64,000 bases of DNA, from positions 768,001 to 832,000 of the forward strand of contig OY762911.1 of assembly GCA_963666565.1 (NCBI GenBank), in the 5' to 3' direction. This stretch comes from Thermoanaerobaculia bacterium. Lineage in GTDB: Bacteria; Acidobacteriota; Thermoanaerobaculia; Multivoradales; Multivoraceae. The notes beneath the pieces are model-generated. The model saw nothing but the letters and a program-made list of their open reading frames with translations, was not told the origin of the DNA and did no database searches. Numbering within the stretch: position 1 is the first letter of the stretch; each line of letters opens with the position of its first letter. This document shows positions 1-64,000 of this stretch, piece by piece. Position numbers and translations under genes: made by a program.

Positions 1-83
1 TCTCGCTTCAGGCGAGACACGACCTCAGCGGCCGCTCTACGTCCTTCCTTGTCCAGCGCTACGGCGAACACCTTCTTGTCCAT
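1..83 (-). CDS. N-terminus of a hypothetical protein running off the window edge (MDKKVFAVALDKEGRR...)
   Basis: ATG at 83 with purine-rich GGGAGAAGA upstream on the minus strand; open to position 1; no recognisable motif. Confidence 0.35.
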   Translation of the reverse strand, partial: MDKKVFAVALDKEGRRAAAEVVSRLKR

Positions 84-811
84 GTCTTCTCCCTTGCACC
101 TCCCGTGTAAACGCCCAAGTCTAGCCGTGGATCAGGCTCTGGGGAGCATCTCCGGTGGACTGCCGTGGGCTACGCATCCGCCGACGAGGGGTTCGATTCG
201 CTGGCTCTCCACGCCCCGCGCCAAAAGCGTCGGCGCAGACAGTCGATCTAAGCTGAGACAGCCACCTTGGACGCCTTCTTCGGCGCGTCATCGGGCCGGT
301 CGCCGGCCGCGACGTCGGCGACGACATTGCGACGGCGCTTCTCCCTGTTCGGTCCAGATGTCATCGGCTCTCTCACCGATGCCGCCGCAGCAATATAGAC
401 ACCTCCTTGCTCTGGCTGAGCAACTAGAGTGTAGCCGACTCCAAACCGTCGGCCAACACCCTGGACGTTCCATTGCTGATCGCAGTAGCCGTTGCTGCCG
501 AGGCGACGGTGACGCAACCAGACGCGCCCCCGGGAGAAGGGGCCGGAGCGGATCTCGACCGACCTGGCCTTCCAGAGCGGGACGATTCTCTGCCTCGACC
601 TTCTGCCTCGACGGCCCCACGCGCGTCCACAGTCGGCAACGCGGCCGAACCCAAGACTGCGTGAGCGGCCAAGCACCGAGGAGAGCAGCGCCTTCGGGCT
701 GGGCGAGGAGATCGGGCGCACTAAACTGAGACACTACAGAGAAACTCACCCCAGCTGGCCAGCCACCCGTGGACCAGTCCGTGCTCCCGCAATCGGGCGC
801 ACCGATTTCGG

Positions 812-856
812 ATCCGCGCACCCAGCAGGGCGGGTCGGAAGACCCGCGCACCCAGT
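812..856. repeat. REP-like palindromic repeat copies
   Basis: CCGCGCACCCAG followed by GCGGGTCGGAAGACCCGCGCACCCAG just past the stop of the peptidase gene. Confidence 0.85.
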
Positions 857-859
857 GAG

Positions 860-3610
860 TTACGGCGCCGCGCAGGCGAACGCCTTCTTGTCCTGCACCG
901 GCAGGAAGCGGGTGCCGGCGGGGTTCTCGTACGTCTTCGCCTCGCCGGTCTCGGTGTCGGTGACGGTCATCGTCACGCCGACGTCCGTCAGGCCGGCGGC
1001 GAACACCCAGCGGTGGCCGTTCAGCGCGCAGCCGTCCAGCACCTTCAGGACCATCTCCACGTTGCTCGGCTCGAAGAACCAGTAGAGCCCCGTGTCTCCG
1101 GTCAGCGGCCAGGAGACCGCGTCGCCCGTCTCACCGTCCGGTTTCGCCCAGGAGGCGCGGACGGCGTAGCGGCCGTTCTCGAGGCACAGCGTCCGGTCGT
1201 CCGGCTCGCACTCGCCGGCGTCCGAGGCCGCGACTGCCCGGAACGGCGGCGGCGCCTCGGACGGCAGCTCGAGCGCGACGGCCGCGCGGTTCGTGCCGCC
1301 GCGCACGGCCTCCAGCTCGTCCGCCGCCAGCAGGTACCGGCTCTCGCCGTACAGGTTGGTTCCCTGCGGACAGACGGCGAACGTCTCCTGGTCCTGGACC
1401 GGCTGGAAGGCGGCCCCCGGCGGGTTGTAGTAGGTGGCGGCGACGCCGGTCTCCGAGTCGATCACCTTCATGACGACCTTCACGTCCGTCAGGCCGCCGG
1501 CGAACACCCAGTAGCGCTGGTTGAACGCGCAGCCGTCCAGGACCTTGACCAGGACCTCGACGTTCTCCGCGTTGAAGAACCAGACGAAGCCCGTGTCGTT
1601 CGTCAGCGGCACGGCCGAACCGGCGCCGCCGTCGACCGCCGCCTGCCACTGGAGTTCCACCCGGAAACGCCCCTGGTTCAGGCACACCGTGTCGCCGTCG
1701 GCCACGCACTCCCCGACCTCGGCGAGCGTCGTCGCGCCGACTTCGGGCGTGGGCGCCGAACTGCCGCGGTCGTTCACGGCGACGACCTGGTAGGCGCGGA
1801 AGGTGGCGGGCGGGATGTTCTCGATGACGATCGACGTCGTGTTCGCGGGCAAGGTCGCGATCCGCATGAACTCGCTGTCGACCATCCGCTCGTGGATCTC
1901 GAAGCCCGTCTCGTCGCCGGAACGGTCCTGCCAGCGGAGCTCCAGTTCCGTCTGGCCGATGGCGGTGACGGTCAGGTCGATCGGCGAGGCCGGGCCCACC
2001 GGGCCCACCGGGCCGGTCAGGGGATAGAGGACGCGCACCGCGTTGCGGTCGTCGCGGTTGAGCGCCGCGCCCCGGCCGTCGCCGTGGGCGAGGGCGCGCA
2101 TGATCGCCTCGTCGGTCAGCTCGTTGCACGAGCTGTTCGCCTCGTCGCCGCAGGAGTGGCCGATGCCGAGGACGTGGCCCAGTTCGTGGGCCATGATCTC
2201 CTCGTGGTTCCGGCGCGGGTTCGCGCTGCCGGCAAGCCACTCGCCGTAGCCGTCCTGGGTCGCGATGTTGGCCTCCACCAGTTCGTAGGCCTCCGTCCGG
2301 CGGCCTCCGGGGATCGGATGCGGGGGATTGGCGGCGTCGCAGTAGGCGTAGGCGATGGTGATGGCCAGGATGCCCCCGACCTCCGGATCGAACGAGCCCG
2401 GGATCTCGTCGGCCGGATCCTCGAAGCCGATCCTGTTCTCGCCGTCGGGTTGGAGCGTGAACTCCTCGTCCGTCAGACCGCTCCGGACCAGATGCACGCG
2501 GCTCCGCGGATCCCCGTTCCAGGCTCTCATGCCGGCAAGCACCTGCGACCTGCCCGCGCTTGGCGCTCCCGGCTGGCCGCCGGCCTGGACCACGAGATCC
2601 AGGCTGTCGCCGCGGTCGAAGTTGCGCCAGCGAAGGGGAGTGCCGGGTTGCTCGCAGCCGGCGCCCACGCGGAGCAGGTTGTACGGCGAGACGACCGCCG
2701 CGGGGTCCTCCCCCAAGTCCGTGGCGAAGTAGTCCGCCGGCTGCTCCCGGCCGGCCGCGCGGTCGGCGATCCAGCGCCGGAACGGCGCGGCGTGACGCGG
2801 CAGGCGCGCCAGGCGCCGGGCCTCGGCGTGGGGGTCGGCGGGCCGCGCATGAGGGCCGGAAGAGCCGCTCGCCCAGTGCGCCGGCGCCTCGCCATGGAGC
2901 GACGGCTCGCGCATGAGCAGGGTCCGGGCGCCCGACCGCACCTCGAAGAACATGCCGAGCGCGAGTTCCACGGTGCGGTAGACGCCCTCGACCGGATCGA
3001 GGAAGAGCAGCGCCCGGTCGCCCTCGACGAGGTCGGGCAGGCCCATGACCCGCGCCGCGATGCCGCCCGGGCCCATGCCGCCGGGCTGGCGGACGACGAT
3101 CGTGCCGCCGGGGACGAAGCCCTTGAGCACTTCCTCGACCTGGAACATGAAGTCGGTCGAGGGCAGGCCGTCGGCCGGCGAGGGCTCGGCGGCCAGGACT
3201 TCGCCGAAGACGATGACGGGCGAGCGGTCGACGAGGGCGGCGTCGGTGGGGAGGACGTAGACGAGGGCTTGGGCGGCGGAGGCGGCGAGGAGCAGCGCGG
3301 CGGCGGCCAGAAGAACCGACGGGCTTCGCCCGGCGAGTTGTTGCCGCCTTCGGCGGGAGCGGGTCGGAAGACCCGCGCACCCGGCGGCCAGAATGGACGG
3401 GCTTCGCCCGGCGAGTTGGTGCCGCCTTCGGCGGGGGCGGGTCGGAAGACCCGCGCACCCGGTGGTCAGAATGGACGGGCTTCGCCCGGCGGGTTGTTGC
3501 CGCCTTCGGCGGATGCGGGTCACAGGACCCGCGCACCCAGTGGGACCAGCGCACGCGGTGGGATCCGCGCGGCGGCAGAGAAGAATGGCGATGAACCGAT
3601 GCGTGGGCAT
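860..3610 (-). CDS. Secreted zinc metallopeptidase (matrixin/M10-like) with an FN3 domain and two C-terminal repeated domains
   Basis: HELGHVLGIGHS zinc motif with Met-turn (AIM); FN3-like LRWQDRSGDETGFEI; two copies of CL.xGR(F/Y).V...WFF...NVE..VKVLDGC..N..WVFA.GLTDV; start uncertain (3610 or 3673). Confidence 0.8.
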   Translation of the reverse strand: MPTHRFIAILLCRRADPTACAGPTGCAGPVTRIRRRRQQPAGRSPSILTTGCAGLPTRPRRRRHQLAGRSPSILAAGCAGLPTRSRRRRQQLAGRSPSVLLAAAALLLAASAAQALVYVLPTDAALVDRSPVIVFGEVLAAEPSPADGLPSTDFMFQVEEVLKGFVPGGTIVVRQPGGMGPGGIAARVMGLPDLVEGDRALLFLDPVEGVYRTVELALGMFFEVRSGARTLLMREPSLHGEAPAHWASGSSGPHARPADPHAEARRLARLPRHAAPFRRWIADRAAGREQPADYFATDLGEDPAAVVSPYNLLRVGAGCEQPGTPLRWRNFDRGDSLDLVVQAGGQPGAPSAGRSQVLAGMRAWNGDPRSRVHLVRSGLTDEEFTLQPDGENRIGFEDPADEIPGSFDPEVGGILAITIAYAYCDAANPPHPIPGGRRTEAYELVEANIATQDGYGEWLAGSANPRRNHEEIMAHELGHVLGIGHSCGDEANSSCNELTDEAIMRALAHGDGRGAALNRDDRNAVRVLYPLTGPVGPVGPASPIDLTVTAIGQTELELRWQDRSGDETGFEIHERMVDSEFMRIATLPANTTSIVIENIPPATFRAYQVVAVNDRGSSAPTPEVGATTLAEVGECVADGDTVCLNQGRFRVELQWQAAVDGGAGSAVPLTNDTGFVWFFNAENVEVLVKVLDGCAFNQRYWVFAGGLTDVKVVMKVIDSETGVAATYYNPPGAAFQPVQDQETFAVCPQGTNLYGESRYLLAADELEAVRGGTNRAAVALELPSEAPPPFRAVAASDAGECEPDDRTLCLENGRYAVRASWAKPDGETGDAVSWPLTGDTGLYWFFEPSNVEMVLKVLDGCALNGHRWVFAAGLTDVGVTMTVTDTETGEAKTYENPAGTRFLPVQDKKAFACAAP
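3318..3540. repeat. Three tandem ~78-bp units, each containing the REP-like palindrome, in frame in the peptidase N-terminus
   Basis: Units start at 3318, 3396 and 3474; they translate as [24 protein letters not shown]. Confidence 0.85.
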
Positions 3611-3781
3611 GGCGAAGCCCGTCGCCCTGGATGGAGGGGCGAGGGGAAAGCGCGCGGATTCTAGCATCCTCAAGGGGTTTCGCGCCGTTGCCGTTCGTGC
3701 GGGTCGGTCACCCGCGTCCCAGCGTCAGCCGTTCGGAGGAAGTACAGGCTTCAACGCGTTCCGGCGGGGCGGGATTCCCGC

Positions 3782-4450
3782 TCAGGAGAGCAGTTGGCCC
3801 GCCCTCACGGTCAACTCGTCGAGCCTGGCGCCGAGTTCGATCCGCGCTTCCTCGCGCTCAGCGGGCGTCGTCCTGCGCTCGAGCGCCATCGGTTCGCCGA
3901 CCGCGACCGCCACGCGGGTGAAGGGCGCGCCGACGTTCAAGCGGTCCCAGCTTCGCACCCTGAATCCGCGGGCGGCGGCGATGCCGGCGGGGACGATCGG
4001 CGCGCCCGACGTCGCCGCAAGCGCGATGCCGCCGGGCTTGGCCTCGCGGGCCGGCCCGCGCGGACCGTCGGGCATGAGGAGCAGGGTCGACCGGTGCCTG
4101 CGGAGCTCGCCGTAGAGGTGGAGGGCCGCGTCGCGGCCGCCCCGCGAGGTCGAGCCGCGGGTGACGCGGATGCCCCAGGCTCGGCCGATCCGCGCCGACA
4201 GCTCGCCGTCGGCGGAGTGGCTGGCGAGGATGGACACCGGTCCGCCGGCCGGCAGCAGGAACCTGCGCACCAGCAGCAGGGAGAGCATCGTCTGCTCGTG
4301 CCAGCAGGCAAGCATCGCCGGCGGCTGCAACGCCCGCTCCAGGTGTTCGCGGCCCTCAAGGCGGCGAAGGCGCCAGGTCGCCGAGAGCGCCTGAGAGAAG
4401 AACCGCGCCGCCAAAGCGGCAACCGGCAACGCAGCGCCCCGAACCTTCAC
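3782..4450 (-). CDS. DUF374 / lysophospholipid acyltransferase family protein
   Basis: CWH, LASHSADGE, RGSTSRGG and PDGPRGP motifs; lies downstream of msbA; GTG start estimated just after the repeat array. Confidence 0.8.
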   Translation of the reverse strand: MKVRGAALPVAALAARFFSQALSATWRLRRLEGREHLERALQPPAMLACWHEQTMLSLLLVRRFLLPAGGPVSILASHSADGELSARIGRAWGIRVTRGSTSRGGRDAALHLYGELRRHRSTLLLMPDGPRGPAREAKPGGIALAATSGAPIVPAGIAAARGFRVRSWDRLNVGAPFTRVAVAVGEPMALERRTTPAEREEARIELGARLDELTVRAGQLLS

Positions 4451-4668
4451 CACTGGGTGCGCGGGTCCCACTGGGTGCGCGGGTCTTCCGACCCGCATCC
4501 GGGCCACTGGGTGCGCGGGTCCTCTGACCCGCATCCGGGCCACTGGGTGCGCGGGTCCTCCGACCCGCATCCGCCCTGGGTGCGCGGGTCTTCCGACCCG
4601 CATCCGGGCTGGGCGCACGGCCCCCACTGGGTGCGCGGGTCCTCTGACCCGCATCCGCCGAAGGCGGC
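4451..4668. repeat. Tandem array of about six REP-like units
   Basis: CACTGGGTGCGCGGGTC(T/C)T(C/T)(C/T)GACCCGCATCCG repeated at ~36-bp period, ending in a CCGCCGAAGGCGG hairpin. Confidence 0.9.
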
Positions 4669-4702
4669 CAAAGAAACGGCCAGCCCGCTGCCGGCGCCCT
4701 CC

Positions 4703-6604
4703 TCACCCATGAAACTGCAAATCGTAAAGCCGCTTGTACGCGCCGCCCAGTTCCAGCAGCTCTTCGTGCGTCCCCTCCTCCACGATCGATCCCCGATCCA
4801 GCACCACGATCCGGTCGGCCCGCACCACCGTCGACAGCCTGTGCGCGATGACCAGCGCGGTCCGCCCCTCCATCAGGTTGTAGATCGCCCGCTGCACGAC
4901 CGCCTCCGACTCCGTGTCGAGGTGCGACGTCGCCTCGTCCAGAATCAGGATCGGCGCGTTCTTCAGCAGCGCCCGCGCGATCGCCAGCCGCTGCCGCTGG
5001 CCGCCGGACAGGTTCTGCCCGCCCTCGCCGACCACCGTGTCGTAGCCCTCCGGCATCGCCATGATGAAGTCGTCCGCGTAGGCGGCGGCCGCCGCCATCC
5101 GCACGTCCTCGAGCGGCAGGTCGTCGCGGCCGTAGGCGATGTTGTTCCGCACCGTGTCGTTGAACAGCACCGTCTCCTGGGTGACGATCCCGATCAGCGA
5201 CCGCAGGTTCCGAAGCGGCAGGGCGCGGATGTCGACCCCGTCGATCGACACCCTGCCCGCCACCGGGTCGAAGAAACGCGGCAGCAGGTTGACCAGCGTC
5301 GACTTCCCGGCGCCCGACGCGCCCACCAGGGCGACCACCTCGTCGCGATGGAGATCGAGCCGGATGCCGGAGAGCACCCCCTTGCCGTGCCCGGTGTCCT
5401 CGTAGTCGAAGGAGACGTCCTCAAAGCGGATGCCCCGCTCCAGCCCGGAGATCGGCGGCGCGGTGGGCCGGTCGACGATCTCGCTCTCGATCTGCATGAC
5501 GCCGTGGACCCGCCGGCTGCAAGCGACGGCTTCCTGGAGGACGAGGTTGACCTTGTTCAGCTTGCGGATCGGGTCGTACATGAGGAACAGCACGAGCAGG
5601 AACTGGAAGAACAGGCCGAAGGTCAGGCGGCCGTCGCGGATCATCAGGCCGGCGGAGATGACGAGCGCCGCGCCGCCGATGGCCGCGGTGGCTTCGATCA
5701 CCGGGCTCGAGAGGGTCGAAAGGAACTGGGCGCGGAGGTTGGCCAGCAGGTGGCCGCGGGTGGCGCCCTCGAAGCGCCGGCACTCGAACTCCTCCATGCC
5801 GAACGCCTTGACGACGCGGTTGCCGCGGATGCCTTCCGTCAGAAGCCCGGAGAGGTCGGCCATCCGCTCCTGGCTGCGGTAGCTCACCTTGCGCATGCCC
5901 TTGCCGAAGCGGGCCAGCAGGAACGCGAAGACCGGCGCCGCGAACAGCGACACGACCGCGAGGGTGAAATGGAGCGTGAGCAGCGTGCCGGCGTAGACGA
6001 ACAGCATGGCGACGGACATGAAGATGTCGAACAGCCTCGCCGAGACCGCGTTCTGGAGCTTCGAGATGTCGCTGACGACGCGGCTGTAGAGCTCGCCCGA
6101 AGTGAAGCGCTGGTGGAAGCGGCTCGACTGGTGGATGATGTGGCGATAGAGGTCGTTGCGGATGTCGGTCGTGACGCCCAGGCCGGCGCGCTGGAACGAG
6201 TAGCCCGACAGGAACGCCATGAGGCTCCGCAGCAGCACGACGAGCACCAGCAGAATCGGCGTGAAGAAGGCCTCGCGCCGCCCCTCGATCCCGAACCGGA
6301 TCTTCGCGTCTTCGTAGAGGCCGGCCGCCGCCGCCCGGAGGCGCCCGGTGAACCGCTCGACCGGCTCGAACAGGCCGCTCGCGGCCGGGTCGGCTTCCTC
6401 CGCCGGGCGCCCGACGCCCAGGCCGCCGATGGACACGCCTTCGAGGTCCTCGTCGCTGGCGAGAAGCACCTCCTCGAACATCGGGTTCATCAGCCCCACG
6501 AAGGCCAGCGTGGCGACGCTGAAGACCGCGATGGCGGCCAGAGCGAGCAGCCCCCAATGCACGTAGCGGCGGGCGTAATGAAGGAAGAAGGCGACCAGCT
6601 CCAT
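4703..6604 (-). CDS. msbA: MsbA-like ABC exporter (fused permease and ATPase)
   Basis: N-terminal transmembrane domain; Walker A GASGAGKST; LSGGQRQR signature; ILILDEATS; IAHRLST. Confidence 0.8.
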   Translation of the reverse strand: MELVAFFLHYARRYVHWGLLALAAIAVFSVATLAFVGLMNPMFEEVLLASDEDLEGVSIGGLGVGRPAEEADPAASGLFEPVERFTGRLRAAAAGLYEDAKIRFGIEGRREAFFTPILLVLVVLLRSLMAFLSGYSFQRAGLGVTTDIRNDLYRHIIHQSSRFHQRFTSGELYSRVVSDISKLQNAVSARLFDIFMSVAMLFVYAGTLLTLHFTLAVVSLFAAPVFAFLLARFGKGMRKVSYRSQERMADLSGLLTEGIRGNRVVKAFGMEEFECRRFEGATRGHLLANLRAQFLSTLSSPVIEATAAIGGAALVISAGLMIRDGRLTFGLFFQFLLVLFLMYDPIRKLNKVNLVLQEAVACSRRVHGVMQIESEIVDRPTAPPISGLERGIRFEDVSFDYEDTGHGKGVLSGIRLDLHRDEVVALVGASGAGKSTLVNLLPRFFDPVAGRVSIDGVDIRALPLRNLRSLIGIVTQETVLFNDTVRNNIAYGRDDLPLEDVRMAAAAAYADDFIMAMPEGYDTVVGEGGQNLSGGQRQRLAIARALLKNAPILILDEATSHLDTESEAVVQRAIYNLMEGRTALVIAHRLSTVVRADRIVVLDRGSIVEEGTHEELLELGGAYKRLYDLQFHG

Positions 6605-6627
6605 GCCGGCGCAGCATACTTTGCGCT

Positions 6628-9070
<2,443 letters not shown>

Positions 9071-9108
9071 CGGCGGCCGCAGCGGGGCGTGGGCGTTAGG
9101 ATTTCGCC

Positions 9109-10491
9109 ATGACCGCCTCCCCCTGGGTCGTCGTCATCGACGACGAGGCCGGTTCCCGCCAGTCCATGGCGATCGCCCTGGAGCGGGCCGGGCTGCGCGT
9201 GCGCGTGTTCGACGACGCCGAACCGGCGCTCGCCTTCGTCGAGCGGGAACCGCGGGTGCGCCTCGCGGTCTGCGATCTGCGAATGCCGGGGATGGACGGG
9301 CTGGCCTTCCTGAACCGGGTGCGGGCCCAGGAGCTCGACCTGGCCGTCATCCTGGTGACCGGGTTCGGCACGATCGAGTCCGCCGTCGAGGCGATGCGGG
9401 TCGGCGCCGACGACTACCTGACCAAGCCGGTCGACCTCTACGAGCTGCGGAGCCGCGTCCTCAAGCTGATCGAGAACTGGCAGTTGCGCGACGAGGTGAC
9501 GAACCTGCGCGAGATGCTCGACGAGCGGTTCGGGTTCGACGCCATCGTGGGCCGGTCGGCGGCGATGGAGCAGTTGTTCCAGCAGATGCGCCAGGTCGCG
9601 CCGAGCCGCGCGTCGGTGCTGATCCTGGGCGAAAGCGGCACCGGCAAGGAACTCGTGGCGAAGGCGCTGCACCAGGCGAGCTCGCGCAGCCAGGAGAGGT
9701 TCCTGGCGCTCAACTGCGGCGCCATCCCGAACGAGATCCTGGAGAGCGAACTGTTCGGGCACGAGAGGGGATCGTTCACCGGCGCGGTGAGCCGCAAGAT
9801 CGGCAAGTTCGAGCTGGCGGCGCGCGGCACGCTGTTCCTGGACGAGATCAGCGAGCTGATCCCGGAACTCCAGGTCAAGCTGCTGCGGGTGCTGGAAGAG
9901 CGGCAGATCATGCGGGTCGGCGGCAGCAGGACGATCGACATCGACTTCCGGCTGCTCGCGGCCACGAACCGCAACCTGGAGGAGGCGGTCGAGAAGGGCG
10001 CCTTCCGGGAGGACCTCTACTACCGGCTCAAGGTCGTGATTCTGCGGATTCCGCCGCTGCGGGAACGCCTCGACGACCTGCCGCTGCTCGCCGACCACTT
10101 CCTGCGGGAGTTCGCGAACCGCGAGGGCAAGCCGGAGATGCAGCTCTCGGGCAGGGCCCTCTCGTGCCTCGCCCGGAACCGCTGGCAGGGCAACGTGCGG
10201 GAACTGCGGAACGTGCTGGAGACGGTCGCGGTCTTCCACGACGGCGGCCGGATCGAGGTCGGCGATCTGCCCGAGGAGATTCGCCAGGCCGCCGAAGCGC
10301 CGGCCGAAGCGGCCGTCCAGACCGCCTTCGGCGAACCGCGGACGATGGCCGAGATCGAGCGCCGGGCGATCCTGCAGACGCTGGACCGCACCGGCGGCAA
10401 GCGGGCCGAAGCGGCGCGGGTGCTGGGAATCGGCGTGCGGACGCTGCAGCGGAAGCTGAAGGACTACCGCGAGAAGGGGCTGGTGCAGTGA
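9109..10491 (+). CDS. Sigma-54-dependent response regulator (NtrC/AtoC family)
   Basis: Receiver domain (DLRMPGMDG), GESGTGKE, GSFTGA, FREDLYYRL and Fis-type HTH. Confidence 0.95.
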   Translation: MTASPWVVVIDDEAGSRQSMAIALERAGLRVRVFDDAEPALAFVEREPRVRLAVCDLRMPGMDGLAFLNRVRAQELDLAVILVTGFGTIESAVEAMRVGADDYLTKPVDLYELRSRVLKLIENWQLRDEVTNLREMLDERFGFDAIVGRSAAMEQLFQQMRQVAPSRASVLILGESGTGKELVAKALHQASSRSQERFLALNCGAIPNEILESELFGHERGSFTGAVSRKIGKFELAARGTLFLDEISELIPELQVKLLRVLEERQIMRVGGSRTIDIDFRLLAATNRNLEEAVEKGAFREDLYYRLKVVILRIPPLRERLDDLPLLADHFLREFANREGKPEMQLSGRALSCLARNRWQGNVRELRNVLETVAVFHDGGRIEVGDLPEEIRQAAEAPAEAAVQTAFGEPRTMAEIERRAILQTLDRTGGKRAEAARVLGIGVRTLQRKLKDYREKGLVQ

Positions 10492-10555
10492 TAGCGGCCA
10501 GAAGGTCCGCCCATGAGGTTTGGGCTGAAACTGACGCAGCCCTCATCCCCCGGGC

Positions 10556-11065
10556 TCAACGAACCTTCGATAGTTCTCTCTTCACGCCCTCTTTGAAGTC
10601 GCCCACGCGGACCCGGCTATCCTCTACGGCCTTGGCCAGTAGCTGTCTAACCTGCTTGCGCCGAATCCTGCGGAGCCTCCCGTCCTCTATCGCACTCACA
10701 ACGAGAGAAGCAACCTTGCCTAGACGTTGGTAGTCAAGATGGCTGACATCAACATGGCGTCCAACGAGATCCTCTATCGTGGTATCTCCTCGACTCTCGC
10801 CAAACTGCAGGCCGACTGACTGAAAGTCCTCGTCTGGAAGCCAGACCACGACCAGCGTTTCTACGTGGTCACTCGCCGCCGCCATCGCGAGCGCAGCCTC
10901 CTCTACCTCCTCCTTGGAACCGTCGCCGCAACGCCAGAAGGACAGGGCGTTTTCCCGAGTCCTAAGGTCAATCGTAACGGCGTCCGCCGGGATCTCGCCT
11001 GGCGACCACCCGCTGTCTGTACCCGTTCGCCACTTCGCCTCGCTGATCTTCCGGGCCACAAACAT
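10556..11065 (-). CDS. Hypothetical protein (RKIS..KW ... DLRT..N.LS.W)
   Basis: Protein-like composition; closely coupled to the upstream gene; lower-GC island. Confidence 0.7.
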   Translation of the reverse strand: MFVARKISEAKWRTGTDSGWSPGEIPADAVTIDLRTRENALSFWRCGDGSKEEVEEAALAMAAASDHVETLVVVWLPDEDFQSVGLQFGESRGDTTIEDLVGRHVDVSHLDYQRLGKVASLVVSAIEDGRLRRIRRKQVRQLLAKAVEDSRVRVGDFKEGVKRELSKVR

Positions 11066-11069
11066 CGCC

Positions 11070-11702
11070 CTACTCGTCCGCATCCTCAATCACGTCCCCA
11101 ATGTACTCGCGGAGCCATGACTCAGGCTCACGGTGTGCCTTGAGGATCGAGCACACACCAGCCTCTTCCCAGACCTCGGCCAACTGCACCGCAGTCTCCC
11201 TAACTTCGGCGTCACCCTCTCTCAAGCAGTCCCGCACGAGCGCCAGACGCCAAGCCCGGCTGCCGGGCCGCTCTTCCTGCCGACCCAAACAGCGCATAAG
11301 GGACGCCGCGAAGTTCGGTCTGCTGCCATCAAGGCAGACGCCTCGCAGAACTTCAAGTGCTTGGCCAGAGTCCGAGGCCAAGATCTCCTTCACCGTGGAC
11401 TCCGCGGAGTGCGCTACGCCAGCTACCAACGGCTCCGCATCCAAGGCCGACCACAACCTCGCCTCTATCTCCCGTCTCTCTTGCGAGTCCCACAGCGACC
11501 CCCGGAGTGCCTGCGACGCGAATCCAGCAACGTCAACCAACATCGGAAAGAGGCTTGCCTGAGAGCGCGGCTGAATCTCCACTGCCCAAGTTCCGTCGAT
11601 GTAGAGCCGCCGGGCCAGTTCTAGGCGCGACTTCTGCAACGAAGCTGCGTCGAAGCAAGCCGCCAAGGACTCTCTTACTTGTCGTCCCATTTCAACCGCC
11701 AT
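11070..11702 (-). CDS. Hypothetical protein with a HEAT-like helical C-terminus
   Basis: DAEVRETAVQLAEVW...LK...E...WLREY pattern; overlaps the stop of the upstream gene. Confidence 0.65.
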   Translation of the reverse strand: MAVEMGRQVRESLAACFDAASLQKSRLELARRLYIDGTWAVEIQPRSQASLFPMLVDVAGFASQALRGSLWDSQERREIEARLWSALDAEPLVAGVAHSAESTVKEILASDSGQALEVLRGVCLDGSRPNFAASLMRCLGRQEERPGSRAWRLALVRDCLREGDAEVRETAVQLAEVWEEAGVCSILKAHREPESWLREYIGDVIEDADE

Positions 11703-12462
11703 CAAAAAGCCTCCTGGCTCTCTCAGTAATAGCTGCCTCGAATGCCTCACGCTCGCGGACGCGAAGAGCGCGCGCCCGATTCAGAGCTTCTTCCTGGCCA
11801 ACAGGATTCTGACTCTCCCAAGTGACGTCCAAATCAAGCATGAGACCTACTCTGCCCGGCCCTGCCTCTACGGAGCCCTGTACCAGTGCGATTCTCACGC
11901 CGTCGCCATGGAGATACTCAACGCGGCTGAACACTGACCTAACCGCTCCCGAAAGGCCCTCCACGACAGGTAAGGCAGTCTTCAGGTAATCGCTCATTTC
12001 TGACAGGTCGGGAACAACGATCTTGTTTATGTAGCGCACGCCGATCCGAGACACGCCGTTCGGCTGTGCTACCTCCCAGTACGCCGAAAGAGCGCGGTGA
12101 ATTCGAGGTTCAAATTCCCGCCAGCCACCTTCTTCCTCTTGAGACGGATCTTGATAAGGTCGAAGCATATGCACGCTGAGAACCTCCGGCCCCACCCCGA
12201 CTAACCTGTCTCCAACCTCCGTCAAGAACTGAACCTTGGCCAGGTGTTGGGAGAGATCCAGGTTGGGAGGCCGGTTGTCCCCACGGATTTCCAGGTTGGC
12301 TTCGACAACCCTCTGCTCCCGAGGTTTGCCGCAGTACTCGTCTCGGAGTTTCTCATGGAGTTTTCCGGGAAGTGTCAGATCCCACTCTTGGCTTGGTTCG
12401 AATCGGAACTCGCAGAGTGCTTCCTCAATGGGTGGATTTCTATAACGGCGGCGCTCTACCAT
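11692..12462 (-). CDS. TIGR04255 family protein
   Basis: YRNPPIEEALCEFRF N-terminus, RIGVRYIN, LDLD and FEAAIT motifs, recognised as typical of the family. Confidence 0.8.
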   Translation of the reverse strand: MVERRRYRNPPIEEALCEFRFEPSQEWDLTLPGKLHEKLRDEYCGKPREQRVVEANLEIRGDNRPPNLDLSQHLAKVQFLTEVGDRLVGVGPEVLSVHMLRPYQDPSQEEEGGWREFEPRIHRALSAYWEVAQPNGVSRIGVRYINKIVVPDLSEMSDYLKTALPVVEGLSGAVRSVFSRVEYLHGDGVRIALVQGSVEAGPGRVGLMLDLDVTWESQNPVGQEEALNRARALRVREREAFEAAITERARRLFDGG

Positions 12463-13099
12463 CGGCTCGTCCTGCTGCTAACCTCAGTGCCAAGGACCTG
12501 ACCATGTTCCAACGGCCAGCGCTCAATCGACCAAGGCGCCGCTACCTTGTCGTACCGGCGCCGAGCCGGCGTCATGGTCCCGTAGGCCCCTCGACGGCGA
12601 CAAGCTAGCGACGCGCGCTGCCAGGGACGCCAAAGCTGGTCCGCTTCGCCCATCGAGCCGAAAGGCGGAATCGCCGCAGGCACATGAACAGCCAAGAAAG
12701 TACAAAGTGCTTCTGCCGTCCCGTCGAGGTAGCCGCGCCGCGTAGGCTCGGCGCCAAAAGTGCCGGACGCCAACGTGGATCTACTGGGGGAGGCCGAGTA
12801 CATAGGCGCGAACGCAGGCTTGACAAGGAGCAACGCCACCACCTTGGTCCGCACTCCATGGTCAATCGCGCACGACGATCTCGAGCAACTCAACGCGGGT
12901 CCGACCTCACGTCGCGACCGAACAGAGACTCCCGAGTTGTCCAATGCTACTCCTCTCCACTCCGCGCGCCCAGTAATCTCGCCGGCCTCTAGCCTCGGCT
13001 GATGAGCCTTGGGCCGAATCAGGCGCACCGACCTTATAGCACGGCGGCTATCGCGCGCACTTGGCCCGCCGCACAGCCCGCAGCCGCTAGGATGTCTCG

Positions 13100-13858
13100 G
13101 TGAGCGAGGGACAGGCGGTACGAGACGTGCGTGCAAGGGTGCCTCAGCTCTCCGTCAACGTCGACCACGTCGCGACCCTGCGGCAGGCTCGACTTGCCGG
13201 CTATCCGAGCCCCCTGGCGGCCGCCCGGCTCGCCGAGGAAGCCGGCGCTTTCGGGATCACCGTGCATCTACGCCAGGACCGCCGCCACATTCAGGACCAG
13301 GACGTCGTCGGCCTCCGCGAGACGGTCAAGGGCCGTCTCAACCTAGAGATCGCGGCCGAGGAGTCGATGCTCCAGTTCGCGGAGCGGGTGCGACCCGACC
13401 AGGCGACGCTCGTGCCAGAGCGGCCGGACGAGGTAACGACGGAGGGCGGGCTCGATCTGGTCGGACGCGACGAGCAGATGCGCCGCGCCGCCAGCCGCCT
13501 GCGCGCCGCGGGCATCCGCGTCGCCGTCTTCGTCGATCCCGACCTGACGCAGCTAGCGGCTCTCGACGATCAGGACGATGTGAGCGGTTTCGAGTTGAAC
13601 ACCGACGCCTACACGCGCGCCTCGGGCGCCGACGCGGACGCCGAGTTCGCGAAGATCGAAGCGGCGGCCGAGCGTGGCCTCGCGACGGGCCGGGAGGCGT
13701 ACGCGGGACACGGTCTGACCGTCGCCAACGTCGGCCGGGTCGCGGCGGTCGCCGGAATCAGTGAGCTGAACATCGGCCACTCGATCGTGTCGCGGGCGGT
13801 GCTGGTCGGGATGCCGGCGGCGGTCGCGGAGATGTTGGAGGCGATGCGCGCGGGTTGA
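13100..13858 (+). CDS. pdxJ: Pyridoxine 5'-phosphate synthase
   Basis: VNVDHVATLRQAR, HLRQDRRHI, TTEGGLD, AGHGL and ELNIGHS; true start may be the GTG at 13139. Confidence 0.95.
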   Translation: MSEGQAVRDVRARVPQLSVNVDHVATLRQARLAGYPSPLAAARLAEEAGAFGITVHLRQDRRHIQDQDVVGLRETVKGRLNLEIAAEESMLQFAERVRPDQATLVPERPDEVTTEGGLDLVGRDEQMRRAASRLRAAGIRVAVFVDPDLTQLAALDDQDDVSGFELNTDAYTRASGADADAEFAKIEAAAERGLATGREAYAGHGLTVANVGRVAAVAGISELNIGHSIVSRAVLVGMPAAVAEMLEAMRAG

Positions 13859-13895
13859 GCGGCTCGGGCTCGCCGCTTCGCGGCGCCGCCCCAGA

Positions 13896-13935
13896 GCGGG
13901 TCGGAAGACCCGCGCACCCAGCGCACGCACCCAGC
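13896..13935. repeat. REP-like copy between convergent pdxJ and glmM
   Basis: GCGGGTCGGAAGACCCGCGCACCCAG. Confidence 0.85.
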
Positions 13936-13940
13936 AGCGG

Positions 13941-15482
13941 TCAGGCGCCGAGTTCGGCTTCGATGACGCGGGCGATGCGGCCGCAGAGTTCTTCGATCCG
14001 GTCCTGGTCCGGCCCCTCGATCATCACCCGGGCCAGCGCCTCCGTGCCGCTGTAGCGAAGCAGGACCCGCCCCGAGGTTCCGAGTTCCCGCTCTACCGAG
14101 GCGACGGCTTCGCTCAACCCGGGGACGCTCTCGAGCGGCTGCTTCTCGCGCACGCGGACGTTCCGCAGAGTCTGCGGGAAGCGGCGGAAGCCGGCAGCCA
14201 GAGCGTCGAGCGGGCGGCCGGCCGCGGCGACGATCCCGGCCACGACGGCCGCGGTGAGCAGGCCGTCGCCGGTCGTACCGAGGTCGAGATCGACCAGGTG
14301 GCCCGACTGCTCGCCGCCGAGGCGGATGCCTTCGCGCCGCATTGCCTCGACCACCTCGCGGTCGCCGACGCCGCAGCGGACCACGCCGACGCTCGCGGCC
14401 TCGAGCGCCTTCTCCAGGCCCATGTTCGACATCGTCGTGGCGACGATGCGGCGGCCCGGCAGTTCGCCGCGCGCCGCGAGGTGCGAGGCCCAGACGTAGA
14501 GCAGGACGTCGCCGTCGCAGACGCGCCCCTGGCGATCGCACAGCAACGCGCGGTCGGCGTCGCCGTCGAGGGCGACGCCCAGGTCGCTGCCGGTGGCGCG
14601 AGTGAAGGCGGCGATGCGCTCCGTGCAGGTCGAGCCGCAGTCGAGGTTGATGTTCCGGCCGTCCGGCCGGTCGCTGGTGACGCGGCACTCGGCGCCGAGG
14701 CCGGCGAACAGCCGCTCGGCGTACGGCGCGCCGGCGCCGTTCGCGGCGTCGACGGCGATCCGCAGGCCGGCCAGGGGGCGGTCTCCCGGAAGCGAGGCCG
14801 CCAGTTGTTCCAGGTAGCGATCGGCGAGTTCGGGCTCGTCGTGGAGGGCGTCGTCCGCGGGCCGATCGTGTTGGCGGTCGGCCTTCGGCCGGCGCATTCC
14901 GGCCGCCTTCGGCGGCAGCGGGTCAGAGGACCCGCGCACCCAGTCTTCGATCGCCCGCTCGACGGCGGGACCCACCTTGAAGCCGTCCGCTCCGATCAGC
15001 TTGACGCCGTTGTCGGTGTGCGGGTTGTGGCTGGCCGAGATGACGATGCCCCCGGCGGCGCCCAGCTCGGTGACCAGGAACGCCACCGCCGGCGTGGGCA
15101 CGACGCCGGCCGAGCGCACCTCGCAGCCGGCGGCGCGGATGGCGGCGGCGAGCCAGCCGGCGATTTCGGTGCGGCTGGCGCGGGTGTCGCCGCCGAGGAT
15201 GAGGAGTGGCGCCGGTCTTCGACCGGCGGTTCTGTTGGCCGCCTCCGCCGGCAGCGGGTCAGAATCCGGCACCCAATGCGGGTCGGAACCCGGCTGGCGC
15301 GCTCCCGCGCCAGCCGCGTCACAGTCCGAGCGCCCGTCATCGGGCGGTCGGATGTCAGACCCGCGCACCCAGCCACACAGGCGGGCGAAGCGGTAGCCGA
15401 CCGCCTGGACGGTCGCCCGGTCGAGCGGCGGCGTGCCGAAGACGGCGCGCATGCCGTCCGTGCCGAAGAGCCTGCCGGTCAA
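13941..15482 (-). CDS. glmM: Phosphoglucosamine mutase with two repeat-derived in-frame insertions
   Basis: FGTDG, ISASHNP, DGDADR, GGEQSGH and RYSGTE; 513 aa, longer than the usual ~445. Confidence 0.93.
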   Translation of the reverse strand: MTGRLFGTDGMRAVFGTPPLDRATVQAVGYRFARLCGWVRGSDIRPPDDGRSDCDAAGAGARQPGSDPHWVPDSDPLPAEAANRTAGRRPAPLLILGGDTRASRTEIAGWLAAAIRAAGCEVRSAGVVPTPAVAFLVTELGAAGGIVISASHNPHTDNGVKLIGADGFKVGPAVERAIEDWVRGSSDPLPPKAAGMRRPKADRQHDRPADDALHDEPELADRYLEQLAASLPGDRPLAGLRIAVDAANGAGAPYAERLFAGLGAECRVTSDRPDGRNINLDCGSTCTERIAAFTRATGSDLGVALDGDADRALLCDRQGRVCDGDVLLYVWASHLAARGELPGRRIVATTMSNMGLEKALEAASVGVVRCGVGDREVVEAMRREGIRLGGEQSGHLVDLDLGTTGDGLLTAAVVAGIVAAAGRPLDALAAGFRRFPQTLRNVRVREKQPLESVPGLSEAVASVERELGTSGRVLLRYSGTEALARVMIEGPDQDRIEELCGRIARVIEAELGA

Positions 15483-16417
15483 CGGCCGCTGCCGGGAGAA
15501 GCGCGGTCTTCCGCGTCGCCGTCCACGCGGACGGGGGGCAGCCGCGGCGCACCCGTCTGGGGCTGCCGGGAAACCATCGGCACGAACACGTCGACGATGG
15601 TGGGGGACTCCACCCGGACGTGCTCGCTGGCGAAGCGCACCCGCACCTGCCTGTCCGTGAAGTCGAGCCCGCGGCCGGTGAGGTCGATGGGCCCGGCCAG
15701 CGCGACCCCCAGCTTGTTGATCTCGGAGCGCGCCCCCTGCACGGTGACCATCGGCGGCTCGATCCGCACGTTCTCGTCGTCGACGCTGATGCCGCCGATC
15801 GGCTCGCCGATCCAGGCGACCTGCACCGGCACCGCCACGGAGATCTCCTCGTCGACGCTCAGCACGAGGCGGTCCGGCGTGACGGACACGACCTCGACCT
15901 CCTCGGCGGGCAGCACGACGTCCTCGGCGGCGAGCACGACCTCGACCTCGCGGGGACCGCTGTAGGGACCGCCGGCCAGCGCGTCCTCGGGCACCGGAAC
16001 CTGGACCCGGACCTGATCGAGGTCCAGCGAGGCGATCAGCTCGTCGGCGCCGCGAATGCGGACCTGAACCCCCTCGGGCTCGAAGCTCAGCACCGTCAGG
16101 CGCTCGTGGTCGGGGACCGTCAGCCGCGCCACCACGTTCGTCTCGCTCGGCGGCGTCGTCATCTCGCGCAGCCGCGGACAGAACGACGCCGGCAGCCAGA
16201 TGCCCACCGCAATCACGACCGCGAGGGCCCGGAACATCCAGCGCCCGCCGCTCTCGCTCACGCCGCGCGGCCCCGGCGCCCGCTGGGTGCGCGGGTCTTC
16301 CGACCCGCCTCCGGACCGCGCCGCGACACCCGCCCGCTGGGTGCGCGGGTCTTCCGACCCGCTTCCGGACCGCGCCGCGGCTCGACGCGTCTCCGTGCGA
16401 CCGCCGCTCTCGCTCAT
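15479..16417 (-). CDS. cdaR: YbbR/CdaR-like protein
   Basis: Single transmembrane segment followed by beta-rich YbbR-like repeats (P..V.V.I.G); lies between cdaA and glmM; ATGA overlap with the cdaA stop. Confidence 0.75.
   Translation of the reverse strand: MSESGGRTETRRAAARSGSGSEDPRTQRAGVAARSGGGSEDPRTQRAPGPRGVSESGGRWMFRALAVVIAVGIWLPASFCPRLREMTTPPSETNVVARLTVPDHERLTVLSFEPEGVQVRIRGADELIASLDLDQVRVQVPVPEDALAGGPYSGPREVEVVLAAEDVVLPAEEVEVVSVTPDRLVLSVDEEISVAVPVQVAWIGEPIGGISVDDENVRIEPPMVTVQGARSEINKLGVALAGPIDLTGRGLDFTDRQVRVRFASEHVRVESPTIVDVFVPMVSRQPQTGAPRLPPVRVDGDAEDRASPGSGR
16283..16378. repeat. Two tandem REP-like units in the cdaR 5' region
   Basis: CTGGGTGCGCGGGTCTTCCGACCCGC at 16283 and 16337. 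Confidence 0.88.
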
Positions 16418-17190
16418 GCCGGCGCCCTCCCCGTCCCCGGCGCCAGCAGCAGTTCGAAGAGCTGGTTCCGCAGCTCGCGCAGCGTCAAGTCGCCGGTCAG
16501 GCGGCCTTCGTGGGCGATGGAGATCCTGCCGGTCTCCTCGGAGACGACGACGACGACCGCGTCCGTCTCCTCCGTCATGCCGATCGCCGCGCGGTGCCGC
16601 GTGCCGTGCTCGATCGAGACGCCGGCGCTGGTCGTCAGCGGCAGGAAGCAGGCGGCGGCGGCGATCCGGTCCTTCTGGACGATCACGGCCCCGTCGTGGA
16701 GCGGGGTGTCGCGGGCGAAGAGCGTCAGCAGCAGGTCGTAGGAGATCTCCGCGTCGAGCGCGATGCCGTTCGCCGCGTAGTCGCGCAGGCCGTCGACCCG
16801 CTCGATGACGATCAGCGCGCCCAGCCGCCGGAGGCACAGGGCCTGGGCCGCGATGACGATCTCGTGGATCCCGGACTCGCCGGTCTGGTCGGTGGTCAGG
16901 CGCAGCAGGGGGTTGCGCCCCACGCGGGCGAGCGCCCGCCGGATCTGGTTCTGGAACAGGACGACGATGACGACCGGCAGCGCCGGCAACAGGTAGTTCA
17001 GCGAGGCCTGCAGGGTGTCGAGGCGCAGCAGAGCCGCGATCCACGCCGCCCCGGCCAATACGAGGATGCCGACCAGGATGCGGACGCCGCCGGTGCCGCG
17101 GATCAGCAGCAGGACGTTGTAGACGACCAGCCCGACCACCAGGAGGTCGACGACATCCCTCCATCCCAGGAGCCCGAGCGGCTGGGCCAG
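16414..17190 (-). CDS. cdaA: Diadenylate cyclase CdaA (DacA)
   Basis: Three transmembrane helices; LFQ..IRRAL; PLHDGAVI; GTRHRAAIG; VVVSEETG; start codon uncertain. Confidence 0.92.
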   Translation of the reverse strand: MAQPLGLLGWRDVVDLLVVGLVVYNVLLLIRGTGGVRILVGILVLAGAAWIAALLRLDTLQASLNYLLPALPVVIVVLFQNQIRRALARVGRNPLLRLTTDQTGESGIHEIVIAAQALCLRRLGALIVIERVDGLRDYAANGIALDAEISYDLLLTLFARDTPLHDGAVIVQKDRIAAAACFLPLTTSAGVSIEHGTRHRAAIGMTEETDAVVVVVSEETGRISIAHEGRLTGDLTLRELRNQLFELLLAPGTGRAPA

Positions 17191-17201
17191 GTCCGGCGTC
17201 G

Positions 17202-19205
<2,004 letters not shown>

Positions 19206-19314
19206 CGTTCGGTGCGGGGCGCCGTGGGCGGGGGACGACGAATCCGCGAGGGACAACGACCCGCGGACCCGCACGATTCCGTACCCGTTGTACGAGCGGG
19301 TTCCCGGAAGGTTG

Positions 19315-20421
19315 TCACTCCAGGCCCCGCACTTCAAGGGATCCAATCGCTTGATTCTCGCGGGAGGCCCGGATTGCGTCGCCAACGGGAGGCGAAACGG
19401 GGGCCGCGCGCCGGGCCCGCCGCAACACCCGAAGCCGCCCTCCGCGCTGTTCCCAGCGCCAGCCGCCGCCGCAGTCGCAGCCGACGGACCGCCCGTTCAG
19501 GCGGCGCCGCTCGAGCTGCCGCGCCAGCTCGCGCCGGGCGTTCCGGGTGGGCGGGTAGGCGGCGCCGGCCAGCCGGTGCAGGCGGGCGAGCGCCGCCGGC
19601 CACAGCGGCCGCGGCAGGCGGGCGAGCGCCTCGATCTCGACATCGCAGGACTCTTCGCCCGTACGCGGCGCCAGGACCGCGTCGACCAGCCGGCGCACGG
19701 CGGGCTCGGCGCCCCGGGCCGCACGGGCCAGGCGGACGAGCCGTTCGACGACGTCGGGCGCCTCGGCCGCGAGGACCGGCAGCAGACGGCGGCGGACGAT
19801 GTTGCGGCGCGGGCCGGGGGCGCGGTTCGTCGGATCGTCGATGGGTTCGATGCCCGCCCCGGCGGCGTGGCGCCGCAGGACGCCGGGGTCGAGCTCCAGC
19901 AGCGGCCGGAGCAGCGGCAGTCCGAGCCGGTGCGAGACGGACCGCATCGCGCCGAGGCCGGCGGCGCCGCTGCCGAAGAGGATGCGAAGCAGGACGGTCT
20001 CGGCCTGGTCGAGCCGGTGGTGGGCGGCCAGGATCGCCGCCGCGCCGGTCGACCGGGCGACCGCGGCGAGCAGGCGGTAGCGCTCGGCGCGGGCCCATTC
20101 CTCCAGGCTCCGGCCCGGCGGCAGGGGCCGGGCGGCGCGGACCTCGAAGGGAACGCCGGCGCGGGCCGCGATCCGGGCCGCCCCGCGGGCGCGCCGGGCC
20201 GAGCCGCCGTCCAGCCGGTGGTCGACGTGGACGGCCACGGGTCTCCAGCCGAACCGGGACGCGCCGGCGCGGAGGGCGAGCAGCAGCGCCGTCGAGTCCG
20301 GGCCGCCCGAGAAGGCGACGGCGAGCGGAGCGCCGCGGGCCGCGCGGGCGAGTTCCGGGCGACGGCGGAAGAAGGCGGCGACCGCGGTGTCGACGGCTGC
20401 GCCTGCCGGCGGCGCGCTCAC
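19315..20421 (-). CDS. tilS: tRNA(Ile)-lysidine synthase
   Basis: SGGPDS PP-loop, [20 protein letters not shown] and DPTN; upstream of ftsH. Confidence 0.9.
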
Positions 20422-20610
20422 GGTTGCGCCTCGTGGATCGGACAGACTGGCGAACCCGGATGCGGGTCGGCCACCCGGGTGGCGCATCCCGCGCCACCCG
20501 TGAACCTGTCCGTGCGCCCGTCTTCGGGCGCGCGGATGGCAGACCCGCGCACCCAGGACCGATTCGAGCCGACGGTCGAGAGGCGAGGCGCCGGGCGGCG
20601 GGAAGTCGGA

Positions 20611-20687
20611 TGGTGGCGGTGGAGGGACTCGAACCCCCGACACAGCGGATATGAGCCGCTTGCTCTAACCGGCTGAGCTACACCGCC
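20611..20687 (-). tRNA. tRNA with CAT anticodon (most likely elongator Met)
   Basis: GGCGGTGTAGCTCAG...GCGG-CTCATAT-CCGC...GGTTCGAGTCC...CCA cloverleaf. Confidence 0.93.
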
Positions 20688-20791
20688 AGACGAACGCGGA
20701 ATCGTACCGGAACGAGGCGCCGGCCGAACCGGGTGCGCGTCTTCCGGCCGCCTTCGGCGGCGGCGGGTCAGAGGACCCGCGCACCGACCGT

Positions 20792-21079
20792 TCAGGGGCC
20801 GGGCTTGCGCAGCGAGTCCTGGCAGCTTCGGAACTGCCCGAAGAAGCTGCGCATCGACTCGGAGAGCGCCGCGTCGTTCAGACGGTAGATCACATTCTGG
20901 CCTCGCCGCTGGTCGATCACGAGATCGGCCTCCTTCAGCACGGACAGGTGCCGCGAGATGGTCGGCTGGGAGAGATCGAACTCGCCCACGATGTCGCCGA
21001 CGCAACGCTGCTCGTCTTCCAGCAGGCGGAGTATGTTCTGCCGGGTCGAGTCGGACAGCGCCTTGAAGACCTTCGTCAT
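20792..21079 (-). CDS. ArsR/SmtB family transcriptional regulator
   Basis: FKALSDSTRQNILRLL, LSQPTISRHLSVLKEADLV and RRGQNVIYRL. Confidence 0.92.
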   Translation of the reverse strand: MTKVFKALSDSTRQNILRLLEDEQRCVGDIVGEFDLSQPTISRHLSVLKEADLVIDQRRGQNVIYRLNDAALSESMRSFFGQFRSCQDSLRKPGP

Positions 21080-21300
21080 CTGACGGGAGCGCCGGTCGCG
21101 GGGCTCCAGCCCGCTCAGCGAGCCGCCCAAGCGTACAGGTCGATGTTCTGTCTTCTGATCCACGATTCTGGTTCTCCGGGGAATGAAGAGAGTTGGCCAT
21201 TATGCCATAACCCGGACCATCTGTGGGACTTCGATCGCTCCATGCGCGGATCGTCGCTGGGTGCGCGGGCCTGACCCGCCTTTCGCCGCCAACCGCCGCA

Positions 21301-22002
21301 TCAGACCCGAGAGTTGAGGCGAGCCGGCATCATCAGGCCCCGGCGGCGGAGCGCCCGGCGCATGCGGCCGACCACCGTCGCCACCGTCGCCGGCGCCAGT
21401 TGGACCGCGTTCGCCGCCTCGCGGGAGTTCCAGCCGTCGACCACCATGCGCTCCGTCATCCAGGTGTCCCGGAGCGCCGTCCCGCCCGGCCTGGCGACGC
21501 CGCGGCACTCGCTCCGGAAGCGGCTTCGGAGCTCCCGCGCGTAGATGGCGTCGATCGGGCTGTAGGCCCGGCTCGGGAGTTCGACGAGCTCCGTGTCCTC
21601 GGCCAGTCCGGCCTCCACGCCGACGTGAAGTTCCACGACGGCGCCGCGCTTCAGCGCCGAGCGGGCGCGCAGCCAGTCGACCAGCGTGCTCCGGGCGACC
21701 CGGCGCAGGTAGGACCGGATGGTCGTTTCGGACTTCGCGCGGCATCCGCGCAGGCCCCGGCGGTCTTTCTGGAGGAGCCGCAGGTAGGTCTCCTGGATCA
21801 ACTCGTCGAGGAGGTCGCTGGTCAGGTACGTGCCGTAACTTCGCGCCAGCGCGGTGAGGGTGCTGCGCAACAACGGGTCGACGCGCCGGACCAGGGATGC
21901 CCAGTCCGCGTCGGCGGCGACGCACTCGCGCCAGAGGTCGGGGAAGTCGTGTGGCTGCTCGGTCTGCTGGTGACAGGTCTGTGGGTTCATCGTCCGCTCC
22001 AT
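21301..22002 (-). CDS. ECF-type sigma-70 family factor (divergent)
   Basis: Region 2-like DELIQETYLRLL...YLRRVARSTLVDWLR and region 4-like EAANAVQLAPATVATVVGRMRRAL. Confidence 0.7.
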   Translation of the reverse strand: MERTMNPQTCHQQTEQPHDFPDLWRECVAADADWASLVRRVDPLLRSTLTALARSYGTYLTSDLLDELIQETYLRLLQKDRRGLRGCRAKSETTIRSYLRRVARSTLVDWLRARSALKRGAVVELHVGVEAGLAEDTELVELPSRAYSPIDAIYARELRSRFRSECRGVARPGGTALRDTWMTERMVVDGWNSREAANAVQLAPATVATVVGRMRRALRRRGLMMPARLNSRV

Positions 22003-22132
22003 GCAAGTGGAGCGGAGGCGCCCAGCGGGACACGCCGGCAGGCTTTGGGCTCAGGGCGACGGCGCCCGGCCCGGCCAACTCAGAGTCGGCAAGGGCGGGA
22101 GAGCGTAGCAGGCCAGCAGGGCGATTTGGAGG

Positions 22133-22288
22133 TTAGCGGAGCTTCTCTTCGACGAACTCGACGTGACGCCGGATCTTCGGGTCGTACTTCTTGAGCCTCA
22201 GCTTCTCCTGGCCGAGCTTCTTGTTCTTCGTCGTCGTGTAGAAGTACCCGGTTCCGGCACTCGATACGAGCTTGATCTTGTCTCTCAC
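22133..22288 (-). CDS. rpmG: 50S ribosomal protein L33 (Cys-less type)
   Basis: My translation: [51 protein letters not shown]; GGAGGTG RBS; too short for the ORF track. Confidence 0.96.
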
Positions 22289-22338
22289 GTCGTCACCTCC
22301 GATGCGGCCCGGCGGCTCGCGGGGACTGGGGAGCGGAA

Positions 22339-22415
22339 TGGCGGGGCCGACGGGACTCGAACCCGCGACCTCCGGCGTGACAGGCCGGCATTCTAACCAG
22401 CTGAACTACGACCCC
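22339..22415 (-). tRNA. tRNA-Asp(GTC)
   Basis: GGGGTCGTAGTTCAG...CCGGC-CTGTCAC-GCCGG...GGTTCGAGTCC...CCA. Confidence 0.96.
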
Positions 22416-22528
22416 GTGGGTCCGTCTCCTCGCTTTGTCCCTCGCTTGCTTCGTCCTGTTCCCGCCGCCGTTGCGGCGTCTTCTTCGGTTCCTCGGGTTT
22501 CCTGGTCGCGCGTACTCCGGAACCTCCG

Positions 22529-22603
22529 TGGTGGGAGGTGGGGGATTCGAACCCGCGACCCCCTGCGTGTAAAGCAGGTGCTCTACCCCTGAGCTAACCT
22601 CCC
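22529..22603 (-). tRNA. tRNA-Val(TAC)
   Basis: GGGAGGTTAGCTCAG...CCTGC-TTTACAC-GCAGG...TTCGAAT...CCA; one C-C mismatch in the T stem. Confidence 0.93.
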
Positions 22604-22762
22604 CGGCGCCGACCGATCGGCCGCCCGGCGGACATCGCAGGCCGCGGAATCTTAGGGCAGGCGGGGAGCATCGTCAATGAAGAACCCGGCGGTCCCCCGA
22701 GGCGGCCCGGTCCGTGGCACAATCGCGGCGCAGAACCAACCTTCCCCGAGGAGCACTCACTC

Positions 22763-23362
22763 ATGCACGAAGTTCCCGATCTGGCCTACCCGTTCGACGC
22801 CCTCGAGCCGCACATCGACGCGCGCACGATGGAGATACACCACGACAAGCACCACGCGGCCTACGTCGCCAACCTGAACGCGGCGCTCGAGGGCCGCGAC
22901 GACCTGGCCGCGCGGAGCGTCGAGAACCTGCTCCGCAACTTCGACGAGGTGCCGGACTCCATCAAGGGCGCCGTGCGCAACCACGGGGGCGGCCACGCCA
23001 ACCACTCGCTGTTCTGGTCGGTCATGAGCCCGAACGGCGGCGGCGCGCCGAGCGGCGACCTGGCCACGGCCATCGACATCCGCTTCGGCAGCTTCGACCA
23101 GTTGAAGGAGCGCTTCGTCAGCGCCGCCATGGGCCAGTTCGGCAGCGGCTGGGGCTGGCTGGTCAGCGGCGACGACGGCCTGGCCGTCATCGCGCGGCCG
23201 AACCAGGACTCGCCGCTGATGGAGGGCCTGACGCCCCTGCTCGGTGTCGACGTGTGGGAGCACGCCTACTACCTGAACTACCAGAACCGGCGCCTGGACT
23301 ACCTCAACGCCTTCTGGAACGTGGTCGACTGGGACGCCGTGGCGGCGCGGTTCAGAGGGTAG
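22763..23362 (+). CDS. sodA: Mn/Fe superoxide dismutase (Mn-type signature)
   Basis: [27 protein letters not shown] and DVWEHAYY. Confidence 0.95.
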
Positions 23363-23406
23363 CTTCGCCGCAGTGCACCCACTGGGTGCGCCCGCTGGGT
23401 GCGCGG

Positions 23407-25143
23407 TCAGCGCTGGGCGACGAGGCCGGACCCGCGGCGGCGGGCCGGCCGGCCCTGCTCCATGCGGCGGTCCAGCAGATCCTCCGCCTCGTCCAGCAGT
23501 TCGAGGGCGCGCGCGAGCTGGTTGTCGAGTTCCCGCTCGGCCTTGAAGCCCTCGGTCAGGCCGAAGGCGGTGTTGAAGATCTCGTAGCGGAGCCGGATGC
23601 GGGCGTGGCGCTCGACGGCCGGGTTCTCCAGCGCCTCGTCGAGCTCTTCGCGCGAGACGAGATCCTCCTCGACGATCCAGTCCCAGAACCGTTCCAGGTA
23701 GTCGTCGGCCGGCGCCCAGTCCGTGGAGTCGACTCCCTCGGGCACTCCCTGCTCGAACGGGAAGCGGTGAAAGCCGCTCTGCGCCCGCAGGCGGGAGATG
23801 ACGGGCGGATCGTCCTCCAGGGACACGACGTAATCGGGCGTTACGCCGCCGCCGCCGTAGACCTCGCGGCCGAGATCCGTGTAGAAGACGGGGCGCTCCT
23901 CGCTCTCCGGGCCGCCGAGCCCGGGCGTCGCCGCCGCGCCGCCGCCGGCGTCGCCTTCTCCGGCGTTGCCGCCGTTTTCGCCATCCGCGGCGCCGCCGTT
24001 CGCATCGCCGCTGGCGCCCGCGTCGTCGTCGCCGTTGCCGCCGTCCGCGTCGTAGCCCGTGTAGTAGTCCCAGTACGAGGAGTAGTCGCGCTGGATCAGC
24101 CGCCCAGCCGGCGTGTAGTAGCGCGCCGTGGTCAGGGCCAGCCCGGCGCCGTAGGACAGTTCGTAGACCGTCTGCACCAGGCCCTTGCCCCAGGTCGACT
24201 CCCCGACGACCAGGCCCACGTCGTGGTCCTGGATCGCGCCCGACACGATCTCGGAGGCGGACGCGGAACCGGCGTTCACCAGCACGACGACAGGCAGCCC
24301 GAGCGGTTCGTAGCGGCCCGTGGACCGGTACGACTGGCGGGAGCTGTCGATCCGCCCCCGCGTCTCGACGATCGTGCTGCCGGGAGGCACGAACTGGTCG
24401 GAGACCTCGATCGCCTGGTCGAGCAGGCCGCCGCCGTTGTAGCGCAGGTCGAGGATCAGCCGCTTCATGCCCTGCTCCCTGAGGTCGGCCAGGGCGCGAG
24501 CGACCTCGCCGCCGGTCGAACGGGAGAAGTCGGTGATCCAGAGGAAGCCGGTCTCCGGCGTCAGCATGTGGGCGTGGCGCACCGTCTCCTGCGGGATCTC
24601 GGCCCGGGTCACCGTGACCTCCAGGGGCTCGTCGAAGCCCGGCCGCAGCAGCGTCACCGTGACGTCCGTTCCCTTCGGCCCCTTGAGCTTGCGGATCGCC
24701 TCGTTCGGGTGCATCTCCTCCGTCGGCTCGCCGTCGATCAGGTGGATGATGTCGCCGGCCCGGATGCCCTTCTCGTAGCCGGGCGTCCCCTCGATCGGCG
24801 AGATGACGGTCAGGCGGCCGTTCCGCGTGCCGACGTAGATGCCCAGGCCGTAGAAGGAACTCTGCTGCCGCTCGCGCATCGTGTCGTAGGCGACCGGCGG
24901 CAGGAAGCTCGTGTGGGGGTCGAGGTTGCGCAGCATGCCCCCGATCGAGGCGTAGACGAGATCCCGGTAGGTAACGTCCGGGACGGCGTAGTTCGCATGG
25001 GCCGCCTCGACCAGTTCGGTGTACATGCGGACCTGCGCGAGTTCCTCGGCGTGGATCGCCAGCAGGTTGCCGCCCGCGAGGCCGCCGGCGAGGACGGCCG
25101 CGGCGACGAAGACGAGTGCCAGGTTGCGCCAGGTTCGATTCAC
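23407..25143 (-). CDS. ctpA: S41 family C-terminal processing peptidase
   Basis: LDPHT, PDZ GLGI, DLRYNGGG, SASASEI and WGKGLVQ; GTG start estimated. Confidence 0.9.
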   Translation of the reverse strand: MNRTWRNLALVFVAAAVLAGGLAGGNLLAIHAEELAQVRMYTELVEAAHANYAVPDVTYRDLVYASIGGMLRNLDPHTSFLPPVAYDTMRERQQSSFYGLGIYVGTRNGRLTVISPIEGTPGYEKGIRAGDIIHLIDGEPTEEMHPNEAIRKLKGPKGTDVTVTLLRPGFDEPLEVTVTRAEIPQETVRHAHMLTPETGFLWITDFSRSTGGEVARALADLREQGMKRLILDLRYNGGGLLDQAIEVSDQFVPPGSTIVETRGRIDSSRQSYRSTGRYEPLGLPVVVLVNAGSASASEIVSGAIQDHDVGLVVGESTWGKGLVQTVYELSYGAGLALTTARYYTPAGRLIQRDYSSYWDYYTGYDADGGNGDDDAGASGDANGGAADGENGGNAGEGDAGGGAAATPGLGGPESEERPVFYTDLGREVYGGGGVTPDYVVSLEDDPPVISRLRAQSGFHRFPFEQGVPEGVDSTDWAPADDYLERFWDWIVEEDLVSREELDEALENPAVERHARIRLRYEIFNTAFGLTEGFKAERELDNQLARALELLDEAEDLLDRRMEQGRPARRRGSGLVAQR

Positions 25144-25225
25144 GGTTTCACCGCGGGCCGCCGCCCGGTGGCGACGGGAAGCGGGCATTGTACCAGCGAG
25201 CGAGCGGCGACGGCGTGGCGGCGGT

Positions 25226-25281
25226 GCGCGTACCCGCCCGTCCTGGGTCAGGAGGGGTCGGCGCCGACTGGGCTGGACGTT
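25226..25281. repeat. Second repeat family, copy downstream of tatC
   Basis: CCCGCCCGTCCTGGGTCAGGAGGGGTCGGCGCCGACTGGGCTGGACGT matches inverted segments at 26675-26867. Confidence 0.65.
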
Positions 25282-25334
25282 GTTGCCGGCCGCGCTGCAG
25301 CGCAGGAGCGCAGCCCCGAAGCGGCACACGCGAA

Positions 25335-26201
25335 TCAGTCGTCTTGCTCCTCCTCGATGCGCTTGCGCCGACGCTGCACAAGCGCCGAGGCGCCGACGCC
25401 CACCAGGTACAGGAGTATCGTGGGTCCCGCAACGATCGTCATGTTCACCACGTCCGGCGTCGGCGTGATCACGGCGGAGATGACGATGATGATGAGCACC
25501 GCCCAGCGGAAGTGCCTCATCAGGAACCGCGGCGTCACCACCCCGAGCTGCGACAGCATGAAGATGACGATGGGAAGCTGGAACATGACCGCCAGCCCGA
25601 GCAGCACGTTGACCGCGAAGCTGAAGTAGCGCTCGATCCGGATGTCGGCGTCCCAGTTCGCGTTGAGGCCCATCTGGACCAGGAACTCGGTCGCGAAGGG
25701 GAGGGCGACGAAGTAGCCGAAGGCGCCGCCGCCGATGAAGAAGAGGGAACCGAAGAAGACGAAGGGGATCGCGTAGCGCTTCTCGCGGCGGTAGAGGCCC
25801 GGCGCCACGAACCCCCAGAGCTGGGCGACGAGGTAGGGCGACGAAACGAAGACGGCCGCCAGCAGCGCCACCTTCACCTGCACGACGAACGGATCCGCGA
25901 CGCCGTCGAAGACAAGCTGATCGATGTGGGGCTCGATCGGCTTGGCCAGCAGGTTGTAGATCTCCTCGGCGAACGCGAAGCAGCCGAAGAACGCGACCAC
26001 GACGACGATCAGCGTGCGCAGGATGCGGCGGCGCAGCTCGTCGAGGTGCTCGAGCAGCGTCATCCGCGGAAGCTCTTCGTCCTCCGCCTCGGGGCGCTTC
26101 CTGCCCTGCCCCTTCTCGGGCAAGCGCTCTTCGGGCAACCGCTCCGGCGCCGACTCTTCGGGCGGCTGGACCGGGGCGTCGTCCTCAGACTGCGGGGTCA
26201 C
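25335..26201 (-). CDS. tatC: Twin-arginine translocase subunit TatC
   Basis: [25 protein letters not shown] and ITPTPD. Confidence 0.95.
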
Positions 26202-26481
26202 TCGGGGCCCCGGCGCCCGATTCGCGCGGTTTCTTCGAACTGCTCGAACTCGACCCGCCCGCACTCCTGGCGGAAGCGTCGATCCGGCGCGCCGGCGACG
26301 GCCGCTTCTCCTCGTCGAGTTCGACGTCGATCGACCGCTTCAGGTCGCTGGTGGCGCGCCTGAACTCGGCCATCCCCCGGCCGAGCGTGCGGCCGAGCTC
26401 GGGCAGCTTCCTGGGGCCGAAAATGAGCAGGGCCGCCGCCATGATGAACAATGCCTCCTGCATGCCGATCGGGCCGAACAT
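26185..26481 (-). CDS. tatA: Twin-arginine translocase TatA/TatB subunit
   Basis: IG..E...I...[25 protein letters not shown]. Confidence 0.88.
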
Positions 26482-26571
26482 GGGCCGGCATGATACGCCA
26501 ACCGCACGGCTGGTGGATCGAGGAGGAGGAAGAAGACCGACTCGCGCTTACCGCTTCGCGGCGGGCTTCTT

Positions 26572-26986
26572 GGCCGCCTGCGGCGGCATGCGGGTCAGAA
26601 AGACCCGCGCACCCAGTGGCACTGGCCCGTGCGTCAGCCCGCTCGGCAACGACGTCGAGCCCCGGTCCACACCGACGTCCAGCCCAGTCGGGGCAGGAGG
26701 GGTCGGCGCCCAGGTGCCTCTGAACGAGCGACGGCCGATGACGTTGCAGTCACCGACGCCCAACCGGAGCGAGTGAAGCGGAGCAAGCGCAACCCCGCCC
26801 GTCTCCTCTGGAGCGCGCGCGTCACCTGGGCGCCGACCCCTCCGGCCCCAAGACGGGCGGGTGCGTGCTCCGCCGCGGCGCTGCCGTGCTGCGTAGGCCG
26901 GACAAAAGGGCCGCCGGCCGAAGGCCGGCGACGATTCTGTCGGCCGCCTGCGGCGGCATGCGGGTCAGAAGACCCGCGCACCCAGC
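26572..26986. repeat. Composite intergenic region: two REP-like copies flanking an inverted pair of the second repeat family
   Basis: REP copies at ~26589-26617 and ~26959-26986; GGGGTCGGCGCCCAGGTG (26699-26716) is the inverse of CACCTGGGCGCCGACCCC (26823-26840). Confidence 0.75.
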
Positions 26987-26990
26987 GGGG

Positions 26991-27485
26991 TTACGAAACC
27001 GGGCCGAGGGCCTCGACGATGCGGTCGACCAGCTCGCGGGCGGCGCCGCGGCCGCCGCGGGCGTCGAGCACGAGGTCGACGTTGTCGCGCACTTCCTGCA
27101 CGGCGTCGGCCGGGGCCGCGGACAGGCCCGCGGCACGCAGGACCGGCAGGTCGACCAAGTCGTCGCCGACGTAGGCGACCTCGGACGCTTCGAGTCCGCG
27201 GCGCTCCAGCAGGTCGGCGAAGGCCGCGGCCTTGTCGCGGCAGCCCAGGAGAACCTCGTCGAAGCCGAGGTCGGCGGCGCGGCGCGCCACCGCGGGCGAG
27301 TCGCGCCTGGCGCTCAGAAGGCCGACGCCGAGGCCGGCCTCTCGCGCGCGCCCCACGGCCACGCCGTCCCTCGTGTCGAACGCCACCGCCACCTCGTCGC
27401 CGACGTAGTAGAGCCGGCCGTCCGTCAGCACGCCGTCGACGTCGAACAACAGGAAGCGAAGCCGCAGGACAACGGAGGAGAGCAT
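26991..27485 (-). CDS. kdsC: KDO 8-phosphate phosphatase
   Basis: DVDGVLTDG, F..RDG, YVGDDLVD and GGRGAARE. Confidence 0.92.
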   Translation of the reverse strand: MLSSVVLRLRFLLFDVDGVLTDGRLYYVGDEVAVAFDTRDGVAVGRAREAGLGVGLLSARRDSPAVARRAADLGFDEVLLGCRDKAAAFADLLERRGLEASEVAYVGDDLVDLPVLRAAGLSAAPADAVQEVRDNVDLVLDARGGRGAARELVDRIVEALGPVS

Positions 27486-27500
27486 CGACGGAACAGCCTC

Positions 27501-28559
27501 CTAACGGCGCCGGAGGCCCCAGAGGTCGTGAACGTGGACGAGGCCCCGGAGGCGGCCGTCGCCGCCGGTGACGAAGAGGGACGTGATGCGGTGCCGCTCC
27601 ATCGACTCCACCGCGACGGAGACCAGGGCGTCCGCGGGAATCGTCTTCGGCTCCGGCGTCATGTAGTTGCGGACCGCGCGGTCGAGGAAGGCGCCGCCGC
27701 CCGCCCCCGCCGCGGCTGCCGCGTTCAGCAGCCGCCGCAGGTCGCCGTCCGAGATCACGCCGCGGAGCGCCCCCGCGTCGTCCAGGACCGCCGTGATGCC
27801 GAACGACTTCTCCGTCATCTCGAACAGCGCCTCGCGCAGCGGCGACTCGAGCTCCACCCGGGGCAGCGCGTCGCCGCGGTGCATCACCTGCTCCACCGTC
27901 ATCAGCCGTCGGCCGAGCGCGCCGCCGGGATGCAGCGTCGCGAAGTCCTCCAGCGTGAAGCCGCGGGCCTCGAGCAGGGCCATCGCCAGCGCGTCGCCCA
28001 GAGCCAGGGTCGCGGTCGTCGAGGCGGTGGGCGCCAGGTTCAGGGGGCACGCCTCCTGGTCGATCGCCGCCGAGAGGTGCAGGTCGGCCCGCTCGGCGAG
28101 CGTGCTCCGGGCGGCGCCGGTGATTGCGATCAGCGGCACGCCCCGGCGGTGCAGCACGTCGGTCATCCGGAGGAGCTCTTCCGTGCCGCCGGACGACGAC
28201 GCGGCCAGCACGACGTCGCCGGGCACGATCATGCCGAGGTCGCCGTGGATCGCCTCGGCCGGGTGGATGAAGAGCGCCGGCGTCCCCGTCGAAGACAGGG
28301 TCGCCGCGACCTTCTTCATCACGTGGCCGCTCTTGCCCATGCCGGTGCAGACGACCCGCCCCCGGCAGTCGCGCATCCGCCGCACGGCCTCGCCGAACTC
28401 GTCGCCGAGCTGGCCGATCAGGCCCTCGATCGCGGCCGCCTCGATCGCCAGCACCTTGCGGGCGATCTCCAGGCTGCGGTCCTCGCCGGCCGCCGGCGCC
28501 GCAGGCGCCGCGCCCGTCACAGCCGCCGCGACCCCCGCCGCCACGTTCGCCCCGGTCAC
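27501..28559 (-). CDS. kdsD: Arabinose 5-phosphate isomerase (KpsF/GutQ)
   Basis: GMGKSG, HPAEAIHGDLG, EACPLNLAPT, HPGGALG and CBS pair. Confidence 0.94.
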   Translation of the reverse strand: MTGANVAAGVAAAVTGAAPAAPAAGEDRSLEIARKVLAIEAAAIEGLIGQLGDEFGEAVRRMRDCRGRVVCTGMGKSGHVMKKVAATLSSTGTPALFIHPAEAIHGDLGMIVPGDVVLAASSSGGTEELLRMTDVLHRRGVPLIAITGAARSTLAERADLHLSAAIDQEACPLNLAPTASTTATLALGDALAMALLEARGFTLEDFATLHPGGALGRRLMTVEQVMHRGDALPRVELESPLREALFEMTEKSFGITAVLDDAGALRGVISDGDLRRLLNAAAAAGAGGGAFLDRAVRNYMTPEPKTIPADALVSVAVESMERHRITSLFVTGGDGRLRGLVHVHDLWGLRRR

Positions 28560-29392
28560 GCCCAGGCCCCTTCCGCCGCCCGCGCGCGGTGGATCTCGAG
28601 CGCCGACAGCAGCAGGTTCTCGGCCCGCCGAAGCGGCAACTGAGTCTCCCGGTCGCAGCGCGCGGCGTCCGGGTCGGGGTGCGTCTCCAGGTAGAGGCCG
28701 GCCGCGCCGGCGGCGACGGCGGCCCGCGTCAGCGGTTCGGCGAAGCGGCGGTCGCCGCCGCTCTCTCGTTCGCGCGCGCCGGGAAGCTGCAGCGAGTGGG
28801 TCACGTCGTAGAGAACGGCGATCCCGTTCTCGGCCAGGATCCGGAAGCTCCGCATGTCGACAACCAGGTTCCGGTAGCCGAACGAACTGCCGCGCTCGGT
28901 GACGGCGACCCGTGCGTTGCCGGTCGCGCGCGCCTTGTCGACCGCCCGCACCATGTCGTCGGGCGCCATGAACTGGCCCTTCTTCACCAGGAGCGGACGG
29001 CCGGTGGCAGCGGCCTCGGTCACGAGGTCGGTCTGCCGGCAGAGGAAGGCCGGGATCTGGAGCGCGTCGCACACCTCGGCGGCGGCGCCGCACTGGCCCG
29101 GCTCGTGGACGTCCGTCAGCACGGGGAGGCCGGTGACCTCCTTGACCTCCCGGAGCGCGGCCAGGCCCTCGTCGAGTCCGGGACCGCGGAAGCTGTCGCC
29201 CGAGCTGCGGTTCGCCTTGTCGAAGGAGGACTTGAAGATCAGCGGCAGGCCCAGGCGGTGGCTCATCGCCTGGAGTTCCTGGCCGAAGCCGACCAGCCAG
29301 TCGCGGCCCTCGATCACGCAGGGGCCGGCGATCGCCGGCAACGCGCCGCCGCCGAGCGCGACCCCCGGCGCGAGCTCGAAGCCGTCCGTCAA
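28556..29392 (-). CDS. kdsA: KDO 8-phosphate synthase
   Basis: AGPCVIE, FDKANRSS, QIPAFLCRQTDL, KKGQF and ERG..FGY. Confidence 0.96.
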   Translation of the reverse strand: MTDGFELAPGVALGGGALPAIAGPCVIEGRDWLVGFGQELQAMSHRLGLPLIFKSSFDKANRSSGDSFRGPGLDEGLAALREVKEVTGLPVLTDVHEPGQCGAAAEVCDALQIPAFLCRQTDLVTEAAATGRPLLVKKGQFMAPDDMVRAVDKARATGNARVAVTERGSSFGYRNLVVDMRSFRILAENGIAVLYDVTHSLQLPGARERESGGDRRFAEPLTRAAVAAGAAGLYLETHPDPDAARCDRETQLPLRRAENLLLSALEIHRARAAEGAWA

Positions 29393-29399
29393 GGCGCCC

Positions 29400-31085
<1,686 letters not shown>

Positions 31086-31123
31086 CTAAACCTCGTCCTG
31101 TCCTGTCCCTGTTCGTCGGCGAC

Positions 31124-31921
31124 TCACGATGGCGGCGCCCCGGAACCCTCGGGCGACTCGGCCCGCATCCGCCGCTCCGCCGTCGCCAGGTCCATCGGCG
31201 TATCGACGCCCAGCGGCGCCTCGTCGACCGGCAGGACCCGGATGCGGATGCCGTTCTCCAGCGCCCGGAGCTGCTCCAGGCTTTCGCTGCGCTCGAGCGG
31301 CGACCGGTCCAGGGCGGCGAGCCGCAGGAGGGTCGTGCGGCGGTAGCCGTAGACGCCCACGTGCAGCCGCGCCGGGGCCGGCGGCTTCAGCGCGAGGTCC
31401 TTCCGCCGGCGGAAGGGAATCGCCGCGCGGCTGAAGTAGAGGGCGTAGCCGTCGACGCCGCAGACGACCTTGACCTGGTTCGGATCCCGCAGCGCCCTGT
31501 CGTCGACGTCGGCGGCCAGGGTCGCCATCTCCTCCTCGGGGTGCGCCCGCAGGTGCGCCGCGAGTTCCGTGACGGCCGCGGGATCGAGCAGCGGCTCGTC
31601 GCCCTGCACGTTGACGATGGCGTCCGCCCGCCAGTCGCGCGCCGCCCAGGCGATCCGGTCGGTGCCGCTCTGGCAGTCCCCGGGCGTCATCTCGCAGAGA
31701 CCGCCGAAGCCCTCCACCGTGCGGAAGATTTCCTCGTGATCCGTCAGCACGACGACGGCGTCGAGGCCGGAGGCCTCGCTCGCTCGCCGGTAGACGTGCT
31801 CGATCATCGGTCGGCCGCAGATCGTCAGCAGAGCCTTCCCGGGCAGTCGAATCGAGTCATGGCGAGCGGGAATGGCACAGACGACGCCGGTCGCGTCTGC
31901 TACGGAACCCGCCTTCGACAC
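31124..31921 (-). CDS. kdsB: CMP-KDO synthetase
   Basis: IPAR..S.RLPGK, SGTDR, NVQGDEP, LYFSR and ESLEQLR. Confidence 0.95.
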   Translation of the reverse strand: MSKAGSVADATGVVCAIPARHDSIRLPGKALLTICGRPMIEHVYRRASEASGLDAVVVLTDHEEIFRTVEGFGGLCEMTPGDCQSGTDRIAWAARDWRADAIVNVQGDEPLLDPAAVTELAAHLRAHPEEEMATLAADVDDRALRDPNQVKVVCGVDGYALYFSRAAIPFRRRKDLALKPPAPARLHVGVYGYRRTTLLRLAALDRSPLERSESLEQLRALENGIRIRVLPVDEAPLGVDTPMDLATAERRMRAESPEGSGAPPS

Positions 31922-31983
31922 GGCCCACCCTACCCGCGCGCCGCGCCGAGGGTCAAACCGACGGCCGGCGGTAGGCTCGCGGC

Positions 31984-32913
31984 GTGCAGAACAGGCATCG
32001 ATCGTGGGCGGCGCCGACGGTGGCCGCCGGGTGCGTGCACGTCGCGTTGCTGGGCGTCGCGCTTGCCCTGTCCGCTTGCGCCGGAACGGCGCCGCCGACC
32101 GGCCCCGCCGAGTGGATCTGGGCCGACGGCGTCGACGCGGCGCCGGGAGAGCCGGCGGCCTACGTGCTGCTGCGCGACTTCGACCTGGAGGCGGCGCCCC
32201 AGGAGGCGGCGCGGCTGTTCGTCGCCGTCGACCGCGAGTACGCGGTGCATCTGAACGGCCGCCAGATCGCGCGCGGCGCCTACCGGCGCGGCGAACCTCT
32301 CGACGAGTACCAGGTCGCCCACCTGCTGCGCGCGGGCTCGAACCGGCTGACGATCGAGGCGCGGACGCCCCACGGCGACGGCGGCGCGCTCGCGGGCATC
32401 GAGCTCCACGACGGCTCGATGCCGGTGGCGACGGACGGCGAGTGGCGGTTCATGGCCGGCTGGGATCCCCGGCTGGTCAAGGGAGAGACTCCGCTGGCGG
32501 AGGCCGGGCCGGCGCTGCGGCCGGTCCGTGTCTGGGGACGGCCGCCGGTGGGCCGCTGGGGCAAGGTGAGCCGCGGCGCAATGCGGAAGCCGGATCAGAT
32601 CTGGCGCGCTGTCCGAGCCCGGCGCATCGTGCGCGTGACGACGTCGCCGGGACTCGACATCGAGCCCGGGATGCGGTCCTCGCACCGCGTGGACTTCGGC
32701 CGGGAGGTGGCGGGCGTGCTGGAACTGGAGCTGAGGCCGGCGGAGGCGGAGGCCCGCCGGGAACTGCGCATCTGCCTGGCCGGCGACTGCGAGCGGCGGC
32801 CGCTGGTGCTGACGCCCGGCCGGCCGGCGTGGCGCGATTCCGGTCCGCGCAGCTTCGACACGGTGATCGTGAGCGGCGTTCCCGGGCTGCGAGCGGTCCG
32901 GGCGCGACGTTAG
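31984..32913 (+). CDS. Putative lipoprotein with an alpha-L-rhamnosidase N-terminal-like / sugar-binding domain
   Basis: Lipobox LSAC; AEWIW; D.EY..HLNG; LLRAGSNRL.IE; VATDGEWR. Confidence 0.55.
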   Translation: MQNRHRSWAAPTVAAGCVHVALLGVALALSACAGTAPPTGPAEWIWADGVDAAPGEPAAYVLLRDFDLEAAPQEAARLFVAVDREYAVHLNGRQIARGAYRRGEPLDEYQVAHLLRAGSNRLTIEARTPHGDGGALAGIELHDGSMPVATDGEWRFMAGWDPRLVKGETPLAEAGPALRPVRVWGRPPVGRWGKVSRGAMRKPDQIWRAVRARRIVRVTTSPGLDIEPGMRSSHRVDFGREVAGVLELELRPAEAEARRELRICLAGDCERRPLVLTPGRPAWRDSGPRSFDTVIVSGVPGLRAVRARR

Positions 32914-32921
32914 CGGCCACC

Positions 32922-32980
32922 GCTGGGTGCGCGGGTCTTCTGACCCGCTGCTGCCGAAGGCGGAAGACCCGCGCACCCGG
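32922..32980. repeat. Inverted pair of REP-like copies between convergent genes
   Basis: CTGGGTGCGCGGGTCTTCTGACCCGC ... GGAAGACCCGCGCACCCGG. Confidence 0.85.
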
Positions 32981-32983
32981 CGG

Positions 32984-33721
32984 TTACGGTTCTTCCCATT
33001 GGATGCCCGCGGGCGGCTGGAAGCGGCCGGGGGGCGCGCCGGAGCGGTAGTCGCCGAGCAGGAACCGGTTCTCGTTGCGCTGGGCGTCGTAGTAGGTCAG
33101 TTCGCGCAAGCGTTGGTCCCCGGCGTCGATCACCACCTGTACTTCGACGACGTCCTCGCTCGGTTCGAGCGGCCGCAGGACGAGGCGCAGGCGGTTCCCC
33201 TCGGCGGCGCCGAGTTCCGCCTCGTAGCGGTCGCGGAGGTCGCCGGTCGCCAGCAGGAAGAAGTCGAGTCCCGGCGCGGGCTGTTCCGAGAGGTCGTAGC
33301 GCTGGCCGACCGGCTCGCCGGGATTCCAGTGGTGGACGGTTCGCCCGCAGAGCAGGAACGCCTTCTCGAAGGGCGGGGAGTAGTCCCAGCGCAGGCAGCC
33401 AGGCAGGTCGATGGCGAGGCTGCCGCGCTCGGTCTCCCCGTCCTCGGGCGCGAAGCCGAAGGGGACGAAGGTCTGCACGAAGCCCGCCGACAGCGGACCC
33501 GAGCCTTCGAGCGCCCGGCGGAAGTCGTCCAGTACGCGCCACGGATCGTCCGCGGCCGGCGCCGATGCGGCGGCGGGCCCCAACGCGGCGCCGAGCGCGG
33601 CAGCCGGCGCGGCGACGGGCCCGACTGCGGAGGCGGCCGCGGCGGCCGGCGCGGCCAGTAGGCAGAGCGCCAGCCCGCGGGCGAGCGCGGCCGCCGGCGC
33701 CGCCCTCCGGTCCGGCTGCAT
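32984..33721 (-). CDS. lolA: LolA-like outer membrane lipoprotein carrier
   Basis: Signal peptide; LSAGFVQT; G.LAIDLPG.LRWDY..P; L.L.P; F....P.G. Confidence 0.7.
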   Translation of the reverse strand: MQPDRRAAPAAALARGLALCLLAAPAAAAASAVGPVAAPAAALGAALGPAAASAPAADDPWRVLDDFRRALEGSGPLSAGFVQTFVPFGFAPEDGETERGSLAIDLPGCLRWDYSPPFEKAFLLCGRTVHHWNPGEPVGQRYDLSEQPAPGLDFFLLATGDLRDRYEAELGAAEGNRLRLVLRPLEPSEDVVEVQVVIDAGDQRLRELTYYDAQRNENRFLLGDYRSGAPPGRFQPPAGIQWEEP

Positions 33722-35295
33722 CAGTGCTTGAAGTGGCGCCGGCCGGTGAGCGCCATCGCGATGCCGTGCTCGTCGGCGGCGGCGACGATCTCGTCGTCGC
33801 GCACCGAGCCGCCCGGCTGGACGATGGCGGCGACGCCGGCGGCGGCCAGGGTGTCGACGCCGTCGCGGAAGGGGAAGAAGGCGTCGGAGGCCGCCACGGT
33901 CCCGGCGAGGTCCAGTTGCGCCTTGTCGAGCGCGATTCGGCAAGAGTCGACGCGGCTCATCTGGCCGGCGCCGATGCCCACCGTCTGGTGCTCGTTCGCG
34001 ACCACGATCGCGTTCGACTTCGTCGCCCGGCAGACCTTCCACGCGAAGTCGAGGGTGCGGAGCTGGCCCGCGTCCGGCCGCGCCCGGGTCGGACAGGTCC
34101 ACTCGGCCGGATCCTCCGGCGCGGCGTCGATCTGCTGGCCCAGGAAGCCGCCCTCGATCGCGCGCAGCTCCCACTGGCCGGCGGCGGGCGTGAAGGGCGG
34201 ACACTCGAGCAGGCGCAGGTTCTTCTTGCGGGCGAGCCGCTCCAGCGCGGCCGGCTCGTAGGACGGCGCCGTCACCACCTCCACGAAGAGCTTGGCCATC
34301 GCTTCGGCGAGAGCGGCGTCGAAGGGCCGGTTGACCGCGACGATCGAACCGAACGCGGACACCGGATCGCAGGCCAGCGCGCGCTCGTAGGCCTCGACCA
34401 GCGAGCCGCCGCGCCCGACGCCGCAGGGGTTGTTGTGCTTGACGATGACCACGGCCGGGTCTTCCTTCGGGCCGTCGAACAGGGCGGACAGCTTGCGCGC
34501 CGCGTCGGCGTCCAGGAGGTTGTTCCAGGAGAGCTCCTTGCCCTGGAGCTGGCGGAAGCCGCCGAGCACGCCGCCGGCACCCGCCTGCCGGTAGACGGCG
34601 GCCGCCTGGTGCGGGTTCTCGCCGTAACGCGGGCGCAGCACCTGCTCCAGCTCCAGGCGCACCGTGGCGGGCAGCGCGCCACTGGGTGCGCGGGTCTTCC
34701 GACCCGCATCCGCGCCGTCTGCGAGCCACTCCGTGATCGCGGCGTCGTAGCTGCGCGTGTGCCGGAACGCCTTCAGCGCCAGCCCGCGGCGGACTTCCTC
34801 GGACAGGCCGCCGTTCTCCAGCGCGGCCAGGACGACCGGGTAGTCGGACGGATCGACCACGACGGCGACGTTGGCGAAGTTCTTCGCCGCCGCCCGGACC
34901 ATGCTGGGACCGCCGATGTCGATCATCTCGACCGTGCCGTCCACCGACGCGTCCGGCGCCGCGGCGGCGTCCGCGAACGGATACAGGTTGACCGCCACCA
35001 GGTCGATGGGCGGAATCGCGTGCTCCTCCAGCTCCTCGCGGTGCTCCGTGCGCCGGCGGTCGGCCAGGATGCCGCCGAAGATCCGCGGATGCAGGCTCTT
35101 GACCCGCCCGTGGAGAATCTCCGGGTGCCCGGTGATCTCGGACACGGCCGTCACCGGCACGCCGTGCTCCGCGAGCCTCCGCGCCGTGCCGCCGGTGGAG
35201 ACGATCTGGACGCCCAGCTTCGCCAGACCCGCGCCCAGATCCTCCAGGCCCGTCTTGTCGAAGACCGAGACGAGTGCGCGGCGGACGGGGAGCAT
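33721..35295 (-). CDS. purH: Bifunctional AICAR transformylase / IMP cyclohydrolase
   Basis: ALVSVFDK, STGGT, GRVKSLHP, IDIGGP, RYGENPHQ, KHNNPCG, SDAFFPF and RHFKH. Confidence 0.97.
   Translation of the reverse strand: MLPVRRALVSVFDKTGLEDLGAGLAKLGVQIVSTGGTARRLAEHGVPVTAVSEITGHPEILHGRVKSLHPRIFGGILADRRRTEHREELEEHAIPPIDLVAVNLYPFADAAAAPDASVDGTVEMIDIGGPSMVRAAAKNFANVAVVVDPSDYPVVLAALENGGLSEEVRRGLALKAFRHTRSYDAAITEWLADGADAGRKTRAPSGALPATVRLELEQVLRPRYGENPHQAAAVYRQAGAGGVLGGFRQLQGKELSWNNLLDADAARKLSALFDGPKEDPAVVIVKHNNPCGVGRGGSLVEAYERALACDPVSAFGSIVAVNRPFDAALAEAMAKLFVEVVTAPSYEPAALERLARKKNLRLLECPPFTPAAGQWELRAIEGGFLGQQIDAAPEDPAEWTCPTRARPDAGQLRTLDFAWKVCRATKSNAIVVANEHQTVGIGAGQMSRVDSCRIALDKAQLDLAGTVAASDAFFPFRDGVDTLAAAGVAAIVQPGGSVRDDEIVAAADEHGIAMALTGRRHFKH
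34681..34712. repeat. REP-like copy in frame inside purH
   Basis: ACTGGGTGCGCGGGTCTTCCGACCCGCATCCG; encodes [10 protein letters not shown]. Confidence 0.9.
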
Positions 35296-35333
35296 CGGAG
35301 GCGGCGCAGCGTAGCACGCGGGCGCCTCTTCCG

Positions 35334-35364
35334 TTGACGGGATCCATCGGTCCCTGCTAGAACT
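35334..35364 (+). promoter_or_regulatory. Putative sigma70 promoter of tRNA-Phe
   Basis: TTGACG, 18-nt spacer, then TAGAAC preceded by TGC. Confidence 0.45.
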
Positions 35365-35390
35365 CCCTTCCCTCAGCCGCGTGCCGGAAC

Positions 35391-35466
35391 GCCCAGGTAG
35401 CTCAGTTGGTAGAGCACCTGACTGAAAATCAGGGTGTCGGTGGTTCGAATCCGCCCCTGGGCACCA
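35391..35466 (+). tRNA. tRNA-Phe(GAA)
   Basis: GCCCAGGTAGCTCAG...CCTGA-CTGAAAA-TCAGG...GGTTCGAATCC...CCA. Confidence 0.97.
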
Positions 35467-35569
35467 TCCGCGCAGGTTCCTTGCCGCCTGCGGCGGCAGC
35501 GGGTCAGAAGACCCGCGCATGTATGGTCCGCCCCGCTTGTGCAAGGGCACTTTCCGGAGTTCCGGCGAG

Positions 35570-35780
35570 AGAGGTGTCGTTGCTTGCATGTATTCGGCCT
35601 GTTGTTGGGCGTCTCGTGGTTTCGAGCTCCCTGGCCCCGATGGAATACGCGCGCGTCGTCTCTTCTGTACACCCAGACGGCCTGTTGAATGGCCCTGCGC
35701 GGGTTCAGGCTCTCGACGCGCCGGTCCGACCTGTTTCGCCATCGCTCCGTTGTGTCCTCGCAACGACTTGGTGGGGCAAT
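35570..35780 (-). ncRNA. Putative bridge/seek RNA of the IS1111-type element (boundaries approximate)
   Basis: Non-coding end downstream of the transposase contains ACCCGCGCA, CTGGGTG, ATTCCATCG and ATACATG (minus strand), matching the target and donor junctions. Confidence 0.75.
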
Positions 35781-35816
35781 CCTCCTTGGTTGATTCGATG
35801 TGGATCGAGCCGCCTG

Positions 35817-36875
35817 CTACGCGGCCCGAGAGACCTTCTGCCGAGACCCGGCGAGGCGGTCGTCGCGGTACAGCTCGCCGCGGCGAAGCACCGCCCAGGC
35901 GATGCGGCCCAGCTTGTTGGCCAGTGCCACCGTGGCGACGTTCGGCCCCCGGCGCCGCTTGACGTCGAGCGCCCAGCCCTTCAGCCGCGTTCGCTCGCCC
36001 TTCGCCGCCGTGCGCAGGACCGCCCGCGCACCGTGGATCAGGAGCGAGCGCAGGTAACGGTCGCCGCGCTTGCTGATCCCGCGCAGCACCGTGCGACCCC
36101 CGGTCGAGTCCTGACGCGGCACCAAGCCCATCCAGGCCGACATCTGACGACCGCTGCTGAAAGCCCAGCCGTTGCCCACCGCCGCCACGATCGCCGTCGC
36201 CACGATCGGACCGATGCCCGGAATCGACATCAGACGCTGGCAGTGAGGGTTCTCCTTCGACTCCCGCACCAGCATCGCGGTCAGGTCCTCGACCTCCTTG
36301 TGGACCTGCATCAGAGCCTCGTACTGCATCCACAGCAGCGCGCGAAACTGACCCGGCAGCTCGCGCTCCGCGTCGCTCGCGATGTCGGGCACCGCCCGCA
36401 TGACCACCGCCCGGCCCTGACGCAGCACGATCCCGTACTCGCCCAGGAATCCCCGCAACTGGTTCACCAACTGCGTGCGACGGCGAAGCGCCGCCTCCCG
36501 GCTCCGATGAACCTGCTGAAGAGCACGCTGCTCCTTCGTCTTGTACGGCACGAAACGCATCGTCGGACGGGACACCGCCTCGCAGATCGCCTCCGCGTCG
36601 TGGTAGTCGCTCTTGTTCGACTTCACGTAAGGCCGCACGAACTGAGGACTCATCATCCGCGCGTCGTGACCCAGAGCGCTCAGCTTCTCCACCCAGTAGT
36701 GCGCGCCGCAGCTCGCCTCCATGCCCACCAGGCACGGCTCGAGCTGCACCATCAACTCCATCAGCCCCGACGCCTTCACCTGACGCTGAAACACCACCGC
36801 GCCCGACGAGTCCATCGCGCACACCTGGAACAGGCGCTTGCCCAGATCGATACCGACTCGAGTAACCTTCTTCAT
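35817..36875 (-). CDS. IS110 family DEDD transposase/recombinase
   Basis: GIDLGK, GMEASCG, KSDYHDAEAI, SIPGIGPI, GLVPRQDSTGG and ALANKL. Confidence 0.96.
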   Translation of the reverse strand: MKKVTRVGIDLGKRLFQVCAMDSSGAVVFQRQVKASGLMELMVQLEPCLVGMEASCGAHYWVEKLSALGHDARMMSPQFVRPYVKSNKSDYHDAEAICEAVSRPTMRFVPYKTKEQRALQQVHRSREAALRRRTQLVNQLRGFLGEYGIVLRQGRAVVMRAVPDIASDAERELPGQFRALLWMQYEALMQVHKEVEDLTAMLVRESKENPHCQRLMSIPGIGPIVATAIVAAVGNGWAFSSGRQMSAWMGLVPRQDSTGGRTVLRGISKRGDRYLRSLLIHGARAVLRTAAKGERTRLKGWALDVKRRRGPNVATVALANKLGRIAWAVLRRGELYRDDRLAGSRQKVSRAA

Positions 36876-36959
36876 GGTCCGTCTCCTCCCTTGTTGGTTG
36901 GGAAAAACCCATTCTGGCCCTACAAGAGGCCGTAGAGGGCGGGGCGGACCATCCCATTA

Positions 36960-37127
36960 CCCAGTGCGGCGGCAGCGGGTCAGAAGACCCGCGCACCCAG
37001 TGCGACGGCAGCGGGTCAGAAGACCCGCGCACCCAGTGCGACGGATGCGGGCCAGAGGACCCCGCGCACCCAGGAGCGGGTCAGATGCGCACCCAGGAGC
37101 GGGTCGGGAGACCCGCGTACCCAGCCC
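36960..37127. repeat. Tandem REP-like array next to the IS
   Basis: GCGGGTCAGAAGACCCGCGCACCCAG and degenerate copies, about five. Confidence 0.88.
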
Positions 37128-37275
37128 GCTGCCCGGGGGCCGCCGGGAATCCGCAACATTTCCGCAGCAGCTTCCGAACTCCCCGGAACCGTGCCGAACG
37201 GCGGCAAGTAACGGCAAGCACGACAGTTAGCGCCGATCGGGCCCGACCGCTCCGCAACCGGCGGGATCTCTCGTC

Positions 37276-37305
37276 TTGACACGGCCTTCACGCGGCCTGT
37301 ACGTT
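37276..37305 (+). promoter_or_regulatory. Putative sigma70 promoter of the large ncRNA
   Basis: Consensus TTGACA (37276-37281), 18-nt spacer, TACGTT (37300-37305), ending 7 nt before the closing helix starts. Confidence 0.7.
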
Positions 37306-37312
37306 GTCTCGC

Positions 37313-38095
37313 GGATAGGGACTGTGACCAAGAATCGCATCCTGATCCACCGGTCCTGAGACGCGACCTTCGGACCGGAGCCCGAGAGGGGCGAAGTCAC
37401 GTTCGCGTGGTGGGCGCCCATCGACGGCGAAGGAAGGAAGGTCATGACTCGGAAGCCGGGCTCGGCGGCAGGAGCCGCCGGAAGCCGGAGACGCTGAGGC
37501 GCAAGCCGAAGAGAAACCGGATTCCAGCACGCTCCAGCCATCGAGTGGCTCCCGTGGCCGACAGCCTTCCCGGGAGCGGCGCCGAAGGGCGAAAGCCTGA
37601 CGGAGGCGCGACGGGGGAGGCGGCTTCAGGGAAACGGACGGCTGGAAGTTGCCCGGCAGCAAACGGAAGGCCGACTGCAGAACTGGAGCGCTTCGTCGGC
37701 GGACCCTACGGGGGCTTCGTCGTGAGACCCGACCAGTCGAGCGACGGAGTGCCCCGCAGGCGTCAGGCTGGCAGAAGCCAGGCTTCGGCGAGTCCCCGCG
37801 GCGGCGAGCCGCAGGGCGGCAGGCTCGGAGGCGCAAGCCGACGAGAAAGTCGTCCGACGGCAAAGGCGCGGCGGGCCGTTTTCGGCCGTCCCAGCCGAAA
37901 GGGCCGACCGTCTGAACGCAAGTTCGGCCGGAGAGCCCGGAAGGGGAAGGACGGGCGGAAGGGGATTCCGGCGGTGGTGCTCGCGCCCATGACCCAAGCC
38001 CGCCAAGCTGTAGAGGTCCAATCTGGTGCGAACGGGATGAGAGGCTGAGGTCGATTCGGGCGAAACTCCCGGAGCGGTCCCTATCCTCTTTTTTT
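37313..38095 (+). ncRNA. Candidate large structured non-coding RNA (~775 nt), family unassigned
   Basis: GGATAGGGACTG (37313-37324) pairs with CGGTCCCTATCC (38075-38086), followed by a T7 run; nested long-range helices; many GNRA/UNCG hairpins; no credible ORF. Confidence 0.75.
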
Positions 38096-38443
38096 GCCTG
38101 CACGGAACCTAGCACGACGCGACCGTAAGTGCAACCCCATCAGCAACTTGCAGGGGTCCCGCCCAGTACCTCGGCGACTGGCGGCCAGCGACGATCCGCC
38201 GCCGGCCGGCCAGCCGGGCTCGCCGCCGCTCCGACCCGGCGGCCTCCGTCCGCGGGTCCGCCGGCATCGCTGGAACGGAACGCTGTCACGAAACGGTCAG
38301 GCTATCGTCACGCACCGTGCAGAACTCTCCGTGCCAGTCTTCCCCTCCGCTCTCGAAGTCCCGGCGTCCGGCACCCAGGCGACGGCGACCGGACTTCCGG
38401 CACACGGAAAACCGGCCCCACGTAGCAGTCGAGATGCCAGCCA

Positions 38444-39427
38444 ATGCAGCGCGATAACGACGCGCCGTCGGACGCGGCGCCCCCGTCCGAAAGGGATCGC
38501 GACGCCAACGGCGAACCGCTGGGCCGCCTGCGTTTCGGCGAGTTCGAGTTCGACCCCGAGACTCTCGAACTGCGCGGCGACGCGAAGACCGTTCGGCTCC
38601 AGCCCCAGCCGGCCAGATTGCTTCTCCTTCTGATCGCCAACAAGGGGACGGTCGTCTCGCGCGACACCGTTCGCCGCCACCTCTGGCAGGACGAGATCCA
38701 CGTCGAGTTCGACCAGAGCATGAACTCCTGCGTCAAGCGCATTCGCGTCGCGCTCGGAGACAGCGCGGAAGCGCCGCTCTACATCGAGACCCTGCCGAGA
38801 CTCGGCTACCGGTTCCTCCAGCCCGTGACCGAGGTTCGTGACGACAGCCCGTTGCCCTCGGTCGAGCCGGCGCTACCCCGGTACTGGCCGCGCTCGCGAC
38901 GGGCGCCGTCCCTGCCCCTCGCCGCGGTGAGCGTGGCCATCGGGATCGTGTTGACGGTCCTGGTCTGGAACCTGCTCAACACGCGGTCCGGCGGCGCCGA
39001 CCAGCCGCCGCGCCAGGTGCTGGCGGTCCTGCCCTTCGCCGCCCTCGAGCACTGGCCCGGGGCGGAGTCCTTCCGTCAGGCGCTGGCCCAGGAGCTCATC
39101 ACCTCGCTCGCCCGGGAAGGCTCGCGAAGCGTCGCGGTCGTGGCCAGGGACGCAGCTCCCGAGCCGGAGACCAGCCCGCCGCCGCACCGCGTTCACGCCG
39201 ACTTCGTCCTCGACGGCCGCGTCCAGCACGAACAGGGTCGGCTCCGCGTCTGGGCGCACCTCCTGCTCGCGAAGGACGGAACGGTGCTGTGGACCGAGGC
39301 CTTCGACGGCGTGGAGGCCGAGATCCTCCTGTTCCAGGCCGAAGTGAGCGCCCGGATCGGCAACGCGGTCCTCGGCCGGCTGGAGCAACTCGCCGGTCAG
39401 GAGATCTCCCTGCAGCGCAGGGGCTGA
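38444..39427 (+). CDS. CadC-like winged-helix DNA-binding protein with a transmembrane segment and a TolB-N-like domain
   Basis: FGEFEFD, LQPQP..LL..L, VSRD, YIETLPRLGYRF; transmembrane segment; LAVLPF...VLDGRV...LRV..HL. Confidence 0.85.
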   Translation: MQRDNDAPSDAAPPSERDRDANGEPLGRLRFGEFEFDPETLELRGDAKTVRLQPQPARLLLLLIANKGTVVSRDTVRRHLWQDEIHVEFDQSMNSCVKRIRVALGDSAEAPLYIETLPRLGYRFLQPVTEVRDDSPLPSVEPALPRYWPRSRRAPSLPLAAVSVAIGIVLTVLVWNLLNTRSGGADQPPRQVLAVLPFAALEHWPGAESFRQALAQELITSLAREGSRSVAVVARDAAPEPETSPPPHRVHADFVLDGRVQHEQGRLRVWAHLLLAKDGTVLWTEAFDGVEAEILLFQAEVSARIGNAVLGRLEQLAGQEISLQRRG

Positions 39428-39431
39428 CGGC

Positions 39432-40124
39432 TCAGGGCCAGCGGCCCGGACGGCCGGGCAGATCGAGGGCGGCGTCCAGTTCCCGAAGGAAGCGCGACCG
39501 CGGGATCTCCTCCGCCCCGAGGCGCACCAGGTGCTCGGTGGCCTGCTGGCAGTCGACGAAGGCGTAGCCCCAGTCGCGGAGGCGGCGCACGAGATGGACC
39601 AGGGCGACCTTCGAGGCGTTCGACCGCCGGGAGAACATCGATTCGCCGAAGAAGGCGCCGCCGACGGCGACGCCGTAGAGACCCCCGGCCAGTTCGCCGC
39701 CGGCCAAGCACTCGACCGAGTGGGCGAAGCCCCGGCGGTGCAGGCGCTCGAACGCGTCGATCAGCGGTCCGGTGATCCAGGTGCCCGGCCGGCCCGGACG
39801 GTCCTCGGCGCAGGCCGACATGACCTCCCGGAAGCGCGCGTCCACCGTGACCTCGAAGCGGCCGCGCGCGAGCTCCTTGCGGAGGCTTCGCGACACGCGG
39901 AGCCGCTCCGGATAGAGGACGAGCCTCGGGTCGGGCGAGAACCACAGCATCGGACCGTCGACGCCGAGCAGCGGCCAGGGGAAGATCCCCGCCCGGTACG
40001 CGGCCAGCAGCCGCTCCGGTTCGAGGTCGCCGCCCACGGCCAGCAGGCCGCTCGGATCGGCCAGCTCCGGCGGCGGAAAGTCGAGGCGGCGTTCGTCGAG
40101 CAGGAAGGGGCCCCGCCGGTTCAT
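39432..40124 (-). CDS. aat: Leucyl/phenylalanyl-tRNA--protein transferase
   Basis: GLLAVGGDL, AY..GIFPW, WFSPDPR, GGLYG, FFGESMF and NASKVAL. Confidence 0.95.
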   Translation of the reverse strand: MNRRGPFLLDERRLDFPPPELADPSGLLAVGGDLEPERLLAAYRAGIFPWPLLGVDGPMLWFSPDPRLVLYPERLRVSRSLRKELARGRFEVTVDARFREVMSACAEDRPGRPGTWITGPLIDAFERLHRRGFAHSVECLAGGELAGGLYGVAVGGAFFGESMFSRRSNASKVALVHLVRRLRDWGYAFVDCQQATEHLVRLGAEEIPRSRFLRELDAALDLPGRPGRWP

Positions 40125-40252
40125 CGCCGGCAGGTTACTCGCTCGGAAGCCGCCCGCCGGCTTCTCGCAGCGTCGCGCGCTCGGCGCCGCCATCGTGTGG
40201 CGCCCAGCCGCCGGCGGACGCGGACGGCGGTCCGGTCCATCGGCGGCGCGGC

Positions 40253-41317
<1,065 letters not shown>

Positions 41318-41338
41318 CGGTCGCGCCTCCCGGATGCC

Positions 41339-42523
41339 TCAGACGCCGGCGCCGAAGTTGGCGGCGAGGACGGCCAGATCGTCGCCGTCGACCTCGCCGC
41401 TGCCGTCGAGGTCGGCGTCGGCGTCATAGCGGCGCGACGTCTCGCCGGCGCCGAAGGCCAGGCCGAGAAGGACCAGGTCGGCGCCGGTCACCCGGCCGTC
41501 CCCGTCGACGTCGCCCCGCGGAATGACGGCGCCTTCCACCTGGAACCGGCCCAGCAGCCGGTCGTAGACGTTGCCGTTCGCGTCGCCGGCGCGGACGGTC
41601 AGCGTCACCACGCCGCTGAGAGGGACGGGCGGTTCGTAGTCCCATCGGAGGGTCCGCCCGTCGTCGCCGGCGGCCGGCGCGGGCGCCGGCGATCCGTCCA
41701 CCAGGAGCGCCGCCGACTCCGCGGCGACGTCGCTGCCGAAGTCCCGCATCTCCACTTCGATCACGCTGTCGGCCGGGACCTCGCGCGCGCCGTGCGCTGG
41801 CACGAGCCGGGTCGGCACCGGCGGGGCCGTGTCCGTCCCGAGAAGGGCATCGGCAAAGACGTTCGCCAGCAGGTCGTAACCCGGGCCGTTCGGGTGCCCC
41901 ACCGGATCCTCCTCGCCCGCGTAGTAGAAGCCCGGGAACAGCCTCGCCTGGGTGCTGAACTCCTCGAACGGATCGACCAGACCGCGGCCCCGACTCGCGG
42001 CCAGCCGCCGGACGCCCTGCGCGAGGTCCTGGTTCTCCACGTTGTTCGGGTCGAAGCGGGCGTTGCGCAGCCGGGGAATCAGCGTCGCGTGGTACGGCGC
42101 GCGGCCGGCGGCGGCGGCCCGGGATGCCATCGCGTCCAGGTTGAAAAGGGTCGTTTCGGCCGAGATGCCGCGGCTGATGTCGTTCGTTCCCTCCATCAGC
42201 AGCAGGCAGTCGCCCGGCTCGGCGATCACGTCGTCGATGCGGGCGAGCCCCTCGGGCGTCCGCTCGCCGCCGACGCCGCGGTTGTCGACGACGAGGCCGG
42301 GCACGAGGGCCTCCAGGCGCGGCGGGTAGCCAGCCTCGTCCCGTCCGGGATCGTCGCCGACGCCCGCCGTAACACTGTCGCCGAACGCCTTGCAGCGAGT
42401 CGGCGTCTGCGCCGCGGCGCCGGCACCAAAGCCCCATGCCAGCGCGGCGGCGAGCGCCGCGGCGGCGAGCCGGAGCGCCCGCGGTTCGGTTCCGTAGTTC
42501 CCGGAAAAGGAGTTGCCGGCCAA
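41339..42523 (-). CDS. Secreted SGNH/GDSL hydrolase with an Ig-like and a dockerin-like domain
   Basis: FGDSVT, NRGVGG, EGTND and DPVGHPN; C-terminal GDVDGDGRV..ADL / ADLDGSGEVDGDDL; start uncertain. Confidence 0.8.
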   Translation of the reverse strand: MAGNSFSGNYGTEPRALRLAAAALAAALAWGFGAGAAAQTPTRCKAFGDSVTAGVGDDPGRDEAGYPPRLEALVPGLVVDNRGVGGERTPEGLARIDDVIAEPGDCLLLMEGTNDISRGISAETTLFNLDAMASRAAAAGRAPYHATLIPRLRNARFDPNNVENQDLAQGVRRLAASRGRGLVDPFEEFSTQARLFPGFYYAGEEDPVGHPNGPGYDLLANVFADALLGTDTAPPVPTRLVPAHGAREVPADSVIEVEMRDFGSDVAAESAALLVDGSPAPAPAAGDDGRTLRWDYEPPVPLSGVVTLTVRAGDANGNVYDRLLGRFQVEGAVIPRGDVDGDGRVTGADLVLLGLAFGAGETSRRYDADADLDGSGEVDGDDLAVLAANFGAGV

Positions 42524-42680
42524 TGGGCGGCCATCCTACAGAGCGTCGCGTTCGGACCGGTTCAGGGGTTCCGTCTTCTCCACTTATGTGCTATTGTGCA
42601 TGTTTGCAATATCCCCTCGGCTTCCCTGGCCCTCGGTTTCCCTGCACTGCGCTCCCGCGCCATTGGAAGAGGAGAACGAA

Positions 42681-44027
42681 ATGATGAGGCAAGCGTGCGG
42701 TCTGGTTCTCGCGGCGGCGCTGGCGGTTCCCGCCGCTCTATCGGCGCAGGGAACGTCCTACGTCCTGATCGGCGACACGGACGAAGGAAGGGAGGTCCTG
42801 CTCAGCGTCCACAACCCCACGGGCCAGAGCCAGAGCTTCGAGATCCTCGCGATCGCCGCCGGCAGCGCCGGGATCCAGCGCTCGACGCCGCCTTCCCGCG
42901 TACACGTTCCGGCCGGCCGCACCATCGTCTACTCGGACCTCGCGCAGGGCGGGCCGTCCATGCTGGAGGTGACGACCCACGGCCAGCTCACGTTCCAGGC
43001 CTACCTGAAGCCCCTGGACTCCCGCGGCAGGCGGGTCGGCCTGCGCGAGCAGGTCCCGATCGTCGACTCGAGCAGCCTGATCCGCGGCGGCTCCTGGGCC
43101 TACGTCAGCGGCCTGCGGCGCGACTCCCACGACCGTTCGGACTACGCGATCCTGAATCTCGCCCACCGGACCAACCGCTGCGAGCATCGCGTCCGCAGCC
43201 ACGAGGGCCATTGGGCGCGGGAGTCGACCGTGCTGAACCACCCGCCGCTCTCGCTGACCTACGTGGCCGACGTGCTGGCGGTGGTCGGCGTCGACCTGGG
43301 CGACCGCTACACGATCTCGACCAACTGCCCGGACAGCTTCTACGTCGCCGCGGTGGTAACGGACCGCTCGGAGAACCGGACGACCGTGCTGCAACCTTCG
43401 CAGAGCGGCGTCTCGAGCCTGACGCCGCCCGGCTACGGCGAGCCGCCGCCCACGCCGGACCCGGGAACGCCGGATCCGCCGCCCTGCCCCAGCGGCTGGA
43501 CCTGTCTCGATCTCGCCCGCACGAACCACACCGTCAAGCGGAACGACCTCCAGTACATCGCCCGGAAGAACCTGCCAGCCGGCGCCTACCGCGCGGTGGA
43601 ACTGGAGTTCGATCTGCGGACCGCCGGGATCGACCCGGCCGGCGCCCAGATCTTCTGGCTCGGAATCAACCGCCACCGGGACCTGCTCGGCTTCACCGTT
43701 CAGCGCCGGAGCGACCTGTTCGTCCGCCACGGCCTGGGCATCACGCACTCCGAGAAGGCCCGGCTCGTCCTGCCGCGCTCGCTCAGGCAGAACCAGAAGT
43801 ACCGGCTGCGCTACAGCTACACGGCCGGCGGCGAGGTGTCGCTGTGCGTCACGGAAAACCAGGGAACGCCGTTCTGCTCCTACGGCACGGCGAACGTCGA
43901 CTCGCTCGACTTCACCGCCTCCGACCAGATCCTGCTCGTGATGGGCAGCGACGGCACGGAGGAGATCGAACCGCCGCAGTGGGACTGGGCCTACAGCAAC
44001 ATCCAGCTCCGCGTTCGGAAGAACTGA
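42681..44027 (+). CDS. Secreted hypothetical protein with two domains joined by a Pro-rich linker
   Basis: GAGGAG RBS, signal peptide and PPPTPDPGTPDPPP linker; strong GC3 bias. Confidence 0.75.
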   Translation: MMRQACGLVLAAALAVPAALSAQGTSYVLIGDTDEGREVLLSVHNPTGQSQSFEILAIAAGSAGIQRSTPPSRVHVPAGRTIVYSDLAQGGPSMLEVTTHGQLTFQAYLKPLDSRGRRVGLREQVPIVDSSSLIRGGSWAYVSGLRRDSHDRSDYAILNLAHRTNRCEHRVRSHEGHWARESTVLNHPPLSLTYVADVLAVVGVDLGDRYTISTNCPDSFYVAAVVTDRSENRTTVLQPSQSGVSSLTPPGYGEPPPTPDPGTPDPPPCPSGWTCLDLARTNHTVKRNDLQYIARKNLPAGAYRAVELEFDLRTAGIDPAGAQIFWLGINRHRDLLGFTVQRRSDLFVRHGLGITHSEKARLVLPRSLRQNQKYRLRYSYTAGGEVSLCVTENQGTPFCSYGTANVDSLDFTASDQILLVMGSDGTEEIEPPQWDWAYSNIQLRVRKN

Positions 44028-44054
44028 AACGACCGGACGCCCGGGCCTGATCGC

Positions 44055-44672
44055 CTACCGCCGGATCCCCGCCTCCCGAATCTCGACCTCGAAGACCTGG
44101 AGACCGAGTTCCCGCCGGTCCTGCGAATCGGACAGGTGTTCGGCCGGAACGAAGGCGCGATCCGTGGCAAGCGTCAGCTCGAACACTTCGCCGTGTCCGG
44201 GAATCCCGGCCGGAAGCGGTAGCGCACGCCTCTGGCGGCCGGGAGCATCCGCCACGAAGGTCTCGAGCACCTCGTCGCCGACACTGACGGTGACCGTTCG
44301 CGGCCGGTCCCGGAAGAGGCCGGCTTGGCTGTCGTAGTCGATGTGGACCGTCGCCTCGACGCCGAGGTTGGGCGCCAGGACGCTGGCGGCCTGACCAGAC
44401 CATCTCCATGCCGCGTCGGACGTCCTTTCCTCCGCATGCCAACCCTCGAGGTAGCGCACGGGAAACTCCAGCAGGCGCTTGTCCGGCATGGTCACCAGCC
44501 AGCCGTCGTGTTCGACGAAGATCGCCGGCTCCTCGAGGAACGGCTCTTCCTCGCTCGCCGAACGTGGCCGGAGCCCCAGCCTGATCAACTCCCGGACCGC
44601 GACCGCGGAAACCGCCGAGGCTCCGAGGCCGGCCAGAAAAGCTCTCCGTGAGAAGCGATCCCTCATGACCAC
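44055..44672 (-). CDS. Tat-exported hypothetical protein
   Basis: SRRAFL twin-arginine motif; GWH..E...WRWSG...D.RELG..V carbohydrate-binding-like C-terminus. Confidence 0.7.
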   Translation of the reverse strand: MVMRDRFSRRAFLAGLGASAVSAVAVRELIRLGLRPRSASEEEPFLEEPAIFVEHDGWLVTMPDKRLLEFPVRYLEGWHAEERTSDAAWRWSGQAASVLAPNLGVEATVHIDYDSQAGLFRDRPRTVTVSVGDEVLETFVADAPGRQRRALPLPAGIPGHGEVFELTLATDRAFVPAEHLSDSQDRRELGLQVFEVEIREAGIRR

Positions 44673-44679
44673 GCCGTCA

Positions 44680-46083
44680 TCATCGCCCTGACGCGATGGT
44701 ATCCGCCAGTCGCAACGCCAGCGCCACGATCGTCAGCGTCGGATTCGCGTACCCGCCGGAAGGAAAGACCGAGGAGCCGGCCACGAACAGGTTCCGGTAG
44801 CCGTGGACCCGACAGTCCCGGTCGACTACGGAATCCGATGGCGTCGCGCCCATCCGCGTCGTTCCCATGAGGTGGCCGCCGCCCGAGACGCCCCGACGGA
44901 GCCTCTCGCTGTCGATCCGCACTCGACCCTTGCCGGTCTCGATCAACGATCGCGCGAGATGCCGCAAGGTCCTTTCGATGCTGAGCAGGTCGTCGGCGCC
45001 GACGAGGCAGTTCACACTCGGCCGATAGAGCCCCGCCCGGTTGCGCTCGCGGGTCAGAAAGACCCGGTTGCTGGGGGCCGGCAACATCTCGCCCCGGACT
45101 TCCGTTCCGTAGTGGAAGAAGGGCTTCCCGTACTTCCAGGACAGGTACTCGACCATCGGGTCATCAGTGGACTTGGAGTAGGACACGACGCTGCATCCCA
45201 GCAGTCCGTGGGCCGCGGCGTGCTCGTCGTCCGCCACGAACGCGTGACGCGCGCGCCCAAACTCTTCCGATGCCCGCCGCTTATAGAGGTCTTCGTCGAG
45301 CACCAGCTCGACAGTACGTCTCAGATGCGGATGCTCCATCAGGAATCTCCCGACGAGCCCGCTCTCGCTGCCGACCGGAACGCCGCCGTCCGGACGCGGC
45401 TGAAGAAGCAGCATCGGGTTGCCGATGCCGCCCGCGGCGAGAACGACCGACTGTCCCGGCTGGATCGCGAGTTGCAGCCTCGCGTCACCCTCATGACGAA
45501 GGCAGGTCAGGCCGCTAACCGCCGACCGTCCCATGTCGGCGTCGAGCGAGAGAACGGATGTCGAGAGCGCAACGTGAATGGTCGGGGAGTCTCGCAGCAG
45601 ATCGAGATATCTGGCGCCAAATCGGGTCGGGCGCAGCCGCGAGTACGGCCTGTAGAGGAACCCGGGAATCCAGGGCTTCTCGGGGTCGAGAATCGAAGGG
45701 CTCCGGTCCAGAATCGGAGCGGCGCGCCGGTAGTAGGGAACCAGCTCCGACCTGGCGATCGGCCAGCGGACGCCGGCGGCAGGGTTGTTGAAGTCCCTCT
45801 CCATCAGGCTCGCGCACCAGCCGCTCCAGACTTGCGAAGTGCCGCCGAGCCCACGAATCGAATGCCGGTCCCACCAGCCGTCACGGAAATGGCCGGTGTT
45901 CCGGGCATTCGGCATGGTCCTGCGCTCCCTGTCGTCGTTCCCCGATTCGAAGAGCAGAACCTTCCGGTTCGCCTCGGCGAGGGTCACGGCCGTCGTGATT
46001 CCCGCCGGCCCGGAACCGATGACGAAGCAGTCGTAGGAGGAGGGGTCCGGAAAGGAGCCGCCCGAAGCGATGAACACGGCCAT
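44680..46083 (-). CDS. GMC family FAD oxidoreductase
   Basis: IGSGPAG, LGGTS..W.G, VG..LMEHP, H.MGTTRMG and NPTLTIVALALRLA. Confidence 0.9.
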   Translation of the reverse strand: MAVFIASGGSFPDPSSYDCFVIGSGPAGITTAVTLAEANRKVLLFESGNDDRERRTMPNARNTGHFRDGWWDRHSIRGLGGTSQVWSGWCASLMERDFNNPAAGVRWPIARSELVPYYRRAAPILDRSPSILDPEKPWIPGFLYRPYSRLRPTRFGARYLDLLRDSPTIHVALSTSVLSLDADMGRSAVSGLTCLRHEGDARLQLAIQPGQSVVLAAGGIGNPMLLLQPRPDGGVPVGSESGLVGRFLMEHPHLRRTVELVLDEDLYKRRASEEFGRARHAFVADDEHAAAHGLLGCSVVSYSKSTDDPMVEYLSWKYGKPFFHYGTEVRGEMLPAPSNRVFLTRERNRAGLYRPSVNCLVGADDLLSIERTLRHLARSLIETGKGRVRIDSERLRRGVSGGGHLMGTTRMGATPSDSVVDRDCRVHGYRNLFVAGSSVFPSGGYANPTLTIVALALRLADTIASGR

Positions 46084-46094
46084 AATGTATCCGC

Positions 46095-47564
46095 ATGAAG
46101 CCGCACCGCGCCGGAAACCGACTGGCCGCGGCGATCCTCGCAGCAGGCCTGTGGACGGCCTGCGCCGAGGCGCCGCCGGTGCACCGCGGGCCCATCGTGC
46201 TGATCACGATCGACGCGCTGCGCGCCGACCTGGCCGGCACCGGCCTGATGCCGCACCTGGACCGGCTGGCGGCCGAGGCCGACTGGGCGGGCACGGCGAT
46301 CGCGTCGTCGAGCTGGACGGTGCCGTCCATGGCGTCCCTGTTCACCGGCCGGCAGCCGTGGCGGCACGGCGGCTGGCACGGCGCCCGCGCCCGCCTGCGC
46401 GACGATCTGCCGACCCTGCCGGAGATCCTGCGCGAACTCGGCTACGAGAACGCGGCCTTCCGCTCGAACCCCTGGCTCGCCAAGGACTTCGGCTACGTCC
46501 GCGGCTTCGACCGCTTCGGACCGGTGAGCCGGATGGAACGGGTGACGGAGGTTCTCTCGACGCTCGACGGCGGACCGCAGTTCGTGTGGATGCACGTCCT
46601 GCCGCCGCACGCGCCCTACCGCCGCCACGACCCGTATCTCGAGCGCCTGGAGGCGCCGCGGGACGACCTGCCGGAACGGATCGCCTCGATCGACATGCGG
46701 CCTTTCGCGGACCCGGACCGGCCCCTCGACGCCGACTTCCGGGAAACGGCCTGGCAGCTCTACCAACTGACCGCGGCGCAGGCGGACAGCGAGGTCGGGC
46801 AGATGCTGGAAGCGCTGCGCGCCAGCGGCCGCTTCGACGACGCCCTGATCGCCGTTACCTCCGACCACGGCGAGGAGTTCGGCGAGAACGGCCAGGTCCT
46901 GCACGGCAACAACCTTCACCGGGTGCTGATCGAGGTGCCGCTGATCGTCAAGCTGCCGGCCGGCTGGCCGCGCGCGCTCGACCCGGGACCGACGGTGGCC
47001 AACCGCCGCCTGTTCTCGACCCTGATCGAGGCCGCCGGCGGCACGCCGCCTCCGGCCAGTCCGCCGAGCCTGTTCGAGCGCAGCGGCGAGGGCGCTTTGT
47101 CCGAGCTCTACCTGGGCAACGGCGTGAACCGCCTGTCCCTGGTGGAGGGCGACCGGCAGTTGCTTTGGACGAGCCGCTTCGCGCCGGCCGAGGAGCGCTA
47201 CCACGACGCGATGCTGACGCTCGCCGGCGGCGAGCCGGAGACGCCGCTGCCGGAGGCGCCGGAGGAAATGACGGCCCGGCTGGAACGGGAGTTCGAGACC
47301 GCGCCGCCGCTGATGGGGGCGCCCGGAACCCGGCCCGCGCTCCAGGCCTTCGAGTGGATGGCCGGCGGCGCGGTCGAGCCAGTCGCCGGAGAGGACCGCT
47401 TCGCGCGCCGCCTGCAGGACCGCTGGCGGGCGGAGAACGGTCCCGACCGGGCCGCCGTTCTCGCCGAGCGCGGCGAGCCTGACATCGGTCCGGAGGAGAT
47501 GGAACGGCTCCGCGCGCTGGGCTACGTGGTGACGTCGCGGAAGCCGCGTGCGGAAGGCGAGTAG
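46095..47564 (+). CDS. Sulfatase-like hydrolase (Ser-type), probable lipoprotein
   Basis: LITIDALRAD, WTVPSMASLFTG, PHAPY, TSDHGEEF, VPLIVK and LRALGY. Confidence 0.88.
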   Translation: MKPHRAGNRLAAAILAAGLWTACAEAPPVHRGPIVLITIDALRADLAGTGLMPHLDRLAAEADWAGTAIASSSWTVPSMASLFTGRQPWRHGGWHGARARLRDDLPTLPEILRELGYENAAFRSNPWLAKDFGYVRGFDRFGPVSRMERVTEVLSTLDGGPQFVWMHVLPPHAPYRRHDPYLERLEAPRDDLPERIASIDMRPFADPDRPLDADFRETAWQLYQLTAAQADSEVGQMLEALRASGRFDDALIAVTSDHGEEFGENGQVLHGNNLHRVLIEVPLIVKLPAGWPRALDPGPTVANRRLFSTLIEAAGGTPPPASPPSLFERSGEGALSELYLGNGVNRLSLVEGDRQLLWTSRFAPAEERYHDAMLTLAGGEPETPLPEAPEEMTARLEREFETAPPLMGAPGTRPALQAFEWMAGGAVEPVAGEDRFARRLQDRWRAENGPDRAAVLAERGEPDIGPEEMERLRALGYVVTSRKPRAEGE

Positions 47565-47569
47565 CCGGC

Positions 47570-47711
47570 GCCGCCTTCGGCGGCAGCGGGTCGGAAGACC
47601 CGCGCACCCGGCGGGTCGGAAGACCCGCGCACCCGGCGGGTCGGAGGACCCGCGCACCCGGCGGGTCGGAAGACCCGCGCACCCAGCGGGTCGGAAGACC
47701 CGCGCACCCGG
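47570..47711. repeat. Tandem array of five 26-bp REP-like units
   Basis: GCGGGTCGGA(A/G)GACCCGCGCACCC(G/A) repeated head to tail, preceded by GCCGCCTTCGGCGGC. Confidence 0.92.
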
Positions 47712-47722
47712 CGACCCGGCGA

Positions 47723-48466
47723 CTACAGCCGCGGCTTGCGGGCGGGCCGCAGCCGGAGGTCACAGACCTCGGCCGACGGCGGCAGCGCGGCGGCGTCGAT
47801 GATCGCGGCCGCCACGTCGGCGGGGTCGAGGAAGCGCTCCGCGTCGTAACGCTGGCCGAAGGCGCGGCAGACCTCCCGTTGCATCCGACCGCGGGTCCGT
47901 CCGGGATAGACGCTCAGCACGCGGACGCCGTCGTCGTTCACTTCGGCGCGCAGACCCTCGGCGATCGCCCGCAGCGCGTGCTTGCTCGCGGCATAGGCCG
48001 CGCTTCCTGCGACGGCGCCGAGGCCCGCCGTCGAGTTGACGAAGACGACCAGGCCGCCTCGGGCGCGGAGGCCCGGCAGCAGGCGCCGGGTCAGAAGGTA
48101 CGGCGCGCGGACGTTGACGGCGAACTGAAGGTCGAGATCGCCGACAGGCGCCGATTCGACCGGGCCCGCACGGAAGGCGCCGGCCGCGTGGACCAGCACG
48201 TCGACACCGTCGCCGAGTTCCGCCGCGGCCGCGCCGGCCGCCTCGGCCGCCTCGGCCGCCGCCTGCCCGGCGAGATCCCCGGCAACCGGGCGGACCCTCG
48301 CGCCGCCCGCCTCGAGTTCGCCCGCCAGCGCCCGCAGCCGCGCCTCGTCCCGGCCCAGGAGCAGGAGGCACGCTCCCTCGCCGGCCAGCGACCGGGCGAC
48401 CGCCCCGCCGATCGCGCCGGTTGCGCCCGCCACCACCGCCACGCGGTCGGCAAACCTGGCCCCCAT
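47723..48466 (-). CDS. SDR family oxidoreductase
   Basis: GATGAIG, VDVLVHAAG, NSTAG and YAASK. Confidence 0.9.
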   Translation of the reverse strand: MGARFADRVAVVAGATGAIGGAVARSLAGEGACLLLLGRDEARLRALAGELEAGGARVRPVAGDLAGQAAAEAAEAAGAAAAELGDGVDVLVHAAGAFRAGPVESAPVGDLDLQFAVNVRAPYLLTRRLLPGLRARGGLVVFVNSTAGLGAVAGSAAYAASKHALRAIAEGLRAEVNDDGVRVLSVYPGRTRGRMQREVCRAFGQRYDAERFLDPADVAAAIIDAAALPPSAEVCDLRLRPARKPRL

Positions 48467-48578
48467 GTCACCCCCGGATCCGTAGCGGGGGCGCGAAGGC
48501 GCCGTTGCGGCGGGACGCACGGATGGAGACACGAAGGCCGGACACGCGCGGAGCTTACCGGGCGCTAAGCTGAGGCCG

Positions 48579-49640
48579 ATGCCGGGGCCGCTTCGCCTGA
48601 CGCTGACGATCCTCGCCTTGGCCGGGGCCTCCGCGACCGCTCTCGCGGCCGGGGGGATCGCCGCCTACCGCGGGTCGGAGTGGGCCTACGTGCAGGCATC
48701 GTCCGAGCGGCCGGTCCTGTGGCTGGGAACCGGACGCTCCGTGGATCTGCCGGCCGCCGCCGGGACGGCCGCCGCGATCCGCTACGACGACCTGGTCCTG
48801 CTCGGCCGGCAGCCCGAAGGCGGCCCGGAATGGGCGGCGGCGGGCGTCGCCGTCCACCGCGACGGACCGCGGCTGCTGCTGGTTGCCGGGCGCGGCGGGG
48901 ACGCGACCGTCCTGCCGCCGCCGGAGCGCGACCGCCCGGCGGCCCTGCTCGCCTCGGCGCGCTGGCTGGCGCGCGGCGGCCCCGAACCGCTGCGCGGCCT
49001 GGCCTGGCTAGAGGCGAACCGTCCCCGCGGCCAGGAAGTCTGGCTGGCGCCCCGGCGCGGCGGCGCCTTCGAGCCCGCCGTCCGACTGGTCGCGGACGGT
49101 CCCGGTTCCCAGACCGCCCTGGACGCGGCGGTGCTGGCCGACGGCGCCTGGCTGCTCGTCTGGTGCGCCTTCGACGGCGAGGACGACGAACTCGTCTGGC
49201 GGCACGGTCGGCCCGGAGGCGACTGGACCGGCGGCCGCGTCTCGCCCGACAACCGCGTGCCCGACATCGCGCCGCGGCTGCTCGTCACGCGGGAGGGCGC
49301 CGCGGTCGCCTGGAGCCGCTACGACGGCCGCGTCTACCGGGTGCGAACGGCGCGCTTCGAGGACGGGCGCTGGAGCGGCGAAGGCTGGGCCGGACCCCCC
49401 GATTCGCTCTACCCCGAATGGGCGGGCGCCGGCGATGCGCTGCTGTACCTCGAAGGCGCGACCCGGACCTGGACCGCCGCGGGGCCGGAGGCGACGGTGC
49501 GCTTCGAGACGGCGACCTCCGCAACGTCGGCGACGCCCGTTATCGACCGCGACCCGGCGTCGGGTCTCCCGCGCGCGCTCTGGCCCGAAGCGTCCGGCTG
49601 GCGAGCCGTGACCGGACGCGAGCCCGGAGTTCGACCGTGA
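48579..49640 (+). CDS. Secreted hypothetical protein (beta-propeller-like repeats)
   Basis: Signal peptide; LVWCAFDGEDDELVW and VAWSRYDG; GTGA overlap with the next gene. Confidence 0.6.
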   Translation: MPGPLRLTLTILALAGASATALAAGGIAAYRGSEWAYVQASSERPVLWLGTGRSVDLPAAAGTAAAIRYDDLVLLGRQPEGGPEWAAAGVAVHRDGPRLLLVAGRGGDATVLPPPERDRPAALLASARWLARGGPEPLRGLAWLEANRPRGQEVWLAPRRGGAFEPAVRLVADGPGSQTALDAAVLADGAWLLVWCAFDGEDDELVWRHGRPGGDWTGGRVSPDNRVPDIAPRLLVTREGAAVAWSRYDGRVYRVRTARFEDGRWSGEGWAGPPDSLYPEWAGAGDALLYLEGATRTWTAAGPEATVRFETATSATSATPVIDRDPASGLPRALWPEASGWRAVTGREPGVRP

Positions 49641-51976
49641 GCAGCGCCGTTCAGGCAATGGCCGCCCGCTTCCAGGCCCTGCTCCGGCGCCGCGAGGGAC
49701 TGTTCGCGAGCCGCCCGACGGTCGTGACTCTCCTGGCCTTGAGCCTGTTCCTGCTCGCGGTGCCGCTCACCATCGGCAAACCCGGCCAGCCGGCGACGCT
49801 CAAGGCGGACGAACCCGCCTACTACCTGATGGCGCTCAGCCTGGCGCGCGACTTCGACCTCCGCTACGAGCCGGCCGACGGCGACCGGCTGCTGGAGGAG
49901 TTCCCCTTCGCCTCCACCCACAACCTGATTCTCATGACCTCGGACGGCTGGGGCACGGCGCACTACGGCAAGCCGCTTCCATACCCGCTGTTCGCGGCGC
50001 CCTTCGCGGCGCTCTTCGGCGCCAACGGAATGGTGTTCCTCAACATGGCGCTGTTCGTCGCGATGGTGTGGCTGGCCGCGACGTTCCTGGCCCGCCGCAC
50101 CGCGCCCGCCGCCGCCGCCGCGTTCGCCTGCGGCCTGCTGCTGCTCTCGGCCTGTTCCCGCTACGTGTTCTGGCTGCAGCCCGAGGTCTTCAACATGTTC
50201 GGCATCTTCGGCGCGCTGTACTGGGGCTTCGAGAACCGGCGGCGGGCGTGGTGGCTGACGGCTCTCTCCGGCGTACTGCTGGCGCTGCCCGTCTACAACA
50301 AGCCGATGTTCGCGGCCGTCGCCCTGCCGCTCGCCGGCGCGTACCTGCTGCGCAGGCAGTGGCGAACGGCCGCGGTCTGGACCGCCGGTTTCGCGGCGAC
50401 CCTGATCCTCCTGGCGGGGATGTCCCAGCGCATGACGGGCCAGCTCCTGCCCTATCTGGGCGCCGACGTGCGGGCCGCCGTGCGAGTGTGCGAACCGGGA
50501 GGCTGGCCGGCCGAGATCGTCGAGGCGCGGCGGATCGAGGAGGCGCGAAGCGCCGGCGCGCCCGATCCGGCGGCCGTCTCGAACCCCGCCAACGTGATCC
50601 CGGAGTCGCCGACCGGCAACGCGTTCACCTGGCTGTTTCGGATTCCGCGCCAGTCGGTGGGGGAAGCGGTCGAAAACGCCGGCTACTTCCTGGTCGGCCG
50701 CCACGCGGGGCTGCTGCCCTACCACCCGTTCGCCGCCATCGCCTTCGGCCTGTTCCTCTTCGGCGGCCGCCGCGACCGGGAGCGCTGGCTGCTGGTCCTG
50801 GCGCTGGCGGTGATCGCCGGCTACTTCCTGCTCTTCATCGGCTGGAACTGGCAGGGCGGCGGCGGCTTCATCGGCAATCGCTACTTCGTCAGCGCGATGC
50901 CGGCCTTCCTCTTCCTCGTGCCGGGCCGGATCCCGCCCTGGACGCTGCCCGCCGGCGGCCTCGCCGCCGGCCTGTTCGCCGGCGCGATGGTGCTGGCGCC
51001 CTTCGGCGTCACCGTGCCGGCGGCGACGCTGCAGGCGCACACGCGGAACGCGCCCCTCCGCTACTTGCCGTTCGAGTTCTCGCTGCGCAACCTGCCCGGC
51101 TACGAGCGGAGGAGCGTCGCCGGCATGAGGATCCTCGGCCGGGCCGACCGGGTGCTGGCGCGCGGCGGCGCCTGGTGGATCGCCGCCCGCGGCCCGAGCG
51201 AGCTGTTCATCGAGTCGCGCCACCGGTTCGACAGCCTGGCGCTGTTCGTAACGTCGCCGGTGGCGGGGAACCGCGTGCGGCTGCGGCTCGACGGCGGCCC
51301 GGCGGTCGACGTCGAGTTCGCCGAGGCCGGCCGGCGGCAGCGGGTGACGCTGCGATCCCGGAAGCCGCACAAGGCGCGGCGGCGCGACGGCCACCGGAGC
51401 TACGTCCACCGCCTGCGCGTCGAGACCGATCGGGGCGCGCCGACCGTGTGGACGCGGGTCCGGCCGCCGGCGCCATGCGCCGTCTACGCCTGGAACCGGC
51501 AGACGGACGAGACCTTCTACCTCGGCGCCGAACTGCGGTTCCTCGGCAGCGAGGAGCACCTGAACGCGGAGGTCTTCGCGGCGCGGATCGGCACCGTCGG
51601 CCTGATGCCGGCCGCGCTTCCGGCCGGAGCGGAGGTCGAACTCCCGGTCGGCGTGACGAACGAATCGCAAGTCGCGTGGCGGCGGCAAGGCTACGTCGGG
51701 GTGAACCTGGCGTCCCGCTGGCGGCGGGGGATTGCGGCGGGCGAAGCTGGCGAACCCGGCCCCCGGATCGCCCCGGAAGGGCGGCGCACCCTGCTGCCGG
51801 AGTTGGCCCCCGGCGCCTTCGAGACGGTCATGCTGCGCGTTCGCGCGCCGGACGAGCCGGGCGACTACACCCTGGAAATCGACCTCGTCTACGAGCACGT
51901 CGCCTGGTTCGAGCAGCGCGGCGTCGCGCCCCTGCGGCTGCCGATCCGGGTGAAGACGCCGGCCGCGAACGAGTAG
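49637..51976 (+). CDS. Polytopic membrane protein, GT-C glycosyltransferase-like, with a C-terminal Ig-like domain
   Basis: ADEPAYY..A.SLA.DFDL; many transmembrane segments; WQGGGG..GNRY; AP..PG.Y.LE.DLV.E.V.WF. Confidence 0.7.
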   Translation: MSSAVQAMAARFQALLRRREGLFASRPTVVTLLALSLFLLAVPLTIGKPGQPATLKADEPAYYLMALSLARDFDLRYEPADGDRLLEEFPFASTHNLILMTSDGWGTAHYGKPLPYPLFAAPFAALFGANGMVFLNMALFVAMVWLAATFLARRTAPAAAAAFACGLLLLSACSRYVFWLQPEVFNMFGIFGALYWGFENRRRAWWLTALSGVLLALPVYNKPMFAAVALPLAGAYLLRRQWRTAAVWTAGFAATLILLAGMSQRMTGQLLPYLGADVRAAVRVCEPGGWPAEIVEARRIEEARSAGAPDPAAVSNPANVIPESPTGNAFTWLFRIPRQSVGEAVENAGYFLVGRHAGLLPYHPFAAIAFGLFLFGGRRDRERWLLVLALAVIAGYFLLFIGWNWQGGGGFIGNRYFVSAMPAFLFLVPGRIPPWTLPAGGLAAGLFAGAMVLAPFGVTVPAATLQAHTRNAPLRYLPFEFSLRNLPGYERRSVAGMRILGRADRVLARGGAWWIAARGPSELFIESRHRFDSLALFVTSPVAGNRVRLRLDGGPAVDVEFAEAGRRQRVTLRSRKPHKARRRDGHRSYVHRLRVETDRGAPTVWTRVRPPAPCAVYAWNRQTDETFYLGAELRFLGSEEHLNAEVFAARIGTVGLMPAALPAGAEVELPVGVTNESQVAWRRQGYVGVNLASRWRRGIAAGEAGEPGPRIAPEGRRTLLPELAPGAFETVMLRVRAPDEPGDYTLEIDLVYEHVAWFEQRGVAPLRLPIRVKTPAANE

Positions 51977-52159
51977 ACACACGGCGAGACGGTCATCGAC
52001 GCGCCTCGCGGGAACCGTACCTGTAATCTCGCTACGACGGAGTTCGATCTGGTCCACTCGTCCAGCCCGCAACCCCGGCGAGCGCCAGGAACTCAGCGCG
52101 TTCCGGCGCCAGTTCTCGCATCTCCACCGCCGGCCGGCCAGAAGGGCCACAACGAACCG

Positions 52160-53353
52160 ATGAACGCTGTCTACTCGGATGCCGAACTTGAGACCATGAT
52201 GGTCGACCTCGAGTCCGACCTTGTGGAGCGCAAACGAACCGGAGCGGACGGCAAGACCATACGCAAGAACATCTGCGCGTTCGCCAACGATGTCCCGGGC
52301 AATCGTCGTCCTGGAGTCATCCTCGTCGGCGTGGAGGATGACGGCGGCTGTTCCAACACACTCATCGACGACGAGTTGCTGACGAGGCTGGCGCAAACTC
52401 GGAGCGACGGCAACATCCAGCCGCTGCCTTCCCTGACCGTGCAGAAGCGGATCCTGAAGGGCTGCGCCGTGGCCGTGGTCTTTGTCGAACCCTCGCAAGA
52501 CCCCCCGGTCCGCTATCGAGGCCGCGTCTGGGTCCGGATCGGTCCCAGCGTGGTCGTAGCGGCGGCGGCCGACGAGCGACGACTCGTAGAGCGACGCCGC
52601 TCCGCCAACGCCCCATTCGATCTTCAGCCCGTTCCCAACGCGACGCCGGCCGATCTCGACCAGAACTACTCTCTTGACAGCTACCTTCCTCTCGCGATCG
52701 CCACCGACGTACTCGAGAAGAACGAGCGTTCCCCTTCTCAGCAGTTGCACTCCCTGCGATTGCTGAGTGGCGGGCGTCCGACATGGGGCGGCCTGCTGGC
52801 CTTCGGCAGAGAGACACAGCACTGGCTGCCTGGAGCCTACGTCCAGTTCCTCCGTATCGACGGCCGTCGCGTCACGGATCCGATCCGCAACCAAAGGACC
52901 TTGTCCGGGCGGCTGAACGACGTCCTCCGTCAGGTGTCCGAGCTTCTGGAGTTGAACATCTCGGTGCGGACGGATATCAGATCGGCGCCGACCGAACTTC
53001 GATCGCCCGACTATCCGATCGAGGCGCTCCGGCAACTGGCCTACAACGCGATCATGCATCGCAGCTACGAGGGAACCAACGCTCCCGTACACATCTACTG
53101 GTACGAGGATCGGGTCGAGATCCAGAATCCGGGCGGGCTCTACGGCGCCGTGACCCCCGACAACGTCTTCGACGGCGTGACCGACTACAGGAATCCGCTG
53201 GTTGCCGAGATCATGCACAATCTCGGGTTCGCACAGCGGTTCGGCTTTGGCGTTCGGCTGGCACGAGACGCACTGAGCGAGAACGGCAATCCCGATCCCG
53301 TGTTCGACTTCCAGCCCGGACACGTCGGCGTGACGGTGAGGGCAGCGACATGA
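52160..53353 (+). CDS. AlbA_2 (Schlafen-like) domain plus HATPase_c_4 (RecG C-terminal-like) protein
   Basis: ESDLVERK, ICAFAND, GVEDDG, ALRQLAYNAIMHRSY, EIQNPGGL and RNPLVAE. Confidence 0.85.
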   Translation: MNAVYSDAELETMMVDLESDLVERKRTGADGKTIRKNICAFANDVPGNRRPGVILVGVEDDGGCSNTLIDDELLTRLAQTRSDGNIQPLPSLTVQKRILKGCAVAVVFVEPSQDPPVRYRGRVWVRIGPSVVVAAAADERRLVERRRSANAPFDLQPVPNATPADLDQNYSLDSYLPLAIATDVLEKNERSPSQQLHSLRLLSGGRPTWGGLLAFGRETQHWLPGAYVQFLRIDGRRVTDPIRNQRTLSGRLNDVLRQVSELLELNISVRTDIRSAPTELRSPDYPIEALRQLAYNAIMHRSYEGTNAPVHIYWYEDRVEIQNPGGLYGAVTPDNVFDGVTDYRNPLVAEIMHNLGFAQRFGFGVRLARDALSENGNPDPVFDFQPGHVGVTVRAAT

Positions 53354-54339
53354 AGACCGTTGCCTTCTTCAACAACAAGGGGGGCGTGGGCAAGACCACG
53401 CTCGTCTACCACCTGGCCTGGATGTACGCGGATCTGGGCGTCAACGTGGTCGCGGCGGATCTCGATCCGCAGGCCAATTTGACGAGCATGTTCCTGAGCG
53501 ACGCCGAGATTGAGCGTCTTTGGCCCGATAGCGGCGACCGCGGAACGATCTTCGGTTCGCTCGTGCCCCTCATCGAGGGCTACGGTGACATCACGCCGCC
53601 CTTGCTACAGGAGCCTACACCGGGTCTGAAGTTGGTCGCGGGCGACCTCGCACTAGCCGAAGCCGAGGACTCGCTCTCCAGCCAGTGGCCCGGTTGCCTG
53701 GACCGGAAACCCAGGGCGTTCCGGGTCCTCTCGGCCCTGTGGCGAATTCTGTGCTTGGCCGCAGACAGAAGTGACGCTGATCTTGTCCTGATAGACGTCG
53801 GGCCGAACCTGGGCGCCTTCAACCGTGCTGCGCTGGTGGCGGCAGACCACGTTGTCGTGCCACTGGCACCGGACCTCTACTCTCTGCAGGGTCTCAGAAA
53901 CCTCGGACCCAAACTCATCAGTTGGCGCGAGGAGTGGGCCGAGCGCAGAGTTCGCAACCCGGTCCGCGATCTCAGGCTTCCGAACGGAGACATGCGGCCG
54001 GCGGGCTACGTCGTCATGCAGCACGCGGTGAGGCTGGATCGACCGGTGAAGGCCTACGCGAAGTGGATGGAACGGATTCCGCGTCAGTATCACGGAGAAG
54101 TGCTCAATGAACCCTTGGACGGCCAAGTCACGATCGAGGCCGACTCCCACTGCCTCGCGACCTTGAAGCACTTCAGAAGCCTGATGCCTTTCGCTCAGGA
54201 GGCTCGCAAACCGATGTTCGCTCTGAGGCCCGCCGACGGCGCCATCGGCGGTCACGTGTATGCCGTTCAGGACTGCTACCGCGATTTCAAGAGGCTGGCG
54301 CTTGCAGTGGCGGAGCGAGTCGGCATCGGAACTCGGTAA
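53350..54339 (+). CDS. ParA/Soj family ATPase (orphan)
   Basis: FFNNKGGVGKTT, DLDPQANLT and LIDVGPNLG; ATGA overlap with the upstream gene. Confidence 0.9.
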   Translation: MKTVAFFNNKGGVGKTTLVYHLAWMYADLGVNVVAADLDPQANLTSMFLSDAEIERLWPDSGDRGTIFGSLVPLIEGYGDITPPLLQEPTPGLKLVAGDLALAEAEDSLSSQWPGCLDRKPRAFRVLSALWRILCLAADRSDADLVLIDVGPNLGAFNRAALVAADHVVVPLAPDLYSLQGLRNLGPKLISWREEWAERRVRNPVRDLRLPNGDMRPAGYVVMQHAVRLDRPVKAYAKWMERIPRQYHGEVLNEPLDGQVTIEADSHCLATLKHFRSLMPFAQEARKPMFALRPADGAIGGHVYAVQDCYRDFKRLALAVAERVGIGTR

Positions 54340-54380
54340 CCAGCTCGGCGCCAATCCTCAATGGAGCGCACCGGCTGTGG

Positions 54381-55775
54381 CTAGTCCATCTCCTCAAGCA
54401 AACCGGCCTTGAACAGCGCGTCGGCCGCTTCGCTGAGAATTCCTGGCCGCAAGCGCGAGCGTTCCGCGATGTCCGACAGCGAGTGCTCGCCGTCGCTCTG
54501 GTTGAGCACCCACAGCATGGCGATCTCGAACTCCTTCCGGCCGGCGCCGCCGAGGCCGCCGTAGAGGCCGCGGCGGCCTAGCTGCGGTTCGCCGAAGGGT
54601 TCGAGGTTGCGGTAGCGACGGGCGCCGGCGGAGTGTTGGACGCGGGACCGGCCGCGTTGCGGTTCAACGGCAGAATCCCGGGCGCTGCTACGCGCGGCGC
54701 CTCCCTCCAGCACGGCCGCTGTCGCCAGATACGCGGCGAGCGAGCCGGCAAGGGCTTCGGCGCCGATAAACGACAGGTCGTCGGCGGAGGTGTGGTACTC
54801 GGGATAGCGGCCCCAGGAGGTGCGGGTCAGGACGCCGACGGGCAGGTCGAAGCCCGGGGAGCAGTACTGCCGTTCGTCGTAGCCGAAGGGGAAGAAGTCC
54901 TCGGCGACGAGATCCTCGCCGAGTCCGGCGAGGGCGGCCAGGACGGCGCGGTCGATCTCGCGGTCGCCGCGGCGGCTCTTCTTGTAGTGGAAGGCGCCCC
55001 CGTCGCCCAGATTGGCCGCGATCAGGCCGTGGCGGAAGGTGTCCAGGCGCTCGCGGTTCCGGGCCAGCCAGACGATGGCGCCGACGCCGCCCGGGGCGAA
55101 CAGGAAGCGATAGCTGTAGCGGCGCTCGTGTACCCGGGCGAGGGCCTCGGCCAGGTGGACCGCGACCGCGATCCCCGAGAGGTTGTCGTTGGCGAGCTGC
55201 GGATGGCAGACGTGGCTCGAGACGAAGACCTCTTCGGCGGTCTTCCCCGGCAGCAGGCACTCGCCCCAGGTCATCGAGCCGTTCTTGAGCGAGGCGTCGA
55301 TGAAGACCTCGTACTCGCCGCCCGGCAGGGATTCGAGGAGTCGATGGGGCAGGCAGAAGCCCCAGGTTTCCTCGTAGTAGGAGGTGCGGTACGGGATCAG
55401 GTCCGGCTGTTCCGGCAGGCTGTGCAGGTGGGGCCGCAGCTCGTCGAGCGTCATCCGGCGATGGACCGGGACGCTGTAGCCGACCAGGTGGAGCGCGTGG
55501 TCGGCGAAGTCGACGACACGACGGCCCGAGGGATCGCGGATCCATGCTTCGCGCGGGTTCCACTCCGGCGGCACGGTCCAGTCGAGGACCGGCGTACCGG
55601 TGGGGAGTTCGTGGAGTTCCAGCGGGATCCGGCGGCCGATCCGTTCCAGGGTCTCGCGGACGCCGTCGCCGGTCAGGCTGCGGCGGATCGGGTACAGCTC
55701 GGCGGCGAGGTCCATCATCGACCGGCCGGCCGCTTCGCGGTCGAGAGCGGCAAGGGCCTGCCGGACGGTGGACAT
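54381..55775 (-). CDS. DUF4910 family (M28-like peptidase fold with C-terminal winged helix)
   Basis: RSLTGDGVRETL, DWTVPPEW, PYRTSYY, CHPQLANDNLSG, DERQYCSPG and EPQLGRRGLY. Confidence 0.85.
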   Translation of the reverse strand: MSTVRQALAALDREAAGRSMMDLAAELYPIRRSLTGDGVRETLERIGRRIPLELHELPTGTPVLDWTVPPEWNPREAWIRDPSGRRVVDFADHALHLVGYSVPVHRRMTLDELRPHLHSLPEQPDLIPYRTSYYEETWGFCLPHRLLESLPGGEYEVFIDASLKNGSMTWGECLLPGKTAEEVFVSSHVCHPQLANDNLSGIAVAVHLAEALARVHERRYSYRFLFAPGGVGAIVWLARNRERLDTFRHGLIAANLGDGGAFHYKKSRRGDREIDRAVLAALAGLGEDLVAEDFFPFGYDERQYCSPGFDLPVGVLTRTSWGRYPEYHTSADDLSFIGAEALAGSLAAYLATAAVLEGGAARSSARDSAVEPQRGRSRVQHSAGARRYRNLEPFGEPQLGRRGLYGGLGGAGRKEFEIAMLWVLNQSDGEHSLSDIAERSRLRPGILSEAADALFKAGLLEEMD

Positions 55776-55795
55776 GGGCCTATTCTGCGCGAAGC

Positions 55796-55934
55796 CTGGG
55801 TGCGCGGGTCTTCCGACCCGCTGCCGCCGAAGGCGGCCAGGTGGTTCTTCGTCGCCGGCCAAGGCCGGCGGCCATTCTCCGCGTCGCCGCTGCGCGTCGC
55901 CGCCGGAAGCGGGTCGGAAGACCCGCGCACCCAG
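55796..55934. repeat. Inverted pair of REP-like copies (REPIN-like doublet)
   Basis: CTGGGTGCGCGGGTCTTCCGACCCGC at 55796 and its inverse at ~55909-55934. Confidence 0.88.
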
Positions 55935-55935
55935 G

Positions 55936-57894
55936 CTACAGGTACCCCATCGCCTTCAGGCGCTCGATCTCCTGCCGCGTCCGTTCGACGTCCGTGCCGC
56001 CCACCGTATCGACCGGCTGCCAGGCGTCGCGATAGGTCGCAACCCGGCGTGACGAACCCGGGTCCGGCGGCGATTCGAACGCGCCCTCCAGCACCCTGCC
56101 CTCGGCATCCTCCGGAACCGGCAGACCCAGCAGCGCCAGCACGGTCGGAAACACGTCGAGCACATGGCTGCTCTCCAGCCGGTGGCCGCGGCGGATGCCG
56201 GGGCCATGCATCAGCAGAACGCCGTCCGGGCCGTGCCTGTGCTGGGTGTACAGCCGGTGAACGAAGGTCGGCGACTGGCCGTGGTCCGAGGCGATGACGA
56301 AGACCGTCTCGGGACCCAGGGCTGCCCGCAAGTCACCGACCACACGGTCGATCCGCCGGTAGACGTCCGCCACCGCCTCCCCGTGCTCCTCGATGCCCGC
56401 CGATGAAACGAACGGAAACAGCTCCGGCTCGGCCCAGCGCCAGCGCTGGTGCGAGACGGTGTCCGGTTCATGGGTGTAGAGGTTGAGAAAGCGCGGCGGC
56501 GGTTCGCCCTGCGCGGAGCGGTGCTCCAGCAGGGCGATCGCGGCCCGGTGCTGCCAGTCGAGGTCCAGCCGGCCCGCAGCGGCGTCCCGAACCCCGGGAG
56601 GCAGTTCGGGCGGTTGCGCGAACCAGGTCAGCATCGGCGAGGACGGGCGCCGGCCCCCCGCGGCGGATGCCTGCGAGGCGTCCGCGTTGCCGGACCCCGG
56701 CGAGGCGCCCAAGTTGCCGGATGCCGGCGAAACGCTCGCGCTTCCGGACGTCGCCTCCCCGAACGCGGTATCCGGCGGCAAGCCGGCCAGGGCGTCGTTC
56801 AGACCGTAGGCCAGCACGCGGCTCCCCCGCTCCAGCGGCGCCTGAGCCGGGAACGAGTAGAAGTAGCCGTCGACGACGACCGTCGGCAGTCCGGCGCGAT
56901 CCGCGATCTCCCAGATCGGCGGAGACGCCAGGTCGAGCCGGTTGACAAAGCGCCGCGAGATCCCCGGCACCCGGGCCACCAGGTCGATCAGCTCCTTGAA
57001 GCTGGTGCGGTGAACCGGGAACAGGCCGGCGCCCGAACCGGGAAAGCGAATCCGGTAGAAGTCGTGGACGCCGTGCCGCCGGGGCGTCTCGCCGGTGTAG
57101 ATCGACGCCCAGATCACCGCGGAGTTGGCGTTGCCGATCGTCTCGAGCCGGCTCGACGTGCCCTCGCGGACGAACTCCGCCAGGTTCGGCAGGTCGCCGT
57201 CGTCGATCAGGTCCTGGAGCATGTCGGGGTCCACCCCGTCGAAGCCCAGCAGAGCCACCGGCGGCCCCTCGCCGGCGACCAGCGCGGTCGGGTCGAAGGA
57301 CGCCGCCTCCTTCTCCGGAACGAGCCGGAACGCGACCGGCAGGACGACGTGGATCGCAACGAGGGCCAGCGCGAGCGCACCCACGAGCCGCGGCACTCGA
57401 CCGGCGTCGAGACGGGCCACCCGAGCCGCCAGCGTCCAGGCGACGATCCAGATGGCCGCCCCCGCCAGAACGCCGGCCACGGCCAGGAACAGCGCCATGC
57501 TCCAGAAGCCGGCGGGCGTGAACCAGGGGACCTGCCCGTAGGTCAGGCCGTAGAACAGGACGAGTTCGAGGAAGACGACGGCGAAGAGGCACGCGGCAAG
57601 CGCGGCCGGCCTGCCCGCCGGCCTCCGGCGCAAGTGGGCGAGGGTCCGCCACAGCAGCCCCAGGCCGCCGAAGGCGGCGCCCGCCCAGATCCCGTAGAGC
57701 AGCCCGAAGAGCAGGAGGGCGGCGACTCCGGCGACCGGGCTCTCCGTCCGGTTGTGCACGAGGTGGGCAAGCGAAATCGGCCCGCCGAACAGCAGCGCGC
57801 CGAACAGCAGACCTGCCCGCAGGTCGCGGCCGCAGGCGACCGGCACGTCCAGCCACCCGCGTACGAAGGAAGCCGTGCCACCACGTTCGGCCAC
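55936..57894 (-). CDS. Membrane-anchored alkaline phosphatase / phosphodiesterase superfamily protein
   Basis: N-terminal transmembrane helices; LGFDG, WASIYTG..P..HG, ASDHG, LDVFPTVL and LKAMGY. Confidence 0.8.
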   Translation of the reverse strand: MAERGGTASFVRGWLDVPVACGRDLRAGLLFGALLFGGPISLAHLVHNRTESPVAGVAALLLFGLLYGIWAGAAFGGLGLLWRTLAHLRRRPAGRPAALAACLFAVVFLELVLFYGLTYGQVPWFTPAGFWSMALFLAVAGVLAGAAIWIVAWTLAARVARLDAGRVPRLVGALALALVAIHVVLPVAFRLVPEKEAASFDPTALVAGEGPPVALLGFDGVDPDMLQDLIDDGDLPNLAEFVREGTSSRLETIGNANSAVIWASIYTGETPRRHGVHDFYRIRFPGSGAGLFPVHRTSFKELIDLVARVPGISRRFVNRLDLASPPIWEIADRAGLPTVVVDGYFYSFPAQAPLERGSRVLAYGLNDALAGLPPDTAFGEATSGSASVSPASGNLGASPGSGNADASQASAAGGRRPSSPMLTWFAQPPELPPGVRDAAAGRLDLDWQHRAAIALLEHRSAQGEPPPRFLNLYTHEPDTVSHQRWRWAEPELFPFVSSAGIEEHGEAVADVYRRIDRVVGDLRAALGPETVFVIASDHGQSPTFVHRLYTQHRHGPDGVLLMHGPGIRRGHRLESSHVLDVFPTVLALLGLPVPEDAEGRVLEGAFESPPDPGSSRRVATYRDAWQPVDTVGGTDVERTRQEIERLKAMGYL

Positions 57895-58046
57895 GGGCCG
57901 GGATGATACGGCAGCGGTGGCCCGTCGCTGCTAGGGTCGCGCTCCCCGTGTCGGCGAGATGCGGGCCGAACCGCGAGTTGCCTGAAGGAACCGGACATGG
58001 CCACTTCTGAAGCACCAGGGTCGGTCATGGAACTTGCGAGGGACTC

Positions 58047-59402
58047 GTGACAGCGAAATCCAACGTAGTCGTCGTCGGCATGCAGTGGGGCGACGAGGGC
58101 AAGGGGAAGATCATCGATCTCCTGTGCCCCGCCTTCGATGCCGTGGTCCGCTTCCAGGGCGGCAACAACGCCGGCCACACGGTGAAGTTCGGCAGCGGCG
58201 AGGGCGACGAGCACTTCGCCCTGCACCTGATCCCTTCCGGCATCCTGCACGAGGGAGTGGCCTGCTACCTCGGCAACGGCATGGTGATCGACCCGGACGC
58301 CTTTCTCGCCGAGGTCGCCCAACTGGAGCGACGCGGCATCGAAACGGCCGGCCGGCTGCGGCTTTCCGACCGGGCGCACGCGCTGACGCCGGTGCATGTG
58401 GCGCTCGACATCGTCCGCGAGGAAGCGCGCGGCGCGGACCGGATCGGCACCACCGCCAAGGGCATCGGCCCGGCCTACGAGAGCAAGATCGGCCGCACCG
58501 GCATTCGCCTGGCGGAACTCGTCGCCGGCGGCGAGGCCATGATGAACCGGCAGATCGTGCGGGTGGCGAACTTCGAGCGCCCGGCCGCCGAGGGCGCCGA
58601 ACTGGACCCCGAAGCCGCCGCGGCGGACTTCACCCGCTGGGCCGAACGCCTGTCTCCCTACCTCTGCGACCTGTCGGTCGAACTGGACGATCTGATGCGC
58701 GGCGGCGGCGCCATCCTGTTCGAGGGCGCGCAGGGCGCGCTGCTCGACGTCGACCACGGGACCTACCCCTACGTGACGAGCTCGAACTCGACGACCGGCG
58801 GCGCCGCGACCGGCAGCGGCGTGCCGCCGACCGCCATCGACGGAGCGATCGGGGTGGTCAAGGCCTACACGACCCGGGTCGGCGAGGGTCCGATGCCCAC
58901 CGAGCTGGTCGACAACGTGGGGCGCCACCTGCGGGACCGCGGACACGAGTTCGGCACCACGACCGGGCGGCCCCGGCGCTGCGGCTGGCTCGATCTGGTC
59001 GTCCTGCGCCACGCGAGCCGCGTCAACGGAGCGCGTTGTCTGGCCCTGACGAAGATCGACGTGCTCGACGAGCTGGACGAACTCCAGGTCTGCGTCGCCT
59101 ACCGCATCGGCGGCGAGGCGGTCCGCAACCTGCCGGCGGTGACGGACCGCCTGGAGGCCGCCGAGCCCGTCTACCGGAGCTTCCCCGGCTGGAAGCAGGA
59201 CACGCGCGGCGTGCTCGACCGGAGCGACCTGCCGCGGGCCGCCCTCGACTACATCGACTTCCTGGAGCAGGAACTGGACGCGAGCGCGGACCTGATCTCC
59301 TCCGGCCCGAGGCGCGAGGAAACCGTCGTCAGCGGCGGCGGCCCGCTCGAGGAGTGGTTGGGCGACCGGTTCGCGACCGCCCAGGCGGCGGTCGGCGAGT
59401 AG
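58047..59402 (+). CDS. purA: Adenylosuccinate synthetase
   Basis: QWGDEGKGK, QGGNNAGHT, HLIPSG, EGAQG and GTTTGRPRRCGWLD. Confidence 0.98.
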   Translation: MTAKSNVVVVGMQWGDEGKGKIIDLLCPAFDAVVRFQGGNNAGHTVKFGSGEGDEHFALHLIPSGILHEGVACYLGNGMVIDPDAFLAEVAQLERRGIETAGRLRLSDRAHALTPVHVALDIVREEARGADRIGTTAKGIGPAYESKIGRTGIRLAELVAGGEAMMNRQIVRVANFERPAAEGAELDPEAAAADFTRWAERLSPYLCDLSVELDDLMRGGGAILFEGAQGALLDVDHGTYPYVTSSNSTTGGAATGSGVPPTAIDGAIGVVKAYTTRVGEGPMPTELVDNVGRHLRDRGHEFGTTTGRPRRCGWLDLVVLRHASRVNGARCLALTKIDVLDELDELQVCVAYRIGGEAVRNLPAVTDRLEAAEPVYRSFPGWKQDTRGVLDRSDLPRAALDYIDFLEQELDASADLISSGPRREETVVSGGGPLEEWLGDRFATAQAAVGE

Positions 59403-59490
59403 ACCGGATTCCGCCTGCGGCGGATGCCGGCGGGGACGCCGGCGCACCCAGTCCGGGCCGTCGGCGATCGGTGGGGCCGTATACTGCGCC

Positions 59491-59566
59491 GGGCCGTTAG
59501 CTCAGTTGGTAGAGCAGTGGACTTTTAATCCAAGGGTCGGGGGTTCGATCCCCTCACGGCCCACCA
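59491..59566 (+). tRNA. tRNA-Lys(TTT)
   Basis: GGGCCGTTAGCTCAG...TGGA-CTTTTAA-TCCA...GGTTCGATCCC...CCA; TATACT just upstream. Confidence 0.96.
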
Positions 59567-59639
59567 CGGGTCATGCGCTTCGAGCCGGCGGCTGGCGCGG
59601 CCCGGACGACGCGGCCGCCGGCTGACGCGACTACTGGGC

Positions 59640-59712
59640 CGCCTGCGGCGGCAGCGGGTCGGAGGACCCGCGCACCCAGTGAACAGCGCGGGTCGGAGGA
59701 CTCGCGCACCCG
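59640..59712. repeat. Two REP-like copies
   Basis: GCGGGTCGGAGGACCCGCGCACCCAG and a degenerate second copy. Confidence 0.85.
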
Positions 59713-59750
59713 ATGACGACCAGTGCCCACAAGCCCATAGGATCGTCTCC

Positions 59751-61133
59751 ATGCGAATCCCATCGATGGCCCGGCTCATCCTCCTCTCCGCGTTGGCGGC
59801 AACGCTCGCACCGGTGGCGGCCATGGCCGAAGACCGCGGCGCCCTGCTCGAACGGATCGACGGACTCGTCGCGGACTCGATGGAGGCGACGCAGACGCCC
59901 GGGATCTCCGTGGCGGTCCAGTACCGCGGCGAGCTGATCCTGGCCCGCGGCTACGGACTCGCCGACATCGAGAACCGGGTGCCGGCGACGGAGCACACCG
60001 TCTACCGGATCGGTTCGGTCACCAAGCAGTTCACCGCGGCGGCCGTGATGAAGCTGGTCGAACAGGGGAAGGTCGACCTCGACGACCCGATGACGAAGTA
60101 CTTCCCCGACTACCCGGTCGGCGAGTTCCGCATCACGACAGGCCAGTTGCTCGACCACACCAGCGGCATCAAGGGCTACACCGAGATGCCGGCGTTCTGG
60201 GAGCAGGGGCGGCTCGACCTCTCGCACGAGCAGATGATCGATCTGTTCTCGACCGTGCCGTACGAGTTCGAACCGGGCGACCGCTACCAGTACAACAATT
60301 CCGGCTACTACCTGGCGGGTCTGCTGGTCGAGAAGGCGAGCGGCATGACGTACGCGGAGTACCTGGAGGAGACGTTCTTCCGGCCGCTGGGGATGCGGGA
60401 GTCGCACTACCTCTACAACGACCCGATCGTGCCCGACCGCGCCGAGGGCTACCGGGTCGAGGACGGCGTCCTCCTGAACGACGAGCCGCTCTCCATGCAC
60501 CTGCCGTTCGCGGCCGGAGCGCTCGGTTCCAGCGTCCTCGATCTGGTGCGCTGGATGGTGGCGCTCGGCGCCGGCGACGTGGTCGGGCCGGACGGGATCG
60601 AGGCGATGACGACCCGGCGGCGGCTTTCCCGCGGCGACGAAATCGGCTACGGCCTCGGCCTGTTCGTCGGCGAGATGGCCGGTCGCCCCAAGATCGAGCA
60701 CGGCGGCGGCATCAACGGCTTCCTCAGCCAGCTCTCCTGGTATCCGGACGACGATCTGATCGTCACGGTTCTCGCCAACTGCAACTGCGGCGAACCCGGC
60801 CCTCTGGAGGCCCGGATCGCGAGGGCCGTGCTCGGAGTGGCGGAGCCGGACCACGCTCCGGTCGCGCTGGAAGAGGACGAACTGAAGCGCTACGCCGGCG
60901 TCTACGACTTCGGTCGCAGCCCGATCCCCGTGCAGGTCGAGGACGGCAAGCTCCGGATCTTCGGCAGGGACACCGTGCCGATCGGCGAGCACCGCTTCGC
61001 CGGCACCCGCGACAGGGAGCAGATCGCGATCTTCGAGGTCGATGCCGACACCGGGCGAGCCACCCACCTGCGCCTCGAACGCTGGGGCCAGGTGCAGCGC
61101 GGGCAACGGGCCGGCGACGAGCCGGAGGAGTGA
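59751..61133 (+). CDS. Serine hydrolase, beta-lactamase class C / peptidase S12 family
   Basis: IGSVTK (SxxK), YNNSGY, HGGGING and a signal peptide. Confidence 0.92.
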   Translation: MRIPSMARLILLSALAATLAPVAAMAEDRGALLERIDGLVADSMEATQTPGISVAVQYRGELILARGYGLADIENRVPATEHTVYRIGSVTKQFTAAAVMKLVEQGKVDLDDPMTKYFPDYPVGEFRITTGQLLDHTSGIKGYTEMPAFWEQGRLDLSHEQMIDLFSTVPYEFEPGDRYQYNNSGYYLAGLLVEKASGMTYAEYLEETFFRPLGMRESHYLYNDPIVPDRAEGYRVEDGVLLNDEPLSMHLPFAAGALGSSVLDLVRWMVALGAGDVVGPDGIEAMTTRRRLSRGDEIGYGLGLFVGEMAGRPKIEHGGGINGFLSQLSWYPDDDLIVTVLANCNCGEPGPLEARIARAVLGVAEPDHAPVALEEDELKRYAGVYDFGRSPIPVQVEDGKLRIFGRDTVPIGEHRFAGTRDREQIAIFEVDADTGRATHLRLERWGQVQRGQRAGDEPEE

Positions 61134-63151
61134 TCGTGAAGTACGGCGCATTCCTGGCCGCAGCTCTGCTGCTCACCGCCTGCGGTGCCACCGACGAGGA
61201 CTGGCCCGTCTATCTCGGCGACCCGGGCCGGCAGCACTACAGCCCGCTCTCCTCGATCAACCGGGAGAACGTGAGCCAGCTTGAAGTCGCCTGGGTCTAC
61301 GACGCGGGCGAGCCGCGCGGGGCCGGCGCCACGATGTACACCAGTCCCCTGGTCATCGACGGGGTGCTCTACGCGCTCTCGCCCCATCTCGACGCCTTCG
61401 CGCTCGACGCGGCCACGGGCGAAGAGATCTGGCGCACGGACCTCGAGCTTTCCGGCAACGCCCAGCGGGGGCTCATGTGGTGGGAGGATGGCGTCGAGCG
61501 GCGTCTCTTCTACACCCACGGCAAGGACCTGATCGGTCTCGACGCCGATGACGGCAGCCTGGTCCAGGGTTTCGGCGACGGCGGCCTGGTCGACCTGACG
61601 CCGGACGTCGACCGGGCCGGCGTCGTCTTCGTCACCGTGCCGGGGGTGGTTTTCGAAGACAAGCTGATCCTCGGCTTCTCCACGAACGAGGACGCAAACG
61701 CGTTCCCGGGATCGATCCGGGCCTTCAGCGCGGTCGACGGCAGCCTCGTCTGGCAGTTCGACACGATTCCGAAGCCCGGCGACACGGGCTCCGAGACCTG
61801 GGCCGAAGGCTCGCTCGCGCGCGCCGGCGGCGCCAACGTCTGGACCGGCATGGCGCTGGACGAGGAGCGCGGCATCCTGTTCGCGCCGACCGGGTCGGCG
61901 ACTCCCGACTTCTACGGCGCGAGCCGCCTCGGCGACAACCTGTTCTCAGACGCCCTGGTCGCGGTGGACGCCCGCACGGGCGAGCTCATGTGGCACTTCC
62001 AGGTCGTCCGCCACGACCTGTGGGACAAGGACAACCCGTCCCCGCCGACCCTGGTGCAGCTCGAGCGCGACGGCCGCACGATCGACGCGGTGGCGATCAC
62101 GACAAAGACGGGGCAGCTCTACGTGTTCGACCGCGAGACCGGAGAGTCGATGTACCCGATCCACGAGATCGAGACGCCGATTCGGAGCACCCTGCCGGGC
62201 GAGGCGACCTCGCCGACGCAGCCGATGTCGGAGGTGGTCATCAGCCGGCAGAACTTCGAGATCACGAACCGCACACCGGAGGCGCGCGCGTTCGTCGAGG
62301 AGCGGATCGAGGACTGGGACCTGCGGCCCTGGGCGCCGCCGAAGGTCGGCACCGTGCTCTTCACGCCGTGGTACGACGGCGGCGGCGAGTGGGGCGGTTC
62401 GGCGTTCGATCCGGCCACGAACAGCCTGATCGTGAACGCGAACGACGTCGCCGGCATCCTGGAACTCACCGAGGTGCCGGCCGGCTTCAGCCGCTACGGC
62501 ACCTACGCGCTCCACTGCGGCCGTTGCCACGGGCTGAAGCTCGAAGGAACCGACATGGGCGGCCCCCTGCTCGGCGTCGGCGACCGCCTGTCCCGCGACG
62601 AGATGCGCCGGATCATCCGCGAAGGCAGCGGCCGGATGGAGGGTTTCGCGCACCTCAACCGGATCGAACTCGGCGCCATCGAGGCCTACATCCTGTCGCC
62701 CGAGCCCGAGGAGGACGAGCCGCGCGGCGAGGTCGCCTACGCGCTCGGCGGCTACGTGTACCTCCGCGACCACGAGAACCTCCCCGGCAACTCGCCGCCC
62801 TGGGGAACGCTCAACTCGATCGACCTCGCGACCGGCGAGATCGCCTGGAAGGTCCCGTTCGGCGACTACCCCTCGCACCCCGGCCTCGGCTTCGGCGCCG
62901 TGAACTACGGCGGCCCCGTGGTGACGGCGTCCGGACTCATCTTCATCGGAGCGACGCCGGACGAGATGTTCCGCGCCTACGACACGCGGAACGGCGAGAT
63001 CCTGTGGGAAGCGAAGCTGTCGGCAGCAGGCTACGCGACGCCGGCCGTCTACAGCGTGGACGGCAAGCAGTACGTCGTGATCGCTGCCGGCGGCGGCCGC
63101 ACCGGCGGGCCTTCCGGGGGCGAGTACATCGCGTTCAGCCTGCCGGAGTAG
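61130..63151 (+). CDS. PQQ-dependent dehydrogenase (glucose/quinate-like) lipoprotein with an inserted cytochrome c domain
   Basis: Lipobox LTAC; W..Y.GD...HYSPL..IN; HDLWD; CGRCH; PPWGTL; GKQYVVIAAGG. Confidence 0.9.
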   Translation: MIVKYGAFLAAALLLTACGATDEDWPVYLGDPGRQHYSPLSSINRENVSQLEVAWVYDAGEPRGAGATMYTSPLVIDGVLYALSPHLDAFALDAATGEEIWRTDLELSGNAQRGLMWWEDGVERRLFYTHGKDLIGLDADDGSLVQGFGDGGLVDLTPDVDRAGVVFVTVPGVVFEDKLILGFSTNEDANAFPGSIRAFSAVDGSLVWQFDTIPKPGDTGSETWAEGSLARAGGANVWTGMALDEERGILFAPTGSATPDFYGASRLGDNLFSDALVAVDARTGELMWHFQVVRHDLWDKDNPSPPTLVQLERDGRTIDAVAITTKTGQLYVFDRETGESMYPIHEIETPIRSTLPGEATSPTQPMSEVVISRQNFEITNRTPEARAFVEERIEDWDLRPWAPPKVGTVLFTPWYDGGGEWGGSAFDPATNSLIVNANDVAGILELTEVPAGFSRYGTYALHCGRCHGLKLEGTDMGGPLLGVGDRLSRDEMRRIIREGSGRMEGFAHLNRIELGAIEAYILSPEPEEDEPRGEVAYALGGYVYLRDHENLPGNSPPWGTLNSIDLATGEIAWKVPFGDYPSHPGLGFGAVNYGGPVVTASGLIFIGATPDEMFRAYDTRNGEILWEAKLSAAGYATPAVYSVDGKQYVVIAAGGGRTGGPSGGEYIAFSLPE

Positions 63152-63372
63152 CTTGCGCCTGGCGACGCCACCGGCAGAAATCGCTGGCATGTGGGTCAAT
63201 CTACGGCTGATTCACCCACTCGCACGCCAACGTGCCCTGGGTGCGCGGGTCTGCATCCGTGTGCCCGATGACGGGCGACGGACTGGCGCGCGGATGGCAC
63301 CCCGGCGCACCCAGGGTGCGACCCTGTTCCCTGCGCGACAGCGCACCGGAACCGCCGCGAACACTCCTGGCG

Positions 63373-64000
63373 CTAACCGGCAAGGAGTCGCCGGGCGCGG
63401 TCCGCGATTGCCGCGGCGTTGATGCCGAGGTTCTCGACCAGGTCCCCGTAGGGCGCCGAGGCGCCGAAGCGGTCGATGCCGAGGACGTCGCCTTTCGAAC
63501 CGGTCCAGCGCTCCCAGCCCAAAGTCGCAGCGGCTTCGACGGCGAGCCGGCGGCGAACGCCCGGCGGCAGCACCCGCTCGCGGTACTCCTGCGGCTGCGC
63601 GGCGAAGGCCTCCCAGGAGGGCATGCTGACTACGCGGACGGCGTGGCCTTCAGCCGAGAGCTCCGACGCGGCCTCCAGCGCGGGCGCTACCTCGGAGCCG
63701 GTGGCGATCAGGATCAGGTCGGGTTCGGCGCCGCCGTCCGCCAGGACGTAGGCGCCGCGGGCGACGCCGTCCAGTGCGCCGTCGGCGGTTGCCTCCAACA
63801 CCGGGAGCTTCTGGCGGGTGAGAACGAGGGCGCAAGGGCCGTTCGTGTCGAGGGCCAGGGCCCAGGCGGCGGCGGTCTCGTTCGCGTCGGCCGGGCGGAC
63901 GACGACGAGGCCCGGCACCGCGCGCAGGTGCGCCAGGTGCTCGATCGGCTGGTGCGTCGGACCGTCCTCGCCCAGGAACACGGAGTCGTGGGTGAAGACG
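63373..64000 (-). CDS. tkt: Transketolase, C-terminal part (truncated by the window)
   Basis: HDS..LGEDGPTHQPIE, RPADANE, IATGSEV, VVSMPS and FGASAP. Confidence 0.95.
   Translation of the reverse strand, partial: VFTHDSVFLGEDGPTHQPIEHLAHLRAVPGLVVVRPADANETAAAWALALDTNGPCALVLTRQKLPVLEATADGALDGVARGAYVLADGGAEPDLILIATGSEVAPALEAASELSAEGHAVRVVSMPSWEAFAAQPQEYRERVLPPGVRRRLAVEAAATLGWERWTGSKGDVLGIDRFGASAPYGDLVENLGINAAAIADRARRLLAG

What the first reader, a model, noticed from the sequence alone, without database searches (positions are those of the whole stretch)
35511..36964. IS1111-type bridge-RNA recombinase apparently programmed against the genome's own REP repeat
Seen: the IS splits a REP copy exactly, as ACCCGCGCA (35511-35519) | IS | CCCAG (36960-36964). 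Read on the minus strand, the non-coding end contains four segments in order. ACCCGCGCA (35704-35696) equals the left target half. After a GGCC hairpin, CTGGGTG (35676-35670) is complementary to the right half CACCCAG. ATTCCATCG (35646-35638) resembles the donor end ATCCCATTA, allowing wobble and one mismatch. ATACATG (35593-35587) is complementary to CATGTAT at the other junction. Established: IS110/IS1111 elements use a bridge/seek RNA with target- and donor-binding loops around a 2-nt core, and some members target REPs. Inference: this is an intact RNA-guided recombinase with a CA core and 14-nt target ACCCGCGCACCCAG. Dozens of such targets exist in this window alone.
Basis: partly seen in the sequence, partly recalled or inferred. 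Interest (0 to 1): 0.85.

Follow-up and report, generated by a model that had tools for sequence, protein, structure and literature searches.

The report
REP-targeting IS1111 element with guide RNA
This is a 1,440-bp jumping gene of a known RNA-guided kind (IS1111 type) whose built-in guide RNA matches a short repeat present hundreds of times in its host genome; it is a well-supported new member of a known family, not a new mechanism.

Summary
Window 35520-36959 is a 1,440-bp IS1111-type insertion sequence on the minus strand. It has a 352-aa DEDD transposase, 14-bp subterminal inverted repeats with 7-nt left and 3-nt right extensions, and a 297-nt non-coding region 3' of the transposase.

The genome holds 5 identical copies, all at the same REP position and orientation. 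The intact 14-mer target occurs 526 times in the genome and 29 times in the window.

The strongest evidence is natural retargeting. In a sister genome the dominant REP variant differs (0 sites of our type, 413 of the other). There the 9-nt guide differs at exactly the three matching positions, in 21 of 21 copies.

Covariation across 26 related non-coding regions supports an outer stem and an inner hairpin, with both target guides unpaired between them.

The 3' donor segment (AUACAUG) covaries with the right IS end across families. The 5' donor segment (AUUCCAUCG) is plausible but did not beat the non-cognate control. The "CA core" is only the overlap of the two target guides: the left junction reads TA and the right TG, so no dinucleotide is duplicated.

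REP-targeting IS1111 elements with seekRNAs are already published (ISPa11). No RNA data exist for this element.

The parts
35520..36959 (-). Complete IS1111-type insertion sequence, 1,440 bp
   Evidence: Five 100% identical copies lie in the genome. The boundaries come from identical ends flanked by the two REP halves.
35817..36875 (-). Transposase / bridge recombinase gene, 352 aa
   Evidence: Pfam PF01548 (E 4e-20) and PF02371 (E 8e-24) match. NCBIfam NF033542 'IS110 family RNA-guided transposase' scores 341 bits against a cut-off of 140. D10, E53, D90, D93 and the S257-T258-G259 motif are present and conserved in relatives.
36953..36959 (-). 7-nt left terminal extension, TAATGGG in IS orientation
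   Evidence: It lies between the REP half and the left inverted repeat. The 7-nt length matches the IS1111 rule stated in PMC11187229.
36939..36952 (-). Left subterminal inverted repeat, ATGGTCCGCCCCGC
   Evidence: It is the exact 14-bp reverse complement of 35523-35536.
35523..35536 (-). Right subterminal inverted repeat, GCGGGGCGGACCAT
35520..35522 (-). 3-nt right terminal extension, ACA
35520..35816 (-). 297-nt 3' non-coding region, the presumed source of the bridge/seekRNA
   Evidence: It lies downstream of the transposase gene, as in IS1111-type elements (PMC11187229; PMC11208160). The genome holds no solo copies of it.
35714..35721 (-). P1 outer stem, 5' strand (GCGCGUCG), which closes the target loop
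   Evidence: All 8 of 8 pairs show changes on both sides across 26 sequences. RNAalifold recovered it independently.
35651..35658 (-). P1 outer stem, 3' strand (CGACGCGC)
35696..35704 (-). Target guide 1 (ACCCGCGCA), which pairs with the top strand of the right target half TGCGCGGGT
   Evidence: It is 9/9 complementary. It changes to GUCGGCGCA where the flank is TGCGCCG(A/G)C. Cognate pairing averages 7.86 of 9 against 4.70 for non-cognate.
35679..35694 (-). H1 inner hairpin, GGCC-AUUCAACA-GGCC
   Evidence: 3 of 4 pairs show changes on both sides, for example GGUC/GACC and AGCC/GGCU.
35670..35676 (-). Target guide 2 (CUGGGUG). It has the same sense as the left target half CTGGG plus the first 2 nt of the right half, so it would pair with the bottom strand
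   Evidence: It is 7/7 identical. Cognate matching averages 5.18 of 7 against 1.95 for non-cognate across families.
35637..35646 (-). Candidate donor guide 1 (A-UUCCAUCGG), facing the left-end extension
   Evidence: 7 of 9 positions pair in the fixed register, including wobbles, with a C.A mismatch. Position 3 covaries with the left end across families. The cognate versus non-cognate control did not discriminate.
35596..35636 (-). H2: an invariant GGCC...GGCC stem enclosing a variable hairpin, which separates the two donor segments
   Evidence: The 4 GGCC/GGCC pairs are invariant in 26 of 26 sequences, so they say nothing either way on covariation.
35586..35593 (-). Candidate donor guide 2 (AUACAUGC). 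It has the same sense as the right IS end ATACA plus the first 2-3 nt of the right flank
   Evidence: It is 8/8 identical to the integrated right junction. It covaries across families as AUACAUU, AUACACG, ACACACG, AUAUAGG and AGAUACG. Cognate matching averages 6.86 of 7 against 4.34.
35539..35544 (-). TTGCAC, a candidate -35 box of a junction promoter formed on circularisation
   Evidence: Joining the right end to the left end gives TTGCAC-17 nt-CATAAT. The -10 hexamer takes 2 nt from the right end and 4 nt from the left end. This is an inference by analogy with ISEc11.
35483..35519 (+). REP copy, the half containing the right target (in IS orientation) and the REP hairpin
36960..37130 (+). 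The other half of the split REP (CCCAG), followed by a tandem array of further REP copies
   Evidence: Exact target 14-mers lie at 36987 and 37023.

Best explanation
Window 35520-36959 is an intact, recently active IS1111-group member of the IS110 family.

Its 352-aa DEDD plus Ser/Thr-Gly recombinase is proposed to work with an RNA of roughly 165 nt or less, made from the 297-nt region downstream of the gene.

That RNA has an internal loop bounded by a covarying outer stem (P1) and a GGCC hairpin (H1). The 5' side of the loop (ACCCGCGCA) pairs with the top strand of TGCGCGGGT. The 3' side (CUGGGUG) pairs with the bottom strand of CTGGGTG. Together they specify the 14-bp site CTGGG^TGCGCGGGT (ACCCGCGCA^CCCAG on the + strand). 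That site covers the 5' arm of the host REP hairpin.

A second module flanks an invariant GGCC stem. It carries UUCCAUCGG facing the 7-nt left-end extension, and AUACAUGC matching the right end plus the first target bases. This is the likely donor-end recognition part.

The element would excise as a circle whose junction creates a TTGCAC-N17-CATAAT promoter. It would then insert in one orientation into another REP, without target duplication.

Shown here: the anatomy, the site specificity, guide-target covariation and stem covariation. Inferred: that the RNA is made and bound, the strand-exchange chemistry, the promoter, and the role of the donor segments.
For: Family hallmarks:
- Pfam PF01548 and PF02371 match.
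- NCBIfam 'IS110 family RNA-guided transposase' scores 341 bits against a cut-off of 140.
- D10, E53, D90, D93 and the S-T-G motif are conserved.
- The C-terminal domain resembles the ISCro4 and IS621 recombinases in the PDB, E about 1e-9.
- There is a 14-bp subterminal inverted repeat with 7-nt and 3-nt extensions, and a 3' non-coding region of 297 nt against 84 nt at the 5' end.

Site specificity:
- 5 of 5 identical copies are flanked by (C/A)TGGG|IS|TGCGCGGGTC.
- 34 of 34 complete relatives in sister genomes have CTGGG on the left.

Target abundance: 526 exact 14-mers in the genome, 0 for the reversed-pattern control.

Natural retargeting:
- 12 of 12 relatives flanked by TGCGCGGGT carry the guide ACCCGCGCA.
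- 21 of 21 flanked by TGCGCCG(A/G)C carry GUCGGCGCA.
- A third variant, GCCCGCGCA, sits at ..GGGC..GGGT and ..GGAC flanks.
- The host of the GUCGGCGCA variant has 0 sites of our type and 413 of the other type. Our genome has 526 and 52.

Structure:
- 92.5% of cells pair in the proposed structure, against 28-44% when partners are slid.
- 11 of 16 pairs show compensatory changes.
- 0 of 500 shuffles reach the observed values.
- RNAalifold finds the same helices and leaves all four guide segments unpaired.

Cross-family test (24 representatives of 26 elements; 22 or 23 could be scored per segment), cognate against non-cognate:
- guide 1: 7.86 against 4.70 of 9
- guide 2: 5.18 against 1.95 of 7
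- donor 2: 6.86 against 4.34 of 7

The segment order (top-strand match 5' of bottom-strand match, overlapping in the target) is the order published for IS1111 seekRNAs (PMC11187229, section read).
Against: - There is no RNA evidence of any kind.
- The single-sequence minimum-free-energy fold pairs ACCC of guide 1 with GGGU of guide 2, and is not better than shuffles (z = -1.5 and -1.3).
- Donor segment 1 does not beat non-cognate pairings (6.70 against 6.14 of 9). It also carries a C.A mismatch that is conserved in two families.
- The two junctions carry different dinucleotides (TA and TG), so an IS621-style duplicated 2-nt core is not seen.
- One relative (L059) has a right flank matching its guide only at its first three bases, TGC. 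L011 has one guide-target mismatch.
- In several distant single-copy relatives (L073, L074, L076, L081, L083, L097) guide 2 matches the left flank at only 2-3 of 7 positions.
- Rfam 15 has no family that matches this region.
Confidence: 0.9

Rival explanations
1. Only the target loop is RNA-guided (a seekRNA in the narrow published sense). The IS ends would be recognised by the protein through the long subterminal inverted repeats. The two 'donor' segments would be conserved for another reason, such as RNA folding, processing or protein binding.
For: - Donor segment 1 scores 6.70 of 9 with its own left end against 6.14 with other families' ends.
- It carries a conserved C.A mismatch.
- The subterminal repeats are long (14 bp) and conserved.
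- The passages I read of PMC11187229 report only target matches, and say that end recognition in IS1111 elements is unknown.
- Donor segment 2 matches the integrated junction (8 nt) better than the predicted circle junction (6 nt plus a wobble).
Against: - Donor segment 2 changes with the right-end extension in at least six lineages: ATACATG, ATACATT, ATACACG, ACACACG, ATATAGG and AGATACG.
- Position 3 of donor segment 1 is C where left-end position 7 is G, and U where it is A. The exception is one lineage (L076, L081, L083).
- The two modules have parallel layouts: a 9-nt segment, GGCC...GGCC, 2 nt, then a 7-8-nt segment.
- PMC11208160 predicts donor-binding nucleotides in IS1111 RNAs.
Confidence: 0.25
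2. The REP-like stretches in the non-coding region are a captured or decayed REP fragment. The REP would be recognised by the protein as a DNA hairpin, with no role for RNA.
For: - REPs are abundant here and form hairpins, so a fragment could be picked up by chance.
- The target overlaps the REP stem.
Against: - The two segments are in opposite senses. They are split by a covarying hairpin and overlap by 2 nt in the target, which a captured contiguous REP would not give.
- The same layout occurs in relatives whose targets are not this REP, for example L063 and L066 with 9/9 guide-flank pairing.
- The guide changes at exactly the three positions at which the sister genome's REP differs.
Confidence: 0.03
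3. The element is a now-silent relic. The anatomy is intact but it no longer moves.
For: - Only 5 of about 531 suitable sites are occupied.
- No contig in four public runs joins across the IS.
Against: - The five copies are 100% identical over 1,440 bp, with an open reading frame and all catalytic residues.
- A sister genome has at least 21 copies of its variant.
Confidence: 0.07

Closest known systems
ISPa11 (IS1111 group, Pseudomonas aeruginosa)
   Same: It is an IS1111-type element that inserts at a fixed position and orientation in host REP sequences. Its 3' non-coding region yields a seekRNA that co-purifies with the transposase. The top-strand match lies 5' of the bottom-strand match (PMC11187229).
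   Different: The host phylum is different (Acidobacteriota, class Thermoanaerobaculia, by the titles of related records). The REP and guide sequences are different. Nothing has been tested experimentally here.
ISEc11 / ISXne4 (IS1111 group)
   Same: They are a natural pair in which the scaffold is conserved while the target-matching bases and the target differ. They have the 7-nt left extension, a junction promoter on the circle, and a requirement for target-derived flanks for excision.
   Different: Here the retargeting is finer: 3 of 9 guide positions, with transposases about 79-80% identical to ours. It follows a REP variant that dominates in the sister genome.
IS621 (IS110 group, E. coli) and its bridge RNA
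   Same: It has a DEDD plus Ser recombinase and is REP-targeting. Its RNA has separate target and donor loops, each reading both DNA strands. Solved structures exist (8wt6), with similarity to our C-terminal domain at E 2e-9.
   Different: The IS621 RNA lies in the left end, 5' of the gene, and the guide order is reversed. Its inverted repeats are only 2-3 bp. It has a CT core duplicated at both junctions. Here the RNA lies 3' of the gene, the inverted repeats are 14 bp, and the junctions carry TA and TG.
ISPpu9 / ISPpu10 (Pseudomonas putida)
   Same: They are IS110-family elements that occupy REP sequences. ISPpu9 has a small RNA gene downstream of the transposase (search listing and abstract of PMC12288879; the ISPpu10 title in a reference list).
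   Different: ISPpu9 has extra solo copies of its small RNA gene. No solo copy of the non-coding region exists in this genome.

Membership tests
IS110 family, IS1111 group | DEDD (RuvC-like) N-terminal domain plus the PF02371 C-terminal domain | tested here: met
   PF01548 matches at E 4e-20 and PF02371 at E 8e-24. NF033542 scores 341 bits against a cut-off of 140.
IS110 family, IS1111 group | Catalytic D-E-D-D residues and the GL-P----S/T-G motif | tested here: met
   D10, E53, D90 and D93 are present, with GLVPRQDSTG at residues 250-259. E53 is conserved in 14 of 16 aligned relatives, D90 and D93 in 15 of 16, and D10 in every relative whose extracted reading frame covers that block. The motif wording is from PMC11187229. 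Assigning these residues as the catalytic ones is by analogy, not by experiment.
IS110 family, IS1111 group | Subterminal inverted repeats of about 11-13 bp or more, with terminal extensions of 7 bp (left) and 3 bp (right) | tested here: met
   There is a 14-bp perfect inverted repeat, TAATGGG on the left and ACA on the right. The rule is quoted.
IS110 family, IS1111 group | The longer non-coding region lies downstream of the transposase gene | tested here: met
   297 nt lie 3' of the gene against 84 nt 5' of it.
IS110 family, IS1111 group | Site- and orientation-specific insertion without target duplication | tested here: met
   5 of 5 own copies and 34 of 34 complete relatives are at the same position. 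Joining the flanks restores the REP with no extra bases.
IS1111-type seekRNA | Two short segments matching the top and bottom target strands, with the top-strand match 5', overlapping in the target | tested here: met
   ACCCGCGCA comes first and CUGGGUG second, with a 2-nt overlap. They covary with the flanks.
IS1111-type seekRNA | The RNA is produced, co-purifies with the transposase and is required for movement | not testable with these tools
   No RNA run was listed. This needs RIP, small-RNA sequencing and transposition assays.
Two-loop bridge RNA (IS621 model) | Target-binding internal loop closed by stems on both sides | tested here: met
   P1 and H1 are supported by covariation, and the guides are unpaired in the consensus structure.
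Two-loop bridge RNA (IS621 model) | Donor-binding loop with two guides that match the element's two ends | tested here: inconclusive
   The 3' segment covaries with the right end (6.86 against 4.34 of 7). The 5' segment does not discriminate (6.70 against 6.14 of 9).
Two-loop bridge RNA (IS621 model) | An identical core dinucleotide in donor and target, present at both junctions after insertion | tested here: not met
   The left junction reads CTGGG-TA-ATGGG and the right CATACA-TG-CGCGGG, in all own copies and relatives. Only a T is shared.
REP (repetitive extragenic palindromic) element | A short imperfect palindrome repeated hundreds of times, often in arrays | tested here: met
   There are 526 exact 14-mers, and the consensus continues into the hairpin GCGGGTC-TTCn-GACCCGC. 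Arrays have 27-28 and 36 bp spacing. I did not check that they are extragenic genome-wide.
REP (repetitive extragenic palindromic) element | Association with a RAYT (REP-associated tyrosine transposase) gene | tested here: inconclusive
   The genome has one Y1-transposase gene, outside the window, with a REP array at its 3' end. NF047646 scores 76.1 bits, just under its cut-off of 80.

The most novel reading that the evidence does not exclude
In this IS1111 lineage the RNA is tuned to the integrated junctions as much as to the circle.

Across families, the 3' donor segment reads through the right IS end into the first two target bases. Target guide 2 ends on the same two bases. The 5' donor segment keeps a conserved mismatch or wobble opposite the left end. 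One RNA would thus recognise four substrates (empty target, circle, left junction and right junction) through transition-tolerant G.U and C.A positions. The crossover would need no duplicated core.

Separately, the guide tracks whichever REP variant has expanded in each sister species. This implies ongoing co-evolution between an RNA-guided IS and the host's REP/RAYT system.
Probability: 0.3. Interest if true: 0.55.

Novelty: new member of a known kind. Interest (0 to 1): 0.35.

Why it matters
It adds a clean, compact example (a 352-aa protein plus an RNA of about 165 nt) of an IS1111-type RNA-guided recombinase from an uncultured Acidobacteriota lineage.

It comes with a natural experiment. 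Three guide variants in sister genomes each match that genome's insertion flanks. One of them matches a REP variant that is absent from our genome's type and dominant in its host. That is independent comparative support for programmability of IS1111 guides.

The set of about a dozen related elements assembled here gives position-by-position rules for where the target and end sequences are read in this subgroup. This includes the donor side, which the published IS1111 work I read leaves open.

For annotation, it explains the interruption of the REP array next to tRNA-Phe.

It does not reveal a new mechanism.

Tried and rejected
- Rfam 15 at E up to 1 over 34000-38500 found only the tRNA, plus a spurious plastid hit on its reverse strand. 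It has no bridge/seekRNA family that matches here.

- Single-sequence folding of 297 nt and 161 nt gave z-scores of -1.5 and -1.3, and paired part of guide 1 with guide 2. I reject this as the real structure. That pairing is not kept in the GUCGGCGCA variant, and the comparative structure leaves the guides unpaired.

- The look-up of sequencing runs listed no RNA holder. This says nothing on expression.

- Read laying on four contig-only runs listed no joint across 35519/36960 and no circle junction. Contigs drop rare variants, so this says nothing about excision. The word depth of the IS contig was about five times that of the flanks in three runs, but the tool states that depth is not a copy number.

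- An empty-site comparison at the orthologous locus showed that 7 sister-species loci lack the whole REP array as well as the IS. They therefore do not serve as an exact empty site. Uninterrupted REPs in the same genome do.

- I considered a 2-nt core at either TG or GT (IS orientation). Neither is duplicated at both junctions.

- I considered the conserved GGUCNGACC motif upstream of P1 as a match to the inverted repeats. I rejected this because the motif stays the same where the repeats differ.

- The first regular expression crashed after printing the counts. The counts were repeated.

- Rows dropped:
  - L046 was left out of alignment A1 because its scaffold is AT-rich and divergent.
  - L070 and L071 (contig end) and L079 (no left flank) lack some scores.
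  - Loci without both inverted repeats (16 of 50) were not used.

- Supplementary figures of PMC11187229 and PMC11208160 (seekRNA folds; the ISPa11 model in Extended Data) could not be seen. They may already show donor-side matches for IS1111 elements.
Full report
**What is there**

Window 35520-36959 is a 1,440-bp element read on the minus strand.

- The only long ORF that makes sense is 36875..35817, 352 aa.
- It matches Pfam DEDD_Tnp_IS110 (E 4e-20) and Transposase_20 (E 8e-24).
- It matches NCBIfam NF033542, 'IS110 family RNA-guided transposase', at 341 bits against a cut-off of 140.
- Its C-terminal domain resembles the solved ISCro4 (9t56) and IS621 (8wt6) recombinases at E about 1e-9.
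- D10, E53, D90, D93 and the GLVPRQDSTG motif are present, and are conserved in an alignment with 15 relatives.

In IS orientation the element starts TAATGGG-ATGGTCCGCCCCGC and ends GCGGGGCGGACCAT-ACA. That is a perfect 14-bp subterminal inverted repeat with a 7-nt left and a 3-nt right extension. This is the published IS1111 rule (PMC11187229, passage seen). The non-coding region is 84 nt upstream and 297 nt downstream of the gene, again the IS1111 arrangement.

**The observation**

The element splits a REP as ACCCGCGCA | IS | CCCAG on the + strand. Uninterrupted neighbouring copies read ACCCGCGCACCCAG.

In 200,000 shuffles of the non-coding region:
- the 9-mer occurred in 0.58%
- CTGGGTG occurred in 0.92%
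- ATACATG occurred in 0.72%
- both target segments occurred together in 13 shuffles
- all three occurred in none

The window holds 29 exact 14-mer targets. The genome holds 526, plus 328 with one mismatch. The reversed-pattern control gave 0.

**Other copies**

The genome has five copies, 100% identical over 1,440 bp. All are flanked in IS orientation by (C/A)TGGG | IS | TGCGCGGGTC. There are no solo copies of the non-coding region. With this query there are no other IS110-family genes.

In related MAG genomes (titles give Thermoanaerobaculia / Candidatus Multivorans), 50 loci encode a relative. Of these, 34 have both ends, and all 34 have CTGGG on the left.

**Natural retargeting**

This is the decisive result.

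- The 12 relatives flanked on the right by TGCGCGGGT all carry ACCCGCGCA.
- The 21 flanked by TGCGCCGGC (14) or TGCGCCGAC (7) all carry GUCGGCGCA. This is complementary to the GAC form, and pairs with the GGC form through one G.U wobble.
- A third variant, GCCCGCGCA, is found with ..GGGC..GGGT and ..GGAC flanks.

The rest of the scaffold is conserved.

Pattern counts show that the guide follows the host's repeat:

| Genome | Type A sites (CTGGGTGCGCGGGT) | Type B sites (CTGGGTGCGCCGRC) |
|---|---|---|
| Ours (G000) | 526 | 52 |
| Host of the GUCGGCGCA variant (G186) | 0 | 413 |

Exceptions: L011 has one guide-target mismatch. L059 has a right flank that matches its guide only at its first three bases, TGC.

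**RNA structure**

Single-sequence folds are uninformative (z = -1.5 and -1.3), and they pair part of the two target guides with each other.

I therefore collected more distant IS1111-type relatives from 35 of 401 sampled genomes of the phylum. I defined their ends by comparing copies and by their inverted repeats. I then aligned 26 non-coding segments.

On my proposed structure:
- 92.5% of cells pair, against 28-44% when partners are slid by 1-3 columns.
- 11 of 16 pairs show changes on both sides.
- 0 of 500 shuffles reach the observed values.
- P1 has 8 of 8 covarying pairs, and H1 has 3 of 4.
- The GGCC/GGCC stem of the second module never varies, so it is uninformative.

RNAalifold, run without my structure, returns the same three helices and leaves all four guide segments unpaired.

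**Guides against DNA across families**

I used registers fixed by the helices and by the TGG/CCA of the inverted repeats. Cognate pairs were compared with pairs taken from other elements:

| Segment | Cognate | Non-cognate |
|---|---|---|
| Guide 1 against right flank (of 9) | 7.86 | 4.70 |
| Guide 2 against left flank plus 2 nt (of 7) | 5.18 | 1.95 |
| Donor segment 2 against right end plus 2 nt of flank (of 7) | 6.86 | 4.34 |
| Donor segment 1 against left extension (of 9) | 6.70 | 6.14 |

Donor segment 1 therefore does not discriminate. Left extensions and this segment are both conserved across families, so the test has little power there.

One position does covary. Segment position 3 is C where the left end has G, and U where it has A. 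The exception is the L076/L081/L083 lineage.

Several distant single-copy elements match their left flank poorly (2-3 of 7).

**The 'core'**

The two target guides overlap on TG in IS orientation (CA on the + strand). Donor segment 2 ends on the same two bases.

The junctions, however, read CTGGG-TA-ATGGG and CATACA-TG-CGCGGG in every copy. The dinucleotide is therefore not duplicated as the CT of IS621 is, and only a T is shared. In the G313-type relatives not even one base is shared.

The crossover position is thus unknown. 'CA core' should be read as 'the first two bases of the right target half, read by three of the four segments'.

Donor segment 2 fits the integrated right junction (8 nt) better than the predicted circle junction. 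This is in line with the published need for target-derived flanks for IS1111 excision, but it is only an inference.

**Circle junction**

Joining the right end to the left end gives TTGCAC, 17 nt, CATAAT. The -10 hexamer is built from both ends. This is like the junction promoter described for ISEc11. It is not tested.

**Comparison with the literature**

- REP-targeting IS1111 elements with an experimentally shown seekRNA exist (ISPa11; PMC11187229, sections read).
- Natural reprogramming between relatives has been described (ISEc11 / ISXne4).

This element is therefore a new member of a known kind. What is modestly new is the within-genus tracking of REP variants, and the cross-family register of the donor-side segments.

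**Limits**

There are no RNA data. There is no evidence of excision in contig-only runs. Relatives are not independent, so the shuffle statistics overstate significance. The slid-partner and non-cognate controls are the fairer ones.

Noticed in passing
window 35391-35463 (+): A tRNA (74.4 bits, anticodon loop CUGAAAA, so Phe-GAA by my reading) lies 20 nt upstream of the REP array that holds the IS.
   Followed up: partly
window 35470-37130; loci L102-L109: In 7 sister-species loci the spacer downstream of the same tRNA lacks both the REP array and the IS, and runs straight into the conserved GAATCCGCAG... sequence. The REP array at this locus is therefore itself lineage-specific.
   Followed up: partly
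L111 (G000:C1:748944-749858, outside the window): This is the genome's single Y1-transposase gene. It has HUH-like (HIH) and YIQHNP motifs, and is RAYT-like at 76.1 bits against a cut-off of 80. A REP array of the same type overlaps and follows its 3' end. It is a likely mobiliser of the REPs that the IS targets.
   Followed up: partly
G186 (loci L017-L043, L059): The sister genome with the type B REP carries at least 21 complete copies of its IS variant, against 5 here. One copy (L059) has a right flank unrelated to the guide, possibly an off-target insertion or a later rearrangement.
   Followed up: partly
L003 (G000:C1:740364-741803): This IS copy sits between two tandem units of a longer repeat of about 77 bp that contains the REP. 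About 44 bp are identical on both flanks. Its left flank is ATGGG, not CTGGG.
   Followed up: no
L090, L093 (G309, G393): Some copies of a distant relative (36% identity) lose similarity to full copies inside the second RNA module, just before the 3' GGCC of H2. They are truncated or rearranged elements.
   Followed up: no
alignment A1, columns 43-51 (window about 35731-35723, minus strand): A conserved GGUCNGACC motif lies just 5' of stem P1. It is kept in families whose inverted repeats differ, so it is probably a protein-binding or structural feature, not an end-matching one.
   Followed up: no
window 35510-36968, run X5: A contig from a different study (labelled marine metagenome) carries a variant of the element with 21 differences and one gap over 1,459 nt. 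It has the same REP halves at both ends.
   Followed up: no

Follow-up and report, generated by a model that had tools for sequence, protein, structure and literature searches.

Gene organization of the locus

The window, that is, the whole stretch of 64,000 nucleotides that was analysed, carries a predicted gene for a large structured non-coding RNA (ncRNA) at one fixed chromosomal site, about 190-260 nt 3' of tRNA-Phe in the loci read. The flanks hold ordinary chromosomal genes in conserved order (LolA-like, tRNA-Phe, Trans_reg_C regulator, aat and ychF). The Trans_reg_C gene downstream encodes 327 aa and lies on the same strand as the ncRNA, 349 nt away. In the window's genome an IS110-family transposase gene (35817-36875, minus strand) is found just upstream. 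The gene is delimited by the following features:

37313-38095, plus strand: large structured ncRNA gene, 783 nt up to the end of the T-run; exact RNA ends inferred
37276-37281, plus strand: -35 box TTGACA, a perfect match read in the sequence; function inferred
37300-37305, plus strand: -10-like hexamer TACGTT, with an 18-nt spacer from the -35 box and 7 nt 5' of the RNA start
37313-37325, plus strand: 5' strand of the 13-bp terminal helix P1 (columns 1-13 of alignment A2, paired with 901-913)
38074-38086, plus strand: 3' strand of P1, with the T-run directly 3'
38087-38095, plus strand: T-rich run TCTTTTTTT 3' of P1, where intrinsic termination is presumed to occur; kept in homologues

A preliminary description of this DNA had named promoter boxes, end repeats and a T7 run, and all of them were found where it had placed them: GGATAGGGACTG at 37313-37324, its partner CGGTCCCTATCC at 38075-38086 and the T7 run at 38089-38095. 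The further claim that the gene has its own promoter is supported, with a reservation. The -35 box is perfect and lies 36-37 nt 5' of the first base of the RNA in 20 homologous loci, and the TACGTT hexamer is also kept in homologous loci. However, the hexamer is a weak -10 element, and a consensus promoter scan called no sigma-70 site at the ncRNA start, since TACGTT agrees with TATAAT at only 3 of 6 positions. Consequently, what supports the promoter call is that the -35 box is perfect and is conserved in homologues. The claim of an own terminator fared similarly: the 13-bp helix is followed by a conserved T-run, but the terminator scan did not call the run after P1 at 38087-38095 because the stem is long-range. 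Kept across homologues are the -35 box, the first 17 nt of the RNA, the terminal helix and the T-run.

Coding potential

Long ORFs run through the locus on both strands (37407-38048, plus; 37288-38115, minus). The G+C content here is 67-71%, and we ascribe these spurious ORFs to it. Variable columns are spread evenly over the three codon positions (131/132/127 in ORF 37407-38048 and 145/145/148 in the other), the longest open frame among homologues shifts in both strand and frame, and neither long ORF has a Pfam family. The lengths of the optional modules described below, about 80-86 nt, are not divisible by three. The absence of codon-position bias, conserved frame and Pfam family bears out the earlier judgement that there is no credible ORF, 37407-38048 included; 37313-38095 is not coding.

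These data bear on the proposal that the stretch is either a leader acting in cis on the Trans_reg_C gene downstream or the mRNA of one of the two long ORFs. The ncRNA does lie 5' of the regulator gene on its strand, and both strands do carry long ORFs. Besides the lack of coding signal, however, the ncRNA closes with a conserved helix and T-run, and four species keep the regulator gene and tRNA-Phe 370-480 nt apart with no ncRNA between them. We find this proposal scarcely tenable. A riboswitch or other cis leader was likewise rejected: there is no fixed linkage, the Trans_reg_C gene being kept in four species that lack the ncRNA.

Folding strength and strand

The plus strand folds with a minimum free energy of -421 kcal/mol, compared with -363.2 +/- 7.5 in 20 dinucleotide shuffles, none of which folds as well (z -7.73), while the minus strand reaches only z -2.58 and is equalled by 1 of its 20 shuffles. 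It had been proposed that G-U pairs favour the plus strand, and they do: consensus pairs comprise 753 G-U cells against 134 A-C cells, and the helix GAATCG/CGATTC varies only from A-U to G-U. The linkers are purine-rich, as had also been noted, with purines at 70% of the unpaired positions; 111 of the 156 adenines of the ncRNA are unpaired. Two copies of the 8-mer GCGCAAGC are present, where 0.1 would be expected. The bias towards unpaired purines and the repeated GCGCAAGC are typical of folded RNAs.

Core, optional modules and covariation

The ncRNA consists of a conserved core of about 618 nt and 0-3 optional GCAA-capped hairpin modules of about 80 nt, inserted at a single hub. Its length is 783 nt in the window and 617-866 nt in relatives. 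The internal features are:

37332-37344, plus strand: 5' strands of nested long-range helices (GAATCG, CATCCTG)
38033-38057, plus strand: 3' strands of these nested helices (pairs at 38052-38057 and 38033-38039)
37455-37460, plus strand: 5' strand of the helix closing the central domain (hub helix), paired with 37966-37971
37622-37773, plus strand: most conserved core, with a mean column identity of 89% (alignment A3); source of covariance model R1
37710-37755, plus strand: long, nearly invariant hairpin with the 7-nt loop CCGACCA (A2 columns 436-482)
37795-37875, plus strand: optional module A, a GCAA-capped hairpin of about 80 nt (A2 columns 523-604), missing from the forms of about 618 nt
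37876-37965, plus strand: optional module B, a GCAA-capped hairpin of about 86-90 nt (A2 columns 605-695)
38055-38073, plus strand: 3' hairpin TTCGGG...CCCGGA just inside P1 (A2 columns 882-887 with 895-900)

Module A resembles the core GCAA hairpin at 37463-37516, forming an internal repeat. A third module, C (about 81 nt), is carried by the 860-nt forms and is missing from the window's genome. Our alignment shows a core with a sealed terminal helix, several long-range helices and at least five GNRA and two UNCG tetraloop hairpins; its unpaired junctions are purine-rich, mostly A.

Covariation was assessed in alignment A2, which holds 35 distinct sequences. One homologue, G055 (L049), is not in A2 because the search for its 5' motif, in a genome with withheld bases, was negative; its core matches R1. 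Three sets of pairs were scored, with partners slid along the sequence as control. In the consensus structure (233 pairs, 35 sequences), 96.6% of cells pair compared with 33-44% after sliding, and 39 pairs show compensatory changes compared with 11-15 slid and 15.2 +/- 2.3 shuffled, none of 500 shuffles reaching 39. This score is inflated because the structure was derived from the same alignment. The structure predicted from the window sequence alone (266 pairs) gave 86.3% of cells paired against 34-44% slid, and 47 pairs with compensatory changes against 15-21; it offsets the inflation only partly. The 60 pairs proposed in the preliminary description, scored on the 35 homologues, gave 83.3% of cells paired against 27-46%, with 10 pairs showing compensatory changes against 0-3. 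The covariation that it had called for is thus present in all three sets, above the slid controls.

Among the five long-range helices proposed earlier, the terminal one, GAATCG and CATCCTG are conserved. All cells of P1 pair in the 35 sequences, with 10 pairs invariant and 3 showing one-sided variation only. The GAATCG/CGATTC helix is paired in 99.5% of cells, RNAalifold favouring a slightly different register for it, and CATCCTG/CGGGATG in 90.9%. The remaining two are not conserved: CACCGG/CTGGTG (37348-53 with 38023-28) pairs in 36% of cells and is peculiar to the window's genome, and GGTCATG/CATGACC pairs in 69.8%, its GGTC/GACC core alone being conserved. All six tetraloop hairpins of that description were found in place. 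Pairing reaches 97% of cells in the GAGA hairpin, 99-100% in the two GCAA hairpins, 93% in the GAAA hairpin and 84% in the TACG hairpin; the CTGAAC/GTTCGG stem is paired in 58% of cells, and its inner 3 pairs covary.

The hub helix (A2 columns 150-155 with 697-702), which spans the insertion point of the optional modules, is paired in 99.5% of cells. Within 37622-37773, compensatory pairs number 5 in one helix (A2 358-367/394-402) and 2 in another (A2 373-377/384-388). The hairpin at 37710-37755 is paired in 97-100% of cells and its loop is invariant in the 35 sequences. All cells of the 3' hairpin at 38055-38073 are paired, with one-sided variation at 2 pairs. Altogether there are three invariant loops of 6-7 nt, namely CCGGCA, CCGACCA and CCGCCAA. 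P1 and the best-conserved hairpin are invariant and therefore carry no covariation. Sequence variation is in any case limited, because all homologues come from one genus. Two competing folds exist for the 5' domain (A2 columns 37-148) and the 3' region, so the secondary structure is only partly settled. A pairing of the CCGACCA loop with GGTCGG (A2 columns 492-498), seen by eye, was dropped, as the partner varies without compensation. The output of a brute-force scan for helices that covary was set aside, because the alignment is rich in G+C and poor in diversity and the noise was too high.

Presence in RNA libraries

Three metatranscriptome runs of one study gave 3901, 3183 and 3596 contigs on 37299-38186 at an identity of at least 82%, with summed word depths per bin of 18,000 to 990,000 across this stretch. 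In a second study, one run yielded 6 contigs, including one of 400 nt. All these runs had been selected for containing the stretch. In the flank bins (36300-37298 and 38187-39600) depth was 0 apart from 1.7-7.9 at 36966-37076 (a repeat), 16.1 at 38298-38408 and 27.5 at 39519-39600; zero cover was counted as no evidence. Contigs cannot show the strand, ends or level of a transcript, and summed depth, in which strains are pooled, is a weak guide to expression. As to the transcript asked for in the preliminary description, RNA-library contigs lie on the stretch; they show neither strand nor a discrete transcript of about 780 nt.

The very many contigs, together with an own promoter and terminator, purine-rich unpaired linkers and the dispensability of the ncRNA described below, would fit a regulator that titrates a protein through repeated purine-rich sites. 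Such RNAs are well known: 6S RNA sequesters RNA polymerase and CsrB sequesters CsrA. Nevertheless, a CsrA gene (PF02599) was not found in this 97%-complete one-contig genome, a normal 6S RNA gene lies elsewhere in it, and purine-rich motifs are not in excess over 1000 dinucleotide shuffles (GGA 30 against 27.5 +/- 3.5, GGAG 11 against 12.0, GGAGG 3 against 4.1). Moreover, sponge RNAs usually conserve only short binding sites, unlike this ncRNA, which conserves a complex global fold with long-range helices. A 6S- or CsrB-like role is in our opinion improbable. A CsrA or anti-Shine-Dalgarno sponge in particular was rejected, with no CsrA gene found and no enrichment of GGA, GGAG, GAGG, GGAGG or AGGA.

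Distribution and chromosomal context

Full-length homologues were found in 35 of the 41 other species of the genus, at 72-90% identity, and the ncRNA is single copy in its own genome. It is missing from the other 6 of these 41, with no visible replacement. Since six species of the genus live without it, the ncRNA is not essential, and its absence from them argues against a central housekeeping role.

Outside the genus, R1 had no match in 62 other genera of the order, represented by 131 genomes, nor in 150 other genomes of the phylum (search sets of 151 genomes each). The effective sequence number of this model was only 0.86 and strict filters were on, so weak relatives could have been missed. 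A DNA search in the family returned, besides full-length homologues, only fragments of 45.5 bits (G059) and 44.6 bits (G042), which were counted as none. Scanning a genome collection with the 17-nt 5' motif gave 44 loci. The core is present in 31 and truncated by the end of the locus in 1 more; the other 12, from unrelated taxa, contain the 17-mer by chance. One degenerate motif matched metagenome contigs 3 times, always in close relatives of known members, and two conserved motifs had no exact match in a viral contig collection. Judging by these sequence searches, the family does not extend beyond a single genus of uncultivated Acidobacteriota in the class Thermoanaerobaculia, with records titled Candidatus Multivorans, Thermoanaerobaculia or Acidobacteria.

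Presence and absence are also informative at the locus itself. In the four species mentioned above, tRNA-Phe and the regulator gene are 370-480 nt apart with no ncRNA between them. In one close relative, a segment of exactly 866 nt that ends at the T-run of the ncRNA is missing, and both flanks still align. On alignment evidence, this clean indel marks the ncRNA as an independent unit. Paralogues of the regulator (28-47% identity, four other genera) had no tRNA in 10 loci, and no orthologous site could be defined there.

This polymorphism could also suggest that a mobile element or phage brought the ncRNA as cargo or left it behind as a remnant, as could the position 3' of tRNA-Phe and the IS110-family gene adjoining upstream, of which the ncRNA might be the guide (bridge) RNA. 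The bridge RNA of IS110 elements is encoded inside the IS on the transposase strand and travels with the IS. Here, the ncRNA is on the strand opposite to the transposase, and among the loci compared the IS110 gene occurs only in the window's own, the ncRNA being present without it in 35 other genomes; a bridge RNA was rejected on both counts. As to phage, ROOL and GOLLD are described as phage- or prophage-encoded and often lying by tRNA islands (PMC12286853). However, the ncRNA is single copy, its two conserved motifs lack an exact match in the viral contigs, and in the flanks read there is no integrase or phage gene but only ordinary chromosomal genes in conserved order. We regard an origin of this kind as very unlikely.

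Comparison with known RNA families

A cmscan of the whole window against 4227 Rfam 15 families at gathering scores returned 5 tRNAs only. A permissive scan of 36800-38500 (E<=10) gave best scores of 15-21 bits at E 0.8-8.2, where the gathering scores are 39-70; these matches were all to unrelated small families. In four homologous loci, Rfam matches at E<=1 were limited to the flanking tRNA, with nothing on the ncRNA. Neither the GOLLD, ROOL, OLE, HEARO and raiA models nor any other in Rfam 15 matched it, and the Rfam check asked for in the preliminary description thus came out negative for the window ncRNA and four homologues alike. RNase P RNA (RF00010), 6S (RF00013) and SRP RNA (RF00169) were each matched above cut-off elsewhere in the genome and not here. 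ARAGORN found no tmRNA in the window; the tmRNA of the genome (RF00023) is at C1:920861-921207 (130 bits), about 115 kb from the ncRNA. With tmRNA and RNase P RNA genes elsewhere and no Rfam match at the ncRNA, the exclusion of RNase P, tmRNA and introns is supported, but the remark that the RNA is loosely tmRNA-like found no support.

We found no description of the ncRNA in the literature; lists of candidate large RNAs that accompany PMC12286853 or earlier motif surveys as supplements could be relevant to its novelty. The view of the locus as a large ornate plus-strand RNA, possibly of a new family, is supported, and none of the findings named in advance as refuting it was made. We are highly confident that 37313-38095 (plus strand) represents a real new structured RNA family.

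A further possibility is that the large conserved fold builds the active site of a new ribozyme, its reaction unknown. Large ribozymes (RNase P, group I and II introns, rRNA) share size, long-range helices, GNRA tetraloops and invariant loops or junctions. The ncRNA shows all of these: it is large, has long-range helices and numerous GNRA tetraloops, and keeps internal loops and junctions strictly invariant. The three invariant loops CCGGCA, CCGACCA and CCGCCAA could line a pocket. However, it bears no mark of a substrate, with no flanking exons, processing site or linked gene; it matches no Rfam ribozyme family, and six species of the genus lack it without visible replacement. Catalysis thus remains an idea to which we give little weight.

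Proposed role and relation to other large bacterial RNAs

Taken as a whole, the data are best explained by an own-promoter gene of a new large ncRNA family whose product is a trans-acting folded particle, and we consider this explanation probable. Transcription would start at the gene's own promoter and end at the T-run, directly after the 13-bp helix that joins both ends of the RNA. The ncRNA would then act in trans, folded into a compact and stable RNA particle. This is an inference, and no function, partner or phenotype has been shown. Action by antisense pairing, cis-regulation or coding is not expected. That the RNA is a folded particle acting in trans is the part towards which we lean on balance. 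The particle may be a protein scaffold or, by inference, a self-assembling RNA like OLE, ROOL and GOLLD. For homo-oligomeric assembly specifically, there is no evidence for or against, and we hold it to be doubtful.

It is tempting to speculate that the family is a fourth 'ornate' giant RNA, self-assembling into an RNA-only multimer or cage as ROOL and GOLLD do but, in contrast to them, chromosomal, lineage-specific and found in uncultivated Acidobacteria; alternatively, the same fold could be a new ribozyme. We put this forward only tentatively. In a multimer, the loops CCGGCA (with its CCGG palindrome), CCGACCA and CCGCCAA and the GCAA tetraloops might serve as inter-subunit bridges, and the 0-3 optional modules might decorate or tune the assembly.

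An unrelated new family would be an independent case for the field of large unexplained bacterial RNAs. It comes with useful resources: the core is defined, module-deletion variants of 617-866 nt occur in nature, six sister species are natural knock-outs, and contigs from RNA libraries lie on the gene. The natural size variants ease the choice of minimal constructs for structure work, and the natural knock-outs open a comparative-genomic search for partner genes. Uncultivated lineages thus still hide large RNA genes that annotation pipelines overlook.

OLE belongs to Firmicutes and adjoins genes of its partner proteins. Intricate bacterial ncRNAs with a conserved fold and more than about 500 nt are very rare. 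The known ones are ribozymes or, as with OLE, ROOL and GOLLD, RNAs that long defied explanation and were recently found to form RNA-only, homo-oligomeric assemblies, either 8-mer or 14-mer cages or a dimer (PMC12286853). ROOL is a bacterial ncRNA of several hundred nt with a complex conserved fold and no known function or protein partner, often encoded close to tRNA genes; many GOLLD members are above 800 nt; and OLE is an RNA of about 600 nt, chromosomal, lineage-confined, highly structured and described as a dimer (PMC12286853).

The new ncRNA shares with ROOL a large size, a complex fold and a nearby tRNA gene (PMC12286853). However, the Rfam 15 ROOL model does not match it, and whereas ROOL is described as widespread and phage- or prophage-encoded, the new ncRNA is chromosomal, syntenic, limited to one genus and, going by exact searches with two conserved motifs, not found in viral contigs. 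With GOLLD it has in common the size class (up to 866 nt in the new family; PMC12286853), conserved and variable parts, many GNRA-type loops and the neighbourhood of a tRNA gene, here one tRNA-Phe upstream and no tRNA island. It differs in the lack of an Rfam model match, in taxa, in showing no phage context in the flanks read and in its variable part, which consists of discrete optional hairpin modules at one hub. The core forms of 617-620 nt match the size of OLE (PMC12286853), but there is no Rfam match and no conserved partner gene beside the ncRNA, whose neighbours are unrelated housekeeping genes. As regards 6S/CsrB-type sponges, these too are free-standing genes for abundant, trans-acting and non-essential RNAs. 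In contrast, the new ncRNA is 4-5 times larger than 6S, the 6S gene lies elsewhere, no CsrA gene was found and GGA is not enriched. In summary, its likeness to OLE, ROOL and GOLLD is one of size and style only.

Sequence elements and coding potential

The gene of the large structured RNA runs from 37313 to 38095 on the plus strand. All the elements on which the preliminary description relied, including the tetraloop hairpins that it named, were recovered from the sequence at the same coordinates, and those that bound the gene are as follows.

Elements at the ends of the RNA gene (window positions)
37276-37281, plus strand: -35 box TTGACA, read in the sequence, with an 18-nt spacer to TACGTT
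37300-37305, plus strand: TACGTT, read in the sequence
from 37313, plus strand: GGATAGGGACTG, 5' segment of the RNA, read in the sequence
38075-38086, plus strand: CGGTCCCTATCC, complement of GGATAGGGACTG, followed by TCTTTTTTT

The plus strand of 37313-38095 folds at -421 kcal/mol, against -363.2 ± 7.5 for 20 dinucleotide-preserving shuffles, none of which was as good (z = -7.73), while the z-score of the reverse complement is only -2.58. Over the RNA the plus strand has a purine excess, with an AT skew of up to +0.31 and a G+C content of 67-71%.

A protein-coding role was rejected. Neither the ORF at 37407-38048 (plus strand) nor that at 37288-38115 (minus strand) matches a Pfam family, and variable columns are spread evenly over the three codon positions (131/132/127 and 145/145/148, respectively). 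Moreover, in different species the longest open frame lies on different strands and in different frames, and the optional modules described below are not multiples of three in size. The initial judgement that there is no credible ORF is thus sustained, as 37407-38048 carries no coding signal.

Conserved structure

Homologous RNAs were aligned (A2: 35 distinct sequences, our genome plus 34, with G055 dropped; 921 columns; mean column identity 73%). Pairings were compared with a control in which each 3' partner was slid by 1-3 columns and with 500 shuffles. In the RNAalifold consensus (233 pairs), 96.6% of 7652 cells can pair, against 33-44% when slid, and 39 pairs have changed on both sides, against 11-15 in slid and 15.2 ± 2.3 in shuffled alignments (0/500 shuffles reach 39). 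Since this consensus came from A2 itself, a second test was run, projecting the minimum-energy fold of the window sequence alone (266 pairs) onto A2. Here 86.3% of cells pair (34-44% slid), and compensatory changes affect 47 pairs, compared with 15-21 in the slid control and 26.9 ± 2.9 in the shuffles (0/500). Compensatory changes therefore exceed both controls in both structures, which is the covariation that the preliminary description had called for. Among consensus-pair cells we counted 753 G-U and 134 A-C, so that the same pairs do worse on the minus strand (88.5% against 96.6%).

Helices present in every fold compared (robust helices; A2 columns)
Terminal 13-bp helix: 100% paired, invariant
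14-33 / 859-879: nested helices
150-155 / 697-702: hub helix
156-170 / 247-261: helix, 3-4 compensatory pairs
282-288 / 338-344: helix, 3 compensatory pairs
346-352 / 408-414: helix
358-367 / 394-402: helix, 5 compensatory pairs
373-377 / 384-388: helix, 2 compensatory pairs
436-482: near-invariant long hairpin
882-900: 3' hairpin

Five long-range helices had been proposed at the outset. Three of them hold across the alignment (100%, 99.5% and 90.9% paired), one belongs to our genome alone (36%), and the last is reduced to its 4-bp core (69.8%). Columns 37-148 and the 3' region each admit two rival folds, and the full secondary structure is therefore unsettled.

Modular build

The RNA comes in discrete lengths: 617-620 nt (n=10), 695-697 nt (n=2), 714 nt (n=1), 782-800 nt (n=8) and 860-866 nt (n=14). 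Three optional modules of ~80-86 nt, each with a GCAA-capped hairpin, account for these classes. All of them enter a single hub (A2 columns 522 to 786), in the combinations none, A only, C only, A+B and A+B+C.

Modules present in our genome (window positions)
37795-37875: module A
37876-37965: module B

Module A resembles the core hairpin near 37500, forming an internal repeat with two copies of GCGCAAGC where 0.1 would be expected. On a tree of one protein, the downstream regulator (233 columns, midpoint root), short forms and long forms are intermixed. One homologue (L036, genome G071; 800 nt) has a private 17-nt insertion at A2 228-244, in the loop region of the first domain that bears a GCAA hairpin, which suggests that the fold may tolerate added sequence at this second site.

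Distribution and genomic context

Our genome (4.79 Mb, one contig) holds a single copy, and full-length homologues at 72-90% identity were found in 35 of 41 other species genomes of the genus, a 45.5-bit fragment in G059 being counted as no match. Fifteen genomes from 12 other genera of the family gave only a 44.6-bit fragment of 49 nt. Within the genus, a covariance model of the core (R1: 150 best-conserved positions, effective sequence number 0.86) recovers the RNA in 16 of the 19 members sampled. R1 has no match in the 131 genomes sampled from the rest of the order (62 other genera), nor in a further 150 from the phylum. As genomes were sampled and R1 is narrow, we can only say that the RNA was not found in those searched. 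Scanning species-representative genomes with the first 17 nt returned 44 loci, of which 31 contain the core, a further one is truncated where the locus ends, and 12 come from unrelated taxa and match by chance. The true hits are titled Candidatus Multivorans, Candidatus Multivoraceae, Thermoanaerobaculia, Holophagales or Acidobacteria MAG. Two conserved motifs had no exact match in viral contigs, and one degenerate motif led to three metagenome contigs, all near known members.

Gene order is kept across the genus: LolA-like gene (-), tRNA-Phe (+), the RNA (+), Trans_reg_C regulator gene (+), aat (-) and ychF (-). The RNA lies ~190-260 nt from tRNA-Phe and 250-450 nt from the regulator gene.

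Neighbours in the window
35391-35466: tRNA-Phe, upstream of the RNA
35817-36875, minus strand: IS110-family transposase gene (Pfam DEDD_Tnp_IS110 and Transposase_20)
38444-39427, plus strand: Trans_reg_C gene, downstream, 327 aa

Among the loci compared, only our genome has the IS110 gene and a palindromic repeat cluster between tRNA-Phe and the promoter of the RNA. Four grounds argue against an RNA belonging to a mobile element: conserved synteny, single copy, the lack of an exact match to the two motifs in viral contigs and the privacy of IS110.

Within the flanks read (35467-37145), palindromic repeat copies border the IS110 gene at 35499 and 36975, an arrangement that would fit its insertion into a repeat cluster. 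Copies of the REP-like palindrome (GCGGGTC-5 variable bases-GACCCGC), for example at 830, 3359-3533, 4478-4652 and 47586-47704, number 36 in the 64-kb window, where chance would give 0.06. Regularly spaced arrays are frequent; that at 47586-47704 holds five copies 25 nt apart. Just upstream of the native promoter region, the same element makes up a tandem array (36959-37124) of a 36-nt unit repeated 3.2 times (92% match), then a 23-nt unit repeated 2.5 times. The 327-aa regulator has an OmpR-type winged-helix domain at residues 48-124 only, without a receiver domain; its many paralogues in related genera (28-47% identity) mostly have longer open frames, up to 990 aa. In the most divergent homologue (L067, genome G065; 72% identity, 714 nt) the RNA adjoins the LolA-like gene, with no tRNA-Phe in the flank read, and only part of its variable region can be aligned with modules A-C.

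Four genomes (G002, G010, G012 and G021) lack the RNA, with just 370-480 nt between tRNA-Phe and the regulator gene, and R1 found no match in G059 or G018. Compared with its relative G014 (L006), G012 (L061) misses one 866-nt segment, which begins ~170 nt upstream of the RNA, takes in all of it and stops at the T-run. This is a clean presence/absence, border repeats and integrase being outside the comparison. On the one-protein tree, G012 and G002 fall within RNA-bearing groups; support is starred for the G012 group (96/94) and weak for G002 (88/78; 82/35 for its pairing with the nearest neighbour). These placements suggest that the RNA may have been lost at least twice, which needs multi-gene confirmation. 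As six sister species do without it, its function is dispensable or lineage-specific. A cis-acting leader of the downstream gene is contradicted by the persistence of that gene where the RNA is absent.

Presence in RNA libraries

Some sampled words of the stretch are present in 18 RNA-designated runs from ten studies, four of which runs were covered by contig placement. Three metatranscriptome runs of one study gave 3901, 3183 and 3596 contigs on 37299-38186 at 82% identity or more, with a summed word depth, mixed over strains, of ~18,000 to 990,000 per 111-nt bin. A metatranscriptome run of a second study (X5) gave six contigs, one of 400 nt over 37332-37675. In another of the six, position 37788 is followed by 31 other letters and then by 37987, as in a relative without the modules; hence both short and long forms occur in RNA libraries. 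Of the discrete plus-strand transcript first envisaged, these contigs bear out the family sequence in RNA libraries, but they are silent on its strand, ends and level. We take them as placing the RNA in RNA libraries, which high abundance would fit, and not as a measurement of expression.

Possible mode of action

Our results show an independent, conserved, non-coding gene whose product has a large conserved fold with sealed ends, many GNRA/UNCG tetraloops and a tolerant hub. Its unpaired junctions are adenine-rich (111 of 156 adenines are unpaired) and 70% of unpaired positions are purines. A CsrA-type sponge is disfavoured, as no CsrA gene was found in the genome (97% complete) and the motif is not enriched. 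With these readings set aside, a protein scaffold, an RNA-only assembly and a ribozyme remain. We infer that the RNA would act in trans as a stable folded particle, which we consider probable. That such a particle may be a homo-oligomer is suggested by analogy with OLE, ROOL and GOLLD, and is a more doubtful proposal. A ribozyme also stays possible, and we regard it as quite improbable.

Comparison with known RNAs

When all 4227 Rfam 15 families were compared with the entire window (cmscan, gathering scores), five tRNAs were the only matches. With permissive filters, the top five matches in 36800-38500 were small unrelated families at 15-21 bits (E 0.8-8.2), far below cut-offs. Four homologous loci, picked for different size classes, gave the flanking tRNA only, so the Rfam comparison proposed initially leaves the RNA without a family. 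ARAGORN saw no tmRNA. The tmRNA, RNase P RNA, 6S RNA and SRP RNA of our genome each score above cut-off at other sites, in line with the early statement that the RNA is neither RNase P RNA nor tmRNA. No published account of the RNA was found in the literature searched, which did not extend to supplementary files.

The closest known RNAs are the ornate large RNAs OLE, ROOL and GOLLD, which share with the RNA its size class, complex fold and unknown function; ROOL and GOLLD also lie near tRNA genes, as it does (PMC12286853). The only testable defining feature of membership in these families, a covariance-model match, fails for the RNA, and their phage context was not seen for it. We therefore regard it as a new family of the rare large-and-ornate kind, neither belonging to a known family nor varying one. 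It is a real feature of unknown function, restricted, among the genomes searched, to one uncultivated genus.
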